64,000 nt of DNA from an uncultured Spirochaetota bacterium. Its GTDB lineage: Bacteria; Spirochaetota; Spirochaetia; SZUA-6; Fen-1364. The translations under genes and the position numbers were made by a program. The notes below the pieces were generated by a model. The model made no database searches. It saw nothing but the letters and a program-made list of their open reading frames with translations, and was not told the DNA's origin. Location: the NCBI GenBank assembly GCA_963734545.1, contig CAVTHO010000007.1, positions 64,001 to 128,000 of the forward strand, given 5' to 3'. Of the stretch, positions 1-64,000 are shown in pieces; the first letter of the stretch is position 1, and each line of letters starts with the position of its first letter.

Positions 1-1023
1 GTGACCATTAATGACATAGCCAACGAGGCAGGCGTTTCGATCGCCACGGTTTCGAGGGTGATCAACGACAAGTCCGTCCGGAACACCTCTCGTGCCAAGG
101 TCGAGGCCGCCATACAGAAGCTCAACTTCGTTCCGAATGCCTTTGCCCGCGGCCTCATGAGCAGGCGTTCGCAGACGGTCGGCACCCTGATTACCAGCGT
201 CTCCAACACCTACTACATGGAAATCACCGAGGTGATCGAGCGCCGTTTCCGCGATCAAGGTTCGATGCTCTTCCTGTGCTCGACCAACGGCAGCTATCTG
301 CTGGAGCAGGAGTACATCAGAAACCTGATCGCGCGGCAGGTCGAGGGAATCGTCGTCATAGATCCATCGATAGAGAACTACTCCAATGGGCTGTTCGGCC
401 GCACTGCCAGCCGCATGCCCCTGGTGCTGCTGCATTCCTGGTCGGAGGTCAACGGCTTGAACGCCGTTTCAATCGACCAGGAGCTGGGCATGGTGCGAGT
501 GATGCAGCACTTCTGGGAAATGGGTCACCGAAAGATAGCTTTTCTTCGAGGGGCTGTCGGCCATTCCTACGACATAAAGGAAAACCGGTGGCGGGATTTC
601 CTCTCCGAACACGGCTGCCCCTGTCGACCGGAGTTTCTCGTAGTGATCGCCCAGGGGAACAGCGAGGAAGCAATCCCTCTGGCACGTGACGCCTGCAGGA
701 CCCTCCTCTCGCGTCCGGCCGTCGAACGGCCGAGCGCGATATTCGCCTGCAACGACCTGATGGCTTTGGGAGTCATGGCCGCAGCCAATTCCCTCGGTAT
801 CAGGATCCCGGAGGAGTTGTCGGTGATCGGGCACGACAACACGGCGCTTTCCCTGGCCTGTAATCCGCCGCTGTCCTCGGTGGACCTGAAGCTGAAGAGC
901 CTGGGCAATGCCGCGGTTGACCTTCTGCAGCACGCCATGAACCCGAAAGATCCCGAACCGCGGCGCGTCCTCCTCGAACCGGAGCTGGTGATCCGTGGAT
1001 CGAGCGGACCTTTCCTCAAGTGA
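1..1023 (+). CDS. LacI-family transcriptional regulator
   Basis: N-terminal TINDIANEAGVSIATVSRVIN HTH followed by a sugar-binding domain (AIFACNDLMALG, SVIGHDN). The start is at the window edge. Confidence 0.93.
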   Translation: MTINDIANEAGVSIATVSRVINDKSVRNTSRAKVEAAIQKLNFVPNAFARGLMSRRSQTVGTLITSVSNTYYMEITEVIERRFRDQGSMLFLCSTNGSYLLEQEYIRNLIARQVEGIVVIDPSIENYSNGLFGRTASRMPLVLLHSWSEVNGLNAVSIDQELGMVRVMQHFWEMGHRKIAFLRGAVGHSYDIKENRWRDFLSEHGCPCRPEFLVVIAQGNSEEAIPLARDACRTLLSRPAVERPSAIFACNDLMALGVMAAANSLGIRIPEELSVIGHDNTALSLACNPPLSSVDLKLKSLGNAAVDLLQHAMNPKDPEPRRVLLEPELVIRGSSGPFLK

Positions 1024-1211
1024 CGCTCCCCTGGGAAGGCAGGCCCGCTGCGCGAACTCGTTGCAGATCCGGTTGCATGGAGCAATCTTCATTGCAGGGC
1101 ATGCAAGCCGACTGCCCGGCAACCATGGGACTAATTCTTTCAATCAGGAAGAAATAGCGCAGCTGCCTCTTTTGGCATGGATCTTGTTTGTGATTGGGCG
1201 GGAGCGCAAGC

Positions 1212-2573
1212 ATGATCAAAGTGACATTTCCTGAAAAGTTCACCTGGGGCGTATCCACCTCCGCTTACCAGGTCGAGGGGTACCCGCTCGAGAATGGAGC
1301 CTGTCCCTCCAACTGGCACGAGTTCACCCATTTGCCCGGAAAGGTCATGGATGGCACGAATGGGGACATCGCCTGTGACCACTATCACCGGTACCCGGAG
1401 GATATCAGGACCATGGCCGAGATGGGGCTGAAGGGATATCGCTTCTCGATAGCCTGGACCCGGATAGTTCCTGAGCCGGGAACGATCAGCCAGAAAGGCC
1501 TCGATTTCTACGACCGGTTCATCGATGCCATTCTCGACGCGGGAATCCAGCCATGGGCGACCATCTTTCATCTCGAAGAACCGCTGTGGATTGCACGCTC
1601 GGGGGGCATGAGGAACCGCGCTTCCGTCGACTTCCTCGTGGATTTCGGCACTGCCCTGATGCGCCGGTTCGGTGACCGGGTGAAGAACTGGATCACCGTC
1701 AACGAGCCCACGATCTATGCCTGGTCCTGCTTTGCCATCGGAGAGTTCCCGCCCGGGCGGAAGAACGACCTGCGGGGAATGCTCCGTTCGATTCACCACC
1801 TGCTTCTCGCGCACGCCCGGCTGTCCGACGCATTCTCCTCGCTCGTGTCCGGCGGCATGATCGGCCTGGCCCATCATTTTCTCTGGGTATCGCCGGCAGA
1901 CCCCGCGCGGGAGAAGGACCTTGAAGCAGCCGCGTTCATGGATGATGCCGCAAACAGCATGGTTCTCGACCCCCTGTTCCGCGGCCGATACCCCCCGCGC
2001 GTTGCCAGAAAGCTCGGCAGATTCCTTCCGCGCGGTTTTGAAAGGGATCTCGCGGAGATGGGGAAGCCGGGCACCTACATAGGCATCAACTACTACACGC
2101 GTAACCGCTACCGCTACTCGTTCTTCATGCCGTTCCTGCACGCGACGGAATACATCGACCCTCACGCGCCCCGCAGCGGACAATGGGAGATCTACCCTCC
2201 GGGAATCTTCAAGGCGCTCATTCGCCTCAAGGACGAGTACAGGAACCTGCCCTGCGTCATCACCGAGAACGGCTACCCTGCACGGGAAACTACGGGGAGG
2301 GATCCGCTGGATGATCCTGAGCGGATCGCCTACCTGTCGGACCACGTCGCCATGGTCGGCAAGGCAATCGAGCAGGGCGTAGACTGCCGGGGATATTTCA
2401 TCTGGAGCCTGCTCGACAACTTCGAATGGAACTGGGGCTTGCAGATGCGCAATGGGCTCCTGCGGACGGATTACGCCACCCTTCAGAGGCAGTGGAAAAA
2501 GAGCGCCTACTGGTATCGGGACCTCGCGCGGAGGAACTGGCTGGAGATCGACAAGCTGCCGGTAGAGTCCTGA
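1212..2573 (+). CDS. GH1 beta-glucosidase
   Basis: FTWGVSTSAYQVEG, ACDHYHRY, TVNEP (acid/base), ITENG (nucleophile), WSLLDNFEW. GGAG SD precedes ATG 1212. Confidence 0.95.
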   Translation: MIKVTFPEKFTWGVSTSAYQVEGYPLENGACPSNWHEFTHLPGKVMDGTNGDIACDHYHRYPEDIRTMAEMGLKGYRFSIAWTRIVPEPGTISQKGLDFYDRFIDAILDAGIQPWATIFHLEEPLWIARSGGMRNRASVDFLVDFGTALMRRFGDRVKNWITVNEPTIYAWSCFAIGEFPPGRKNDLRGMLRSIHHLLLAHARLSDAFSSLVSGGMIGLAHHFLWVSPADPAREKDLEAAAFMDDAANSMVLDPLFRGRYPPRVARKLGRFLPRGFERDLAEMGKPGTYIGINYYTRNRYRYSFFMPFLHATEYIDPHAPRSGQWEIYPPGIFKALIRLKDEYRNLPCVITENGYPARETTGRDPLDDPERIAYLSDHVAMVGKAIEQGVDCRGYFIWSLLDNFEWNWGLQMRNGLLRTDYATLQRQWKKSAYWYRDLARRNWLEIDKLPVES

Positions 2574-2587
2574 CGGACCGCGCAGCG

Positions 2588-3394
2588 CTATGAAACGTGA
2601 CGGGCCCGTGGATGCCGCGCGAAGTACTGGACCTCAACCCCCTGGAACTCGCTCGTGAGGTACTTTGCAAGGTTTTCGATGCCCCACATCTCAGAGGTTC
2701 CATGCTCTACCATCACGACTCCCACGCCGAGCTCCACGAAGCGCTCGCGGTCGCGCCAGTACCAGGCCCCGTCGTAGCAGACCACGAGCGCGTCCGCCCC
2801 ACGGTCGATCATGTCCTTGTCCGGTCCTCCGCAGCCGACTCCGATGGCGGGTCTCTTCACCTTCATTCCAGGATCGCCCAGTATCTCCACCCCATCCTGG
2901 CCAAGCGGCCTGACACGGGCGGCGACCTGCCGTGCGAATCCTTCAAGGGTCGTGGGTTCGATCGCGTAGACTGCGTGCCAGCCGCGCTGGATCTCCGCGT
3001 CCCCATTGTCCGCAACAAGATCGGTGAGCCCGAGCCCTTCCGCCCAGGAATCCCGAATGCCGATGCCGGGCCAGCCGTCCCAGATGTCGTGGCAACGCAG
3101 AACGACAATTCCTGTTTTCAGCAAGAACTGTCCCTTGGTCCTGCCCGGCTCGTCGATGCGGCACTGACCGTCCACGGGATCCAAATGGTCGTTGAAGGTC
3201 GGTTCGTGGGTAATGAACAGATCACAGCCGGCCTCGTGGGCGGCCAGGAGATCATAGCTCGTTGCCATCCAGCCCACGCCGATTTTCCGCACGGTTTTCA
3301 GTGGATCCCCGAACTTGACCGTGTCAACGGTGGTTTCCCTGTCTACCCACGGAGCGCGGGACAGGAGGTGCTCACGGATCTCGTTCGTATTCAC
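2588..3394 (-). CDS. Nif3-like dinuclear metal-centre protein
   Basis: TVDTVKFGD, LFITHEPTF, VLRCHD and VEHGTSE motifs. GTG start 9 nt after the permease stop; the ORF-track extension to 3958 overlaps the permease and is spurious. Confidence 0.8.
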   Translation of the reverse strand: MNTNEIREHLLSRAPWVDRETTVDTVKFGDPLKTVRKIGVGWMATSYDLLAAHEAGCDLFITHEPTFNDHLDPVDGQCRIDEPGRTKGQFLLKTGIVVLRCHDIWDGWPGIGIRDSWAEGLGLTDLVADNGDAEIQRGWHAVYAIEPTTLEGFARQVAARVRPLGQDGVEILGDPGMKVKRPAIGVGCGGPDKDMIDRGADALVVCYDGAWYWRDRERFVELGVGVVMVEHGTSEMWGIENLAKYLTSEFQGVEVQYFARHPRARHVS

Positions 3395-3402
3395 TGGCAG
3401 CC

Positions 3403-4257
3403 TCACCCTTTGAGCGAACCTGAGGTCACTCCACGAATGATGAACTTTTGTAGAAATAGGAAGAACACCACGATAGGAAGCATTCCCATGGTCAGCGTGG
3501 CCAGGGCATAATCCCACTGATTCTGATACTGGCCGAAGAAGCCGAATATGGCCAATGGAATCGTCTTGTTGCCGTCGCTGTAGATGACGAGCATCGGGAG
3601 CAGGAAATCGTTCCAGATCCAAAAAGTCTGCAGGATTGCCACTGTAGCGAGAATGGATTTCATGAGGGGCAGCACGATGGAGATGAACAGCGTCGGTGCT
3701 CCGGCCCCGTCCAGGTATGCCGACTCCTCGATCTCGCGGGGAACGGTCTTGGCGAAACCGTGCAGCAGGAATATGGGAAAGGGGATGCCGAAGCCTATGT
3801 AGATGATGATGAGCCCTATCCTGCTGTCCAGGAGACCGAGCAGGCTCGTGACCTTCATCATCGGTATCATGACCGATTGAAACGGCACAATCATTGCGGT
3901 CACGTAAAGTATGAAGATCATTTTGCTGAACCAGTGGGGTCGACGCACCATTCGCCACGCAGCCATCGCGCCGAACATCAACATGAAAAACAGGCTCGCG
4001 GTCGTGATGACGAACGAATTGAAGAATACCAGCGGGAAGTTGACCGTCTTGAACGCCACTGCGTAGTTCAGCAGCATCAACCGCTGGGGCGGTGAAGCCG
4101 CATCCTTGATGATCTCTCCGAAGGTCTTCAAGGAGTTCGCGGTCGTGAAATAGAATGGCGTCAGGAAGAGGAGTGCCAGGAGGGAAGTGATGACCGTGAG
4201 GATCGCCGCAGTGGAGGTCGACAGGGGGGAGGTGTGGACATGCTCGGTTGTGATCAC
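3403..4257 (-). CDS. Carbohydrate ABC transporter permease (MalG-like)
   Basis: Hydrophobic segments, EAA loop EIEESAYLDGA, WNDFLLP. GTG overlaps the upstream stop. Confidence 0.92.
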   Translation of the reverse strand: MITTEHVHTSPLSTSTAAILTVITSLLALLFLTPFYFTTANSLKTFGEIIKDAASPPQRLMLLNYAVAFKTVNFPLVFFNSFVITTASLFFMLMFGAMAAWRMVRRPHWFSKMIFILYVTAMIVPFQSVMIPMMKVTSLLGLLDSRIGLIIIYIGFGIPFPIFLLHGFAKTVPREIEESAYLDGAGAPTLFISIVLPLMKSILATVAILQTFWIWNDFLLPMLVIYSDGNKTIPLAIFGFFGQYQNQWDYALATLTMGMLPIVVFFLFLQKFIIRGVTSGSLKG

Positions 4258-5134
4258 GCTTCGAACTCCAATCGCTTCGTGAGTGTCACCTGGACAAGCG
4301 TGATCGCCCCGACAACAATGAAGAACAAAATCGCCTTCGCTGCGCCTAGACCATAGTTGTTGTATTGGAAAGCCTCGTAGTAGATGTTCAGCGCGAGGGA
4401 TTCCGTCGAGTTGTAGGGTCCTCCTTTCGTCAAGGAGAAAAGAACGTCGAAAATCGACATCGACCACGACAGCATCAGGAAAATGCAGACCGTGAATGCC
4501 GGCATGATGAGCGGCATGGTGATCCGCCTGAACATCTGCAGCCAATTGGCTCCGTCAATGCGCGCCGATTCAAGGAGATGATCATCGATGCTCACAATGG
4601 CAGCGATGTAGACCACCATCAGGTAGCCGGCCGTTTTCCAGGTGAAGACTACCACGAGCGCCCAGAACCCGGTTTCCGGCGTGCCGAGCCACGGCAACTG
4701 GAGAATCCCGATGGGAATCAACTTTGCCAATGCCGGAATGCCGCTCGTGAAAATGAATCGCCAGACGAAGCCGAGGATAATGCCACCGATGATGTTGGGC
4801 AAGAAAAAAACGGCTCTGAGCGGCTTCGTGAACCTGATACGCTCCGTCAGGATGAGGGCGAGTACAAGGCCCAGGGCGTTGGAGACGATCGCGGCCGTAA
4901 AGGTGAACCTCAGCGTGAACCAGGCGGACTGTGCAACCTGCGTGTCCTCCTGGAATATCGTCCTGAAATTCTGGTGCCGACCCATTCGGCCAGGCGGCTC
5001 ACGCCATTCCAGGAAGTGAATGCATAATAGATGCCCAGGAAGAAGGACATCACGACGATAGAGATAAAAAAAATGAGCGCAGGCGACAAGAAGAGAATGT
5101 CGTTGCCGATCTCTCGACCCCTGTTCTTGACCAT
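4254..5134 (-). CDS. Carbohydrate ABC transporter permease (MalF-like), one frameshift near 4975
   Basis: N-terminal part FLSPALIFF..AFTSWNG..WVG in one frame; NFRTIF..LLESARIDGA..TKGGP in the next. Confidence 0.88.
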
Positions 5135-5156
5135 GAACTACCCTCGAAAAACAATA

Positions 5157-5185
5157 CCGCCGCTGGCTGAGATCAGCAGCGGCGG
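5157..5185 (-). other. Intercistronic stem-loop after the solute-binding protein gene
   Basis: CCGCCGCTG-G-CTGA-GA-TCAG-CAGCGGCGG inverted repeat, at the usual position for an mRNA-stabilising hairpin in ABC operons. Confidence 0.6.
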
Positions 5186-5208
5186 GTGATAGATTTACGC
5201 AGCGCGCG

Positions 5209-6466
5209 TCATTTCTTGAGCCGGGCCCATTGTGCGTCCATCTTGGCCAGGGCGTCATCCCACGTCTGCTTTCCGCCTATGTACGCCTGGATATTGTTGG
5301 AGAACTCCTGTGGCATTCCGTCAGGGAACTGGCCGAACATCCAGGGGAGCACTCGATCTTGAGCGCCAGCGGTGAGGAGGTCCTTGCTGATGCCGCCGAG
5401 GCCCGAGGGCGCGATGTCTCCGTACGCCGGAATAAATCCGAACTGTTCCGTCAGGTATTTCTTGCCCGTGTCGGAGCTGACAAGCCAATTGAGGAATTTC
5501 CGGGCCGCCGCCTGGTTCTTTTCGGGTGAAGCCTTGTTGACGACAAAGTAGAACGGAACTCCCAAGGGGAGACGATTGGACTGCTTGGGATCATCCGTCA
5601 GGGGAATGGGGAAAACGCCGATCTCCATGTTCGGATCGACCTTCTGGATTTCGATCTCTTTCCAGTTGCCCTGCTGGATCATGGCCACCTGCCCGCTGGC
5701 AAAGAGCTGCGTCTGCTTGTTGTTGTCCGTGGTAAGCGGATTTTCCTCACCGAACTCGACGTTCAGGTCGATGATCCGCTTCATGTCTTCGAAGCGCGGA
5801 TTGCCGGCCATTTTGGCCGTGCCTTTGAACATTCCATCCATAAACGCCTGCGGATTGTCCTGCGCGGCGAATGCGATGTTTATTAGGTGCAGCCCGAGAA
5901 CCCACCACTCGCCGTAGCCGGTGGCGAATGGCGTATAGCCCGCCGTCTTGATTGCCTTCGCGGCCGCACGAAGCTCGCTGAACGTTCGAGGCGCCTGTGT
6001 GACGCCCGCTTTGCGGAAGATTGCCTTGCTATATATGTAGCCGTACCCCTCGAGGTTGACCGGGCATGCCCATGATCTTGCCGTTCAGGCGAAGACCTTC
6101 GCGCGCGAAGGGGACCGCGCGGGCCACCCAGGGCTCGCTGCTGAGGTCGCTCAGGTAGTCCTTGAAGACCACGGCCTGACCGGGGCCTTCGACGACGAAA
6201 ATGTCGGGTGCGGCATTCGCCGCGAACTTGCTCTTCAGAATGGTCATCCACTGGGCGCCGCCGCCGCGGATTTCGTTGGTGAAGACCACGTCCTTGTTCT
6301 CAGCCGCATAGGCATCGGTGAGTTCGTTCCAGGGAATGCCAACCTTGAAGTGGAAGATATGAAGATTCACCACTCCGCCGCTCTTCGCAGTATCCGACTG
6401 CCCGGCCGCGATCAGGAACGAAACACCGCCCAGCAGCAGTAATGCAGAGAATAATAGTCTTCTCAT
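5209..6466 (-). CDS. Carbohydrate ABC transporter solute-binding protein, one frameshift near 6062
   Basis: Signal peptide, APDIF, MP/VNLEGYGYIY..IF..AGV, FASGQVAMIQQGNW. AGGAGG SD. Confidence 0.88.
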
Positions 6467-6587
6467 CCTTGCCTCCTACTGTAGACATCTATGACATCAG
6501 TGAGAAATGACATCTGCATTGTTCTCCGTGAGGCGCAATCCGCCAGGCCTCTTTTCACCACCTCCTTCTTTCGCACTCGATCGAAAA

Positions 6588-8278
6588 TCACTTCTCATTG
6601 CTCAGCCTGTAGACAGATGCTTCGTACGGCGCCATGTCGGTGCTTTGCAAGAAATCGCGACCGTCAAGGTCATAGTTCGACAAAACGAGTTTCCCCTGGG
6701 TGCCATCGATTTCGCGGGGGATCTCGAAATGGACATTCGCCTTTGAGTAGTTCAGAGCGATGAGAAATTGCTCTCCCTCGCATTCCCGGAGGTAAGCGAA
6801 GATTCTTTCATCTTTTTCCGGGCAGGTTCCTGAAGGTTCCGTACATCAGCGCCCGAGCGCCTTTTCGCAGAGCAATCAGTTTCTTGTAGTACGAAAGCAC
6901 TGAATGCGGATCTTTTTCTGCCGCTTCAACGTTGATCGATGTGTGATTCGGGTTGACGCCAATCCAGGGCGTGCCCGAAGTGAAACCAGCGTTTCGTGAC
7001 GGGTCCCATTGCATCGGCGTTCTCGCGTTGTCCCGGGCTGCGGTATCGAATGATCTCCATGACGTCATTTTCATCGATTCCGTCTTTCATGCTCTTCTCG
7101 TAGTAATTGAGCGTATCCACATCCCTGTAGTCGTCTATCGAGGCGAAACTGCAGTTCGTCATCCCTATCTCTTCGCCTTGATAGATATAGGGCGTCCCTC
7201 TTAATGTCAGGAGAAGTGTCGCCAGCATCTTTGCCGACTGCAATTCATGGCCGCTCCCGCCTCCAAACCTGGACAAGGATCGCGGCTGATCATGGTTTGA
7301 AAAATAGATACCGCTCCATCCTTGACCCTCGAGATCCTCCTGCCATTTTACGATGATCTTTTTCAGATCGATCGGTGACCATTGGCCGTAATCCCATCTC
7401 CCATTCGGACCCCAATCCAGCTCAACGTGCTCGAACGGCAATACCATGCTGAGCTCTCCGTTCGTCTCATTGGTGAAACGCACTGCGTCTCCCGTGGATA
7501 TTTCGACGCACTCTCCGACCGTCATGACGTCGAGACCGGTTCAGCACCCTCGCCTTCATTTCGGTGAGAAACTCATGGAGCCGGGTTCGTTCACAAAGTA
7601 TCTGCCCGCCCATTTGTATCCGCCCGAAGAGCGCGGCATGACGTCGGGGAGGCCAGGAGCTTTTGACAGCACGTTGATGACATCCATGCGAAAGCCGTCG
7701 ATTCCTTTTCGAAGCCACCACGTCATCATCTTGAAGACTTCTTCGCGAACGTCTGCATTTTCCCAGTTGAGATCAGGCTGGCTGCGTGAGAAGAGATGCA
7801 GATAGTATTCCCCAGTCGCAGAATCAAGCTCCCAGGCAGACTCGGAGAAAAAGGACGCCCAGTTGTTTGGTTCCTGTTCGTCCTTTCCCGGTCTCCAGAT
7901 GTAGTAGTCCCGGTGTGCATTGTTCTTCGAGCTCCTGGATTCGATAAACCATGCATGTTGATCGGAGGTATGGTTCACGACCAGGTCCATGATGAGTTTC
8001 AGTCCTCGAGAGTGAATTGCATTCAGCAGGTCCTGCCAGTCTTGAAATGTGCCAAGCTCGGTCATGATGCTGTAGTAGTCGCTGATATCGTATCCTTGAT
8101 CCACGTTCGGCGAGGCATAGACGGGATTGAGCCATATGATGGTGACGCCGAGGTCCACGAGATAGTCCAGCTTCGACGCAATACCTCGAAGGTCGCCGAT
8201 GCCGTCTGAATTGCTGTCCGCAAAGCTCTTGGGATAAATCTGGTAAACGATTCCTTCCTTCCACCAGGTACGCTTCAT
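6588..8278 (-). CDS. GH13 oligo-1,6-/alpha-glucosidase, about four frameshifts (near 7583, 7535, 7035, 6820)
   Basis: WWKEGIVYQIYPKSF, DLVVNHTSDQH, GFRMDVIN, TVGE, SNHDQPR, YQGEEIGM, RDNARTPMQW and C-terminal PYEASVY, spread across frames. Confidence 0.88.
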
Positions 8279-8343
8279 CCCGCCTCCATGAATCTCGGCA
8301 TACGCAGCCGTGCCCGTCCCTGCGCGGAAAACAGGAAATTCAC

Positions 8344-9393
8344 CTATCTCCCCCTTCCTGCTCCACAGGTTTCGCGAACGATAAGCTCCGGCTCTATTAT
8401 CTCGCGAAGAGGCGTGTCTATCGGTTTGTCGTGAATCAGATCCAGAAGACGAGCACAGGCGAGCTCCGCCTGTTTTTCATGTGGTTGATGGATTGTCGTG
8501 AGGCGTGGACGGAAGTGCTTCCCGAGCTCAATATCATCATAGCCAATCACCGGTATGTCTGCGGGAACCCGTACACCCATTTTCGCGAGTCCCGCGATCA
8601 CGCCGATTGCAGTCAGGTCGGAATGGGCAAAGACAGCATCAATTTTCGAAAGCCGGCTCGATTTTTCACATATGGCATCGTAACCGAACTCATACGAGAC
8701 CTTTCCGCGGACAACAGTCAGCTCCTTGAGAGGCACTCCAAAGTCGGACAGGGCGGACCGGCACCCTTCCGTCCTGAGCTCAAACTGGCCGTCCTTGGCT
8801 GCCCTCTCCGTTAGCACGAGAATCCTTCGATGTCCCGCTCTGAGAAGATGCTCGGTGGCGAGATATCCTCCCCGATGATGATCGGTAAGAACGTAGTTGG
8901 TGTCTTTTTCGACGATTGAGGTCGGCACGACGTGGAGAAGCACGAATGGAATGCCGGATCGCTTCATGTGACTCCAGTCTATTGGTTCGATTTCAGGGAG
9001 CACTATGAGAAGACCGTCGACCTTCTTCTGCCATATGAGCTTTTGTATGTTGCTTGTCCCTGTCGAATGATTGAAGGGAAACGTGACGATGCTGTCCAGA
9101 GAACGAGCTTCCAGGCGGCGCCGAAGATCGTTCATAAGCAGTTCCAGGTAGAGAGAGTTCCTGTACTCGGCAAAGAAATCGGGGAAGATGATGCCGATGC
9201 TTCCCGTTCGTCGTGAACTCAAGCCACGTGCATTGGCATTGAAGTCAAAATGATGCCTTCTCGCAACCTTTCTGATGACCTGTTTCATCTCCTCGGAGAT
9301 AAGGGGACTGTCATTCAGACTTCGCGAGACAGTCGAATGGCTCACCCCGACGATTCTCGCGATATCCTTGACCGTGACAGGCGTCTTTCTCAT
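8344..9393 (-). CDS. LacI-family transcriptional regulator
   Basis: TVKDIARIVGVSHSTVSRSLN HTH; VIGYDD, PRLTTIHQP. Confidence 0.93.
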   Translation of the reverse strand: MRKTPVTVKDIARIVGVSHSTVSRSLNDSPLISEEMKQVIRKVARRHHFDFNANARGLSSRRTGSIGIIFPDFFAEYRNSLYLELLMNDLRRRLEARSLDSIVTFPFNHSTGTSNIQKLIWQKKVDGLLIVLPEIEPIDWSHMKRSGIPFVLLHVVPTSIVEKDTNYVLTDHHRGGYLATEHLLRAGHRRILVLTERAAKDGQFELRTEGCRSALSDFGVPLKELTVVRGKVSYEFGYDAICEKSSRLSKIDAVFAHSDLTAIGVIAGLAKMGVRVPADIPVIGYDDIELGKHFRPRLTTIHQPHEKQAELACARLLDLIHDKPIDTPLREIIEPELIVRETCGAGRGR

Positions 9394-9394
9394 C

Positions 9395-9455
9395 TTCCAA
9401 AACATGCACACGTGTGCATGTTTTGGAAACTACTGCGTATTTTCCATGAAGTCAA
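9395..9455 (-). promoter_or_regulatory. Sigma70-like promoter followed by a perfect 34-bp palindrome (probable LacI autoregulatory operator)
   Basis: Minus strand TTGACT-N17-TAGTTT, then TTCCAAAACATGCACACGTGTGCATGTTTTGGAA (9395-9428) abutting the ATG. Confidence 0.75.
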
Positions 9456-9562
9456 ATCCTTTCTTGGAGAGAGCTCTACGACGCAGGTCATTTATCGAGG
9501 AGCCGACCGCGCTGTCGACGATTGACCGTTCTTGCTCTGTGCTTCATGCCGTCCGGGGCTGC

Positions 9563-9620
9563 TTGACATATGCTCATTTAGTTGGTAGAAATAACATCGT
9601 TAACTAAAAAAGCAGTGTTA
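9563..9620 (+). promoter_or_regulatory. Promoter and TAAC-N3-GTTA box upstream of the TetR gene
   Basis: TTGACA (9563)-N17-TAGAAA; TAACATCGTTA at 9592-9602 and a degenerate AAGCAGTGTTA at 9610-9620. Confidence 0.6.
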
Positions 9621-9630
9621 TGGAGTACCC

Positions 9631-10251
9631 ATGGGAATTCCTGAACGGAAGAAACGTGCAAGGGAGGATCTTCGGCAGAAGATCCTCGAAACCGCGGAGG
9701 CGTTGTTCGTCAAAGAGGGCTATGAATCCGTATCCATGCGCAAGATCGCGAGGCAGATCGAGTACTCACCCACGACTATCTACCATTATTTCAAGGACAA
9801 GGGTGAGCTCTTCTTTTTCCTGCTGGAAAGCTACCACGGACAACTCCTGTCCCGCATGGAGGAAATATACCTCCGGGAGAACGATCCGATTGTGACGGTG
9901 AAAGAGGGAATGCGCGCATACACCGAGTTTGGGCTCGCGAACCCCTCCTACTACAAGCTCGCCTTCATGAGCCCGCCGGAGTTCAGGGCGGATTCCTACA
10001 TGGTCGAAGGCTCGAAGGGGACAGTGCTTTTTGTGAAACTGCGCGCCTCGGTTGACCTCTGCATCCGGCAGGGGCTTTTCGCGCCGATGCAGGCCGATCT
10101 TGCCGCCCAGGTGGTCTGGATGATGAATCACGGCGTCACCTCGCTGCTCTTGAGCAATCCCAACTTCCCCTGGGCGGATCGGAATGCGCTTGTCGAGCGC
10201 GTGATCGACACCACGATAGACGGCCTGCGGGCCGGGCGCGGAGGACAATGA
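9631..10251 (+). CDS. TetR/AcrR-family regulator (WHG-like C-terminal domain)
   Basis: ILETAEALFVKEGYESVSMRKIA..YSPTTIYHYFKDK; W..NHG. Confidence 0.92.
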   Translation: MGIPERKKRAREDLRQKILETAEALFVKEGYESVSMRKIARQIEYSPTTIYHYFKDKGELFFFLLESYHGQLLSRMEEIYLRENDPIVTVKEGMRAYTEFGLANPSYYKLAFMSPPEFRADSYMVEGSKGTVLFVKLRASVDLCIRQGLFAPMQADLAAQVVWMMNHGVTSLLLSNPNFPWADRNALVERVIDTTIDGLRAGRGGQ

Positions 10252-11549
10252 TGGACGGGCACGCCACGGGGCATGACGGACTCCGCGCCAATCGGAACTT
10301 CCACAACTACTTTGCCGCACGGATCGTCTCCCAGCTCGGCGACCAGCTCTACGTCTTCGCCATCAGCTGGTTTGTGCTCGACATCACGAAGTCAAGCTTC
10401 CACATGGCCGCCCTTCTGGCGGTCAACTCGCTCGCGGTGATGGCGGTCGCGCCCTTCGGCGGACTTATCGCGGACAGGGTCAGCCGGAAATGGGTGATGG
10501 TGGGCACGGACATCGTCCAGGGAGTCGTCCTGCTGGCGATATTCCTGCTGCAGCAGGGGAATCTCCTGTCGATCGGGGTGCTCTACGCGGCAACCGCGCT
10601 GCTGGGCTTGTGCAGCGCCGTCTTCTCTCCGGCCGCCAGCGCAATCGTGCCGGGAATCGTCGGCGGCGCGCACGTGCCTGCCGCGGTCGCGGCTGGCCAG
10701 GCTGCCTCGAACTTCTGCACGATTGCCGGCATGCTGCTGGGCGGGGCGCTCTACAGGCTCGTCGGCATCTCGGGCATCCTGATGCTGAACGCAGTCACCA
10801 ACCTTGTCGCTGCCGCAATGGAGTCGCGCATCCATGTCGCGCAGGTGGTATCCCGCGCAGCGGGAGTGGGCGTGCGCGCATCAATGGAATTGAAACGGTT
10901 CGTCGGGGAGCTTCGAGGAGGGCTCCGCCAGGTGCGTGCGGACAGGACCGTCTTTTCCCTTCTCCTGGTCAACACCGCATTCACCCTTGCGGTTCTGCCC
11001 ATCGCAATGGTGTACCTGCCCTACCTTTTCAACGTGCTGCTCGGAGCGTCGCCTCTGCAGGCGGCTGTCCCCCAGGCGGCCACCTGGGCCGGTATTATCG
11101 CCGGCAGCATCGTTGCCGCGCGCCTGCTGCGCCGCCGCCGACCGGAGGCGCTCATTTCGGCAGGGCTGGGGACTCTGGGCGCCCATACCATCCTCATGAC
11201 GGGGCTTCTCGGAGTGAGCCACCTGTTGGGGGCCGCGTGGATGAGCGCCGCCTGCACCGTGGGCAACGCGATTGCGGGAGCAGCCGCGGCCTTCTTCGTC
11301 GTCCCCGTGTATGCGCTGTTCCACGCGCGGAGCCTCGATGAGTTCCGCGGCCGGTTCTGGGGCGTGGAGAGCTCCCTGCGCACCGCGGCGATGTGCGTCG
11401 GCTATTTCGCCGCCGGCATTCTGGCCCAAAGGCTGCCGCTCGGCTTCGTCTTTGCGGGAACGGCCGCGATGCTTCTCTTCCTGTTCGCATGGGTCGCGCG
11501 GCTGCGCCCGGCGCCTGCGGCTGTCGGGCTGGTGCCTCCTCCGTGCTGA
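10248..11549 (+). CDS. MFS transporter (MefA/DHA3-like)
   Basis: SQLGDQL, motif A GLIADRVSRK, about 12 hydrophobic segments, RGRFWG. Confidence 0.88.
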   Translation: MMDGHATGHDGLRANRNFHNYFAARIVSQLGDQLYVFAISWFVLDITKSSFHMAALLAVNSLAVMAVAPFGGLIADRVSRKWVMVGTDIVQGVVLLAIFLLQQGNLLSIGVLYAATALLGLCSAVFSPAASAIVPGIVGGAHVPAAVAAGQAASNFCTIAGMLLGGALYRLVGISGILMLNAVTNLVAAAMESRIHVAQVVSRAAGVGVRASMELKRFVGELRGGLRQVRADRTVFSLLLVNTAFTLAVLPIAMVYLPYLFNVLLGASPLQAAVPQAATWAGIIAGSIVAARLLRRRRPEALISAGLGTLGAHTILMTGLLGVSHLLGAAWMSAACTVGNAIAGAAAAFFVVPVYALFHARSLDEFRGRFWGVESSLRTAAMCVGYFAAGILAQRLPLGFVFAGTAAMLLFLFAWVARLRPAPAAVGLVPPPC

Positions 11550-11671
11550 CCGGTCAGCGCTCCTCCCTGGACGCGATCCGGGCCTTCGCCTATGATCCCG
11601 ACGACGCCTGCATCGTTTGAGGGCCGGAGTGAAAATGGAAACTCGCTCCGGTCAGTGATCGGAGGGAAGCT

Positions 11672-12839
11672 GTGGACAGACTGGAAAGGCTCACTCCGCT
11701 GCTGGAAGAGTTCGTGGAAAAGGGGCCGCCCGGCTGCGCGTGCATCATCGTGCGCCGTGGGGGCGTGGTGTACGAAAAGTACATGGGCTATGCGGACCGG
11801 GAGAGAAAAAAGGAAATCTCTCCGGATACCATCTATCGGCTCTTTTCAAACAGCAAACCTGTCACGTGCGCAGCGGCATTGATTCTGTACGAGCGGGGTC
11901 TCTACCTCCTCAGTGATCCGGTCAGTGACTACCTCCCGGAGTTCAAGGACATGCAGGTCTACCGGTCCGTGCCCGACACGCCCTCTCAGGTTTCCCCCGC
12001 CAACGGACCGATCCGAATCGTGGACCTTTTCACCATGACGTCAGGATTGTGCTACCCGGGGGATTCGTCGGAAACAGCGCGCCGGACCCGGGACATCCTG
12101 CAGGACCTGGAACAGAAGGAACGAGACGGTTCGAAATTCGACATCCGGGCCATGTCCCGTGCGCTGGCGGGCATTCCGCTCGCTTTTGATCCGGGCGCCC
12201 GCTGGATGTATGGGACGAGTCATGACGTTCTGGGCGCGCTGATCGAGGTCCTGTCCGGCAAGACCCTCGGCAGATTCATGCAGGATGAGATCTTCGATCC
12301 CCTGGGCATGAAAGACACGTCCTTCCGGTTGCCCGAGGACAAGAGAGCAAGATTGTGCTGCCTGTACGATCTCTCTCCGGATGGCTCTCTGACGAAGAAC
12401 AGCAGCATGGACACCCATTACCGGCCGGATGCACTCCTGGAGACCGGCGGGGGCGGGCTGCTCTCTACGATAGGGGACCACAGCCGTTTCGCCCAGATGC
12501 TGGGATGCGGGGGATTCTTTCAATGGCGAGCAGATACTGGGGCGCAAAACGGTTCAGCTCATGTGTACAAACCATTTGAAACCCCACCAGCTCGCGGAGT
12601 ACAACTGGGACATCCTGGCAGGATACGGGTACGGGCTCGGCGTGCGGGTGATGATGGATCGGGCCGGTGGAGGGTCCAACGGATCCCCCGGAGAGTTCGG
12701 CTGGAGCGGATTGGCCGGCACGTGGGCACTTGTGGACCCCGCGGAAGAGCTGTCAGCCGTCTATGCGCAGCAGATGATACCGAATCTCGAAGCGCGTCAG
12801 ATGCCGCGACTCCGAAACGTCCTGTACGGGGCGCTCTGA
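11672..12839 (+). CDS. Serine hydrolase, beta-lactamase class C-like family, frameshift near 12516
   Basis: SxxK motif FSNSK, LFTMTSGL, PLAFDPG..WMYG, GGGGLLST, then FGWSGLAGT in the second frame. Confidence 0.87.
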
Positions 12840-12940
12840 TTCCCCGATAAAAAACGTTCTCCGCGGCCCGGTTGCATGCTATACTATCGCAGTCTTCTCG
12901 CCTGCCGCGCGGCAGCGGGGCAGAGCCAAGGAAAACGTGC

Positions 12941-14956
12941 ATGACCAGAGGTTCCGAGGAGGCGCTGACTCAACGAATTGCGGCCCTGGAGAGCGAGATC
13001 GCCCGGTTGCGGAGCGGCCGCGCACACGCAACCCTTGGCGAAATAATGGAAGCCCGGTCCTCCGCTATTCTGGAGATAGTCGGCAACAAGTCACCGAACG
13101 CCATATACGTCAAGGATGTGCAGGGCCGCTACGTGCTGGTGAACGACCAGTTCTGCCGCGTCGCCGGTCTGCCCCGGGAGTCGATTCTGGGCAAGTCCAT
13201 TGGGGACATCTTTTCCCGCCAGGTAGCCGAAGAGCACCGGGCCAATGACCGGCTCGTCATCGGCAGCGGGAAAACCATGTCTTTTGCCGAGTTCGCCGAC
13301 TTTCCGGACGGGCGTCACGAATATGAGTCGACCAAGTTCCCGATAGTAGATGAAACCGGAATGGTCGTCGCGGTGGGGGGCATCTCGACGGACATTACCG
13401 CGCAGAAGGATGCGGAGACCTCCCTGCGGGAGAGCGAGGAGAAGTTCCGTCTTGCCTTCTATTCCAATCCCCTGGCCATCAATCTCAACCGGCTCAGCGA
13501 CGGCGTCTACATCGACATCAATGAGGGATTCACGCGCCTCATGGGGTACAGCCAGGAGGAGGTCATCGGAAAGTCGTCTCTCGATCTCGGCATCTGGGTG
13601 GATGAAGCCGACCGCGAAAGGATGGTCCGCGAGTTCGCCGCATCCGGCAGGGTGGAGAACCTTCGCGCAAAGTTCAGGCGCAAGAGCGGGGAGATCGGGA
13701 TCGGCGTCATGTCAGCGCGGACCCTGCGCATCGCCGGTGAGACGGTGGTGTTGTCCCTCACGGCGGACGTCACCGCGGAGTCGGAGCTGGAGGAGCGGTA
13801 CCGGCAGGCCCAGAAGATGGAGGCCGTCGGGCGGCTTGCAGGCGGTGTGGCCCATGATTTCAACAACCTTCTGATTCCCATCCTCAGCTACGCGGAGATG
13901 CTGGGGGAGACGCTGGACCAGGGTGATGAACGGCGTGGCATGACGGAGGAGATCCTGAAAGCAGGACAGCGCGCGGCGAACCTGGCCAGGCAGATTCTCG
14001 CCTTCAGCCGGAAGCAGGTCCTGGACATGAGGCCCCTGGACTTGAACGCGCTCATTCAGGATTTCCAGACGATGATTGTCCGGCTCCTGGCGGAGAACAT
14101 CGAAGTCCGTCTGGAGCTCTCGCCGGAGGTCGGCTGCGTGCGCGCGGACAGCATGCAGATCGAGCAGGTCCTCATGAATCTCGCGGTCAATGCGGGAGAC
14201 GCGATGCCCGACGGAGGCGTGCTGGCCATCACGACCTTTGTGGGAGCCCTGGATGAACCGGCCAGGGGGAAGTTCGCCGACGAGCCGCTGCCGGGGCGGT
14301 ACGCCGTCATGGCCGTGCGTGATACCGGTGAGGGCATGGCGGCCGAGACCCTCGCACACATCTTCGAGCCTTTCTTCACGACAAAGGAGGAGGGAAAAGG
14401 CACGGGGCTGGGCCTGGCAACCGTTTTCGGGATCGTCAAGCAGCACCAGGGGCATATCGAGGTCTCCAGCCGTCCCGGCGCGGGGACCACCTTCAAAGTC
14501 TACCTGCCGCTCTGCGCGGAGACGGAGTCCGCTCGCCCGCGGATCCCGGAGCGAGCCCCTTCTCTCAAGGGCAGTGAGATCGTGCTCATCGTGGAGGATG
14601 AACCGGCGGTTCGCAAGCTGGTGTGCGGCGCGCTGGAAAGAAACGGCTACGTCGTGATGGCTGCCGGGAACGCGGACGAGGCCCTGCGCCTGAGCAGGGA
14701 ATGGGACCCGTCCACGGTTCCCCATCTTCTCCTCACTGACCTGATCATGCCCGGCACGAATGGCCGCGAGCTGCACGCGGAGATGAGCGCGCGATTCCCC
14801 TCCCTCCGCGCCATCTTCATGTCGGGGTATACCGACGAGGTGATTGTCCGGCACGGGCTTCATGAAGAGGGCGTCGCCCTGCTGCTGAAGCCTTTCACGA
14901 TCCATGACCTGCTCGCCAGAGTGCGCGCGACACTGGACGGGCAGGGGACACGCTGA
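12941..14956 (+). CDS. Hybrid sensor kinase (PAS-PAS-HisKA-HATPase-REC, CckA-like)
   Basis: [45 protein letters not shown]. Confidence 0.93.
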
Positions 14957-15024
14957 GCGGCCACCGCCTGCCTGATCATTCGACCAAAACCCTCCCGGCG
15001 GGTATACTGCGCGCGGGTAAATGC

Positions 15025-16605
15025 ATGAAGAACAAGCGTCCCGTCACCGTCCCCCCGGCTCCCTCCGCGCAGGCCGCACCCTCCCGTGGGCTTCGCGGAT
15101 ACCTCCTGTTCACCGCGTGCATCGCGGGCGCCGCGATCATGATCGTGGAGATTCTCGGCGCGCGGATGCTTGCCCCGTATTTCGGCACGTCCCACTTCGT
15201 ATGGACGGCGCAGATCGCCGTGACCCTGGCGGCGCTCGCCCTGGGCTACTACGCAGGGGGACGCCTCGTGGACCGATCCGCCCGGCTGGGCAGGCTCTAC
15301 CTTGCCATCCTGACGGCCGCGGTCGCGCTGGTGGCGACCGTTGCCGTGCGCCAGTGGCTGGCTTACCAGCTTCTCCCTCTGCCCCTTCCCGCGGGATCCC
15401 TGCTCGCTGCCGTGTGCCTTTTTTTCATCCCGCTGTTTCTGCTGGCCATGACGGGGCCGTTCCTCGTGCGCGTCGTGGCACAGTCCCTCTCCGTTGTCGG
15501 CGGAACGGTCGGCCGCATTTCATCCATCAGCACGCTGGGGAGCTTCATCGGAACCGCGGCAATCGGATACCTGCTGATCCCGCTCGTCCCCAACTCCTCG
15601 ACCATGTACGGCACTGCCGCGATGCTGGCCCTGGTAGCGGGCATCTATTTCCTGATCTGGGGACGCACGCGGCGTGCCCTGGCGGGCGTTGTCCTGTGCC
15701 TCGTTGCCGGAGCGGGCCTCGGGTGGTATGGGTTGAGCGTGGATGGCCCCCGGCTGCCTGCCGGTGAGGAGCTTTACCGGGGCAATTCGAGCTTCGGCAT
15801 GATCCAGGTCCTGCAGACCCGGCAGCCCCCGCATCGCTACTACCTGACGGACTACCTCATTCAGAACGTCTACGATGCGACCCTCGGCACGAGCACCGTC
15901 ATGTTCACCTACATGCTGGAGGACCTGGCGCGTGCCTACACGCCGCGGCTGGACGATGTGCTGTGCATCGGCATGGGAATCGGCATCGTGCCCCGGGAGC
16001 TTGCGGCGGGCGGATCACGCGTCGAGGTGGTGGAGATCAACCCCGCGGTGGTGAACGTGGCGCGCGCGTGGTTCGGCCTGGACACCGGCGCGTTCACTCT
16101 CACGATCGGCGACGGCCGATGGTTTCTGAACAGGACCCGCTCGAAGTACGACGCGGTGATCCTCGATGCCTTTGTGGGAGACGGAAGCCCGTCGCACCTC
16201 ATGAGCCGCGAGGCTTTCGAGGCCGTGCGCCGCGTCCTCAAGCCGGAGGGCGCTCTGGTCATCAACACATTTGCGGACTTCGACTCACCCGGAGACTACA
16301 TGGGAGCGTCGCTGTACAAGACCCTTTCCGCGGTCTTTCCCAGCGTGCGCATCCATGGCGCGCGCGGTGCCAACACGCTGTTCGTCGCCTCCCTTCGTTC
16401 CCCGCTCACCGTCCTGCACGAGCCGGACTACGGCCGCGTGCATCCTGACGCCCTCCACGACGTGCGCTCCGCATTTGCACGGACGCTGGAGCCGGATCTC
16501 GGCACCGGGATCGTGCTGACCGATGACTACAATCCCGTGGAGTACTACGACGCGGCCAACCGGGAGAAGCTCCGGAGGATGCTCGCCATCTCCATGAGGA
16601 AATAG
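15025..16605 (+). CDS. Fused MFS-like membrane domain / spermidine synthase-like methyltransferase
   Basis: EILGARMLAPYFGTS transmembrane domain; VLCIGMGIG, VEINP, YDAVILDAF, LTDDYNPVE. Confidence 0.88.
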   Translation: MKNKRPVTVPPAPSAQAAPSRGLRGYLLFTACIAGAAIMIVEILGARMLAPYFGTSHFVWTAQIAVTLAALALGYYAGGRLVDRSARLGRLYLAILTAAVALVATVAVRQWLAYQLLPLPLPAGSLLAAVCLFFIPLFLLAMTGPFLVRVVAQSLSVVGGTVGRISSISTLGSFIGTAAIGYLLIPLVPNSSTMYGTAAMLALVAGIYFLIWGRTRRALAGVVLCLVAGAGLGWYGLSVDGPRLPAGEELYRGNSSFGMIQVLQTRQPPHRYYLTDYLIQNVYDATLGTSTVMFTYMLEDLARAYTPRLDDVLCIGMGIGIVPRELAAGGSRVEVVEINPAVVNVARAWFGLDTGAFTLTIGDGRWFLNRTRSKYDAVILDAFVGDGSPSHLMSREAFEAVRRVLKPEGALVINTFADFDSPGDYMGASLYKTLSAVFPSVRIHGARGANTLFVASLRSPLTVLHEPDYGRVHPDALHDVRSAFARTLEPDLGTGIVLTDDYNPVEYYDAANREKLRRMLAISMRK

Positions 16606-16616
16606 ACGACCGGGCG

Positions 16617-17651
16617 TCAGCGAACCTCCGTTCCGTCGGGCTGGGGAGCGCCGAAGACCGGGTTCCCGTCCGCGTCCCAGCCGAACCGCTGGACCCGCGT
16701 GTCCCGATTCGGATCCAGGATGGCGGGGGTCCTCACCCTTTCGCTCGACCGGGCATGGTAGACGAGGTAATCCACGCTGCCATCCGGCGAGGTCGTGAAG
16801 CTGTTGTGCCCCGGCCCCCATATGTGTGCCTCCGGGTTGCTGTCGAAAACGGGTCTTTGGCTCTTGGTCCAGGAGGAAGGCTCGAGGAGGTTCGAGTCGG
16901 CCGATGCGGTCAGCATTCCCATGCAGTAGGTCGCGTCGACATAGTTGGCCGAATAGGACAGAAAGAGCTTTCCGTTGCGCTGAAGAACGGACGGGCCTTC
17001 GTTTGTGCGGCGCATCCTCAGTTCCCATCCCCGGTCAGCCGTCGATATCATCACCTGCCGGCCCTCGATGGTCCATGGGTTCGACAAAGGCGCGATATAG
17101 AGATCGAGAGGGCCGTTCATGTCCAAGGTTCGACGCTGTGCCCAGACGAGGTACCTGACCCCGTCGCTGGCGAACGTCGTGGCATCCAGTGAGATCGTGT
17201 CCCACTCCGTCCGGATCTTTCCCCGTTCAGTCCAGGTGCCCTCCAGGGGATCCGCGGATCGGTTTTCCAGCACATAGAGACGCACATCATAGGGGGAGGA
17301 GGCTGAGCCGGCGGCGAAATAGATGTACCAGACGCCGTCGATGAAGTGGAGCTCCGGCGCCCAGATATTGGCGGCCATGTCGCCGCGCAAATGCCTTTTC
17401 CAGACTGTGACGGGCTGCGCGGCGGCGAGTCCCCCGATGGTGGCGCTCTTCCGAAGGTCGATCCTGTCGTATTCAGGAACCGTCGCGCTGAAATAGTAGA
17501 AGCCATCCGAATGCAGGTATATCCATGGGTCCGCATGACGGGGGAGCAGCGGGTTCACAAAGGGTGTTCCAGGCTCCGCATGCAGCCGGGCAACCGACAT
17601 GACCCCGCAGGCGAGGAACATGACCAGCATGATTTGCTTTGATATGCGCAC
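16617..17651 (-). CDS. Secreted GH43 alpha-L-arabinofuranosidase-like glycosidase
   Basis: ADPW, WAPELH, LDATTF, NEGP, GPGHNSF; signal peptide. Confidence 0.92.
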   Translation of the reverse strand: MRISKQIMLVMFLACGVMSVARLHAEPGTPFVNPLLPRHADPWIYLHSDGFYYFSATVPEYDRIDLRKSATIGGLAAAQPVTVWKRHLRGDMAANIWAPELHFIDGVWYIYFAAGSASSPYDVRLYVLENRSADPLEGTWTERGKIRTEWDTISLDATTFASDGVRYLVWAQRRTLDMNGPLDLYIAPLSNPWTIEGRQVMISTADRGWELRMRRTNEGPSVLQRNGKLFLSYSANYVDATYCMGMLTASADSNLLEPSSWTKSQRPVFDSNPEAHIWGPGHNSFTTSPDGSVDYLVYHARSSERVRTPAILDPNRDTRVQRFGWDADGNPVFGAPQPDGTEVR

Positions 17652-17952
17652 AGCAGAGCTCCTTTCTCAATCAACAGTCTTTCTGGTGCCGCATGCATCG
17701 TAAGCGCGTCGCAGGGCGGCGTCTTTGGACAGGACGGCTTTTTTGTGCACGAAACGATGCTTTGCACAGTAACTGTTCCAGGGTGTTCCAGAGCCATGCG
17801 CTTTGCTCGATTTTGAGACACTTTGCGTGTGCTTCATATCGGCCTCCAGCCGAAACTCTCCGCGAAGATTTTCAGCAAATATCGATGCTATATGAAATAG
17901 GGCCAATTCCTCTGAAAAAAGCCTTTGACATGGCTATTGGCATGCGAGTTGC

Positions 17953-18525
17953 ATGACAATGGGCATGCGTGCCAGCTTTCGAATGCATCATGCGCTCGTC
18001 CTGGCGTCGGTCCTGCTCCTGTTGCCGGTCCATTCTCATGGCCAGTCGATACTCGCCATCGCAAAGGCGGGCGGTGCGGATGAGGTCAGGAATGCGCTGG
18101 CAAAGGGGTCCCCCATCTGTGATCGCGATGAGCAGGGCGCGTCTCCCCTCCTCATCGCCGCCGCCTGCAATCCGGATCCGGATGTGATCAGAGTGCTCGT
18201 GGCAGCCGGCGCCAGGCTCGACGAGCGCGACCAGTATGACATGACTTCTCTCATGCGGGCTGCGGCGTCGAACCCCAATCCAGATGTCCTTGTCGCGCTC
18301 ATCGAGGCCGGTGCGTGCGTCAACGACAGGGACCAGTTCGGGCTCACGCCGCTCATCTACGCGGCGGGGACGAACAATCGACCTGAGATCGTCAAGCTGC
18401 TGATCTCCGCCGGCGCCGATGTAAGGTACAAAGACGAGTTCGGCATGACGGCGTTCGACTATCTCCGCCAGAATGTGAAATTGAGAACCACCGCAGCCTA
18501 CTTCTACCTGAGGAACGCTCAATAA
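17953..18525 (+). CDS. Exported ankyrin-repeat protein
   Basis: Repeats G.SPLLIAA / TSLMRAA / GLTPLIYAA..LI.AGA. Hydrophobic N-terminus; exact start uncertain. Confidence 0.85.
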   Translation: MTMGMRASFRMHHALVLASVLLLLPVHSHGQSILAIAKAGGADEVRNALAKGSPICDRDEQGASPLLIAAACNPDPDVIRVLVAAGARLDERDQYDMTSLMRAAASNPNPDVLVALIEAGACVNDRDQFGLTPLIYAAGTNNRPEIVKLLISAGADVRYKDEFGMTAFDYLRQNVKLRTTAAYFYLRNAQ

Positions 18526-18605
18526 CGAGGGATGCGGCAATGAGACGCCGCCTCACGGCACATGACGCCACGGCACATGAGGCAGTATCAGGTCCTGATT
18601 CGGCC

Positions 18606-19187
18606 CTATCGAGCCTTGCCTGCCGCTGTGGCCTCAGGTACTTCCTTCAATCGACCCGTCTTCACGTCGTACACGTATCCGTAGATCGGGATGTCGGCGG
18701 GAACAAGCGGATGACTGCGAATACGCGTGACGTCAGAGAGAACACTCTGCGACTGCTCCTTTATCGTCAGCCAGTCGACAAACTGGCCTTCCGCTGATCC
18801 AGGGCCAGGACCCTTGTCGGTCCACGCCTTGCCGTCGAACGCCGCGGTCTTCAGGCTCCGGGCGAGGAGGTCGCGCATGATTTCATCGGTGAATGTCTCC
18901 ATACCGCACTCCGAGTGGTGAATGACGAACCATTCCCGGGTGCCCAGGAGCTTGTAGGAGATGACGAGCGACCGGATTGCATCATCGCTGGCGCGGCCTC
19001 CTGCGTTCCGGATGATATGGGCGTCCCCCTCGGCAAGCCCCGCGTACCTGGCCGGATCCAGCCTCGCGTCCATGCAGGTCAGGATCGCGAATTTGCGGGC
19101 CGGCGGCATGGCGAGCGTGCCTTTGTTTCCGAAGCTATCTGCATAGCGGACGTTCGCCGCCAGAACCTCATCTCGAACAGCACTCAA
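18606..19187 (-). CDS. Beta-class carbonic anhydrase
   Basis: [42 protein letters not shown] precedes TTG. Confidence 0.92.
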
Positions 19188-19292
19188 AGTGACCCTCCTT
19201 GTATTGAAGTGTTTGATAAGCTTACAAAGGGGAATCACGATTGTCAAGTAATCATATTGAATTACTTGAGTTACTCAGGGCCGACGACTTTC

Positions 19293-20156
19293 TCAGCTCC
19301 GCTTTTCTGCGAGAGGTTTCAGGTATTCGACGCTCATACGCACAAGCTCTTCCTCAGGGGTGTGGATCCACTCGCGCGAGGGATCATGGATCTCGATGCA
19401 CAACAAGCCGGCATAGCCCGTCGCGCGCAGGTGGTCCAGGATCGCCGGCACGTTCACCAGACCTTTGCCGGTCGGCGTGCAGGAGAAGGTCGGGCCCGCT
19501 GTCAGCGCGCTCTGCTCGATCACGAGGTCCTTGATGTGGGTGGCTGCCACGAAGGGCGCGAGTTTCCGGGCGCCTTCGACCGGATCATCGCCGACCGCCA
19601 GGAGGTTGCCGGTGTCCAGCGTCACCTTCAGATTCGCAGAGTCCATGCGCTCGAGCAGGCGGAGCATGGCGTCCGCGTTGAAATCTCCATGGTTCTCGAT
19701 TGCCAGCACGACGCCCTGATCTTCTGCCGCGCGAAGCGCCTCACGGAGCACAGGATCCAGGTTCCGGGCGAACTCCGCCTCGAGCTCCTTGGAGTAGCGC
19801 GAGCCTGAAGCGGTAATGCGCAACGTGCGGCAGTTCAGCTCGAGCGCGGAAGGGATGTGGCGCTTGAGATCCTCCAGGGCCGCCCGGCTGGTGCCTCGCT
19901 CCAGGCCGATGGGGTGGCCCCAGGCAAGGACTCGCTCGAGCCCCGCATCGTCCAGCGCGGACCGAAGCTCGACGAGAAAGGGCTTGTCCAGCGCGGGCAT
20001 GTAGCAGGTTTCGAGTGAGAGCCCTTCAGCGCCGACCTTCCGGGCAAATGCAATGAGGTCGAAGGCGGTCCAGCGCGTGCCGGGATCAAGCTCCCTCCCC
20101 GTGTGGATCTCGCCGAAGTACCTGTGGAAGCAATAGCTGTCAATGCCGACCTTCAT
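19293..20156 (-). CDS. Sugar phosphate isomerase/epimerase (AP endonuclease 2 TIM barrel)
   Basis: LAIENHGD, LDTGN, THIKD, CIE. Confidence 0.88.
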   Translation of the reverse strand: MKVGIDSYCFHRYFGEIHTGRELDPGTRWTAFDLIAFARKVGAEGLSLETCYMPALDKPFLVELRSALDDAGLERVLAWGHPIGLERGTSRAALEDLKRHIPSALELNCRTLRITASGSRYSKELEAEFARNLDPVLREALRAAEDQGVVLAIENHGDFNADAMLRLLERMDSANLKVTLDTGNLLAVGDDPVEGARKLAPFVAATHIKDLVIEQSALTAGPTFSCTPTGKGLVNVPAILDHLRATGYAGLLCIEIHDPSREWIHTPEEELVRMSVEYLKPLAEKRS

Positions 20157-20284
20157 GATGGTCCTCCGTGGCAGAGAATACCGAATGCACAAAATGACCG
20201 CAATGGAAATCCCGTGAAATGGGGCTACACTTGAAGTGCGCCCAATCTAGATAACGGTGGTCGTCTGTGGCAAGGAGGGAAGGC

Positions 20285-20518
20285 ATGAAAAAAGCGCTCC
20301 TGGTTGTCGTCGTGATCTTCTTCGTTCTTGCGGTCCCTCTGTCGGTGTCTGCTCAACCGAATCAGGGGAATGGACATGCGTGGTGCTTTGGCTGGGGATT
20401 CTTCTGGCACCATTTCGGGTGGGGATGGCATCATGGCTTCACCCCGCCTGCCACGCCTCCCCTGCCGCCGGCCGAGCCCGGCGATCCCAAGGGGGGAGAT
20501 GGCGGCGGGAAGGGCTGA
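20285..20518 (+). CDS. Small secreted Trp/His/Gly-rich protein (77 aa)
   Basis: AAGGAGG SD; signal peptide MKKALLVVVVIFFVLAVPLSVSA; GHAWCFGWGFFWHHFGWGWHHGF followed by a Pro/Gly tail. Confidence 0.7.
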   Translation: MKKALLVVVVIFFVLAVPLSVSAQPNQGNGHAWCFGWGFFWHHFGWGWHHGFTPPATPPLPPAEPGDPKGGDGGGKG

Positions 20519-20629
20519 AAGGCGGCGCGACGGAACTACCGGTCAGCCGCGACAGTCTTCGCGCAGACAGTGTCTCACCTTGCCCGGCATGGAAATCGAG
20601 TGATACATTCTTGTTGCGGGCACGCCAGG

Positions 20630-20660
20630 GCGGCGGGCAGTCACGATGCCCGCCGCTTTT
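20630..20660 (+). terminator. Rho-independent terminator
   Basis: GCGGCGGGCA-N7-TGCCCGCCGC-TTTT. Confidence 0.7.
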
Positions 20661-20708
20661 GCATTGACGCTCCTCGTTTCAACCTGAGCCTGCACCAGGA
20701 GGGAACAC

Positions 20709-23700
20709 ATGCTTCGGTATCGACTCTCCTCCCTGTCAGCATTCATGGTCCTGATGCTCGTTGCCAGTGCGGCACATGCCGCGCCCCAGCCGTCAGACTA
20801 CGTGCGCGCATCCGGTACAAGCCTGGTTGTCGGCCCCGATGACCGTCGGATCTTCCTGAGGGGAGTGGGATTCGGCAACGAAGTATGGTCGAATTCGCCG
20901 CTCCCGACAACGACCGACCATAGCGAGGCTGATTTCCGGCTCCTGAGAGAGAACAATTTCAACACCGTCAGATTCTACATGAACCATTCCTTTTTCGAAG
21001 ACGATGCACGGCCTTCTGTCTACAGGAAATCGGGATTCGACTGGCTGGACCAGAACATCGCCTGGGCGGAGAAAAACGACATCTACCTGGTCCTGAGCAT
21101 GGAAATTGCCCCGGGAGGAGATCCGGGGGCCACCGATCTGTGGGACAACGCGGACAGCCGCAGCAGGCTCGTGGCGCTCTGGAAGGAAATAGCCGCCCAC
21201 TGCCGGGACAAGACGCGTGTTGCCGCATACGACCTGCTGAACGGACCGCACCCAAGCGCTTCCCTCGGGCAATGGCGGGATCTTGCCGTCGAGCTCGTGC
21301 GGGTGGTGCGCACTGTGGACCCATTCCACCTCATTTTCGTTCAACGTGCAGTGGGGATCAGGAACCAGGGGGCCAGCTACGGGGCGCTCAACTTTTTCCC
21401 GGTCAAAGACTCGAATGTTGCCTACGGCTTCCAATTCTACGATCCCAATGAGTACACGAATCAGTACGCTCCCTGGAATGACATGACAAAGGGCGTTGAA
21501 GGCGGCGTCTATCCTGACGAGAGCCGCGTCATGGCTCCTGTCGATTCGGTCTGGGCAGGATTTTCCGACAACTCATCCAAGCTCAAGACCGGAACGATGG
21601 ACTGGAAAGAGTTCAACGGAGACTTCGGTATCAAATACAAGGTCAGGGATTCGGATTTCATCCTCGGCAGACCCGTATTCGAGGTAGCGGCCGTGGGTCC
21701 GAAGGGCGCATGCTGGTTCGACGACTATGAAGTGCGGGAGTATGCGCCAAACGGCGCAGTCAGGACCGTTGCCTCGGGCAGCCTCAACGCGCTCGGGGAG
21801 GGCTACTTCTGGTCAAAGGACGGGAGCGGCGTCGCTTCACTGGACCTGGCGGGCGGTCATTCGGGATCGGCCCTCAAGATCGAGGGAACGAAGAGTGATG
21901 CGGCCTTCAATCTCATGGCTCAAACCTTCGCCGTGACGAACGGGTATTCGTATGCCATTCGCGGCTGGTACCGCGTCCGCGATGTCCCTGCCCAGGCCAG
22001 CATCCGCATGCGGATGGATTTCGAAAAATCCCCGTCCGGCGCGAAACCTCTGGCGCGGAACAAGGACTACCTGTATGCGCGCATGAAACCGTTCCTCGAC
22101 TGGGGAAAGACGAACAAGGTGCCGCTCTACCTCGGGGAGTTCGGACTCTATCACCCCTGCTTCGAGAAAGACTCGAAGGGAGTGGACCGGGGGGGAATCA
22201 ACTGGGTACGCGACATGGCGTCGCTCATCGTCGAGAACGACCTGAGCGCAACGTATCACGACTGGCATGAGACCTCGTTCGGGATCTTCTCCAATGATCT
22301 TTCCCGGCTTCCTGATCCAAAGGCCCTCATTCCCGGCCTTCTGGACCAGTTCAAAATCGCCTATTCCCCGTCCGCGCCCCAGCGCCTGGTGGCGAAGACC
22401 GGCAAAGGGCTGGCAATCACGGCGGGCAGACTCGGGCCCGTGTTCCCCGTCTTCTACTCTTACTACAACGACAATCCAGTGGGAACCGTCGTTCTCAAGA
22501 ACTGGGAAAAGACGCCGGCAGAGGACATCAGCGTGAGCTTCCAGGTCAAGGAGTACATGACCAATCCGAAGGTGGCGATACTCCCGGGCAGGATCGAGCC
22601 CGGGCCAGGAGAGGCAGGTCGAGCTGTTCGGGCTGTTCACCAACAAGCTGCTGGACCTTTCCCAGGGCAGCCTCGTTTCCGCGAATGTCATCCTCCAGTA
22701 CAGCATGGGCGGAAAGCCGGGCCGGCAGGAGATCTTCGAGGACGTCCGGATCCTGGACAGGAACGCGCTGACCTGGGATGATGACCGCAAGGTCGCTGCC
22801 TTCGTCAACGCGAAGGACCAGACCGTGCTGAGGTTCGCGCGCAACGTCAGCGCATCTCTCCGGGACAAAGCGGGAATGTCCCTGAACAAGAATCTCGCAC
22901 TCGCCCTCGGCATCCATGAAGCACTGACTCTTTACGGCATCGCCTATTCGACCGATCCGGCCTCGGCGTACGAACAGACCTCCAGGAACAAGGGTGATGT
23001 CGACTTCCTGCAGTTTCCCCAGCAGACACTCGAGTACAGAACCGGTGACTGCGACGATTTGTCGATCCTCTACTGCGCGCTGCTGGAGAGTGTCGGGATC
23101 GAAACCGCGTTCATCACGGTGCCGGGGCACATCTACATGGCATTCAACGTGGAGATGAGCCCTGCGGAAGCGCGCAAGAGGTTTCTCAAGCCGGATGACC
23201 TGATCTACAAGGACGAGAAGAGTTGGGTGCCGATCGAGGTGACCCAGCGCGAAGGCGGATTCCTGAAAGCGTGGGCAACCGGGGCCAAGGAATGGTGGGA
23301 CAACAATGCCCGCCAGCAGGCTCGGCTCTATCCGACGCGGGATGCGTGGCAGCTCTACCCGGCGGTGGGGCTCGGCGGCCAGACGTCGCAGATCACGCTG
23401 CCCACGGATGACAGGATCATCAAGGCTTTCACTGCCGAAGTGCAGCGTTTCGTTGACCGCGAGATCTACCCGCGGGAGACGCAGCTCCGGAGCGCCATGA
23501 AGAAGAATCCGAAGGACCCGAAAGCCGCGAATCAGCTCGGCGTCCTCTATGCGCAATACGGGCTGTATGACAAGGCTGAGTCGGAGTTCAAGAAAATACT
23601 CGGCGCGCAGGACTATGTCCCGACACTCCTGAACATGGGCAATGTGTCGCTGATGAGAGGAGACTCCCGCAAAGCAATGGACTTCTACGCCCGCGCGTAC

Positions 23701-23919
23701 AAGCTGGCGCCGGCGAACGCTCATGTCCTTCTGGCATACGCCAAGGCAAATCACGAGAATGAGAACTACGGAACGGCCCAGGAAGCCTACGGCAAGCTCA
23801 AGGGCATCGATCCGGATCTCGCACGGCAGTTCGCGTACCTGGACCTTCGGGGCGACGAATCGAGGCGGGCGGCCGACTACGCCGAGCTTTCAGGATCGGT
23901 GCTCTGGGAAGAACGGTGA
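20709..23919 (+). CDS. Exported GH5-like barrel with an inserted CBM-like region, plus transglutaminase-like and TPR domains; frameshift near 22603
   Basis: FLRGVGFGN, FNTVRF, YDLLNGP, LYLGEFG; YYNDNPVG..FQVKEYM; GDCDDLSILYCALLESVGI..VPGHIY..WVPIEVT; TPR motif ANQLGVLYAQYG. Confidence 0.8.
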
Positions 23920-24090
23920 CGAGTCGGCGCTCCTGAGCCTTCAGGCCCTGAGAGAGTGTACGCTGCCCGCAGCCTCATGGGCGGCGGACGGCTCCTGTTC
24001 GTCCGCCGTGGCCGCCCGGCCCGATTGACGCGGCGGCAGTATATTTGTATATTGCTGTATAGAAAATCCTATATACATGGAGTGCCCCCA

Positions 24091-24447
24091 ATGACCGAGC
24101 ATCTGACGAATGAAACATTTGCCGCCAAGGTATTCGACTACGCGAAGAACGAAGAGTGGAAGTACGCCGGCAGCGCGCCCGCAATCGTCGACTTCTGGGC
24201 GGAATGGTGCGGCCCCTGCAGGATGATTTCCCCGATACTCGAGGAGATCTCGCGTGACTACGAGGGCAGGCTGAATGTCTACAAGGTCAATGTCGACGAG
24301 CAGGTCGATGTCGCCGCCGCGTTCGGCATCCAGAGCATCCCGAGCCTTCTCTTCATACCGATGAACGATACGCCGCGATTGGCCGTCGGCGCCCAGCCCA
24401 AGGCGGCGATCATGAAGCTGGTGAAGGAAGTTCTCAAGGTCGAATAG
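24091..24447 (+). CDS. trxA: Thioredoxin
   Basis: VDFWAEWCGPC, FGIQSIPSL. Confidence 0.93.
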   Translation: MTEHLTNETFAAKVFDYAKNEEWKYAGSAPAIVDFWAEWCGPCRMISPILEEISRDYEGRLNVYKVNVDEQVDVAAAFGIQSIPSLLFIPMNDTPRLAVGAQPKAAIMKLVKEVLKVE

Positions 24448-24565
24448 GGCGCGGGGCTTCAAAACGCGGCGGTGACCAGCCGCCGCTGACTGCCTGCCGA
24501 GCTCCCCTTCTTGAATGTGCCGCCCTTCCGGGAGAGAATCGCGATTGCGCAAGGAGGGAGTGGCG

Positions 24566-25354
24566 GTGCGACTTCTTTTGCTCCAGTCGAGCGGACGAAC
24601 GGCGGGCAATACGGCCCGCGCCCTGGCTATCGCCGAAGCTGCGTTGCGCGCGGAAGCAGCAGCGACGGGAGAGCCGCTGGAGCTCGAGACCATTCACCTC
24701 GCGCAGATGGACATCCGGTCATGCGCGGGGTGCAGGACCTGCTTCAACAAGGGCGAGACAGCCTGCCCGCTGAAAGACGATCTGCTCTCGATCAAGGCGC
24801 GGATGAAGGCGGCGGACGGGATCCTCCTCGCGGGGCCGGTCTATGTGCATGACGTGAACGGCGTGATGAAGAACTGGATCGACCGTATGGCGCACGTGTG
24901 TCATCGCCCCGAGTTCGCGGGAAAGACCGCCCTGCTGATCACCACGACGGGAGGAACGTCGGTGAAACATGCCCTGCGGACCATGCAGGTGGCACTCTGG
25001 ACGTGGGGGTTCAGAACAGCCGGCACGCTGGGGCTTGCGACCGGGGCCGCCATGCCGGTTGAAGAAATAAAACGGCGGCATTCCGCCGTGATCAGCCGCG
25101 CGGCGCGGAGGCTGTTTCAGGACGTGCGTCGGAAGGCGTTCATGAAGCCGTCCTTCCTGTCGCTGATGGTCTTCAGAATCCAGCAGTCCGGATGGGAGAA
25201 ATCGGCTCCCGGCTCAATCGACTACGCGTATTGGAATGACAGAGGCTGGCTCGATGCCCGGCATTGCAGCTACTTCTTTCCGCACAATGCCAACCCCGTC
25301 AAGGTAGCCGTTGCCCGGGCGGCAGGCGCGGTCACCGCGGCATTCACGTCCTGA
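24566..25354 (+). CDS. Flavodoxin-family / iron-sulfur flavoprotein (NADPH-dependent FMN reductase fold)
   Basis: SGRTAGNT, CAGCRTC..GETAC, GPVY, MKNWIDR. Confidence 0.85.
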   Translation: MRLLLLQSSGRTAGNTARALAIAEAALRAEAAATGEPLELETIHLAQMDIRSCAGCRTCFNKGETACPLKDDLLSIKARMKAADGILLAGPVYVHDVNGVMKNWIDRMAHVCHRPEFAGKTALLITTTGGTSVKHALRTMQVALWTWGFRTAGTLGLATGAAMPVEEIKRRHSAVISRAARRLFQDVRRKAFMKPSFLSLMVFRIQQSGWEKSAPGSIDYAYWNDRGWLDARHCSYFFPHNANPVKVAVARAAGAVTAAFTS

Positions 25355-25429
25355 CGGACGCTGCTGCAGTCGTCCTGTTGCGGCGTCAAGCAGGTCCGGA
25401 GTACGATGAACCTGGGAGGATCACACGCC

Positions 25430-26395
25430 ATGAAACGAGCCGCCATCACGACGCTTCTTGTCGCCCTCACTGCCTCGCTCTGGGCCTTTGACTTTCCCAA
25501 GCCGACCGCGGAGATCACGCGTTTCCAGGTCGAAGCGATCAGCCTGCGCGACGTCACCTTCCTCTTCGACCTGGCGGTGAAGAATCCGTATCCGATCAAG
25601 ATCGCCTTCGACGGGGTCACTCTCGTCTTTACGGTGGAAGGGACGCAAGTGTTCACGACGGCGAGCAAGGGCGGGTTCTCCGTCGGCGCGAAAAGTCAGA
25701 AGACCAACACATTCACGGTGACTCTCGCCTACGACGCCATCATCAAGCTCGTGAAGGATTACATTTCCAAGGAATGGCTCAACACGGTGATAAACGGCAC
25801 GCTGGTCATTCCATTGCCCCGCATGCCGGGTCTTCCGAAGAGCGTGACGTTCAAGTATGAGCTCGCGAAGAAGATTCCGGCGATCAAGCCGAAGGTCGAC
25901 GTTCTCAACTTCGCCGTGATGCCCCCCTCGGCGGACCAGGTCAAGGCCGCCCTCATCCGTGCCGGCAAGAAGACGGATCCCGGCAAGGCGCTCGGAGTGT
26001 TCAAGGACGTTCTTGCCGGCAGGAAACCGGCCGCGCCCGTGATCGATCCCGCTGACCTCGATGTGCCTCTCACTGTCCAATTCACGATTGCCATCAGGAA
26101 CGAGGCAAAGGGACCGCTCGCATTCAACAGCCTGCACTACGACCTGATCGTGAATGACGAGCACCTCGTGGCGGGGGATGCAACGGACATCGTCAAGAAG
26201 CCCGACGGTGACCTGGTGACTGTGACGAACGTGTTCAGCTCTTCGAAGCTGTCGAAGAGGGTGAAGCAGCTCTTCAGCGACAGGCGGGGCACTTTTGGCA
26301 TCCAGGGCAAGGCTTCTCTCAAGCTGCCCGACGAGATCCGCAAGGAGCCGATTCCGCTCAGCTTCGACGAGTCAGGGGCTTTTGCCCTGCGGTAG
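25430..26395 (+). CDS. Exported LEA type 2 (WHy) domain protein, two domains
   Basis: Signal peptide; LAVKNPYPIKI and IAIRNEAKGPL motifs. Confidence 0.75.
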   Translation: MKRAAITTLLVALTASLWAFDFPKPTAEITRFQVEAISLRDVTFLFDLAVKNPYPIKIAFDGVTLVFTVEGTQVFTTASKGGFSVGAKSQKTNTFTVTLAYDAIIKLVKDYISKEWLNTVINGTLVIPLPRMPGLPKSVTFKYELAKKIPAIKPKVDVLNFAVMPPSADQVKAALIRAGKKTDPGKALGVFKDVLAGRKPAAPVIDPADLDVPLTVQFTIAIRNEAKGPLAFNSLHYDLIVNDEHLVAGDATDIVKKPDGDLVTVTNVFSSSKLSKRVKQLFSDRRGTFGIQGKASLKLPDEIRKEPIPLSFDESGAFALR

Positions 26396-26430
26396 ACCCT
26401 GCAGCGGCATCTCCCGGTCCTCTTTCCGCG

Positions 26431-26604
26431 CTACCATTCCCAGCGATCGCTGAAGGTCCGTTCCATTTCATCGATCTGCCGGTCCGCATCTCCGCGGCCT
26501 GTCGCCAAGGGCTTGCGCGGGGGCCTGCGATTGACGGGGGTTCCGGTTCCGGCATTGCGGCGCTGCGGCTGGGTCAGGCTTTCCTTTTTCATCGTTTCGT
26601 ACAT
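26431..26604 (-). CDS. Small hypothetical protein (57 aa)
   Basis: AGGAGG-CAAGGAA-ATG; MYETMKKE..ERTFSDRWEW fills the gap downstream of the response regulator. Confidence 0.55.
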   Translation of the reverse strand: MYETMKKESLTQPQRRNAGTGTPVNRRPPRKPLATGRGDADRQIDEMERTFSDRWEW

Positions 26605-26685
26605 TTCCTTGCCTCCTGTGCTGTGCACGATGAGGAGAATGCCGCATCTGCCGTGTGCGCGCATCGGTCCCGGGAACCGTTTTCT

Positions 26686-26727
26686 ACCGGTCTTTGGCCT
26701 GAGACAATTCTCGTGCTTTGGTCGCAG
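26686..26727 (-). promoter_or_regulatory. Two candidate NarL/LiaR-type binding boxes
   Basis: Minus strand CTGCGACCAAAGCACGAG and CTCAGGCCAAAGACCGGT, with CCAAAG cores 24 bp apart. Confidence 0.4.
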
Positions 26728-26748
26728 GAGGGGAGGAGCGCTCCGGGA

Positions 26749-27402
26749 TCAGGTCAGGCCGCGCTTCACCGCGAACAGCGCCGCCTGCGTCCTGTCGGCA
26801 AGGTCGAGCTTGGCAAGGAGATTTCCGACATGGGTCTTCACTGTCTTTTCGCTGATGAACAGCTCTTTCGCGATCAGCTTGTTGGAAAGCCCGCGGCCCA
26901 GACAGCGCAGCACGTCCTGCTCGCGGGACGTCAGCAGCTCCTCGGGCCGATTCTGCGCCCCGCCCGCGATGCCGCTCATCAGCCGCCGCGCGACCTCCGG
27001 GTTGAGCCGGACCTCTCCGCGCGCCGCCGCCTTGATCGTCTCCGCCAGCTCCTCGGGTCCCACGTCCTTCAGGAGGTAGGAGACAGCGCCCGCGCGGATG
27101 GCGGGAAACAGCTTGTCGTCCTCCGCGAAGCTCGTGAGGACGATGATCGAGATTTCGGGATGCGCTTCGTGCAGCCTGCGCGTTGTCTCGATGCCGTCCA
27201 TCCCCGGCATCACCAGGTCCATGAGCACCACCCGCGGCTGCGCACTATCGGCAAGGGCGAGCGCCTCGGGTCCGCTGGCGGCTTCTCCCGCCACCTCGAT
27301 GCCGTCCACCATGCCCAGGAAATTCCGCAGGCCTTCCCTGACCACCGCGTGATCGTCGACGATCATTACCCGGACCGCATCGGCTGACTTTTTCCGCATC
27401 AT
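26749..27402 (-). CDS. NarL/LiaR-family response regulator
   Basis: IVDDHAVVREGL, LMDLVMP, LTSREQDVL..GLSNKLIAKELFISEKTVKTHV. Confidence 0.94.
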   Translation of the reverse strand: MMRKKSADAVRVMIVDDHAVVREGLRNFLGMVDGIEVAGEAASGPEALALADSAQPRVVLMDLVMPGMDGIETTRRLHEAHPEISIIVLTSFAEDDKLFPAIRAGAVSYLLKDVGPEELAETIKAAARGEVRLNPEVARRLMSGIAGGAQNRPEELLTSREQDVLRCLGRGLSNKLIAKELFISEKTVKTHVGNLLAKLDLADRTQAALFAVKRGLT

Positions 27403-28599
27403 GCTCCTCCCGGATCCAATGGGAGCCGTACCTCGATCTCGGTTCCCTCTGCCGGCGCCGAGCGTACGCAGACAGTGCCTCCGAGCGCTTCGACCCGCTC
27501 GCGAATGGACTGCAGCCCGTAGCTTTCAGGCTGCCGGTCGGCTTCGGGGTCGAAGCCCCTGCCGCTGTCCCGGACGCGCAGCGCAGCCTCGCGCGGGCTG
27601 AAAGCGAGCGTCACTTCTGCCTCCCCGACTCCGGCATGCTTGAAGACATTGCTCAGGGCTTCCCGCGCGCTGCGGAACAACGCATCCTTGACGGCCGCGG
27701 CTGCCCGGCTCATCGCCTTCCACGGTCAGCTTGACCCGCAGGCCGTCCCTCCGCTCGCGCAGCGCCGCATGGCGCTCCAGGGCGCGCACAAGCCCGGCCT
27801 CGGCCACCGATTGCGGCCGCAGCTCGTCGATCAGCAGCCTCATCTCGGAGAGCGCGTCCCGCGCCAGCTCCTGCAGCCGGTCGAGCATTCCCGGGACGCG
27901 CGCCGGGTCCTGGCCGATCGCCATTTTTGCCGCCTGCGCGGTGAGGTTCATGCTGAATACCGTCTGCGTCGCCGCGTCATGGAGCTCCCGCGCCAGGCGC
28001 GCGCGCTCCTGCGCCGCCGCCGCCTCTTCGGCCTGCTCCGCGTATGCGCGGAGGCGGCGGTTGGCTTCCTCGAGGCGCTCCAGGAGCTCTTCGCTCTTCT
28101 TCCGCGCGGCTTCCGCGGTGCGGGACGCGCGGCCGTACAGGCCGATTATCAACGAGCCGGCGATGTAGACGGTGGCGAACGGGGCGGCCGCGCGCAGCCC
28201 GAAAGCCGCGATCAACCCGGCGGTCAGCATCACGCAGATGGCGGCCAGCCATTTCACGTCCGCCCCGTGGGGGAGATATTGCACCGCGACAATGCTGAGA
28301 CTGATGAAAAGAAGCGCGTAGTAGTCGAGCCGCGGTTCGGTGAGGAGAAGCGTGCAGATGACGGCGGAAGCCAGGGCGAGGTGGACGTGAATCCACCCTG
28401 CCCAGCGCCGGCTGATTGCGGGCAGCAGGATGCTCAGCGCGAGAAAGACTGCCAGGAGGCCATAGACGATTTCATGCACCGCGCCTTCCTCGGGGGTACG
28501 CAGGAGAACCCGGATCAGGACGGAGAGGTAGGCCAGGAAGTAGAGGATGAACGGCAGGGGAGACTCCGGGTGGAAGAACGCGGCTCTCTTCGTGGCCAC
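27399..28599 (-). CDS. HisKA_3 membrane sensor kinase, frameshift near 27705
   Basis: Multiple TM segments, ERARLARELHD, then EALSNVFKHA, DSGRGFD, YGLQSIRER. Confidence 0.9.
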
Positions 28600-28647
28600 A
28601 GCGCGATTCTAGCAGATTTGCCGTATTTGGCAAGCCGAGGGCGGAGT

Positions 28648-28757
28648 AAAAAAAAGCCGGCTGCTGCCGGCTTTTAAGAAATCCGGTCGATGGTCTGCCA
28701 CTGGCGGTTTCCATCCCGGATTCAACTGGTAGATGAGGGACATGCCCTCTCTCCACT
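28648..28757 (-). ncRNA. Candidate structured small RNA (about 110 nt) ending in an intrinsic terminator
   Basis: Own promoter; two hairpins (28729-28756, 28679-28723); terminator AAAAGCCGGC-AGCA-GCCGGC-T8. Confidence 0.65.
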
Positions 28758-28761
28758 TTCA

Positions 28762-28790
28762 ATGGTAGCACCGGGAGGCGCCGTTGTCAA
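28762..28790 (-). promoter_or_regulatory. Sigma70-like promoter of the candidate sRNA
   Basis: TTGACA-N17-TACCAT, with TG two bases upstream of the -10 (extended -10). Confidence 0.7.
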
Positions 28791-28824
28791 CTTTTCGACG
28801 CGGGTGGCCCCGCCTCCCGGAAGG

Positions 28825-29808
28825 TCATCTCTCCAGCACTCTCTCGATCTGGGTCATCTGGTCCGGACTCAAAGGACCGCGCGCGAGGGCCCCGGCGTTC
28901 TCCTCCACCTGCTTCACCGTGCGGAAGCCGGGAATGGGAATGGTGCGCGCGCTCCGCGCCCACAGCCAGGCAATGGCGCCCTGCGCAAGGGACCGTCCGC
29001 CGCTTTCCAGGATCTGGCGGATTGCATCGCGCTTCTGCAGCCACTCGGCATCAGGGGCCCCGCCCTTGAAATACTTCATCCATTCAGGGCTTTTCTCACC
29101 GCGCACGTCGTCGGCCGAAGGCCTCGTCTGGGCGCTGTATTTGCCCGTGAGGAGTCCCATGGCCAGGGGGCCGCGATTGATGGCGGCAAGGTCGTTCTTT
29201 TCGCACACGGCAAGCACGGCTGGATTGTCATCCAGCACATTGAGCTGGAGCTGGATGGAGGTGCATTTCGGCCCCTGGGCAAAAGCTTCGGCGCGATCCG
29301 GGAAATCGGTGCTCCAGCCGTACGCCCGGATTTTCCCTTCCTTGACCAGCGCCTCCAGGGTGTCGCGGACCGGGCCGGACTTGTCCGCTGGGTAGCCATT
29401 GTCGTGGAACTGGTACAAGTCGATGTAGTCCGTGTTGAGACGTCGGAGAGACGCCGCGCATGCCTCGCGGATATGGGCGGGAGAGGCGTCCCCGCCGCTC
29501 ACCTGCCTCGTCTTTTCGTCGAAAACCGAGTTGAACTTCGTGGCGATGACAACGCTCCTGCGCCGGCCGTCCAGGGCCCGGGCGAGCACCCGTTCGCTGT
29601 GCCCCGCCCCATAGACGTCCGCGGTGTCAAAGAAGGTCACGCCCAGGTCCATGGCGCGATGCACGGCGCGGATGGATTCCTTGTCGTCCACCTGGCCCCA
29701 GCCCAGGGGCGTATCCCCGTTCCAGAAGGGACCCCCGATTGCCCAGCAGCCCATGCCCAGGGCGCTGACCTCGATACCCGATCTGCCGAGTGTGCGTGTA
29801 AGAGCCAT
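28825..29808 (-). CDS. Aldo/keto reductase
   Basis: VSALGMGCW, FFDTADVYG, IATKF, IDLYQFH, PIPG. Confidence 0.93.
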   Translation of the reverse strand: MALTRTLGRSGIEVSALGMGCWAIGGPFWNGDTPLGWGQVDDKESIRAVHRAMDLGVTFFDTADVYGAGHSERVLARALDGRRRSVVIATKFNSVFDEKTRQVSGGDASPAHIREACAASLRRLNTDYIDLYQFHDNGYPADKSGPVRDTLEALVKEGKIRAYGWSTDFPDRAEAFAQGPKCTSIQLQLNVLDDNPAVLAVCEKNDLAAINRGPLAMGLLTGKYSAQTRPSADDVRGEKSPEWMKYFKGGAPDAEWLQKRDAIRQILESGGRSLAQGAIAWLWARSARTIPIPGFRTVKQVEENAGALARGPLSPDQMTQIERVLER

Positions 29809-29915
29809 GGGGGGAATATAATGACGCGGGCGAAATCCGGAAAAGGGATTTCTCCTTACTTTGACCGCGCATGTCGGCTATCATGGGGAGGAATTCCTGA
29901 TCCAGGAGGCGCTTC

Positions 29916-30548
29916 ATGTACGAGCTGATGTGCTTTGGCGATTCCAACACGTGGGGCTATGACCCGCGCACGGGCGAGAGGTACCCGCGATCGGTGCGCT
30001 GGACCGGAGTGCTCCAGGCATCCCTGGGAGGTGACTTCCTCGTCATAGAGGAAGGGCTCAACGGCCGCACGACGGTCTGGGAAGACCCCCTGGAAGGCGA
30101 CAAAGTGGGAAAGAGGCATCTGCTGCCCTGCCTGCTGTCCCACGCGCCGCTCGACCTCGTCATCCTTCTTCTGGGGACCAATGATCTCAAGAACCGATAC
30201 TCGGCACCTCCCTGCGACATCGCGGCAGGCGCGGGAGTGCTGCTGGACATCATCCTGTCGAGCGGCGCCGGGAAGGCGGGCGACGCGCCGCACATCCTTC
30301 TCCTTGCTCCCCCGCCGCTGGCAGGGACGAGCGAGACGGCATTTGGCGGGATGTTCAAGGGCGGCGCGGAAAAATCACGGGAGCTGGGCAAGCTCTACAA
30401 GGAGGCTGCCCGCCTGCACGGGTGCGCCTTCCTCGATACGGGGGCTCTCATCAGCTCGAGCGAGATCGACGGGATTCATCTGGAGGAAAAGGACCATCAT
30501 GCTCTCGGGCTGGCTGTCGCGCAGGAGGTCAGGCGGCTGGCTCGCTGA
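29916..30548 (+). CDS. SGNH/GDSL hydrolase
   Basis: FGDSNTWG, EEGLNGRTT, LGTNDLK, DGIH. Confidence 0.92.
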   Translation: MYELMCFGDSNTWGYDPRTGERYPRSVRWTGVLQASLGGDFLVIEEGLNGRTTVWEDPLEGDKVGKRHLLPCLLSHAPLDLVILLLGTNDLKNRYSAPPCDIAAGAGVLLDIILSSGAGKAGDAPHILLLAPPPLAGTSETAFGGMFKGGAEKSRELGKLYKEAARLHGCAFLDTGALISSSEIDGIHLEEKDHHALGLAVAQEVRRLAR

Positions 30549-30578
30549 GAGCTGCCGACCGCGGCGGCGATCGGGGCC

Positions 30579-30603
30579 GCCGGCACACGGAGGTCCGCCC
30601 TAC
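30579..30603 (-). repeat. Degenerate GTAG-type REP-like element
   Basis: GTAG-GGCGGAC-CTCCGT-GTGCCGGC between convergent genes; imperfect stem, single copy in this window. Confidence 0.35.
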
Positions 30604-30768
30604 AGCCAGGGCAGGAGTACGCGCTTTCGGTAAGCCTGGTACTCGGTCGAAAAAAGCGCGGCCAGGATCTTTTCCTCGCTTCTCGCAAATATGCGCGAAG
30701 AGACGTAGAGGACCGCACCCACCGCTGCTCCCAGCCACGTGTCCAGCACGAGCCGAGCCGCACCGCCC

Positions 30769-31290
30769 CTATCCGGCGGGCTCGATCACGCCGCCTTCCA
30801 GGTGGACCTCGTAGCCGCCCAGCGTCTCGGTGTGCGAGAATTGCGGCACGCGCTTTCCACCACTCGAAAGGGGAGACTGAGCCACCCCGGTCTGGTCCTG
30901 CGCGCGCGAGGATGCCGCCGCCCTCGGGTTCACGCTCAGCACCATGGTCGGATTCGAGTTCTCATTGAGCAGGATGGTATACATTGCGTCATCCCCCGGC
31001 TGGAACCCGGGCTTCCCCTGAATGGGGGTCAGGGTGTAATTGAGATAGCGATAGAAGTTCACGGGGTAGCCGGCGTATCTGTACTCGATATAGTACGAAC
31101 CGGGCAGGGTCTGGTAGTAGGCTCCCTGGAAAACGCGCGTGGGAATCGAGGGGTCAGTGGCGGCAATGGATGCGGGGGCATTCGCCCAATCCAGCGCAAT
31201 GAAGACGTCACCGACGGGTCCCTTGCAGCCGCTGAGCAGAAAAACAGCCGCCGACGCCAGAATGACGGCAAAGAGCAGGATGCGTTTCAT
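30769..31290 (-). CDS. Hypothetical lipoprotein
   Basis: MKRILLFAVILASAAVFLLSG-C lipobox; AGGAGG SD. Confidence 0.8.
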   Translation of the reverse strand: MKRILLFAVILASAAVFLLSGCKGPVGDVFIALDWANAPASIAATDPSIPTRVFQGAYYQTLPGSYYIEYRYAGYPVNFYRYLNYTLTPIQGKPGFQPGDDAMYTILLNENSNPTMVLSVNPRAAASSRAQDQTGVAQSPLSSGGKRVPQFSHTETLGGYEVHLEGGVIEPAG

Positions 31291-31351
31291 GTTTCTGTCC
31301 TCCTGATAGGTACAGGAGGTGAAACCCCGCCCGCGCGATTTTCCTACACTT

Positions 31352-32572
31352 TCAGGTCCATTTTTCCCTGATCGCCCGAATCACGTCGTAGATCTCGAAG
31401 AAGAGCGAAACCAGCTCCGGGTCGAACTGCTTGCCGGACTGCTCCTTGATGTAGAACAGAACGCGATCCTCTTCCCAGGCATCCTTGTAGGCCCTCTTGA
31501 AGATAAGCGCGTCATAGACGTCCGCCAGGGTGACGATCCGGGCCGAGAGGGGAATCGTCGAGCCCTTTTTCCCGGGCCCGAATTGAAGATTCTTCTCGTG
31601 GATGTCTTTCACGGTCCCGGGGTAGCCTGTGCCGTCCCACTTCTCGTGGTGGTTGAGGGCGACCTCGTAGGCGAGGGTATCCCACTCCGAGGTCGGATGC
31701 TCGAAGAACTGTGCCCCATAGAGCGTGTGATACCTCATGGCGGCGAACTCTTCCTTGGTGAGCTGCTCCCTCTTCTTGAGGATTGCATCGGAAACGCCCA
31801 CCTTTCCGATGTCGTGCAGCATCGAAGAAATCCTGAGGATGTCCTTGAAGTTGTTCACTTCCTCCCGGTGGACCGCGTGCGCGTCAGCCCATTTCTGGTA
31901 GAGCTCCACCGCGTACGCCCCGACGCGGCTCACATGAGGCTGGGTCTCCTCCGGGTCCCGGAGCTCGGTGGTCCTCACCATTTTGAAGACGACGTCGCGC
32001 AGCAGCAGCGCGCGCTCGATGGCGATGCCGGCATAGAAGGCGAACTGCGTGATGTAGAACTTCTGGTCCTCGGTGAACGGGATCGGGGAGCCGTGGCCGT
32101 CGAGACGGTTGATGAGCTCGAGAACCCCCACCATGTCGTTCTTGCTCGTCCGGATGGGAACGATGAGCATGGAGACCGTTCGATAGGAGGAGATCTGGTC
32201 GAAGTAGGGGTTGAATGAGAAGGGAAAGGACGAATCGATACGATACGCATCGTCGATGAGCAGGGGCTTGGAAGTGGAGGCGACGTATCCCGCGATGGAG
32301 CTCTCGTTGATGTCGATCTGGTTGTTCGTATAGATGTACTTGTTGGAAAGAAAATCCTTTCTGAAGAGCGAATCGTTCTGCACATAGCTGAACTGCAGCT
32401 TCTTCTTCTCCACCAGGAAGATGGACCCGGCGTCGGCCTCGGTCAGCGACCGTGTCTCATAGAGCAGGCTGTCCAGCAGGGTGGCGAGGTCCCTGATGTG
32501 GTGGAGCTTCTCCTGCTTTTCGAGGATCATGTTCAGTATGGAGGGATCGTCTCTACGCATGAGGGGAAGCAT
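31352..32572 (-). CDS. GAF + HD-GYP c-di-GMP phosphodiesterase
   Basis: GAF (SIAGYVA..YRTVSMLIVP..GVLELIN); LHDIGKVG, HHEKWDGTGYP, ADVYDAL. Confidence 0.92.
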   Translation of the reverse strand: MLPLMRRDDPSILNMILEKQEKLHHIRDLATLLDSLLYETRSLTEADAGSIFLVEKKKLQFSYVQNDSLFRKDFLSNKYIYTNNQIDINESSIAGYVASTSKPLLIDDAYRIDSSFPFSFNPYFDQISSYRTVSMLIVPIRTSKNDMVGVLELINRLDGHGSPIPFTEDQKFYITQFAFYAGIAIERALLLRDVVFKMVRTTELRDPEETQPHVSRVGAYAVELYQKWADAHAVHREEVNNFKDILRISSMLHDIGKVGVSDAILKKREQLTKEEFAAMRYHTLYGAQFFEHPTSEWDTLAYEVALNHHEKWDGTGYPGTVKDIHEKNLQFGPGKKGSTIPLSARIVTLADVYDALIFKRAYKDAWEEDRVLFYIKEQSGKQFDPELVSLFFEIYDVIRAIREKWT

Positions 32573-32653
32573 AGCGTCTCGCCTTCACTCTGTCACGCGG
32601 GCAAATGGTGCCCGACGTTGACACGCCCGGGCGGTTCGCCCTATCGTGAGGCG

Positions 32654-34715
32654 GTGACAGTCCGCTCGCCCCTGCGGGGCGAACCCGCTCCCGCGCGCCT
32701 GCGCGCCACATTCATCCTGACCATATCACTGGCGTACCTGGCCATCGGTTCCCTCACCGTGATTGCTTTTCTCCTGAGCGCGCGCGGCCTGGACTCCGCG
32801 TTCGCGGGCAGGTTCGCCGTCACGCAGGCGCTGCTGGAGAAGAACAGGGTGCTCTCCCGCATCGACCGGGAAGTCGCCCTCGCCCTCAAGCTCGCGGATG
32901 ACCCGATCGTGATGCGCTGGGCAGCCGCGGAGAACGACCCGCGCGTGCGGTTCCTGGCCATGGAGCAGCTGGAAAGCTACCGGCGGGCGTTCACCGATCA
33001 CAGCTACTTCATCGCCCTTGACGGATCGAAGCACTACTATATCCACAATTCCGCCTCCCCGGAGGACCGGGTCGCGCTCACCACCCTGAGCCCGGACAAT
33101 GCCTCGGACAGGTGGTACTTCGACGCAATGCGCTCGGTGGAAAAGTTCGCTTTGAATGTCGACTATAACCGGCTCGATCCGCGCGGCCAAGGTGTGGATC
33201 AACGCCGTCATCCGTGATGCGCGCGGCGTGAAGATCGGATTCTGCGGCACCGGAATCGACATTACCGATTTTCTCAAGAGCGTGCTCCAGCCGGCGGACA
33301 GCAACGCCCTTACCATCCTGGTGGATGGCGGGGGGGTGATCGCGGCGCACCCGAACGTGGAGTACGTCCTTCGCAACGCGAACGCGAAGGACAACGCGGA
33401 AAAGCTCACGATCTATGCGCTCCTGGCGAGCGCCGCGGAGGGTGAGACTCTCCGCTCCGCGCTGCGGAATCTCGCGGCGGGAAGCAATGAGGTCGTCTCG
33501 CTCCCCCTGACCGTGGAAGGCAGGCGGTACCTGGCGGCTGTCTCTTTTCTTGCGAGTATCGACTGGTACAACATCGTGCTGGTCGACACGGCGCGGGTCC
33601 TGCGCTTCAGGGACCTTCTGCCGCTGGCGTTGACGATCATCGCATCCCTCCTCCTGGTACTCCTGGCGGTTGCGCTCATGCTGAGCCGCGCAGTACTGCG
33701 CCCGCTCTCCGCGCTGGCCTCCGCCTCGCGCGAGATTTCCGAGGGACGCTACGGCGTGCAGCTTCCCGTCACGCGGGCGGACGAGATCGGGCAGCTCACG
33801 CGCGCGTTCAATGCAATGAGCGCCACGGTCAAAGACACGACAGCGGGCCTGGAAACGCGCGTCGAGGAACGCACGCGGGAGCTCACGAGGTCCCACCGCG
33901 CGCTCGAGGAGTCGCAGCGTCTCATCATGGAAAGCCTTGCCTATGCGCAGCGCCTCCAGAACGGCATCCTGCCGGGCAATGACGCGCTGGCGCGCGCGCT
34001 GCCCGACCGCCTCGTGCTCTACCTGCCGCGGGATGTCGTGGGCGGGGATTTCTACCTCGTGCGAAGCTTTCCCGGCCGTCTCGTTGCGGCGGTGCTCGAC
34101 TGCATGGGTCACGGCGTGCCGGGCGCCTTCATGACCATGACGGTCCACGCGGTGCTCAACCACATCCTGGACGCTGTCTGCAATGACGATCCTGCCCGCA
34201 TCATTGCCGAGCTGGACAGGCTTCTCCGTGAGACCCTGCATCGGGAGGAGCCGGACGCGCGGCTCGACAGCGGGCTGGACATCGCGCTCTGCGTGTGCGC
34301 CCCGGAGAGGGGAGCCGCCACGTTCGCCGGCGCGGGCCTCCCTCTTTTCGTGTGGAACGGCCGCGAGGTGACGGAGGTGAAAGGGGACACCCGAAAGGTC
34401 GGGTACCGGCTTCCCGGCACCAGGTCCGCGAACGCGCGGCCGGGCGCTGCCTGGACGAATCATCCGGTCGGGCTCGAAGAAAAAACGGCGCTCTACCTGA
34501 CCACTGACGGTTTTCTTGATCAGGCGGGCGGCGACAGGGGGTTCGGATTCGGGCGCCAGAGGTTCATCGGCATGATCGGCGCGCACGCCGCCTTGCCGAT
34601 GGCGGAGCAGGAGGCGGCGTTCCGATCGGCATTGGGCGCCTATCGGGGAGCCCAGAGCCAGCGGGACGACATCACCGTGCTCGGATTCAGCCCGGGGAAG
34701 GGAGGCATTGCATGA
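32654..34715 (+). CDS. siaA: SiaA-type membrane sensor PP2C phosphatase (extracellular sensor-HAMP-SpoIIE), frameshift near 33175
   Basis: SREVALA-like IDREVALA, HAMP RADEIGQLTRAFNAM, VGGDFY, DCMGHGVPGA, TDGFLDQ, QRDDIT. Confidence 0.88.
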
Positions 34716-35254
34716 CGCCGGACCAGCTTTCACGCATCAGAGAGGAGATCACCCGGGAGGGGGTGATGATCTGCTTCAACGGGGCGTTCGTGCACAGCAT
34801 CATTGAAGAGATTGGAAGCGCCCTGCGGCGCTACCTCGAGGAGGAAGAGGAGAAAAGGGGAGCCGCGCTGGACGTGTTCTCGGTGTATATCGAGCAGGCC
34901 CAGAACGTGCGCAACTATCTTGCGCGCAAGCGTTTCTCCGACGTTTCCCACACCAATGCCATCATCGTCATCGGGCGCAACAAGGACGACCGGTATGTCG
35001 TGAGCTCGGGCAACATCGTGGAGACGGGAGACGCGAAGGAGCTTGCGGCACGGCTCGAGGCGGTCAGGGCCCTGGACTCCGATGGGCTGCGCAAGCTCTT
35101 CAAGGCGCGCCTGCGCGCGGAAACGCGGGACAGCAACGGCGGCGCCGGAATGGGTCTCATCGAGATTGCGCGCCGCTGTACGGAGCCCCTCCAGTATGCG
35201 TTTCACGCGGTGGATGAAGGCCACAGCTTCTTCTGCCTGACGGCGGTCGTGTGA
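34712..35254 (+). CDS. siaB: SiaB-family protein kinase
   Basis: ICFNG, FSVYIEQAQNVRNY, GAGMGLIEIAR; position between siaA and siaC. Confidence 0.9.
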   Translation: MTPDQLSRIREEITREGVMICFNGAFVHSIIEEIGSALRRYLEEEEEKRGAALDVFSVYIEQAQNVRNYLARKRFSDVSHTNAIIVIGRNKDDRYVVSSGNIVETGDAKELAARLEAVRALDSDGLRKLFKARLRAETRDSNGGAGMGLIEIARRCTEPLQYAFHAVDEGHSFFCLTAVV

Positions 35255-35261
35255 GGGGGGA

Positions 35262-35639
35262 ATGATGGAGCTGAATATCGCACGCACGACCTCGACGCCT
35301 GAAATCCGTTTCGATCCTGTCACCGGTACACTGGCCGTGACCGGCGAGTCCTACCCGGAGAACTCGTTCGATTTCTATGCACCGGTACTGGACTGGCTTG
35401 CCGTCAACCTCGCCATGATGAGCGGCTTGAGGCTCGAGGTATCGGTCACCTACATGAACTCCAGCAGCATCAAGTGCATGCTCGATATCCTGGACGCGCT
35501 GGAAGCGGCTCACGCCCAGGGGAAAGGCGTTTCTGTTGTGTGGAACTACGAAAAAGACAATCCCCGGGCGCTCGACCTTGCCGAGGAGTTTCGATCCGAG
35601 GTCACCATCCCCTTTGTGGTGAACGCAATCGAAAGCTGA
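35262..35639 (+). CDS. siaC: SiaC phosphoprotein (DUF1987)
   Basis: TTSTPEI, GESYPENS, YMNSSSIK, LAEEF. Confidence 0.92.
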   Translation: MMELNIARTTSTPEIRFDPVTGTLAVTGESYPENSFDFYAPVLDWLAVNLAMMSGLRLEVSVTYMNSSSIKCMLDILDALEAAHAQGKGVSVVWNYEKDNPRALDLAEEFRSEVTIPFVVNAIES

Positions 35640-35646
35640 GAGAGAA

Positions 35647-36807
35647 ATGACGGGGCGGTTTCGCGGGACGGAGGATCGGGACGCGGCGACACGCCATGCC
35701 GAGCGGGTGCTCGCGGACACCGGCGCCCGCACCACGGTTCCGGCGCCGGAGTACAAATCGCTGCTGGGAAAGTACCGCGCGCTGCTGGGCAAGTTTCACA
35801 AGGTGATGAGCATCAGCGACGGGTACAGCGCCGAGCTGAAGAGGGTAATGGCGCAACTGGACCAGCTGCGTTCCCTCGCCCTGCCCATCTGCATGTTCTG
35901 CAAGAAGATCCGCGTCGACAATGACTACTGGCAGCAGATCGAAGGCTACTTCGTTTCGCACCTCGACGTTGCCTTCAGCCATGGCATCTGCCCCGACTGC
36001 ATGGAGGAACGGTATGGCTCCCTGATCTCCTCCCCGGAGGTCAAGGCACGGATCGCCGGAGACGTACGCGCCCTCGCGCAGCGCGATGAACCCGGGAAAG
36101 TCCCGGAAGTGGATGAAACGGTCCGCGCGGCGGAAGACATCCTTGCGTACGCGGACGCCTCGCCGGCACGGCTGCGCGGCGGTCTGCGGAAGCTGGTGGA
36201 CCGTTATCGCCGACTTCTGCGGCGCATGGGAAAGATCCTTCTGATCAGCGACGGCTACCAGGCGCGCCTCATGGACCTGAACACCCGCCTGAGCCTGCTC
36301 GCGCACACGGACAGCCTCACCGGGCTCGCCAACCGCCACGCCGCCATGGAGAAGCTCGGGGCGGAGAGGAGCCGCGCCGAGCGCCACGGCGGAGTGTTCT
36401 CGGTCGCGATTGCGGACGTCGACGATTTCAAGAGGGTGAACGACGCGCACGGGCACGAGGCGGGAGACCGGCTGCTCGCTGCCCTGGGGCATGTCCTGCG
36501 TTCCACCATCCGCCGGGAGGACACGTGCGCCCGATGGGGCGGGGAGGAGTTCCTCTTCCTGCTGCCGGAAACAGGCCCGGGTGCGGCGGACAGCCTTGTC
36601 AGGAAGCTCGTTGCGGCCGTGCGGGCGCTCGAAGTCCCCTATCGAAACGCCATCCTGCGTTGCACGCTCAGCGCGGGCTGCGTCTCCTCCCGCCTGGACC
36701 GAAGCGTGGACGACCTTCTGCGGGAGGCCGATGCGGCACTCTATGAGGCAAAACGCCTCGGGAAAGACAGGGTGGTCTCAGCAGCAGGGGGCGCCCCCTC
36801 GGGCTGA
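35647..36807 (+). CDS. siaD: SiaD-like diguanylate cyclase with an extended N-terminus
   Basis: ISDGY helix present twice; CMFC..CPDC domain; DSLTGLANR, RRED I-site, GGEEF. Confidence 0.85.
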   Translation: MTGRFRGTEDRDAATRHAERVLADTGARTTVPAPEYKSLLGKYRALLGKFHKVMSISDGYSAELKRVMAQLDQLRSLALPICMFCKKIRVDNDYWQQIEGYFVSHLDVAFSHGICPDCMEERYGSLISSPEVKARIAGDVRALAQRDEPGKVPEVDETVRAAEDILAYADASPARLRGGLRKLVDRYRRLLRRMGKILLISDGYQARLMDLNTRLSLLAHTDSLTGLANRHAAMEKLGAERSRAERHGGVFSVAIADVDDFKRVNDAHGHEAGDRLLAALGHVLRSTIRREDTCARWGGEEFLFLLPETGPGAADSLVRKLVAAVRALEVPYRNAILRCTLSAGCVSSRLDRSVDDLLREADAALYEAKRLGKDRVVSAAGGAPSG

Positions 36808-36831
36808 TTGAGAATGCCCCGCGCCCCAGGA

Positions 36832-36853
36832 AATCCGCGGCATACCGCGGCGC
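36832..36853 (+). repeat. 22-nt hairpin repeat (AAT-stem-NNTA-stem-CGC family), single copy
   Basis: AAT-CCGCGG-CATA-CCGCGG-CGC between convergent genes. Confidence 0.75.
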
Positions 36854-37288
36854 TCAGGCTCCCGGCCGGTCCTGCGCCGTCGGCCTTCCCAGGATGAATC
36901 GGACGGACTCGACCACGAACGCGATCAGGGACACGCCAATGCCGATCGTGAGCAGCACCTTCAGCAGCGTGTTCAGCCAGGCCCCGACCAGGTGAGAGAA
37001 GTCCATCGGAAAGACGATGAAGAACACGATGGCCGACAGCAGCCCGGCCGCGGCGAAAAGCGCCCGCATGAGCGTCTGCAGCCTCGGCGGGTGGGAGAAC
37101 GCAAGGACCAGATTTCCGACTATCTGCACACCGAGTGAAATGTTGGCAGCCCAGAGGATGTCCACCCAGCTCTCCAGAATGACCCCCTGCGTCCACTGCC
37201 TCCAGAGCAGCAGCGTGTTCATGAAGACACAGGCGATGATGTTGAAGATGACCGCGGCGACGAAGTCTCCCGTTTTCTTTTCTTTCAT
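36854..37288 (-). CDS. Hypothetical membrane protein (4 TM)
   Basis: [18 protein letters not shown].., four hydrophobic segments. TACCAT lies 6 nt before the ATG. Confidence 0.75.
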
Positions 37289-37384
37289 CCGGCCATGGTA
37301 ATTGCGGCGCCTTCCCAGTGACAAGAGGCCCCTGCGGAAGCCGCGACACTGGACGATCGGGCGAAGTGGTGTACAATCACATGC

Positions 37385-37906
37385 ATGAACAAACAACTTA
37401 CGATCCTGTTGGCGCTTCTTGTCCTGGTGCTCGCACCTTTCGGTCTCTTCGCCGAAAGCTTCGACGCGCTGCTTCCCCTGATGGTCGATCTGCCCGGTTG
37501 GGAAGCGGAGAAGGCGGACGGTGCGGACATGAGCGCTTCCGGCGTGCGCGCCATCACGGCATATCGAAGCTACGCGAGCGGGAAGCGCACGTTCGAGGCC
37601 ACGATCCTGATCGGCATGCAGGCGGCCGCGGCCTGGATGCCCAACTACCAGGAGGGCTACAAGATGGAGACCCCGGAAGGGGTGTTGGAGGTCAAGAAGA
37701 TCAATGGCTTCCTCGTGTTCTACATTTTCGAGCAGGAGGGAGGGTCGGGAGGAATAATCGTTCTGCTCCAGGACGCCAAGAGCAAGGCCGACCTCCAGTC
37801 CGTGTTTTCCGTCTCGTTCGCAGGCCTCTCCCGGGAGGAAGCTCTCCAGATGGCCCAACGCTTCAGCTGGCAGAAAATGAAAGAGCAGGTGGCGAGGATC
37901 AAGTAG
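37385..37906 (+). CDS. Exported hypothetical protein
   Basis: Signal peptide [29 protein letters not shown] lies 7 nt before the ATG. Confidence 0.8.
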
Positions 37907-38010
37907 GCGGGCTTTCCGCTTCGCGATTCCCGCGTGTCCAATTCCTGTTGGAAACGCTCCGGCAAATTACTATTTTGATGGCAGGAGCGGATAGTGAACA
38001 GGATGCAGAC

Positions 38011-38880
38011 ATGTTGAAGAGCGGGAGTCCCGGCGAGCGATTCCGCCGCGCGCTGGATGAAGAAAGGCCGCTGCAGATTGTGGGCGCTCCCAATGCCCTG
38101 GTGGCGCTCATGGCCGAACGGACCGGCTACCGCGCAATCTACCTCTCCGGCGCGGGGGTGGCAAACCTTTCCTACGGGCTGCCGGACCTCGCGGTCACCA
38201 CGTTGGACAACGTGCTGGAGGATGCCCGGCGTCTCACCGGCGCCGTGAGCCTGCCGCTGCTCGTGGATGTGGACACCGGTTTCGGCGCGGAGCTCATGAT
38301 CGGCCGGACCGTGCGGGAGATGATCCGGGCCGGGGTTGCCGCGATTCACATGGAAGACCAGGTGGCCGACAAGCGCTGCGGCCACCGCCCCGGCAAGGCG
38401 CTCGTGAGTCTGCAGGAGATGGTGGACAGGATCGAGGCTGCCGTCGATGCCCGAAGCGACCCGCGCTTTGTCGTCATGGCGCGCACGGACGCGGTCGCGG
38501 TGGAGGGGACGGAGCAGGCCCTCGAGCGCGCGGTGGCGTATGCCCGGGCAGGGGCCGACATGATTTTCCCGGAAGCGCTCGGTGACCTGGAACAGTACCG
38601 CGCATTCAAGGCGGCGACCGGCCGGCCCGTGCTGGCCAACCTTACCGAGTTCGGTCTCACACCCGCGTTCACCACCGTCGAGCTCGCTTCCGCCGGTGTG
38701 GACATGGCATTGTACCCTCTGTCGGCGAGCCGGGCCATGAACCGGGCCGCGCTTCGGGTGCTGACCGCGATACGGGACCAGGGATCTCAGGCAGAGGTGG
38801 TGCCGGAGATGCAGACCCGCAAAGAGTTGTATGAGCTCCTCGGCTACGAAGAGCTCGAACGGAAGCAAAAACATGGCTGA
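38011..38880 (+). CDS. prpB: 2-methylisocitrate lyase
   Basis: [42 protein letters not shown]. The start could be 37978. Confidence 0.94.
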
Positions 38881-40028
38881 GGACAGCAAGAATCCGGCGA
38901 CCGAATACGATCGCAAATTCGCGGACGTGAAGAAGGTGGGCGGGCTGGCCGGCATCGTGGCCGCGGACTCGGCCATCTGCACCGTGGGCATCGAGGGCCG
39001 GGGCCTGAGCTACCGGGGCTACTCCATCGAAGACCTTGCCGCTTACGGCAGCTTCGAAGAGGTGGCGTGGCTTCTCCTGCGGGGGGAGCTGCCCACCGTG
39101 GGCGAGCTTGCGGACTACCGCCGCACGCTGCGGACAATGCGCCGGCTCCCCCCGGACCTGGCGCGGCTCCTGGAGCAGATTCCGCCCGGGGACAGCATGA
39201 TGGGCATCCTGCGCACCGCGGTCTCCTTGTTGGGAAACGTGGAGCCGGAGCGCAGGAACGGAGATTCCCTGGCGCTCGCCGACCGGCTGCTGGCCATCCT
39301 GCCGTCCATCGTGCTCGCGCGCGAAGGCAAAGAGCTGCCGGACGGCGAGGAGAGCCTGGCCGGCTATTTCCTGCGCGGCCTGCACGGCCGCTCCGCCCCG
39401 GATGACCTGCGCCGGTGCCTCGATGTCTCTTTGATACTCTACGCGGAGCACGAGTTCAACGCGTCGACCTTCGCCGCGCGCATCATCACCAGCACCCTGT
39501 CCGACGTGCATTCCGCCGTGGCCGGCGCCATCGGCGCCCTGGCCGGACCTCTGCACGGCGGCGCGAACGAAGAGGCAATGAAGCTGATCGAGGCCTACGC
39601 CGATCCCGATGACGCGGAGCGTGGAATCCAGGAACGGCTGGAACGCAAGGAAAAGATCATGGGTTTCGGGCACCGCATCTACACGGTCTCGGATCCCCGC
39701 TCCATCGTCATCAAGAAATGGGCGCTCAGGCTGGCGAGGAGCGAGCGAGCAGAAGAGGCTCTACGCCGTTGCCGAACGGATCGAAAAGGTGATGTGGGAA
39801 GAGAAGAAGCTGTTCCCCAACCTGGACTTCTACAGCGCGCTGGCCTACCGGTTCTGCGGTATCCCGACCGAGCTGTATACGCCGATGTTCGTGCTCGCGC
39901 GCATAAGCGGCTGGATGGCCCACATCATCGAGCAGAGGTCGAACAACAAGCTCATCCGGCCGATCAGCAGGTACACGGGCCCGGATCCCCGGGTGTACGT
40001 CCCACTGGTTGCGGAAGAAAAAGGATGA
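38873..40028 (+). CDS. prpC: 2-methylcitrate synthase, frameshift near 39748
   Basis: [49 protein letters not shown]. Confidence 0.92.
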
Positions 40029-41468
40029 GCAGCCCCGACGGGCTGCGGGGAGGCGGGGCCGCAGACATGCTGCTGGCCGATATCGCCGCCTACGTCGTCG
40101 ATTTTCCCATCCTGAGCGAGCCTGCTCTTGACGCCGCCTCCTGGAGCCTGGCGGACAGCCTCGGCTGCGCCATGCTGGCCCTCCAGTTCCCCGAATGCCG
40201 GCGGAGGCTGGGCCCGCTGGTGGAAGGCGCAGACACTGTCACCCGGCTGCCGCGTGCCGGGCACCCGCTTCGAGCTGGACCCTGTGCAGGCCGCGTTCAA
40301 CATCGGCACCATGATCCGATGGCTGGACTACAACGACACCTGGCTTGCGGCGGAGTGGGGTCACCCGTCCGACAACCTCGGCGGCCTGCTTGCCGTCGCG
40401 GACTGGTGGAGCCGAAGGTCCGGGGCAGGGGAGCCGGTCACTCTGCGGCGGCTCCTCGAGGCGCAGATCAAGGCGTACGAGATCCAGGGCATACTGGCCC
40501 TCGAAAACGCCTTCAACCGTGTGGGCCTGGATCACGTCATCCTGGTCAAGGTGGCGACCGCGGCCACGGCGGCGTGGCTGATGGGCGGCGACCGTCAGCG
40601 GATTGTAGATGTCCTTTCCAATGCGTGGATCGACGTCGGTCCGCTGCGCACGTACCGGCACGCGCCGAACACCGGGGCGCGCAAGTCCTGGGCCGCCGGT
40701 GATGCTACCGCCCGCGGGGTGCGCCTTGCCCTCATGGGCATGGCAGGCGAGCCGGGCTACGCCACCGCGCTCTCCGCGCCCCGCTGGGGATTCCAGGAGG
40801 CGGTCTTCGGAGGCCAGCCCCTGCGCGTCGGCAGACCGTTCGGCTCGTACGTGGCGGAGAATATCCTTTTCAAGATCTCGTTCCCTGCCGAGTTCCACGC
40901 CCAGACGGCGGTGGAGGCCGGCCTGGCCCTGCACGGACGGGTGAAGGACAGGCTGGAGCGGATCCGCCGGATACGCATTCGCACGCAGGAGTCGGCAATG
41001 CGGATCATCGACAAGCAGGGTCCCCTGCACAATCCCGCCGACCGCGACCACTGCCTCCAATACGCGGTTGCGGTCGCGCTCATCCACGGTGAGCTGCGCG
41101 CCGAGCACTACGAGGAGGAAGCGTCGCGCGATCCACGAATCGACCGGCTGCGCGCGCGTACGTCAGTGGAGGAGGACCGCCGGTACAGCGCCGACTACCT
41201 GGATCCCGAGAAGCGCTCGATTGCCAACTCTCTCCAGGTCTTTTTCGATGATGGAACCGCGACGGAAGAGGTCGCAGTGGAGTACCCCATCGGCCATCGC
41301 CGGAGACGGGCCGAAGGTCTGCCTCTCCTGTTTTCCAAGCTGCGGGAAAACCTTTCCGGCCAGCTTCCGCCGGATCGAGTCGACGCAATCCTCCGCGTGT
41401 GCGAGGACAGGAAGCGGCTCGAGGAACTGGCTGTGCCCGAGCTGATCGAGCTTTTCCTTCGTGCATGA
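40025..41468 (+). CDS. prpD: 2-methylcitrate dehydratase, frameshift near 40230
   Basis: [55 protein letters not shown]. Confidence 0.94.
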
Positions 41469-42330
41469 AAAACTGACCGGCCTGATCGAGCTGCTCTCCG
41501 CGCGCGCCGACGAAAGCGGCGACTGGTCCATTTCATCGGAGGAAGTCGCGGATATCCTCGGGATCGATCAGGTCCCCTTCTGGCGGGCCGTCCACGAGAC
41601 CCGGGACCGTATCGCCTTCGCCGATGCGATCGACGGCTGGAGCGCGGACAGCGTGGGCGATCTGGTGACCGTGCTGGAGCGCCTGCTCGGCGCCGGGCCC
41701 GAGGAGACAATGGCCCGGGCCGGCCTTTTCGTGCCGCATCCGCGCGGCATCGAGCTGACGGAAGAGCTCCTGTTCCGCGCGCGGCACCTGTGCGCCGCGC
41801 ACGAGGTGCGCGTGGATGAGCTCGCCGCGATGCTGCGCTACACGGGGACCGTGCGCGGGGCAATCGAGATCTATCTCGATACTCATGTGGATCTCGAGGC
41901 GCTCCTCGACGGCTGCGCCGAGTCTTTCCGGGTTCTGCAGGGGATGCCGGCAGCCGGCCGGGCAACCGCCCGAAGGTACCTTCAGAGAATGTTCGCCCGG
42001 CATGTCCTGGACCGTCGGGCGCTGCTCACCGGCCTCGAGGAAAGACTCAGGCTCGCCGCGGCGCAGCTCGGATTCATCGACGCGGAGGACCGGGCCCGCG
42101 CAGGTGACGAACCTGATTCGGGGGCTCGACAGGGCACCTCCCGGCATGCATGGGCGAGGAAGGTGATGGGTTTCACCGGTCAGGCCGTCACGCCGGACGC
42201 CCTGCGCGCGCGCTATCGCCAGCTGATGATGCGCCACCATCCCGACGTGGATCCCGCAGGCCTGGAACGCTGCAAGGACGTCAACGTCGCATACTCACTT
42301 CTCATCGCCGAGGCCTCTCCGCGGTCTTGA
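41461..42330 (+). CDS. Protein with a C-terminal J-domain
   Basis: [23 protein letters not shown]. The true start is probably the ATG at 41465 with one A missing from the run. Confidence 0.78.
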
Positions 42331-42543
42331 AATACGGACCCAGTGTAACAAATGTTAAGCTGATTTGTTTTGGTATTTATAAAAGAAGGTCACATTGCAT
42401 AGAAGTGCGGCTGGCGCGCCTATCTTGAAGGCTCGGACGGGGTCCGCGCCCTGGCAAAGAGAGACACATGTACACCCCGTTCTGACACCCCCTCCGCGTC
42501 GCCCCACTCGCCGAGATTGCTGCGAGCCAAGGATGTGGGGTCC

Positions 42544-43893
42544 ATGAGAAAAATCTTCACGTGCGGAATCGCGGTTCTCGTTCTTCTCCTGGCCGCGGGT
42601 TGCCCTAGTCCGGACGGGACGCCCGGTCCCGGGCCGTCAGAGCACAAAGCCTCCATAAAAGGCACGGTGTTCGATACCGTGACCGGCGAGCCTGTTGCCG
42701 GGGTGACCGTGGGATTTGCCGGCGCACGCGCCGGCACCGATGCCGCGGGAAGATTCGCACTGGACCTGGGCACAGGCACGGGCACGGTCAACGGATCATG
42801 GAGCATGCACAAGGAAGGCTACCAGTTCAGCTATCTCCAGGAAGTGTCCGTTGACGCAAGCCGTGACTGGGAAATAAGTGTCCCGACCCGGCGATGCAAC
42901 CGCTCCGCCTACAGTGATCGCGCATCCGTGTTCGGAAAGGTCTATTCCTCTCCCGGCGTCGAGATCGCCCTGGGCTCGAAGGTCACCGCGTACCTGTTCA
43001 GCGCAAGCGGCGCCTTCAACGCGTACTCAAACCTGCCGTATGACGGTCAATACGCGTTCTCCACCCCGATTTCCTGCGCGGACTGCCTTCTCGTGGCGCT
43101 CGTGGAGCCGGTGGGAGGCGTGGCTTTCGTTGCCATGGTCCAGGGAGTCGACCTGACAGGGCTCGCGCCGGTGAGGCAGGATGTGACAGCTCCCGAGTCG
43201 GGGTACACGGACGTCCTGATCACTCCCTCCCGCGCGGGCAACCTGGCCAGCTGCTCTTTTGTCACGAAGTACGGCCTGGTCCCGGCTTTTTTTTCCGCTC
43301 CTGTGCCGACCATGAGCTGGCGGTTCACCACGGCTGCTCCTGTTTCTGTCGGCATGTTCAATCCTTTTGCCTGGAACAAGGCAGTGTGGACTCAAATTGA
43401 AGAAGATCCCGGCTTTGGCGGCCTGCCCTCCCACGTCAAGGAATTCATCAGCATCTCCGCGCCGGGTGACTTCTCAAGTTCCGTTGTCCTCCCTGCGCCC
43501 GATCATGGTCTGGGTCCGACAGGGTGTGGGGAACCGGAAAGCCTTGCCTACGCAGACGGAGTTCTTTCTCTCAACGCCGTTGCCGGTGCCCGGTTCTACG
43601 CATACACCATGCGGGCGAGCTCGGCGGCAGGGGACATACTGGGCACGGTTGTCACCCGGAACTCCGCCGCGGTGCTGCCGGGCTGGCTCCTGAAGATCAT
43701 GAGTGACCGGACCGTGCACATGTGTTTCGACGTCCTGGACTGCGCCGCAGTACCGCAGGATCCGCTGCACGCCGGCGCCCAGTCATCGACTCCGATTGCC
43801 GTGGGACGGGTGCGGGGGAACGGCACCAGCCTCTCCTACGAGAAGCTGCTCTGCATCCCCGCCGCCGGATCGGCGGTCATTGGACTGGAATGA
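42544..43893 (+). CDS. Lipoprotein with an N-terminal carboxypeptidase-regulatory-like beta domain
   Basis: Lipobox LLAAG-C; SIKGTVFDTVTGEPVAGVTV..TDAAGRF; ends GSAVIGLE. Confidence 0.8.
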   Translation: MRKIFTCGIAVLVLLLAAGCPSPDGTPGPGPSEHKASIKGTVFDTVTGEPVAGVTVGFAGARAGTDAAGRFALDLGTGTGTVNGSWSMHKEGYQFSYLQEVSVDASRDWEISVPTRRCNRSAYSDRASVFGKVYSSPGVEIALGSKVTAYLFSASGAFNAYSNLPYDGQYAFSTPISCADCLLVALVEPVGGVAFVAMVQGVDLTGLAPVRQDVTAPESGYTDVLITPSRAGNLASCSFVTKYGLVPAFFSAPVPTMSWRFTTAAPVSVGMFNPFAWNKAVWTQIEEDPGFGGLPSHVKEFISISAPGDFSSSVVLPAPDHGLGPTGCGEPESLAYADGVLSLNAVAGARFYAYTMRASSAAGDILGTVVTRNSAAVLPGWLLKIMSDRTVHMCFDVLDCAAVPQDPLHAGAQSSTPIAVGRVRGNGTSLSYEKLLCIPAAGSAVIGLE

Positions 43894-43971
43894 TCCAGGG
43901 CAGAGGCCACTTTTCTGGAGATTCGTTGTCGGGCTTCGGCCCGAATTGAAACCTGTTCGAGGAGGTCGTGT

Positions 43972-45280
43972 ATGAAAGTGAAGTTGCTCATTCTCGGGCT
44001 CCTGCTCACGATTGTGCTTCTCGGCTGCCCGACGCCACAGATGGGCACGGGTCCCGGGACGCTGGGCGGAAAGGAGCGGACCGGCACGGTGACGCTGGCC
44101 CTGCCCAGGATCTCATCGTACCTGGCCCAGGCATTTGGCGTCTCACCCTCCCTCGTCTCGGCAGCTCCAAAGGCGCTCTTGATCATCAATCGCGTGGAGC
44201 TGAGTCTCTGGCTGAGCGGGGAAGAGATAGAAACCCTGGAGGTCAGCCCGAACACCGGGCCGAACATGATTCAGCCGATCGAATGGAGCGTCCCTTCCGC
44301 GGCCGGGTACACGGTGACGGCGAAGATCTTCAACACCAGCGTGGACGCCGCCACTCCCCTGCTCTATGGGACTTCCGATCCCTTTGACGTGTCCGCAGGT
44401 GGGACCACGAATGTGACGATCCGCCCCGTGCCCCATCCCCCCATCACGCTGGCGCCCATCACGGTACCTGCCGGTGGAGTTGCCAGCACGACACTGGCGT
44501 CCTGCTACGTCACGGGGCCGGTGGAGGCACCGGAGTATGGATGGCGCGACGAGCGCTGGTTTGCCATCGATACCTCCCTCTATTCCGCCATCCGCGTGAG
44601 CGCCGATCCGGACGCATCGAGCGCGGTGTACATGACGGTTGCGGACCAGACGGGCAAGATCCGGGCCCATGCGCTGAGCGGCGCCATGGGCAATATGGGC
44701 CCTGCCTACTGGAACTATGGCGGGGCGGCCACACTCGGCGTTCTCACGGGCGGGAGTACGTGCTACGTGGGGCTGGTCACTCTGTCGAGCACTGGCTCTT
44801 CGGTGAACAGCAGCGTCGACGTCAGCTTCTCTCCCGATGACGGATGACCCTTACGAGGAGAACGACACGATCGGAACGGCCGTGAATGTGCCCAAGACCA
44901 CGGTGATCAATGGGATCGATCTGGACAGCCCAACGTACACCTGGCCGGGAGGGGGGGGAGACTGGTACAAGTTCACGCTCACCGGAGCGGATGACCCCAA
45001 CGTCACGATTGTGCTCGAGTTCGACATGGACGTGAGCGACTTCGTACTGGGACTGTATTGGTATGTCGGCGCGGATGTGAACAGGTTGGAAGAATCCGAT
45101 ACTTCAGTCCTGTCCGGCCCCACGAACCCGGCAGCCAAGGAAAAGGAACAGATCGCCAGAACACTTGATCCGGGAGTCTATTACCTGTGGGTGCAGGCGC
45201 GCAACCAGTGGGCCAGCGGCAACAGTTATCGGCTCCAGTGGGTGGCGGGCAACGGGACCATCACGATCGGACTGGAATAG
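43972..45280 (+). CDS. Beta-rich lipoprotein with a C-terminal PPC-like domain, frameshift near 44835
   Basis: Lipobox VLLG-C; DDPYEENDT..DWYKF..LDPGVYYLWV..YRL; ends NGTITIGLE. Confidence 0.78.
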
Positions 45281-45351
45281 GCGGGGAGGGCACCTCCGGT
45301 TGATTTGACCGCGACGCGCGCCTTGTGCCGGGCAAAGGTCGAGGCGCGCGC

Positions 45352-47106
45352 TCATGTCGCGGCGGTCACGATCCTGTTCTTTCCGCCGCGCTTGGCCTCG
45401 TACAGCAGGGAGTCTGCCGCGCCGATGAGCTCTTCCGGCTGTGAGCCGTTCTCCGGGCCGACCGCGACGCCCATGCTGACTGTCACCTGGACGCAGGGAA
45501 ACGACGAGCCTTGAAGGAACTCACGGGCGGCAATGGCCGCGCGGATGCGCTCCGCCACCACCACCGCGCCTTCCCGACCGGTGTAAGGCAGCACGACGAC
45601 GAACTCCTCCCCCCCGTATCGGGCGGGGAGGTCGATCTCACGGATGCAGCTCCTGATCCTCCCTGCCAGCTCGCCCAGGATGTGGTCTCCTGCCAGGTGT
45701 CCGAGCGAATCGTTCATGGACTTGAAATCATCGATATCCATGAGCACGAGCGAGGTGGGGTGGCTCTGACGGAGTGAGCGTTTCAACTCGAGGATGAGGA
45801 ACCGCTTGAAGTAGCCCTGGTTGAAAAGCCCGGTGAGAGCGTCGTTGGCGGAAGCGCTGAGCGCCGAGCGGTAGCGCGCGCGAAGCGATTCCAGCTCGCC
45901 CTTCTGCTTCAGGAGCCGGCCGACCCGGGCCAGGATCTCCCTCGCGTCCACGGGGGGCATCATGATGTCATCCGCTCCGCTGGACAGGAAGCGGACCCTG
46001 CTTTCGGGATCGTTTTCCGGGTCCAGGACCACGAGCGGAGTGAACCGCGTCTCCTCCCGCTGCTTCAGCTGCCGGGAGATTTCGAGGGCCTCCGCGCCGC
46101 GGCCCTCCGCGTCGAGTATGATCAGTGAAGCCCCCGCCAGGCTCTCGTCGCGGGCCACGTCTTCCACGCGCCCGGCGGCCCGCACATCAAAACCTCTTGC
46201 GGCGAGCAGGGCGCGGAGGCCTTCCAGCCCGCCGTTCGCCGAAGAAAGCAGGATGCGCGGCGCTTGCCCCGAAGCGGCGAAACCCGTCTCCCCTTCCGGG
46301 ACAGTCCTGTCACCGGACATCGATCTGGACCGGAGTTGTTCCCTGTATTGCTTCAGCCGGAGGATCGAGGAAATGCGGACAAGAAGCTCCGCCTGATCCA
46401 CGGGCTTGGAAAGAAACTCGTCGGCTCCCGCCTCCAGACCGACTGCCTTGTCGTGCGCATCGAAGAGAGCAGTCACCAGGACTATCGGGATCTGCAGGGT
46501 ACGGGCGTCGCCTTTCAGTCGGCGCGTCACCTCGTAGCCGTCCAGATCCGGCATCCGCACGTCGAGCAGAACCAGGTCCGGGTATTCCTCGACGGCCTTT
46601 CTGATGGCCTCTTCGCCGCTGAACGCCTTGATGACCTCGTAGCCTTTGCTGCGCAGGCCCAGGGCGAGCGAATCGACGATCATCGGCTCGTCGTCCACCA
46701 CGAGCACGCGCGCGGTCCCCGCGGGCGCGTACGCGGTCGGCGTGTCGACCAGGCGGCCCACCGTCTCAAGGAAGGAGCTGCTGGCGATCGGCCGGGTGAT
46801 GTAGGCGTCGCACCCGGCCCGGATGGCCTCCTGCCGCAGGTCCTTCGTATCCGGGGTCACCGCGATCACCGGCAGCGCGCGCAGGCCGGGGTCTTCCTTG
46901 ATGACCTGGATCGTTCGCAGGCCGCCCATTTCGGGAAGACGCACGTCCACGATCACGCAATCAGGCGCGTACTCGCGCGCGGCACGAACGCCGTCCTCCG
47001 CGTCTGCCGCTTCCACGGTCAGATAGCCTCCCAGCGTGAGCAGTGTGCGCAGGAGCTTTGTGTTCAGCGGCTCATGTTCGATGACGAGCACCGTCCTGTT
47101 GGCCAT
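45352..47106 (-). CDS. REC-REC-REC-GGDEF diguanylate cyclase (PleD-like with an extra N-terminal receiver)
   Basis: Three receiver folds; DALTGLFN, REID I-site, GGEEF. Confidence 0.9.
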   Translation of the reverse strand: MANRTVLVIEHEPLNTKLLRTLLTLGGYLTVEAADAEDGVRAAREYAPDCVIVDVRLPEMGGLRTIQVIKEDPGLRALPVIAVTPDTKDLRQEAIRAGCDAYITRPIASSSFLETVGRLVDTPTAYAPAGTARVLVVDDEPMIVDSLALGLRSKGYEVIKAFSGEEAIRKAVEEYPDLVLLDVRMPDLDGYEVTRRLKGDARTLQIPIVLVTALFDAHDKAVGLEAGADEFLSKPVDQAELLVRISSILRLKQYREQLRSRSMSGDRTVPEGETGFAASGQAPRILLSSANGGLEGLRALLAARGFDVRAAGRVEDVARDESLAGASLIILDAEGRGAEALEISRQLKQREETRFTPLVVLDPENDPESRVRFLSSGADDIMMPPVDAREILARVGRLLKQKGELESLRARYRSALSASANDALTGLFNQGYFKRFLILELKRSLRQSHPTSLVLMDIDDFKSMNDSLGHLAGDHILGELAGRIRSCIREIDLPARYGGEEFVVVLPYTGREGAVVVAERIRAAIAAREFLQGSSFPCVQVTVSMGVAVGPENGSQPEELIGAADSLLYEAKRGGKNRIVTAAT

Positions 47107-47200
47107 GGCCACCACTATAGCGCATGCCGGCCCGCAACGGAAGCGCACCGCGGCGTGGAGTACCGCTCTGGCCGCCTGGTGCGGACTCCGTCCGCTGCGG

Positions 47201-47222
47201 GCGCCGCGGTACTCCGCGGATT
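47201..47222 (-). repeat. 22-nt hairpin repeat, single copy
   Basis: AAT-CCGCGG-AGTA-CCGCGG-CGC on the minus strand, just after a stop codon. Confidence 0.75.
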
Positions 47223-47237
47223 CGTGGCGCCGCGCTC

Positions 47238-48659
47238 TTACGTGCGCGGCCGCCGGGAGACGGCGTAGGCGGTGAGTGCCTCCCTGCGCGTGAATGCCAT
47301 GCGGCCGCAGCCTTCCGCGACGGCGGCGATCATGCTTCCGGGTAACGCGTCCAGGAAGCCTCGCGGCGTCAGCGCGCCATCGAAAACATGGCGGGCCTCG
47401 TCCAGGTGAGCGCGCACCCCGTCCGTGCCGAGGTGCAGGTAGATGAAGAGGGAAAGGGGGGAGTTCTGCAGGTCGAAGCGGGAGGCGCTTGCCCTGCCGT
47501 TCGCCAGCAGGTCGCGCAGCGTCGGGTCGAGCGGCAGGTCCGCCGAGGGGCGGTATGCGGGCAGATAGTCGTCCAGCTTGCTCCCTTTCTGCCGCGCGTC
47601 GAGGTCCCCCATGAAGAGAGCCACAGGCGCGTCGCCGCCGCTGATCTCCGCGAGCGCCTCGAGAATAGCCGCGGTCAAGAGCTTGATTCCGAGGTACCCG
47701 CGGGCCGTGATCACGTTTCTCTCGCCCCGCTTTTCCATCCGCCTGTATTCCTCCGCGGGCGGCGTGTCCCGATATCGGCCGAAGATCGTGCGGGGGTCCA
47801 GCGTCCGCAGGAAGCCTTCCATTCCCTGGAGGGCGACCCGATAGCTTCTGATGGAATATACACCCTGTGTCCGCAGGGACGGATTGGACTCCGGCAGCAG
47901 TTTCCAGGTATTGTCGAGGAACCGGGTCACCTCTTTCTCACCGAAGTTCGCCACGTCGCGGTTCGCGAAGCTCACGGCCCATCGTACCCCTTGCCGGATC
48001 CTCTCACGCGTGAGCCCTAGGCCGATTGCACGGTTCGCGTCATCGAGGCGCAGCTCGAGATGCTCGGCAGGGGTCACGCCATCCGCGCCGGGCATCCGAA
48101 ACGGGATCGTTGCCTCGATGCACGCGGTGGAAAGGATGAGGTCTTCTTCCCGGACAGCGGCCCCGAGCTTTCTGTTCATGACCAGCGCGCTCAGGAACTC
48201 GTTCATGCCGCCGAACGGCTCCAGTTTCTGACCCGGCTGAAAACCGAACACCGCGAGGGAGAGGGCAAGCTGCCGATCTCCGGCCTCCGTGACCGGCCGA
48301 AGGTACAGCGCGCCATTCCTGATTTCGATGCTCGACTCCACCGCTTCGGCGATCTGGGGGATGAATCCATGGTCGACGTGGTAATAGACGAGGTCATGAA
48401 ACAGGGCGGCCAGCGTCGTGTAAGGATTCCCGGTTTCGACCAGATCGAACACGTGCTCGGGAGTGTGGAAGCTCCGCGCCTGGGCGGTCATCGCCTGGTT
48501 GATGATGATGCCGGTGCGCTCGACCTCCGGGAGGGGCATGCGGGCGCCCAGTTCCTCGAGCGCGGTGCGCAGCAGATGGATGGAGCGGTGAATCGTTCCG
48601 GCGGGCAGCCGCAGAACGGCCCGGGGCTTCCGCTTCGTCTTCGGGGAGTTTGTTTTCAT
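47238..48659 (-). CDS. Hypothetical protein with HD-superfamily-like motifs
   Basis: RSFHTPEH, LAALFHDLVY, ANRDVANF. Confidence 0.72.
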   Translation of the reverse strand: MKTNSPKTKRKPRAVLRLPAGTIHRSIHLLRTALEELGARMPLPEVERTGIIINQAMTAQARSFHTPEHVFDLVETGNPYTTLAALFHDLVYYHVDHGFIPQIAEAVESSIEIRNGALYLRPVTEAGDRQLALSLAVFGFQPGQKLEPFGGMNEFLSALVMNRKLGAAVREEDLILSTACIEATIPFRMPGADGVTPAEHLELRLDDANRAIGLGLTRERIRQGVRWAVSFANRDVANFGEKEVTRFLDNTWKLLPESNPSLRTQGVYSIRSYRVALQGMEGFLRTLDPRTIFGRYRDTPPAEEYRRMEKRGERNVITARGYLGIKLLTAAILEALAEISGGDAPVALFMGDLDARQKGSKLDDYLPAYRPSADLPLDPTLRDLLANGRASASRFDLQNSPLSLFIYLHLGTDGVRAHLDEARHVFDGALTPRGFLDALPGSMIAAVAEGCGRMAFTRREALTAYAVSRRPRT

Positions 48660-48660
48660 T

Positions 48661-48679
48661 CGTTTCACATTGTGAAACG
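48661..48679. promoter_or_regulatory. 19-bp palindrome immediately before the ATG at 48659
   Basis: CGTTTCACA-T-TGTGAAACG. Confidence 0.45.
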
Positions 48680-48725
48680 TACTCCCCGGAATGACCATCG
48701 AGCAAGCAGGAAATGGGGCGAAGTT

Positions 48726-48799
48726 AATCCGCGGAATACCGCGGCGCACTCAATCCACGGACTACCGTGGCGCACTTAATCCACGGAATACCGTGGCGC
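48726..48799 (+). repeat. Three tandem hairpin repeats, 26-nt period
   Basis: AAT-CCGCGG-AATA-CCGCGG-CGC; AAT-CCACGG-ACTA-CCGTGG-CGC; AAT-CCACGG-AATA-CCGTGG-CGC. Confidence 0.9.
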
Positions 48800-48810
48800 T
48801 CGGTCTACGG

Positions 48811-49647
48811 TCAGGCGGGATCTCTCCGCGGCTGCCGCTGCCTGTATGCATCCGGAGGCACACCGACAACAGCCTTGAAATCACGAATGAAGTGGGCCTG
48901 GTCGAAGTATCCCATTTCCAGTGCGAGCTCGCCGCAGGTGAGGCGGGGGTCGCGCGCGAGGCGTTCAGCGGACTCCTGGAGGCGGATGCGGCGAATGACC
49001 TCCTTGGGGCCTATGCCCACCTCCCGTCGGAAGAGCCGCTGCAGCGCCCGTACATCGATGCCCGCCCGCATGGCCGCGTGCGCCACGGTGAGAATGGAGC
49101 GATCGCTCATGATGCGCTCGGCTGCGAGTGTCGACAGGGAGGGGACCTCGGAGAATCGGGAAGCCGAGGCGCGGCGTTGACGGCGCCAGAACGAGTCTGC
49201 AAGAGCCGCCCGATCCTCGTCGCGGGAAGCAGCGGCCATGGCCTGGGCCCATAGCCGTCCGTCGCTCCCGAACACCTCGGAAAAAGGTATTGATCTGCCC
49301 GTCAGGTCGCTGACCGGCCTGCCGAAGTACGGAAAGAATCCCCCCGGCCGGAACTTGATTCCGAAGACTCGTCCCCTGCCTGCGATGGTTTTCACGAAAG
49401 TGCGCGCGGGTACTCCGTACAGGAAAGCGCCTTCCGGCTCTATGGCCACATTGACGCTCGCGTGGGACAGGTTGGTTTGTCGGTGCTCCTGTCCCTCGGG
49501 CAGGTCCCACTCGACGATCCAGTAGCCTTCGATCCACGCCTGCAGGTCGGAAGCAGGCGCATGCCGGTGCAGGATGAACCGGGTGAGCGCCGAAGAGAAA
49601 TCGAGGATACCCTTTGACGGATCACGGGGGGTCACGCGCATAGGCAT
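48811..49647 (-). CDS. AraC-family regulator
   Basis: YWIVEWDL, VFGIKFRPGG, RALQRLFRREVGIGPK, GYFDQAHFIRDFK. Confidence 0.92.
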   Translation of the reverse strand: MPMRVTPRDPSKGILDFSSALTRFILHRHAPASDLQAWIEGYWIVEWDLPEGQEHRQTNLSHASVNVAIEPEGAFLYGVPARTFVKTIAGRGRVFGIKFRPGGFFPYFGRPVSDLTGRSIPFSEVFGSDGRLWAQAMAAASRDEDRAALADSFWRRQRRASASRFSEVPSLSTLAAERIMSDRSILTVAHAAMRAGIDVRALQRLFRREVGIGPKEVIRRIRLQESAERLARDPRLTCGELALEMGYFDQAHFIRDFKAVVGVPPDAYRQRQPRRDPA

Positions 49648-49775
49648 GAAAATACAATCGTTTGCGGCGGGTGGGAACTCCGGCAGAGTTTTACGATTCT
49701 TTTACACGTTTTTTTCCCGCAGATGGCAACTGGATGGCAGAGCAGGGATAGGCTCCATTGCGAAAGGAGCCTACC

Positions 49776-50975
49776 ATGAACGAATTTCACATCAGCGTAC
49801 GAGATAATGCCGCGGGGTACCGTGGACGCAACAATTCCGCGGGATACTGTGGACGCAGCAATTCCACGGGATACCGTGGACGCGTGATCCTGGTCGCCCT
49901 CGCCCTGCTTCTCGCGTCCGCCGGTCTTGCGGTCGGAGAAGACCGGATCCAGCTCGCGATTCTCCTGGACACGAGCAATTCCATGGACGGCCTCATCGGG
50001 CAGGCGAAAAGCCAGCTCTGGAAAGTGGTGAATGAGCTGGCGCGCGCCAGGAGGAACGGCAAGGCCCCCGTGCTTGAAGTGGCGCTCTTCGAATACGGGA
50101 ATGACGGGCTCGCGGGGTCTGAAGGGTATCTCCGCATGGTGTCCGACCTGACCACGGACCTCGACAGGATTTCCGAGGAGCTGTTTCAGCTCACCACGGA
50201 TGGGGGAAGCGAATACTGCGGGATGGTCATCGACAGGGCGGCGGAGAAGCTTTCGTGGAGCCGCGCCAGGGATGTCCTGAAAGTTATCTACATCGCCGGC
50301 AACGAGCCATTCACGCAGGGACCGGTTCCCTATGCGGCATCCTGCGCCCGGGCGATCAAGAAGGGCATTGTCGTCAACACGATCTTCTGCGGCAGCTTCG
50401 ACGAAGGGGTCGCGACATTCTGGAAAGACGGCGCTGACCGGGCCGACGGCAGGTACATGAGCATCGACCAGAACGAAGTGGCGGCCGCGATCGATACACC
50501 GTTCGACAAGGACATCGTCAACCTCGGGAACGAGCTCAACCGGACGTACATCGGCTATGGAAGCAGGGGTGCAGCGCTGAAAGGCCGGCAGGAGGTGCAG
50601 GACGCCAACGCCGCTTCAATGGGACAGGAAGCAACCGTGCAGCGATCGGTAGCCAAAGCCCAGGGCGCGTACGCGAACTCCGGCTGGGACCTCGTGGACG
50701 CGGTGACGAGCAGGCACGTCAGCCTCGGAGCGCTGAAGGACGAAGAGCTGCCTCCGGAAATGAAGAAAATGACCCTCGCGCAGAAAGAGCAATACGTGCG
50801 GGACCTGACGAAACGAAGGACGGAGCTCCAATCGAAGATCAACACGGAGAATGAAAAAAGGCGGGCCTGGCTGGCTGCCGCGACAAAGAACACGGCGGAG
50901 AAGAGCACGCTGGACGTGGCGATCCTCGGCTCGGTGCGGGAGCAGGCTGAGAAGATGGGTTTCTCGATCAGGTAG
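49776..50975 (+). CDS. Exported VWA-domain protein
   Basis: MIDAS motif LLDTSNSMD, GGSEYCG, IAGNEPF, WDLVDA. AAAGGAG SD. Confidence 0.88.
   Translation: MNEFHISVRDNAAGYRGRNNSAGYCGRSNSTGYRGRVILVALALLLASAGLAVGEDRIQLAILLDTSNSMDGLIGQAKSQLWKVVNELARARRNGKAPVLEVALFEYGNDGLAGSEGYLRMVSDLTTDLDRISEELFQLTTDGGSEYCGMVIDRAAEKLSWSRARDVLKVIYIAGNEPFTQGPVPYAASCARAIKKGIVVNTIFCGSFDEGVATFWKDGADRADGRYMSIDQNEVAAAIDTPFDKDIVNLGNELNRTYIGYGSRGAALKGRQEVQDANAASMGQEATVQRSVAKAQGAYANSGWDLVDAVTSRHVSLGALKDEELPPEMKKMTLAQKEQYVRDLTKRRTELQSKINTENEKRRAWLAAATKNTAEKSTLDVAILGSVREQAEKMGFSIR
49806..49883 (+). repeat. Three in-frame hairpin repeats, 27-nt period, in the 5' end of the VWA gene
   Basis: AATK-CCRCGG-GRTA-CYGTGG-ACGC x3, encoding NAAGYRGRN/NSAGYCGRS/NSTGYRGR. 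Confidence 0.85.
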
Positions 50976-50986
50976 AATCGGACCGG

Positions 50987-51015
50987 GGGGCGGCGGCGTT
51001 TGGCCGCCGCCCCTT
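50987..51015 (+). terminator. GC-rich hairpin after the VWA gene (possible terminator)
   Basis: GGGGCGGCGGC-GTTTG-GCCGCCGCCCC-TT; weak U-tract. Confidence 0.5.
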
Positions 51016-51066
51016 CATTGACAGCGCTGCCTGCGCTCTGCTAAGATTGTTGATCCAGGCTGCGCA

Positions 51067-53767
51067 ATGAAGGAACTCCGCATGGTCCTGCGCCCGCTGC
51101 TGATCGGGGCGCTTCTCCTTACCAGGTACATCGCCGCTGCGGAGGCCCCTGAGCTGATGCCGTCAGTCATCATTGTCAGCTCCTATCACCAGGGGTTCGC
51201 CTGGTCTGACGAAGAGCTGCGTGGCCTGCTCGCCCGGCTGCGGGAAGTCTACCCGGGAATCGATCCCCCCGTCGAACATCTGGATACCAAGCGTTTCTCT
51301 TCGCCCTCCTACATGGCGTTCATGAAGGACAAGTTGAAGCGTAAGTATGACGGCAGTCCCGTGGACCTGGTGGTCGCGCTGGATAATCCTGCGCTGGACA
51401 TGCTGATGCGCTATCGCTCCGAGTTGTTCCCCCGCGCGCCGATAGTCTTCGCGGGAGTGAGCGATTTCTCGCCCGCCATGCTCCCCGCGGGAGCACGCAC
51501 GACCGGAGTCGCGGAGATCTCCGATGTGGCAGGAACTCTCCGGCTGGCTTTGCATCTCTTCCCGCTGGCGCGTCAGGTGCTCCTCGTAAACGACTACAGC
51601 GTGAGCGGCCGCGCCGTCCAGCACGAAGCGGAGGTTGCATCCGTCGAGTTTCGAAAGAGGGTGAGTTTCCGTTCACTCCCTCCCTCCACTTTCGAAGAGG
51701 CGGCAAAAGCCATTGCGGACCTGCCCTCCGATGCCGTCGTCCTGCTGCTTTCGTACTCGACGGACCGCAGCGGCCGGACCTACTCGCTGGCAGAGACCAC
51801 GAGAATTTTCGTGGAAGGAGCCACTGTTCCCGTGTTCGGCGCTCATGAGACCAGGCTCGGCTACGGGATCGTGGGGGGGAGCCTGCTGCAGGGGTCCCGG
51901 CACGGCAGGAGGGCGGGGGACATCGCGCTCCGTGTCCTGGGAGGCGCGGACCCCTCCCGGATCCCCGTGGACTTCACCGGGACCTCCCTGGCCATGTTCG
52001 ACTACAAGCAGCTCGCAAGGTTTCACGTGCCCCTGCGGCTTCTGCCCGGCGGAAGCGTAGTCGTCAACAGGCCGGAAACGGTGTTCAGGAAATACCCGGC
52101 CTTTTCCCTCATCACATCCGGGGCAGTCGCCGTTCTCATCCTGCTTGTCGTGCTGCTGGCCTCGGCGAATCTCCGGCGCAGGCGCGCGGAGGGAGGATTG
52201 CGACGCAGCGAGGCGAACCTGACTGCGCTGATAGAGAATACCGAGGACCTCATCGCCTCCCGGGATGCGCAGGGCAGGCTGGTGGCATTCAACGCGTCGT
52301 TCGCGCGGACAGTCAGGGAGATTGCCGATGTCCAGGTACAGCCGGGAATGACCGGCAGCGAATATCTTCCCGACTCCATGAGAGAACCTCTCGACCGGCT
52401 CGGTGGCCGGAGCGCTCAAGGGGCAGCCGCAGCGCGGGGAAGTCACCGGTCATGTGCACGGAGGGACCCGGATTTTCGAGGTTTCCCTTTACCCCATCCG
52501 CGCCGACTCCGCGGTCATCGGGGCCGCTGAGTTTGTGCGTGACATCACCGAGCGCCGGAAGGCGGAACAGGCGCTGCGGGAGTCCGAAGCCAAGCTCGTT
52601 CAATCTCACAAGATGGAAGCGATCGGCCGCCTGGCCGGCGGGATTGCGCACGATTTCAACAATCTGCTCACCGTCATTACCGGCTATGCGAGTCTCGCCA
52701 TCGACCGGGTGGCAAATCGGGCGGACGTGCCCGAAGAGCTGAGTGAAATTCGCAAGTCGGCGCAGAAGGCCGCGACGCTCACGGGGCAGATGCTCGCGTT
52801 CAGCCGCCGGCAGGTGCTGCAGCCGAAGGTCTTCAACCTGAACGTCCTGATCGTGGACATGACGCGGATGCTGCGGCGTCTCATCGGCGAGGATGTCGAG
52901 CTTTCCGTCGCGCTGCAGGCGGGAGTCGGGAACATCCGCGCCGACCCTGCCCAGATCGAGCAGGTGCTCATGAACATCGTGATCAACGCGCGTGATGCCA
53001 TGCCGGAGGGAGGAACGGTGCGGGTGGAGACCCGCGAAGTGGAATCGCGCGCCGGCCTCCCTCATGCGGAAATACCTGCCGGGCGCTACGTGGTGCTCTC
53101 GATCGCCGATTCCGGCAAAGGCATGGACGGTGATACCCTTTCGCGAATTTTCGAGCCTTTTTTCACGACGAAAGAGAAGGGGAGAGGCACCGGCCTGGGC
53201 CTTTCCACGGCATATGGGATCGTGAAGCAGAGTGGGGGATGGATCTACTGCACGAGCAGACCGGGCGAGGGGGCAACCTTCAGCATCTGGCTGCCCTGTG
53301 TGGCAGAGGAAGTCGAGGAGACGAAGACAGTGACCGCTGCCCCGGCTCCGCTGGGCGGCGCCGAGACGATCCTGCTCGTGGAAGATGACAAATCGGTGCG
53401 CAGGTTTCTCTCCTCGGTTCTGGCGAGTGCGGGCTACACGGTGCGCGAAGCCGGCGACGGGAAGGAGGCCATTCTGGCCCTCCGTGAGGGCCCCGCAGCC
53501 CTCGTGGTGACCGACATGGTCATGCCGCACATGGGGGGCCGGGAATTGACGAACATTGTGCGCCAGGAATTCCCCGGCACAAGGCTTCTCATTACGTCCG
53601 GTTACCTTTCCGACCCTGCGACGTGGCGCTGGATCATGGAGGACAGGCTGCGGCTGTTACAGAAGCCCTTTGGACCGCAGGAGCTCCTGGCCGCGGTCCG
53701 CGAGTCACTTGATGAACCCTCACTTCCGCCCGGACCCGATTCCATAGGAAAAGGACCGCCGTCCTGA
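51067..53767 (+). CDS. Hybrid sensor kinase with a periplasmic ABC-substrate-binding-like domain, PAS and REC; frameshift near 52402
   Basis: SSYHQGFAWSD, EHLDTKR; TM segment; QSHKMEAIGRLAGGIAHDFNN; GTGLGL; VTDMVMP. Confidence 0.9.
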
Positions 53768-56383
53768 ACCCACGATAGCGCGCGCTCCTTCAGCATCCGG
53801 CAGGAAATCAGCTTCTCCCTTCAGTTTCTCCCGCGCTGCGCCGGGGAAGACTACGAGCGCGGTGGTGTTCGGCGGGACGACAACGGTAATACGCATCTCG
53901 GCCGCCTCGCGCCTCCACTCCAGGGAAGCAGGACCGTAAGGGGTCACGAGTTCGGCTCTGGCCCATGTGAGACCGCCGCCCGGCCGCGGTCTCATGAGGA
54001 TTCTCTTGAATCCCGGGGCCCCGGGGTCCGTGTCCAGGCCCGCTACTGTCCGGTAAAGCCAGTCTCCGACGGCGCCGTAGGCATAGTGGTTGAACGAGTT
54101 CATGTTTGCGCTCCACATGGTCCCGTCCGGCTTGAGGCCGTCCCAGTGCTCCCAGATCGTGGTCGCGCCCCGCGTAACCTGATAGAGCCATGAAGGAAAG
54201 TCCTTTTGCAGAAGAAGGGCGTACGCGTCTTCGAGCCTGCCGTTCTCGCTGAGGGCGCGGCAGAAATAGGGGGTGCCGAGGAAACCGGTGGTCAGATGCC
54301 CGCCCGTCTCCTTCAGCAGGGCGAGAAGGGCGGTCACGGTGCGCTCGCGATGCTCATCCGGGACGAGGTCAAAGGCAAGCGCAAGAATGTGCGCTGTCTG
54401 CGTGCGTGATGCGAGCCGGCCGGAAGGCGTAAAGAATTCCCGGCGAAATGCCTCCACGATCCTCTCGTGCAGCCGGCGGTAGCTTTCCGCGTCATCCCGA
54501 AGGTCGAGAGCCGCGGCGGATTCAGCCAGAAGCGCCGTGGAATACGAGTAGAATGCGGTGGCAATGAGATCGTGAGGGGTGGCGCCGGTATAACTGCCTT
54601 CCTTTGCGTCGAGGGCAACCCAGTCCCCCAGGTGAAAACCGCTGTTCCACAGCACGCCGTCTTGCGCGCGGGCGCGCACGTATTCCACCCACCCCTTCAT
54701 GCTTCCATACTGGCGCTCGAGCATCCGCCTGTCTCCATAGCACTGGTAGATGGTCCAGGGACAGATTACCGCGGCATCGGCCCACCCGCTGGATGAATGC
54801 GGCTGTTTCATCATCGTGTCCGCCGCTGGCGCGCCCGAGAGTACGTCGGGGACAACGTATGGCACGCCGCCGTCTGGAAGCTGGTCGGCCGCGAGATCAC
54901 GCAGCCATTTCGTGAAGAAGGAAGCCGTCCCCATGTGGAAACAGGCCGTGCGGATGAATACCTGCGCGTCTCCTGTCCATCCCATCCGCTCGTCCCTCTG
55001 CGGACAATCCGTGGGGATGTCGACGAAATTGCCCTTCAGGCTCCAGAGGATGTTGTGGTGCAGCGCGTTGAGCAGGGGATGCGAGCAGGCAAAATCCCCG
55101 GTCTGCTCCATCTCGGAATGGAGCACGACCGCGGCGAAGTCGCCGATGGACGGCGTGCCCGGGTACTCCTCGATCTTGACGTAGCGGAACCCCTGGTACG
55201 TGAAGTGCGGCTCGAAGGTCTCCTGCTCCCCGCCCTTCAGCACGTACTCGATGCGCGCCTTTGCGCTCCTCAGATTGGCTGTGTAGAAATTGCCCGCCTC
55301 ATCCAGGATCTCCGCGTGTCTGAGCACGACCTTCTCGCCGGCTTTGCCCTTGACCGTGAAACGCACCCAGCCGGCCAGGTTCTGGCCGAAATCGAGGACC
55401 CGCTCCCCGCCGGGGGTGGTGAAGAGCGAGACTGCGGGAACAGTCTCCTGCCGCTTGACGACAGGGCCGTCCTGGGCTGTGAGAATCGAATGATCGTGCG
55501 CGAGAACAGCGGCCGGCTGCCACGCGGTGTCGTCGAATCCCGGCTCGTCCCAGCCGCCTGACTCCCTCCGCGCGTCGTATGTCTCCCCGTGATAGATCTC
55601 CGCGTACGTGATGGGCCCGTCGGAGGTCTTCCACCGTGGATCCGAAGTCACCACCTGCTCGCGACCGTCGGCAAAGCGGATCATCATCTGGAAAAACAGG
55701 GCGGTGCGGCTTCCATAGATGCCGCGGCGTCCGAGCCATCCGACCAGGTCCCCTTTGTACCAGCCGCACCCCAGCGTGGCGCCGACCGCATTTGCGCCGC
55801 GGCGCAGCATCCGGGTGACATCGTAGGTCTGGTAGAGAAGGCGCTTCCGGTAGGCGGTCCAGCCCGGCGTGAAGAGCGCGTCCCCCACGCGCTCGCCATT
55901 GAGGGAAAGCTCATACAGGCCGAGGGCAGTGGCGTATACCCGCCCCCATGCGATCTCGCCGTCGAGCGTGAACTCTGTCCTCAGGCGCATACCGCGCGAG
56001 GAATCGGGCGCATCGTCCACGGGTGAAATGAAGCCCGCCTTCCAGATCGAAGGCTCGAAAATTGCCGTCTCGAAATACGCGGAAGCGCTCAATGGGCTCT
56101 CCTGCCCGTGGTTGTCCGTGATCCTGACCCGCCAATGGTAGCGCGTGCAGGAAAGAAGAGCGGGGCCCGCATACTCCACCAGCACGGAGTCCGGGGATTC
56201 CACTGTGCCGCTGTCCCAGAGTATTTCGTGGAAGTCGTGGTGGAGGCTGACATGGAGACGGTAGCTCGTTTGCACGACGTCCGAGGCGTCCGTTTCCAGG
56301 TTCCATCCGAGCCGCGGTCGAGCTTCAGCGATTCCCAGAGGGTTCTCCTGGTACTCGCATCTCAGCTTAATTGCCTTCAGCAT
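53720..56383 (-). CDS. GH78 alpha-L-rhamnosidase
   Basis: LRCEYQENPLGI, DFGQNLAG, PTDCPQRDERMGWTGDAQ, GATTIWEHW, SFNHYAYGAV. Confidence 0.95.
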   Translation of the reverse strand: MLKAIKLRCEYQENPLGIAEARPRLGWNLETDASDVVQTSYRLHVSLHHDFHEILWDSGTVESPDSVLVEYAGPALLSCTRYHWRVRITDNHGQESPLSASAYFETAIFEPSIWKAGFISPVDDAPDSSRGMRLRTEFTLDGEIAWGRVYATALGLYELSLNGERVGDALFTPGWTAYRKRLLYQTYDVTRMLRRGANAVGATLGCGWYKGDLVGWLGRRGIYGSRTALFFQMMIRFADGREQVVTSDPRWKTSDGPITYAEIYHGETYDARRESGGWDEPGFDDTAWQPAAVLAHDHSILTAQDGPVVKRQETVPAVSLFTTPGGERVLDFGQNLAGWVRFTVKGKAGEKVVLRHAEILDEAGNFYTANLRSAKARIEYVLKGGEQETFEPHFTYQGFRYVKIEEYPGTPSIGDFAAVVLHSEMEQTGDFACSHPLLNALHHNILWSLKGNFVDIPTDCPQRDERMGWTGDAQVFIRTACFHMGTASFFTKWLRDLAADQLPDGGVPYVVPDVLSGAPAADTMMKQPHSSSGWADAAVICPWTIYQCYGDRRMLERQYGSMKGWVEYVRARAQDGVLWNSGFHLGDWVALDAKEGSYTGATPHDLIATAFYSYSTALLAESAAALDLRDDAESYRRLHERIVEAFRREFFTPSGRLASRTQTAHILALAFDLVPDEHRERTVTALLALLKETGGHLTTGFLGTPYFCRALSENGRLEDAYALLLQKDFPSWLYQVTRGATTIWEHWDGLKPDGTMWSANMNSFNHYAYGAVGDWLYRTVAGLDTDPGAPGFKRILMRPRPGGGLTWARAELVTPYGPASLEWRREAAEMRITVVVPPNTTALVVFPGAAREKLKGEADFLPDAEGARAIVGSGRRSFSYGIGSGRK

Positions 56384-56395
56384 TGCTCTACGCCC

Positions 56396-56519
56396 GCGCC
56401 GCGGTACTCCGCGGATTCTGCGCCGCGGTACTCCGCGGATTCTGCGCCGCGGTACTCCGCGGATTCTGCGCCGCGGTACGGGTGTACCCGTTCGGCGAGT
56501 ACGCCGTACTCCGCGGATT
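56396..56519 (-). repeat. Array of hairpin repeats, 24-nt period: three identical units plus one expanded unit
   Basis: GCGCCGCGGTACTCCGCGGATTCT x3 on the + strand, then a unit whose loop carries two small hairpins. Confidence 0.92.
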
Positions 56520-56538
56520 TTGCGCCGCGGCTCCGCGC

Positions 56539-57433
56539 TCATGCTTTTACCGCTCCTGCCGTGATTCCCGCGACAATCCTCTTGTTGAAGAATATGAAGA
56601 GGATGAGAGGGGGAATAGAGATCAGCACAACGTCTGCAAAGAGCAGATTCCATTGGCTGACGAACCTGCTCATGAAATTGTACAGCGTGAGCTGCACGGT
56701 CGCGTTTTTTGCGCCGGGCAGGAAATAGAGCGGGATTGACGAAATCGTTGAAGATGGCGACCGCGGAGAGGACGATGATGGTCGAGGTGACGGGCTGGAG
56801 CAGGGGAAACACGATGCGGCCGAAGAGCTGGAAGCCGCCGCAGCCGTCGATGATGGCGGCCTCGTCGATCTCACGCGGCACCGTCACCACGAATCCGCGA
56901 TACAGCAGGGTGGAAAAGGGGAAGCCGAGCGCCACCTCCACCAGGACCAGCCCCGGCAGCGTCTTGAACAATCCTACGCCTCGAAGGACCCAGATGGTGG
57001 GAACAATGGAGGGGGGAATCATGAGCCCGGCGAGAACCAGGAAGTTGATCAGGGAGGTCGCCTTGCCCGCTCTGCGCTGCATGACGAAGCCCGCCATCGA
57101 GCAGACGAGAATCATCACCGCTATCGATAGGACGGTGAGCAGCGTGCTGTTGAAGAAGGCGCGGAGGACGAGCCCGTCCTGGGCCCTGAGAACCGCCAGA
57201 TAGTTCTCGATGATATGTAACGTCTGCGGCAGGTCGATGCTCATATCCGCCGCGTCTGCCGCGCTTTTGAAAGAGTTCAGTATCACGAAGTAGTAAGGGA
57301 CCCCGAACAGGAGAATCGAAAGCACGACGCCGACGCCCTCCGCCAGGAGACGGACGGCGCGCCGTCTCAAAGGGACGGAGGACCGTCTCAACGGGACGGA
57401 GGACCGTCTCAACGGGGCGGTACGCCTCCTCAC
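56539..57433 (-). CDS. Carbohydrate ABC permease, frameshift near 56733
   Basis: EIDEAAIIDG, FNDFVNP/LYFL, IVAGITAGAVKA. GTG overlaps the upstream stop. Confidence 0.9.
57362..57420. repeat. Three 21-nt hairpin repeats, in frame at the permease N-terminus
   Basis: CCGTCTC-AAM-GGGRCGG-AGGA, encoding PLRRSSV repeats. Confidence 0.85.
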
Positions 57434-58296
57434 AGGTCGACCTCGTGCCGGGTGAGGTATCGGTAGAGCGGGACGGCCAGGAGGGACACCACGATGAAGA
57501 GAATCACGTTTCCCGCCGTGGCAAGCCCATAAAATCCTCCCGTGTACTGCTTGTAGATGATGGAGGCAATGAGGTCCGTCGTGAACCCTGGTCCCCCTTT
57601 GGTCATCGCCCAGATCAGGTCGAATGTCCGGAGGCCCCCGATGAAGGCAAGGATGATGACGGAGTTCATGGCGGGCCGGCACAGGGGGAGGGTGATGAAC
57701 CGGAACCTGATCCATCCGCCGCCGCCGTCCATGGAGAGCGCCTCATAGTACTGCCGCGGGATGGAATTGATGCCCGCAATGTAGATCACGGTGGCCACGC
57801 CCACGCCCTTCCACACGTCCACCAGCGCAACCGACACGAGCGCGAGGTGGACGTTGCCCAGCCAGTCAGGTCCGGGAATCCCGATCAGCGCGAGGGCCTT
57901 GTTGATCACTCCCCGGGAGGGATGCATGAGGCTGCCGAAGGTGATGCCGACCGCGATGGTGCTCAGCAGGTTGGGGAAGAACACCATTGCGCGCAGGTAT
58001 CCCTTGGTGCCGATATCCGAGCAAAGGAGAACCCCCAGCAGGAGGCCCAGAATGACCTTCAGACCGCAGGTCAGCACTGCATAGACGATCGTGTTTCGAA
58101 ATCCGATGCGGAGCGAGGACTCCGTGAAGAACATGTGGAAGTTGTCCAGGCCGGTGAAGTACCAGTTGGTGAGAGTCCAGCGTGTCATGCTGAAGAAGAA
58201 GGATATGAGGGTCGGCAGGAGGAACAGTCCTCCGTAGATGACCAGGGCGGGGAGGAGAAAGGCATACGAATAGTGCCCGCGGGACTGCGCCGTCAT
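57430..58296 (-). CDS. Carbohydrate ABC permease
   Basis: FLLPAL, GLDNF, YYEALSMDGG, TKGGPG. Confidence 0.92.
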   Translation of the reverse strand: MTAQSRGHYSYAFLLPALVIYGGLFLLPTLISFFFSMTRWTLTNWYFTGLDNFHMFFTESSLRIGFRNTIVYAVLTCGLKVILGLLLGVLLCSDIGTKGYLRAMVFFPNLLSTIAVGITFGSLMHPSRGVINKALALIGIPGPDWLGNVHLALVSVALVDVWKGVGVATVIYIAGINSIPRQYYEALSMDGGGGWIRFRFITLPLCRPAMNSVIILAFIGGLRTFDLIWAMTKGGPGFTTDLIASIIYKQYTGGFYGLATAGNVILFIVVSLLAVPLYRYLTRHEVDL

Positions 58297-58355
58297 TCCG
58301 ATCCTCTGAAAGCGTGGTCCCGCCGAGGCCGGCGGGACCATTACGGGAGGCGATG

Positions 58356-59640
58356 CTACCAGCCGGCCAGCCCGAGCTGCTTTGCCTGCTTCTCCACGTC
58401 CTTGTCGTAGTCCTTTGCCGCGTCCAGAGGCGCGGTGATGCCGCTCCCCACCTCCACGCAGATCTGCGGCAGGTTCGGCCCCTTGATCGGGGACAGGAAC
58501 TCCAGCGCGGGCGCCGTGCGCCCCGAGTCGAAGTACGGGAGCATGTCCTTCACCGCGGGCAGGACGTCGTTGGGAAGGGTGACGCCCCGGATCGCGAAAG
58601 GTCCCCCGGGCTTCTGCTCTTCCATTTGCAGGGAGACTCCTTCCTTGGAGACGAAGTAGGCAACCCACTTCTTGGCGGCGTCGACGTTTTTTCCGTTCTT
58701 GTAGACGTAGATGCCGGCGGGCATCCACACGGTGAGCTCCGTTGCTGCCCGGCGTGTCACCCGGTTGCCCGAAGAACCCGATGTCGTTCGCCTTGTCCGG
58801 CGCAAGCGTCCTGATATTGGCCAGTGCGAAGGTGAGCATCGGGTAGTGCGCGCCGGTGCCGTCGGCGAGCATCTTCAGCGCCTGCTCGAAGGTGGTGGCC
58901 AGAAGGTCCTTGTTCATGTAGCCTTTCTTATTGATTTCCTGGAGCTTCTCGAAGCTCCGCAATGCGATGGGCGTGCCGGCAAAAGTGGCTTTGTGCGCCG
59001 TGTAGTCCGCGGCAAATCTCGGCATCTTTGCCTGGACATTGAAATAGTCGGCCAGCACGATGAGCTGGGATGTCCAGTCGTCCTTGTACGAGCCGATCAC
59101 CGCGGTCTTTCCCGCCGCCTTGATCTTTTCGCAGTTGGCCAGCAATTGCGCCCATGTCGTGGGCACCTTCAGACCGAGCTGGGCATAGACCTTTTTGTTG
59201 TACAGCCATCCTCCGCCCATCGCGGTGTCGGCGGGGACTCCATAGACCCTGCCGTCGACGCTGACGGTCGACTTGAACGAATCGAGCACCGTCGCCATGT
59301 ACGGCTCGTCCGTCAGATCGACGAAGTTCTGCGGCGGGTTCAGCGCCTGGAACAGGGAGCCGGAGTTGTAATAGCTCAGGTCGTCCATGTCTCCCGTTGC
59401 CAGGCGTGTCTTCACGACATTGTCGCCTTCCGCGCCCCCCGGGCGAAGATCGATGGTGAGCGTGATGTTGAGCTTCTTCTCGGCAGCGGCAATGACGGCC
59501 TTGATGCCATTCAGGGCAGACTGATTGTCCACCAGGAACGACAAATTCACCTTCTGTCCCGCGGCCTGCGCGCCGACGCTGGTGGTCGCCACCAGCGCGA
59601 GCAGACCGACGACGAGGACCAGGGAAACAGATTTTCTCAT
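58356..59640 (-). CDS. Carbohydrate ABC solute-binding protein, frameshift near 58738
   Basis: Signal peptide, DNVVKTRLATGDM, YNKKVY, LEFLSPIKGP, KQAKQLGLAGW. AAGGAGG SD. Confidence 0.9.
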
Positions 59641-59733
59641 GATTCTCCTCCTTGCTGGAAGGCATCGTAGCATCGGCACAGAAGGAGATACATGGATTTT
59701 CCAGCACGACGCGATGCAAAATCCAATACTCAC

Positions 59734-61338
59734 TCAGGATCTTCCCGAGGGCTCGCGGCGCGCGTGCTCGGAAGGCGGCACGCCTGTGACGGACTTGAAC
59801 ACGCGGCTGAAATAGAACTGATCGTGGTAGCCGACAAAGGCGGCGACATCCTTCAGCGGCATGAGGGGATTTTCCTGCATGAGCCGCTTGGCCGCATCGA
59901 TCCGCACGGTCGTGAGAAAGTCGTTGAACGAGGTACCCTCGTACCGCCGAAACAGCTTGCTGAGATATGATTGCGAGATGGCGAACGCGTCGCAGACCGA
60001 CTGCAGCGTAATGGGGTCGGTGTAGTTGGCGCGGAGGTAGCGCTCGATGGCTTGAAGGAGCTCGGGAATATCCGTCCCGTGCCGGGGAGTGCCGGGAGAA
60101 CTGGTGATTCTTGCCACGAGGCTCCATGTCTTTTCGACGAGCTCGCAGTAGGTTGCCGACGCGTGCAGCGCGTCGTCCAGCATGAGCTCGACGTCTTCTA
60201 CCGCGGAGAGGCCGCTCCGGGGGGATTTCTTCACCACGAGGTGAAGCACCTGCCGCAGGTATGCCTCAACCCAGAGCTGCGGCTTGTTTTCCCTTTCCCA
60301 CCCCTGGAGAAGCTTCCTCAGCTCCGCTTCCAGCTCCGCATGCATTGCGTTGGAGACGAGGAAATCGATACGGCTCCCCAGCTCGGGGTCGAGGACCGCC
60401 GGGCTCACCTGCCCTGCGCGGGGGCCAGATCCGCCGGGTACGTCGGCGCCAAATCCGCCGGGTACGGCGGCGCCAAATCCGCCGGGTACGGCGGCGCGGT
60501 CTGCCGAAACGGAAAGGACCTGCGACAGGCCGATCACGAGCGCGGAATCGAGGGCCCGGTAGAGCGCCGCGACATGAGCGGGGATGGAATCGAGGCTGAA
60601 TGCCCCTTGATGAAAAAGAACCGTGTGGAAGATTTCGGAGCGCGCTTCGGCAAGCGCCGCGATCTGCTTCCTGACTATCTCCGCCTTCATGTGCTCGGGC
60701 GTGTATATGAACAGCACCTCTGCCCGGTCGCGGCCCGGGAGACTCCATATGTCTTTTTCCTCGAGGCTCTTCCTTGCCGCGGCGAGCGTTTCGGTCACGT
60801 CATGCTCCCTGAGCGGAGCGAGCGAGCGGGAGGGAAGCCCGCCATTGCGGAGAAGGGCCGCGCAATAGCGATTGAAGGGAAGGTATCTTTCAATCTGCCA
60901 CGGGACGAGGGGAGCTCCGGCCATCGCCGTCTTCAGCAGGTCGGTGCGTTTCGCATGGTAGTCTCCCGCGAGGCGCCGTCCGAGAGAATCGAGCAGTCTC
61001 TTGAGCTGGACCGCGTTCACCGGCTTCAGGAGATAGTCGACCACGCCCGAGTTGAGCGCGCGCCGCGCGTAGTCGAACTCCTGGTAGCCGCTCACGATCA
61101 CCGTGTAGATGAACGGGAGCTCCTGCCCGATCTGCGCCGCGAGCTCTATCCCGTTCATGAGGGGCATCTTGATGTCCGTGATCACGATGTCGGGCAGATC
61201 CTGGCGGATCTTTTCAAGCGCCTCCTTGCCGTTCTCCGCCGTGCCGATCACTTCGAAGCCCGCACATCTGGATTCTATGATCGAGCGCAGATAGCGGACG
61301 GCGGAGGGCTCGTCTTCAACCAGCAGCAATCTCGGCAT
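59734..61338 (-). CDS. YesN-like response regulator (REC + AraC)
   Basis: LLVEDEP, ITDIKMP, SGYQEFDYA, YLLKP; C-terminal AraC HTH YFSRVFK. Confidence 0.93.
   Translation of the reverse strand: MPRLLLVEDEPSAVRYLRSIIESRCAGFEVIGTAENGKEALEKIRQDLPDIVITDIKMPLMNGIELAAQIGQELPFIYTVIVSGYQEFDYARRALNSGVVDYLLKPVNAVQLKRLLDSLGRRLAGDYHAKRTDLLKTAMAGAPLVPWQIERYLPFNRYCAALLRNGGLPSRSLAPLREHDVTETLAAARKSLEEKDIWSLPGRDRAEVLFIYTPEHMKAEIVRKQIAALAEARSEIFHTVLFHQGAFSLDSIPAHVAALYRALDSALVIGLSQVLSVSADRAAVPGGFGAAVPGGFGADVPGGSGPRAGQVSPAVLDPELGSRIDFLVSNAMHAELEAELRKLLQGWERENKPQLWVEAYLRQVLHLVVKKSPRSGLSAVEDVELMLDDALHASATYCELVEKTWSLVARITSSPGTPRHGTDIPELLQAIERYLRANYTDPITLQSVCDAFAISQSYLSKLFRRYEGTSFNDFLTTVRIDAAKRLMQENPLMPLKDVAAFVGYHDQFYFSRVFKSVTGVPPSEHARREPSGRS
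60428..60497 (+). repeat. Three in-frame hairpin repeats, 24-nt period, inside the response regulator gene
   Basis: RAT-CCGCCG-GGTA-CGKCGG-CGC x3, encoding AAVPGGFG repeats on the coding strand. Confidence 0.88.
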
Positions 61339-63151
61339 CCTGCTGCTCCCTTGCCCGCCATTCCATCGCGCTGCCAAGCGTGATCCGGGCACCCCCTTCC
61401 TCCCCGTTCTCCAGGGAGAATGTGAAGTCCTGGCCATAAAAGAGCGCAAGCCGGGCGCACGTATTGATGAGGCCCATGCCTCCGATTGCCAGTCCCGCGT
61501 GCGTCCCCTGCACCGTTGCCTCGCGCCTGACGGCCGCCATCTTCTCCCGAAGCGCGTCGAGCGTGGCAGGATCGAAGCCCTGGCCGTTGTCGGTGATGAC
61601 GATCTGCCAGCGATCATCCCGCACGAATCCGCACAGAGAGATGCGCATGACCCTCTGCACGTCCTGGTACCCGTGGTTGATCGAGTTCTCCACGATCTGC
61701 TGGAGTACGATCTTGGGCATCGGCTTCTCGCGCACCGAGGGATCGACATCGATGCTGAACTCCAGCCTGTGCTCGAACCGTCTTTTCATCAGGGAGAGAT
61801 ACGTGTTGACATGCTCGATCTCCGCTCCGATCGAGGCGGTCCGGTTGGTGGTGGCGGTCGAATAGCGGAGCATCGCGGCGATGCCGTCACAGATCTCGCA
61901 GATTTCCTCGTCGCCCGCCTCGAGTCCCCTGTTGGAGATCACGGTAAGGACGTTGTAGATGAAATGAGGATTCACCTGGGCCTGCAGGGAATCGAGCATG
62001 GCCTGCATCTGCAGGGATTGGGAGCGGATCTCCCGCCCCACCGCCGCATTCAGTCTCGCCCGGAGCCGCTGGAAAGACATGTTCAAAGCCTCGATCTCGT
62101 CGTTCGCCTCTTCGAATGTCAGTCTCTCGGGCAGGTTTTCCAATCCAGTTTTCTCCATGGTCTGGGTGAGCTGCCGCAGGGGCCGCGTAAGCTGGCGGGA
62201 GGAAAGGTAGTTGTACAGGAGCGACGCCGCGATGATCAGCAGGGAGATCAGGAATGTCATGTTCCTCGTGAACCGAAGCGGGCTGAGAAGGGAGTTCTTG
62301 TCCTGGGCCAGGAGGACCGTGATGCCGGTGTATGCGGATGAGCTTCCGGTCACGAGTTCATCCTGATTCGTGATCGTGTTCCGCGTGAGAGACACGGAGG
62401 CCTTCAGGGACCGGGTAAGGGAAGCGTAGTATGCCACCAGCGAGGGATCCATTGCACGATTCTCGTAGAACACCTCGCCGGTGGCCATCATCGCCAGGAC
62501 GGAGATATCCTCCTTGACGGGCACCGAGAAAAGGCGCTGGAGGTCCGCATAGGGGTTCTGGACCTCGACGTATCCCATTCCGCCTTTTGGACCCTGCACG
62601 GAGCGCACGAGGCCGAACACCTGCATCTCGCCTGCTTGATTCCATGGATCCACGTAACGGGGAAGAATCAGGGCTCTGCCGTGCGCCTCATCCGCGCGCG
62701 CGATCCATGGATAGCCCGGTATCAGCAGATCGACATTCCGGACAGAAGCGTGACTCTTGAAATTGCTGGAAAGAAAATCCCCCTGCCTGTTGAATACGTT
62801 CACGCTGTAAAAGTTCTTGCCGATCGAATAGCTGAGAAGCGTCCCATTGATGGTCTGCCAGCCCTCGTTGATGTAGAGCAGGTTCCGGGGGTCGCTCCTG
62901 TCCAGATTTGCGAGGCTCGCCATTGAGGACATGAAATCCCCGTTGGACAGCAGATAGGTCGTGATGAAGTCCATGGGCCTGATCATGTTGTCCAGCTGCT
63001 GGGACATTTTCTCCGCGATGACCGAAAGACTCGAATAGGCGGTGTTCTCGAACGCCCGCGCCGTGTACGAATAGAAGCTGATGCCCAGGATGACGACGAG
63101 CAGGATGATGAGAACGGAATAGGTCGAGAGAAGACGGGTCTGGAATCTCAT
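61316..63151 (-). CDS. YesM-like sensor histidine kinase
   Basis: Two TM segments, HAMP, LQAQVNPHFIYNVL, LQQIVENSINHG, DNGQG. Confidence 0.93.
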   Translation of the reverse strand: MRFQTRLLSTYSVLIILLVVILGISFYSYTARAFENTAYSSLSVIAEKMSQQLDNMIRPMDFITTYLLSNGDFMSSMASLANLDRSDPRNLLYINEGWQTINGTLLSYSIGKNFYSVNVFNRQGDFLSSNFKSHASVRNVDLLIPGYPWIARADEAHGRALILPRYVDPWNQAGEMQVFGLVRSVQGPKGGMGYVEVQNPYADLQRLFSVPVKEDISVLAMMATGEVFYENRAMDPSLVAYYASLTRSLKASVSLTRNTITNQDELVTGSSSAYTGITVLLAQDKNSLLSPLRFTRNMTFLISLLIIAASLLYNYLSSRQLTRPLRQLTQTMEKTGLENLPERLTFEEANDEIEALNMSFQRLRARLNAAVGREIRSQSLQMQAMLDSLQAQVNPHFIYNVLTVISNRGLEAGDEEICEICDGIAAMLRYSTATTNRTASIGAEIEHVNTYLSLMKRRFEHRLEFSIDVDPSVREKPMPKIVLQQIVENSINHGYQDVQRVMRISLCGFVRDDRWQIVITDNGQGFDPATLDALREKMAAVRREATVQGTHAGLAIGGMGLINTCARLALFYGQDFTFSLENGEEGGARITLGSAMEWRAREQQDAEIAAG

Positions 63152-63244
63152 TCCATCCCTGTTCTATCGCATGGCCTTGCGCCGGACAAGGGTAAAGTCG
63201 GTTGCCGGGCTCGCTGCGAGCTCGTTTTTCTTTGCAGATAGTTG

Positions 63245-63283
63245 TTGACAGATTATTATAACTATGTTAAAATAACGTCGTTA
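63245..63283 (+). promoter_or_regulatory. Sigma70 promoter overlapped by two TAAC-N3-GTTA boxes
   Basis: TTGACA-N17-TAAAAT; TAACTATGTTA at 63259 and TAACGTCGTTA at 63273. Confidence 0.8.
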
Positions 63284-63296
63284 AAAAGGACTGATC

Positions 63297-63890
63297 ATGA
63301 CAAGAGCTGCAAACATCGATCTTCCGAAACGCATCCTGGAAGAAGCCGAGAAGGTCGTCGTCACCTCGGGCTACCAGGGAATCAACATGCGCGACCTGGC
63401 CGGCAGGGTGGGTGTGAGCGCGACAGCCATCTATCACTACTTTTCGAGCAAGGCCGAGCTTCTGCGCGCATTGAGACTCAGGGCCGTTGAGCTGCTCAAC
63501 CGGAGAATACGGGCGATCGGTCAAGATCTGCCCGGCCCCGAGGTCCTGAGCGCCCTCGGCCGCGAATACCTGGATTTTGCCGAAAAAAATCCCAATCTCT
63601 ACAGGCTTGTTTTCGAGGCACCCCTGGATGAAAGCGCGGAGAACGGTGCCGACCACCCGGTCTTTTACTATACGTACCGCGCTGCGCGGGACACGCTGCG
63701 AAAAATGGCGGAAGCGGGGGAGCACCCCGTGGACCCGAGATACGGGGCGATGATGGGCTGGATCATGCTTCACGGATTTTCCTCCCTCATGATGTCGGGA
63801 GTGCTCCCGCCTGCTGAAGGGATGAGCAAAGAGACGCTGCGCGAAGTGTTCATGAGCTTTTACGCGCATGGCGAGAGCGGCGAAGGCTGA
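63297..63890 (+). CDS. TetR/AcrR-family regulator (WHG-like)
   Basis: INMRDLAGRVGVSATAIYHYFSSK; WIMLHGF. Confidence 0.92.
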   Translation: MTRAANIDLPKRILEEAEKVVVTSGYQGINMRDLAGRVGVSATAIYHYFSSKAELLRALRLRAVELLNRRIRAIGQDLPGPEVLSALGREYLDFAEKNPNLYRLVFEAPLDESAENGADHPVFYYTYRAARDTLRKMAEAGEHPVDPRYGAMMGWIMLHGFSSLMMSGVLPPAEGMSKETLREVFMSFYAHGESGEG

Positions 63891-63932
63891 GAAAATGCCT
63901 GCTTGAGCGCAGGCAAATTATTTTATCTTAAT

Positions 63933-63961
63933 TGTAACATAGTTAATATAACTATGTTACA
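63933..63961. promoter_or_regulatory. 29-bp palindromic operator (two TAAC-N3-GTTA boxes)
   Basis: TGTAACATAGTTA-ATA-TAACTATGTTACA just before the SD of the next gene. Confidence 0.8.
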
Positions 63962-63975
63962 GAGGAGGAACCGAA

Positions 63976-64000
63976 ATGAGGATCGTGGTTCTAAATGGAA
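63976..64000 (+). CDS. 5' fragment of a CDS, possibly flavodoxin-family
   Basis: GAGGAGG SD; MRIVVLNG. Only 8 codons are visible. Confidence 0.5.

Follow-up and report, generated by a model that had tools for sequence, protein, structure and literature searches.

On the minus strand of a 64,000-nt stretch of DNA from an uncultured Spirochaetota bacterium (the window, meaning here the whole of that stretch), a short region between an aldo/keto reductase gene and a histidine kinase gene contains a promoter, two hairpins, and an intrinsic terminator in close succession. The question raised by this locus is whether these elements make up a free-standing small RNA (sRNA) gene or belong to one of the adjacent genes as a leader, a 3′ untranslated region, or a coding sequence, and what such an sRNA might do. 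The answer favored here, at a probability of about 0.68, is that the region is a real, independently transcribed sRNA gene, with a product of approximately 105–109 nt that lies outside Rfam, is under selection for its structure, and acts in trans.

Organization of the locus

The promoter, both hairpins (P1 and P2), the linker between them, and the terminator given in a preliminary description of this DNA were all recovered on the minus strand where it had placed them, by inspection of the sequence, by promoter and terminator scans, and by folding. With their flanking genes, these are:

29808-28825, minus strand: aldo/keto reductase gene, upstream of the RNA
28785..28790, minus strand: -35 hexamer TTGACA (sequence and promoter scan)
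28762..28770, minus strand: extended -10, TG-c-TACCAT (TACCAT 28767-28762, TG 28770-28769), with a 17-nt spacer from the -35
28648..28756, minus strand: predicted RNA, ~105–109 nt (covariance-model match C7:92648-92756; predicted 3′ terminus within the U run, 28655-28648)
28731..28754, minus strand: hairpin P1, with a purine-rich 5′ arm, loop CAUGU, and a pyrimidine-rich 3′ arm (minimum free energy [MFE] fold)
28724..28730, minus strand: single-stranded linker J1/2, ACCAGUU (fold and alignments)
28679..28723, minus strand: long irregular hairpin P2, with base GAAUCCGG/CCGGAUUU, inner stem GAUGG/CCAUC, and an apical stem
28676..28678, minus strand: linker J2/T, CUU, within the conserved stretch YCUUAAAA
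28648..28675, minus strand: bidirectional intrinsic terminator, AAAAGCCGGC-AGCA-GCCGGCUUUU (3′ arm GCCGGC) plus U8, with the hairpin extending to 28652 and the U run to 28648
28633-28606, minus strand: promoter-like site of the kinase gene, TTGCCA-16-TAGAAT (promoter scan)
28599-27526, minus strand: HisKA_3 histidine kinase gene, downstream of the RNA
27402-26749, minus strand: LuxR-type response regulator gene, beyond the kinase gene

The promoter of the RNA scores 10/12 in the promoter scan, which found two promoter-like sites in the 5-kb region, compared to 0.3 ± 0.6 in shuffled sequences. The separate promoter previously attributed to the kinase gene is likewise present, and is kept in the nearest relative in an alignment of 14 loci with their flanks.

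Homologues and their distribution

A blastn search with the 121-nt element against 61 genomes found full-length matches in 12 others, at 73–90% identity, and one partial match. Across the 14-locus alignment the -35, the -10, and the RNA through its U run stay in register; the flanks on either side, upstream of the -35 and downstream of the terminator, cannot be aligned beyond close relatives. A covariance model built from 14 sequences (R1) matches 16 of the 25 genomes in the window's family, once in each, and these include all seven family genomes with completeness of at least 90% and contamination of no more than 5%. Elsewhere in the order, it gives full-length matches with weaker scores in other families. 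The nine family genomes with no R1 match include G002 and G015, which are 96–97% complete, so either the RNA is not universal in the family or copies were missed by the search. A second model (R2, from 23 sequences) has matches in 30 of 92 genomes of the order, likewise once per genome, in six families: f1 (15 of 24 genomes, plus the window's own), f2 (2 of 5), f3 (2 of 2), f5 (4 of 8), f6 (5 of 21), and f8 (1 of 5, a match to the terminator only, which was discarded), with 0 of 24 in f7 and 0 of 2 in f4. These absences are soft, as the model searches scored 25–150 first-look candidates per genome and many genomes are incomplete.

The carriers among named genome records are metagenome-assembled genomes labelled Spirochaetia, Spirochaetaceae, or Spirochaetota. 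A contig of 1.6 kb, recorded as Micrarchaeota, has the identical reductase-RNA-kinase order. In metagenomes, 22 stretches share a 19-mer of the RNA, and 19 of them contain it complete; when read by eye, all 19 have a TTGAC-type -35 directly upstream (18 exact), and about 13 are new sequence variants.

The promoter is conserved along with the RNA. The TTGAC of the -35 is identical at all 14 aligned family loci, and 29 of the 30 copies in the order have a sigma-70-type promoter scoring at least 9/12 directly before P1. Of the 30, 26 have a 17-nt spacer, and in 26 the distance from the end of the -10 to the first model position, at the foot of P1, is 3–5 nt. A stand-alone sRNA gene is expected to have such a promoter, separate from those of its neighbors and constant in its distance from the RNA. 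Because this geometry is conserved across copies, the predicted transcription start lies at the base of P1, placing the RNA 5′ end at approximately 28756-28754.

Secondary structure and covariation

The 118-nt stretch folds as exactly three hairpins with an MFE of -50.7 kcal/mol. Shuffled versions fold at -31.6 ± 3.4 kcal/mol (z = -5.58), and none of 200 is as stable.

Base-pair covariation was assessed mainly in an alignment of 30 sequences (A4). Standard pairs occupy 93.1% of its cells, compared to 78.0 ± 0.8 when shuffled, a percentage inflated by the fitting of this alignment and its counterpart A3 to the covariance model, which flatters the other A4 figures as well. Compensatory changes, affecting both sides of a pair, are found at 23 of 33 base pairs (14.5 ± 1.8 in shuffles), and none of five structure measures was matched by any of 500 shuffles; as a control, sliding the partner columns by 1–3 lowers pairing to 33–50%. 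P1 has both-side changes at all eight of its model pairs and P2 at 14 of 15 (6/7, 4/4, and 4/4 in helices 3–5). Counting only pairs outside the terminator, 22 of 23 covary across the six families, a pattern that requires the structure to have stayed under selection. A 23-sequence alignment gave 19 compensatory pairs of 33, and an independent MAFFT/RNAalifold alignment of 14 close sequences recovered the same helices, with only 7 of 33 pairs compensatory. One locus (L172 from family f8, 78 nt, terminator only) was excluded from A3 and A4, and an alignment A2 was discarded for its ten opposite-strand or partial matches, seven of them to the terminator alone. The region joins an intrinsic terminator to a covarying secondary structure, a combination that also marks stand-alone sRNA genes.

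Comparison with known RNAs

The RNA had been described as matching no known family, and the Rfam searches agree. With Rfam 15 (4227 models) there were no matches at gathering score anywhere in the window, and a permissive search of 28500-28900 gave five, all with E ≥ 0.86 and the highest-scoring at 15.7 bits against a cut-off of 45. The best sub-threshold match, to skipping-rope RNA (RF02924; gathering score 36.7), with 15.3 bits and E = 0.86, is a chance alignment on the opposite strand, over the terminator region only. Rfam searches of 20 loci with related elements in other families found nothing at the elements. The sole match among these loci is a group II intron elsewhere in L187.

Among characterized types, enterobacterial Hfq-type trans-acting sRNAs with a Rho-independent terminator, as they are generally known, are the most obvious comparison, sharing a length of ~100 nt, a sigma-70 promoter, a variable neighborhood, a 5′ hairpin, a single-stranded linker, and a U/A-rich stretch before a U-tailed terminator. 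The window's RNA differs in that conservation is highest in the terminator stem and the bases just before it, rather than in a single-stranded seed. Profile searches of the genome, which is 89% complete, found no match for Hfq (PF17209) or ProQ (PF04352); CsrA (PF02599) is present.

Neither the RNA nor the uvrC-linked spirochete motif considered below is described in the literature searched, including PMC5737381 and PMC8632094, where supplementary motif lists could hold one. The preliminary assignment to an undescribed class of stand-alone sRNA is supported by the homologues, the covariation, and the varied neighboring genes, and on these sequence comparisons the RNA belongs to a new sRNA family outside Rfam.

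Relatives with a Pro-Pro mini-ORF outside the order

R2, built from the order's copies only, also matches 26 of the 151 genomes sampled from the class (24 further genomes). Outside the order, 25 loci were examined, leaving out L199, which overlaps L191 on the other strand. At these loci a longer unit has the P1-P2-terminator module as its 3′ half. The unit starts with an A-tract, a TTGACA promoter, a leader of 60–90 nt, an AGGAGG site, a start codon, 0–4 further codons, and Pro-Pro, and continues with a GCCGG-loop-CCGGC hairpin, P1, (G)UGA, P2, YCUAAA, and the terminator. A Shine-Dalgarno (SD)-start-Pro-Pro frame (M-x(0–3)-Pro-Pro) is found at 20 of the 25 outside loci, compared to none of the 30 in the order. 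The mini-ORF has 8–22 codons and is always in frame. At 16 of the 17 loci with the pattern the hairpin starts 10 nt after the second Pro codon (at the other, 9 nt), and the arms of this ORF-proximal hairpin are identical to those of the terminator.

The genomic setting of the longer unit is also distinctive. The uvrC gene lies directly upstream and in the same orientation at 16 of the 25 loci, and a convergent holA lies downstream at 11, followed by lexA at three; neither uvrC nor holA is near any of the 30 ORF-less loci. The window's genome has all three genes, with uvrC abutting holA and nothing between them, and the Pro-Pro-hairpin module was not found anywhere in it. The window's RNA therefore shares the P1-P2-terminator module with the uvrC-linked unit, but not its SD sequence, its Pro-Pro codons, its hairpin at 10 nt, or its location after uvrC. 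Motifs common to the ORF-less and ORF-bearing forms are GUGAGAUCUG, CUAAAAGCCGG, and a UAAUCAG loop. The proposed homology of the two forms rests on model scores (E from 1e-7 to 1e-3 per genome), these shared motifs, and synteny, rather than on a tree. Similarly, it is from the distribution, and not from a rooted tree, that the order appears to have lost the uvrC-linked unit and kept its 3′ module under a separate promoter elsewhere.

Translation of consecutive Pro-Pro codons depends on EF-P, and with a 10-nt spacing a ribosome that halts when the second Pro codon occupies the P site would have the foot of the hairpin at its entry. The dual-function sRNAs SgrS/SgrT, RNAIII/hld, and SR1/SR1P, as generally known, likewise join a translated mini-ORF to a structured module within one transcript, which in the relatives is short. 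They differ from the window's RNA, which has no ORF, and from its relatives, where conservation of the 8–22-codon frame is mostly limited to Pro-Pro and a hairpin at fixed distance. The relatives' mini-ORF thus looks more like a ribosome-stalling device than a source of functional peptide, and it is tempting to speculate that the unit senses stalling. There is some resemblance to leader-peptide attenuators with proline codons, for example Salmonella mgtP/mgtL, which are described as responding to Pro-tRNA or EF-P (PMC3641672, PMC5299641, PMC6460261). The relatives' unit similarly combines a tiny ORF containing consecutive Pro codons with hairpins and an intrinsic terminator; the window's version has no ORF, and its candidate antiterminator is unsupported (see below). 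With the terminator followed by a convergent holA at 11 of the 25 outside loci, there is often nothing to attenuate.

Alternative explanations

The preliminary description had offered attenuation as the alternative to a free-standing RNA. On this explanation the region would be a cis-acting attenuator or leader of the downstream gene, here the HisKA_3 kinase with its LuxR-type regulator and in many relatives a PTA_PTB acyltransferase, and the resemblance of the Pro-Pro relatives to leader-peptide devices gives it some appeal. Only one plausible antiterminator can be drawn, in the window's family a 7-pair helix between the P2 3′ arm CCGGAUUU and the terminator 5′ arm AAAGCCGG. It has no compensatory pairs, its pairing (81.9%) is at the level of shuffles (81.6%), and in 10 of 29 sequences it is broken at one position (columns 114–130), exactly where P2 covaries, so the antiterminator reading is unsupported. 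There is no conserved leader ORF in any of the 30 order copies. Downstream, PTA_PTB follows on the same strand at 7 of 23 loci; however, the reductase and kinase neighbors are found at three loci, with unrelated genes at others, and no constant class of co-oriented downstream gene of the kind expected for a riboswitch or cis leader is seen. This variation speaks against a cis-acting leader. At L167, L168, L170, L202, and L207 the next gene is adjacent and convergent, 2–65 nt away; these five are the only convergent cases used, as downstream genes were called by a GC3 heuristic that is crude and misses, for example, PTA_PTB in L151 and L008. Moreover, a conserved promoter serves the kinase gene separately. 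The RNA is therefore rejected as a cis leader in general, and an attenuator is unlikely, although influence on the downstream gene could still occur in particular families, and in the window's family alone a conformational switch through the base of P2 (CCGG) and the terminator arm is conceivable.

It is slightly less probable again that the region is passive, either as the 3′ untranslated region and terminator of the reductase gene or as a functionless, decaying relic of the Pro-Pro mini-ORF unit. The terminator scan shows nothing to stop transcription from the reductase stop codon (28825) up to the element, which makes it likely that reductase transcripts share the RNA's terminator, and the order's version does lack the mini-ORF that most outside loci carry. 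Against this, the upstream gene varies while promoter, P1, P2, and terminator keep their register, nearly all pairs outside the terminator covary over six families, and 29 of 30 copies retain a consensus promoter, which a relic would not. A disguised housekeeping RNA, such as a divergent 6S-like regulator of RNA polymerase or another abundant ribonucleoprotein RNA, is about as improbable or a little more so. It would fit the near-consensus promoter with its upstream A-tract, the single copy, and the absence of a 6S RNA (RF00013) match in the genome, but little follows from that absence, because the 6S model is insensitive and gives a match in no more than 5 of 14 control genomes. The 6S RNA is a long rod with a central bubble, closed by pairing of its 5′ and 3′ ends; the window's RNA instead forms three independent hairpins with unpaired ends, in both the MFE and consensus structures. 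The signal recognition particle RNA (RF00169) is encoded elsewhere, at C5:335155-335253 (58.9 bits), and 62 of the 92 order genomes, including all 24 of f7, lack a match to the RNA. Least credible of all is a small protein gene, read as a 44-codon frame (28743-28609) from the AUG in the P1 loop. The SD-like sequence and AUG earlier said to be hidden in P1 are indeed present in the window, the former as GGAGAGAGGG; the AUG, however, is missing from most of the 14 aligned homologues. The frame is interrupted by 1-nt indels, including a deletion in the nearest relative, and crosses the terminator, and substitutions track base pairing rather than codon position. The coding frame was rejected on the unconserved AUG and the indels.

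Conservation of the 3′ region and possible mode of action

A free-standing sRNA remains the preferred reading, and its most unusual feature is at the 3′ end. The terminator hairpin has ten pairs, six of them G-C by the terminator scan, and seven of the ten, the core AAGCCGG/CCGGCUU, are invariant in all 30 copies, over a range of 35 to 61% G+C. The best-conserved unpaired sequence, YCUUAAA, comes just before it. One candidate explanation, that this is a common house-style terminator of the genome, was rejected, since a search of the 5.14-Mb genome for the pattern AAAGCCGG-N3-10-CCGGCTTT gives this locus and no other. The covariance model also matches the terminator's opposite strand, and the symmetry of its A-tract and U-tract indicates that it is bidirectional. 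Linker J1/2, on the other hand, is poorly conserved between families, being C/A-rich in the window's family and A-rich in others. Invariance of a stem sequence over such a range of base composition suggests recognition rather than mere termination.

Because the RNA persists under selection with neither a mini-ORF nor a constant downstream gene, we infer that it acts in trans, and the invariant core together with its single occurrence in the genome favors an RNA recognized through its 3′ module. In the mechanism proposed, this module (YCUUAAA, the GCCGG...CCGGC hairpin, and the U tail) would be a sequence-specific site for a putative protein partner, with P1 and P2 as a scaffold, and the RNA would work as a protein-binding or decoy RNA. 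Given action in trans, such protein recognition is the leading option, at somewhat under even odds; base-pairing with mRNAs through the C/A-rich J1/2 and the pyrimidine-rich 3′ arm of P1 ranks second and is a more tentative proposal. Stable G-C hairpins seed pairing poorly but suit protein recognition well, and the invariant hairpin, which is also reused beside the Pro-Pro codons in sister lineages, tips the balance toward protein. The poor conservation of J1/2 makes base-pairing the weaker option, but is nothing positive for protein binding. Titration of CsrA is not supported, as there are few GGA motifs in the RNA and none in its loops.

A duplex scan of sRNA nt 15–50 against 6008 crude start-codon windows in one genome gave a best value of -40.1 kcal/mol, compared to a mean of -21.0 ± 4.2 kcal/mol, and revealed no stand-out mRNA target. 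The best match lies inside a glycoside-hydrolase-like gene (so called from its translation, without a family search) and was treated as chance; no BLAST match to the RNA is listed there.

A bolder and rather doubtful possibility would connect the two forms. The RNA could be the core, without its peptide, of a riboregulator ancient in the Spirochaetia that responds to Pro-Pro stalling, and hence to EF-P or prolyl-tRNA status, with the order's form acting constitutively as decoy or scaffold. In the ancestral form, a ribosome stalled at Pro-Pro would abut the GCCGG/CCGGC hairpin 10 nt downstream, and that hairpin and the terminator might both dock a single putative RNA-binding protein.

Implications for the Spirochaetota

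To our knowledge, the regulatory RNAs known in spirochetes are few and come from a handful of pathogens. The family described here is instead widely distributed in free-living, mostly uncultured Spirochaetia of peat, fen, and sediment, and its clean definition from promoter to terminator can be used directly in Rfam-style models and in genome annotation. Two features lift it above an ordinary new sRNA, the sequence-invariant terminator stem and the relatives with a Pro-Pro mini-ORF; the wider uvrC-linked family of the latter is also new here. If the bolder possibility, a riboregulator core turned decoy, is correct, the RNA would represent a new class of protein-titrating sRNA in the Spirochaetota, a phylum in which we know of none of this kind. 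The forms with and without the ORF make a natural pair for seeing how a translation-sensing leader may become a free-standing RNA.

The mini-ORF unit at uvrC and holA

In other Spirochaetia families (loci L174–L197), a mini-ORF lies ahead of the same RNA module of P1, P2 and terminator. Its layout is an SD sequence, a start codon, 0–4 codons and then Pro-Pro, with a total length of 8–22 codons. Examples are:

L180:1501–1600 plus 130 nt upstream, mini-ORF unit
L185, mini-ORF unit
L188, mini-ORF unit

A GCCGG/CCGGC hairpin was detected in 17 of the mini-ORF loci, and in 16 of these it begins exactly 10 nt past the second Pro codon; the arms of this Pro-Pro-proximal hairpin are identical to those of the terminator. 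The place of the unit in these families is between uvrC on one side and convergent holA-lexA on the other. The ORF-bearing copy at L187 does not adjoin uvrC; directly upstream of it, L187:827–898 scores 47 bits as a group II intron domain (RF00029).

The corresponding junction in the window's genome (G000), locus L230, is on another contig:

G000 C5:385001–388228, junction of uvrC (+) and holA (-)

Here uvrC and holA are convergent, their stop-to-stop frames overlapping by ~85 nt, with lexA behind holA, and the intergenic unit of the other families is absent.

The sRNA locus in the window

28811–28820 and 28771–28780 (-), 10-nt inverted repeat CCGGGAGGCG / CGCCTCCCGG
27399–28599 (-), histidine kinase in two overlapping frames

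In the sRNA promoter, the -35 hexamer lies between the two arms of the inverted repeat, which is absent from the nearest relative. In the kinase downstream of the sRNA, HisKA_3 is encoded in the frame at 27526–28599 and HATPase_c in that at 27399–27713, both on the minus strand; this division between overlapping frames means a frameshift near 27700, so that either the gene is broken or the assembly is wrong there.

The same reductase-RNA-kinase order, near-identical to the window, is found in a 1587-nt genome contig labelled Candidatus Micrarchaeota archaeon (L061; RNA score 100.3 bits). This is very likely a spirochete contig misplaced in an archaeal MAG.

Context in the window's family

Within the window's family, the commonest arrangement has a PTA_PTB phosphate acyltransferase gene downstream of the sRNA on the same strand (L008, L151, L152, L160, L162, L163 and L165), with its own TATACT -10. 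It is followed by a convergent 3-oxoacyl synthase-like gene in five of these seven loci, those where the DNA analysed reaches the next gene. The sRNA has been relocated, or its neighbours swapped, in the window's subclade.
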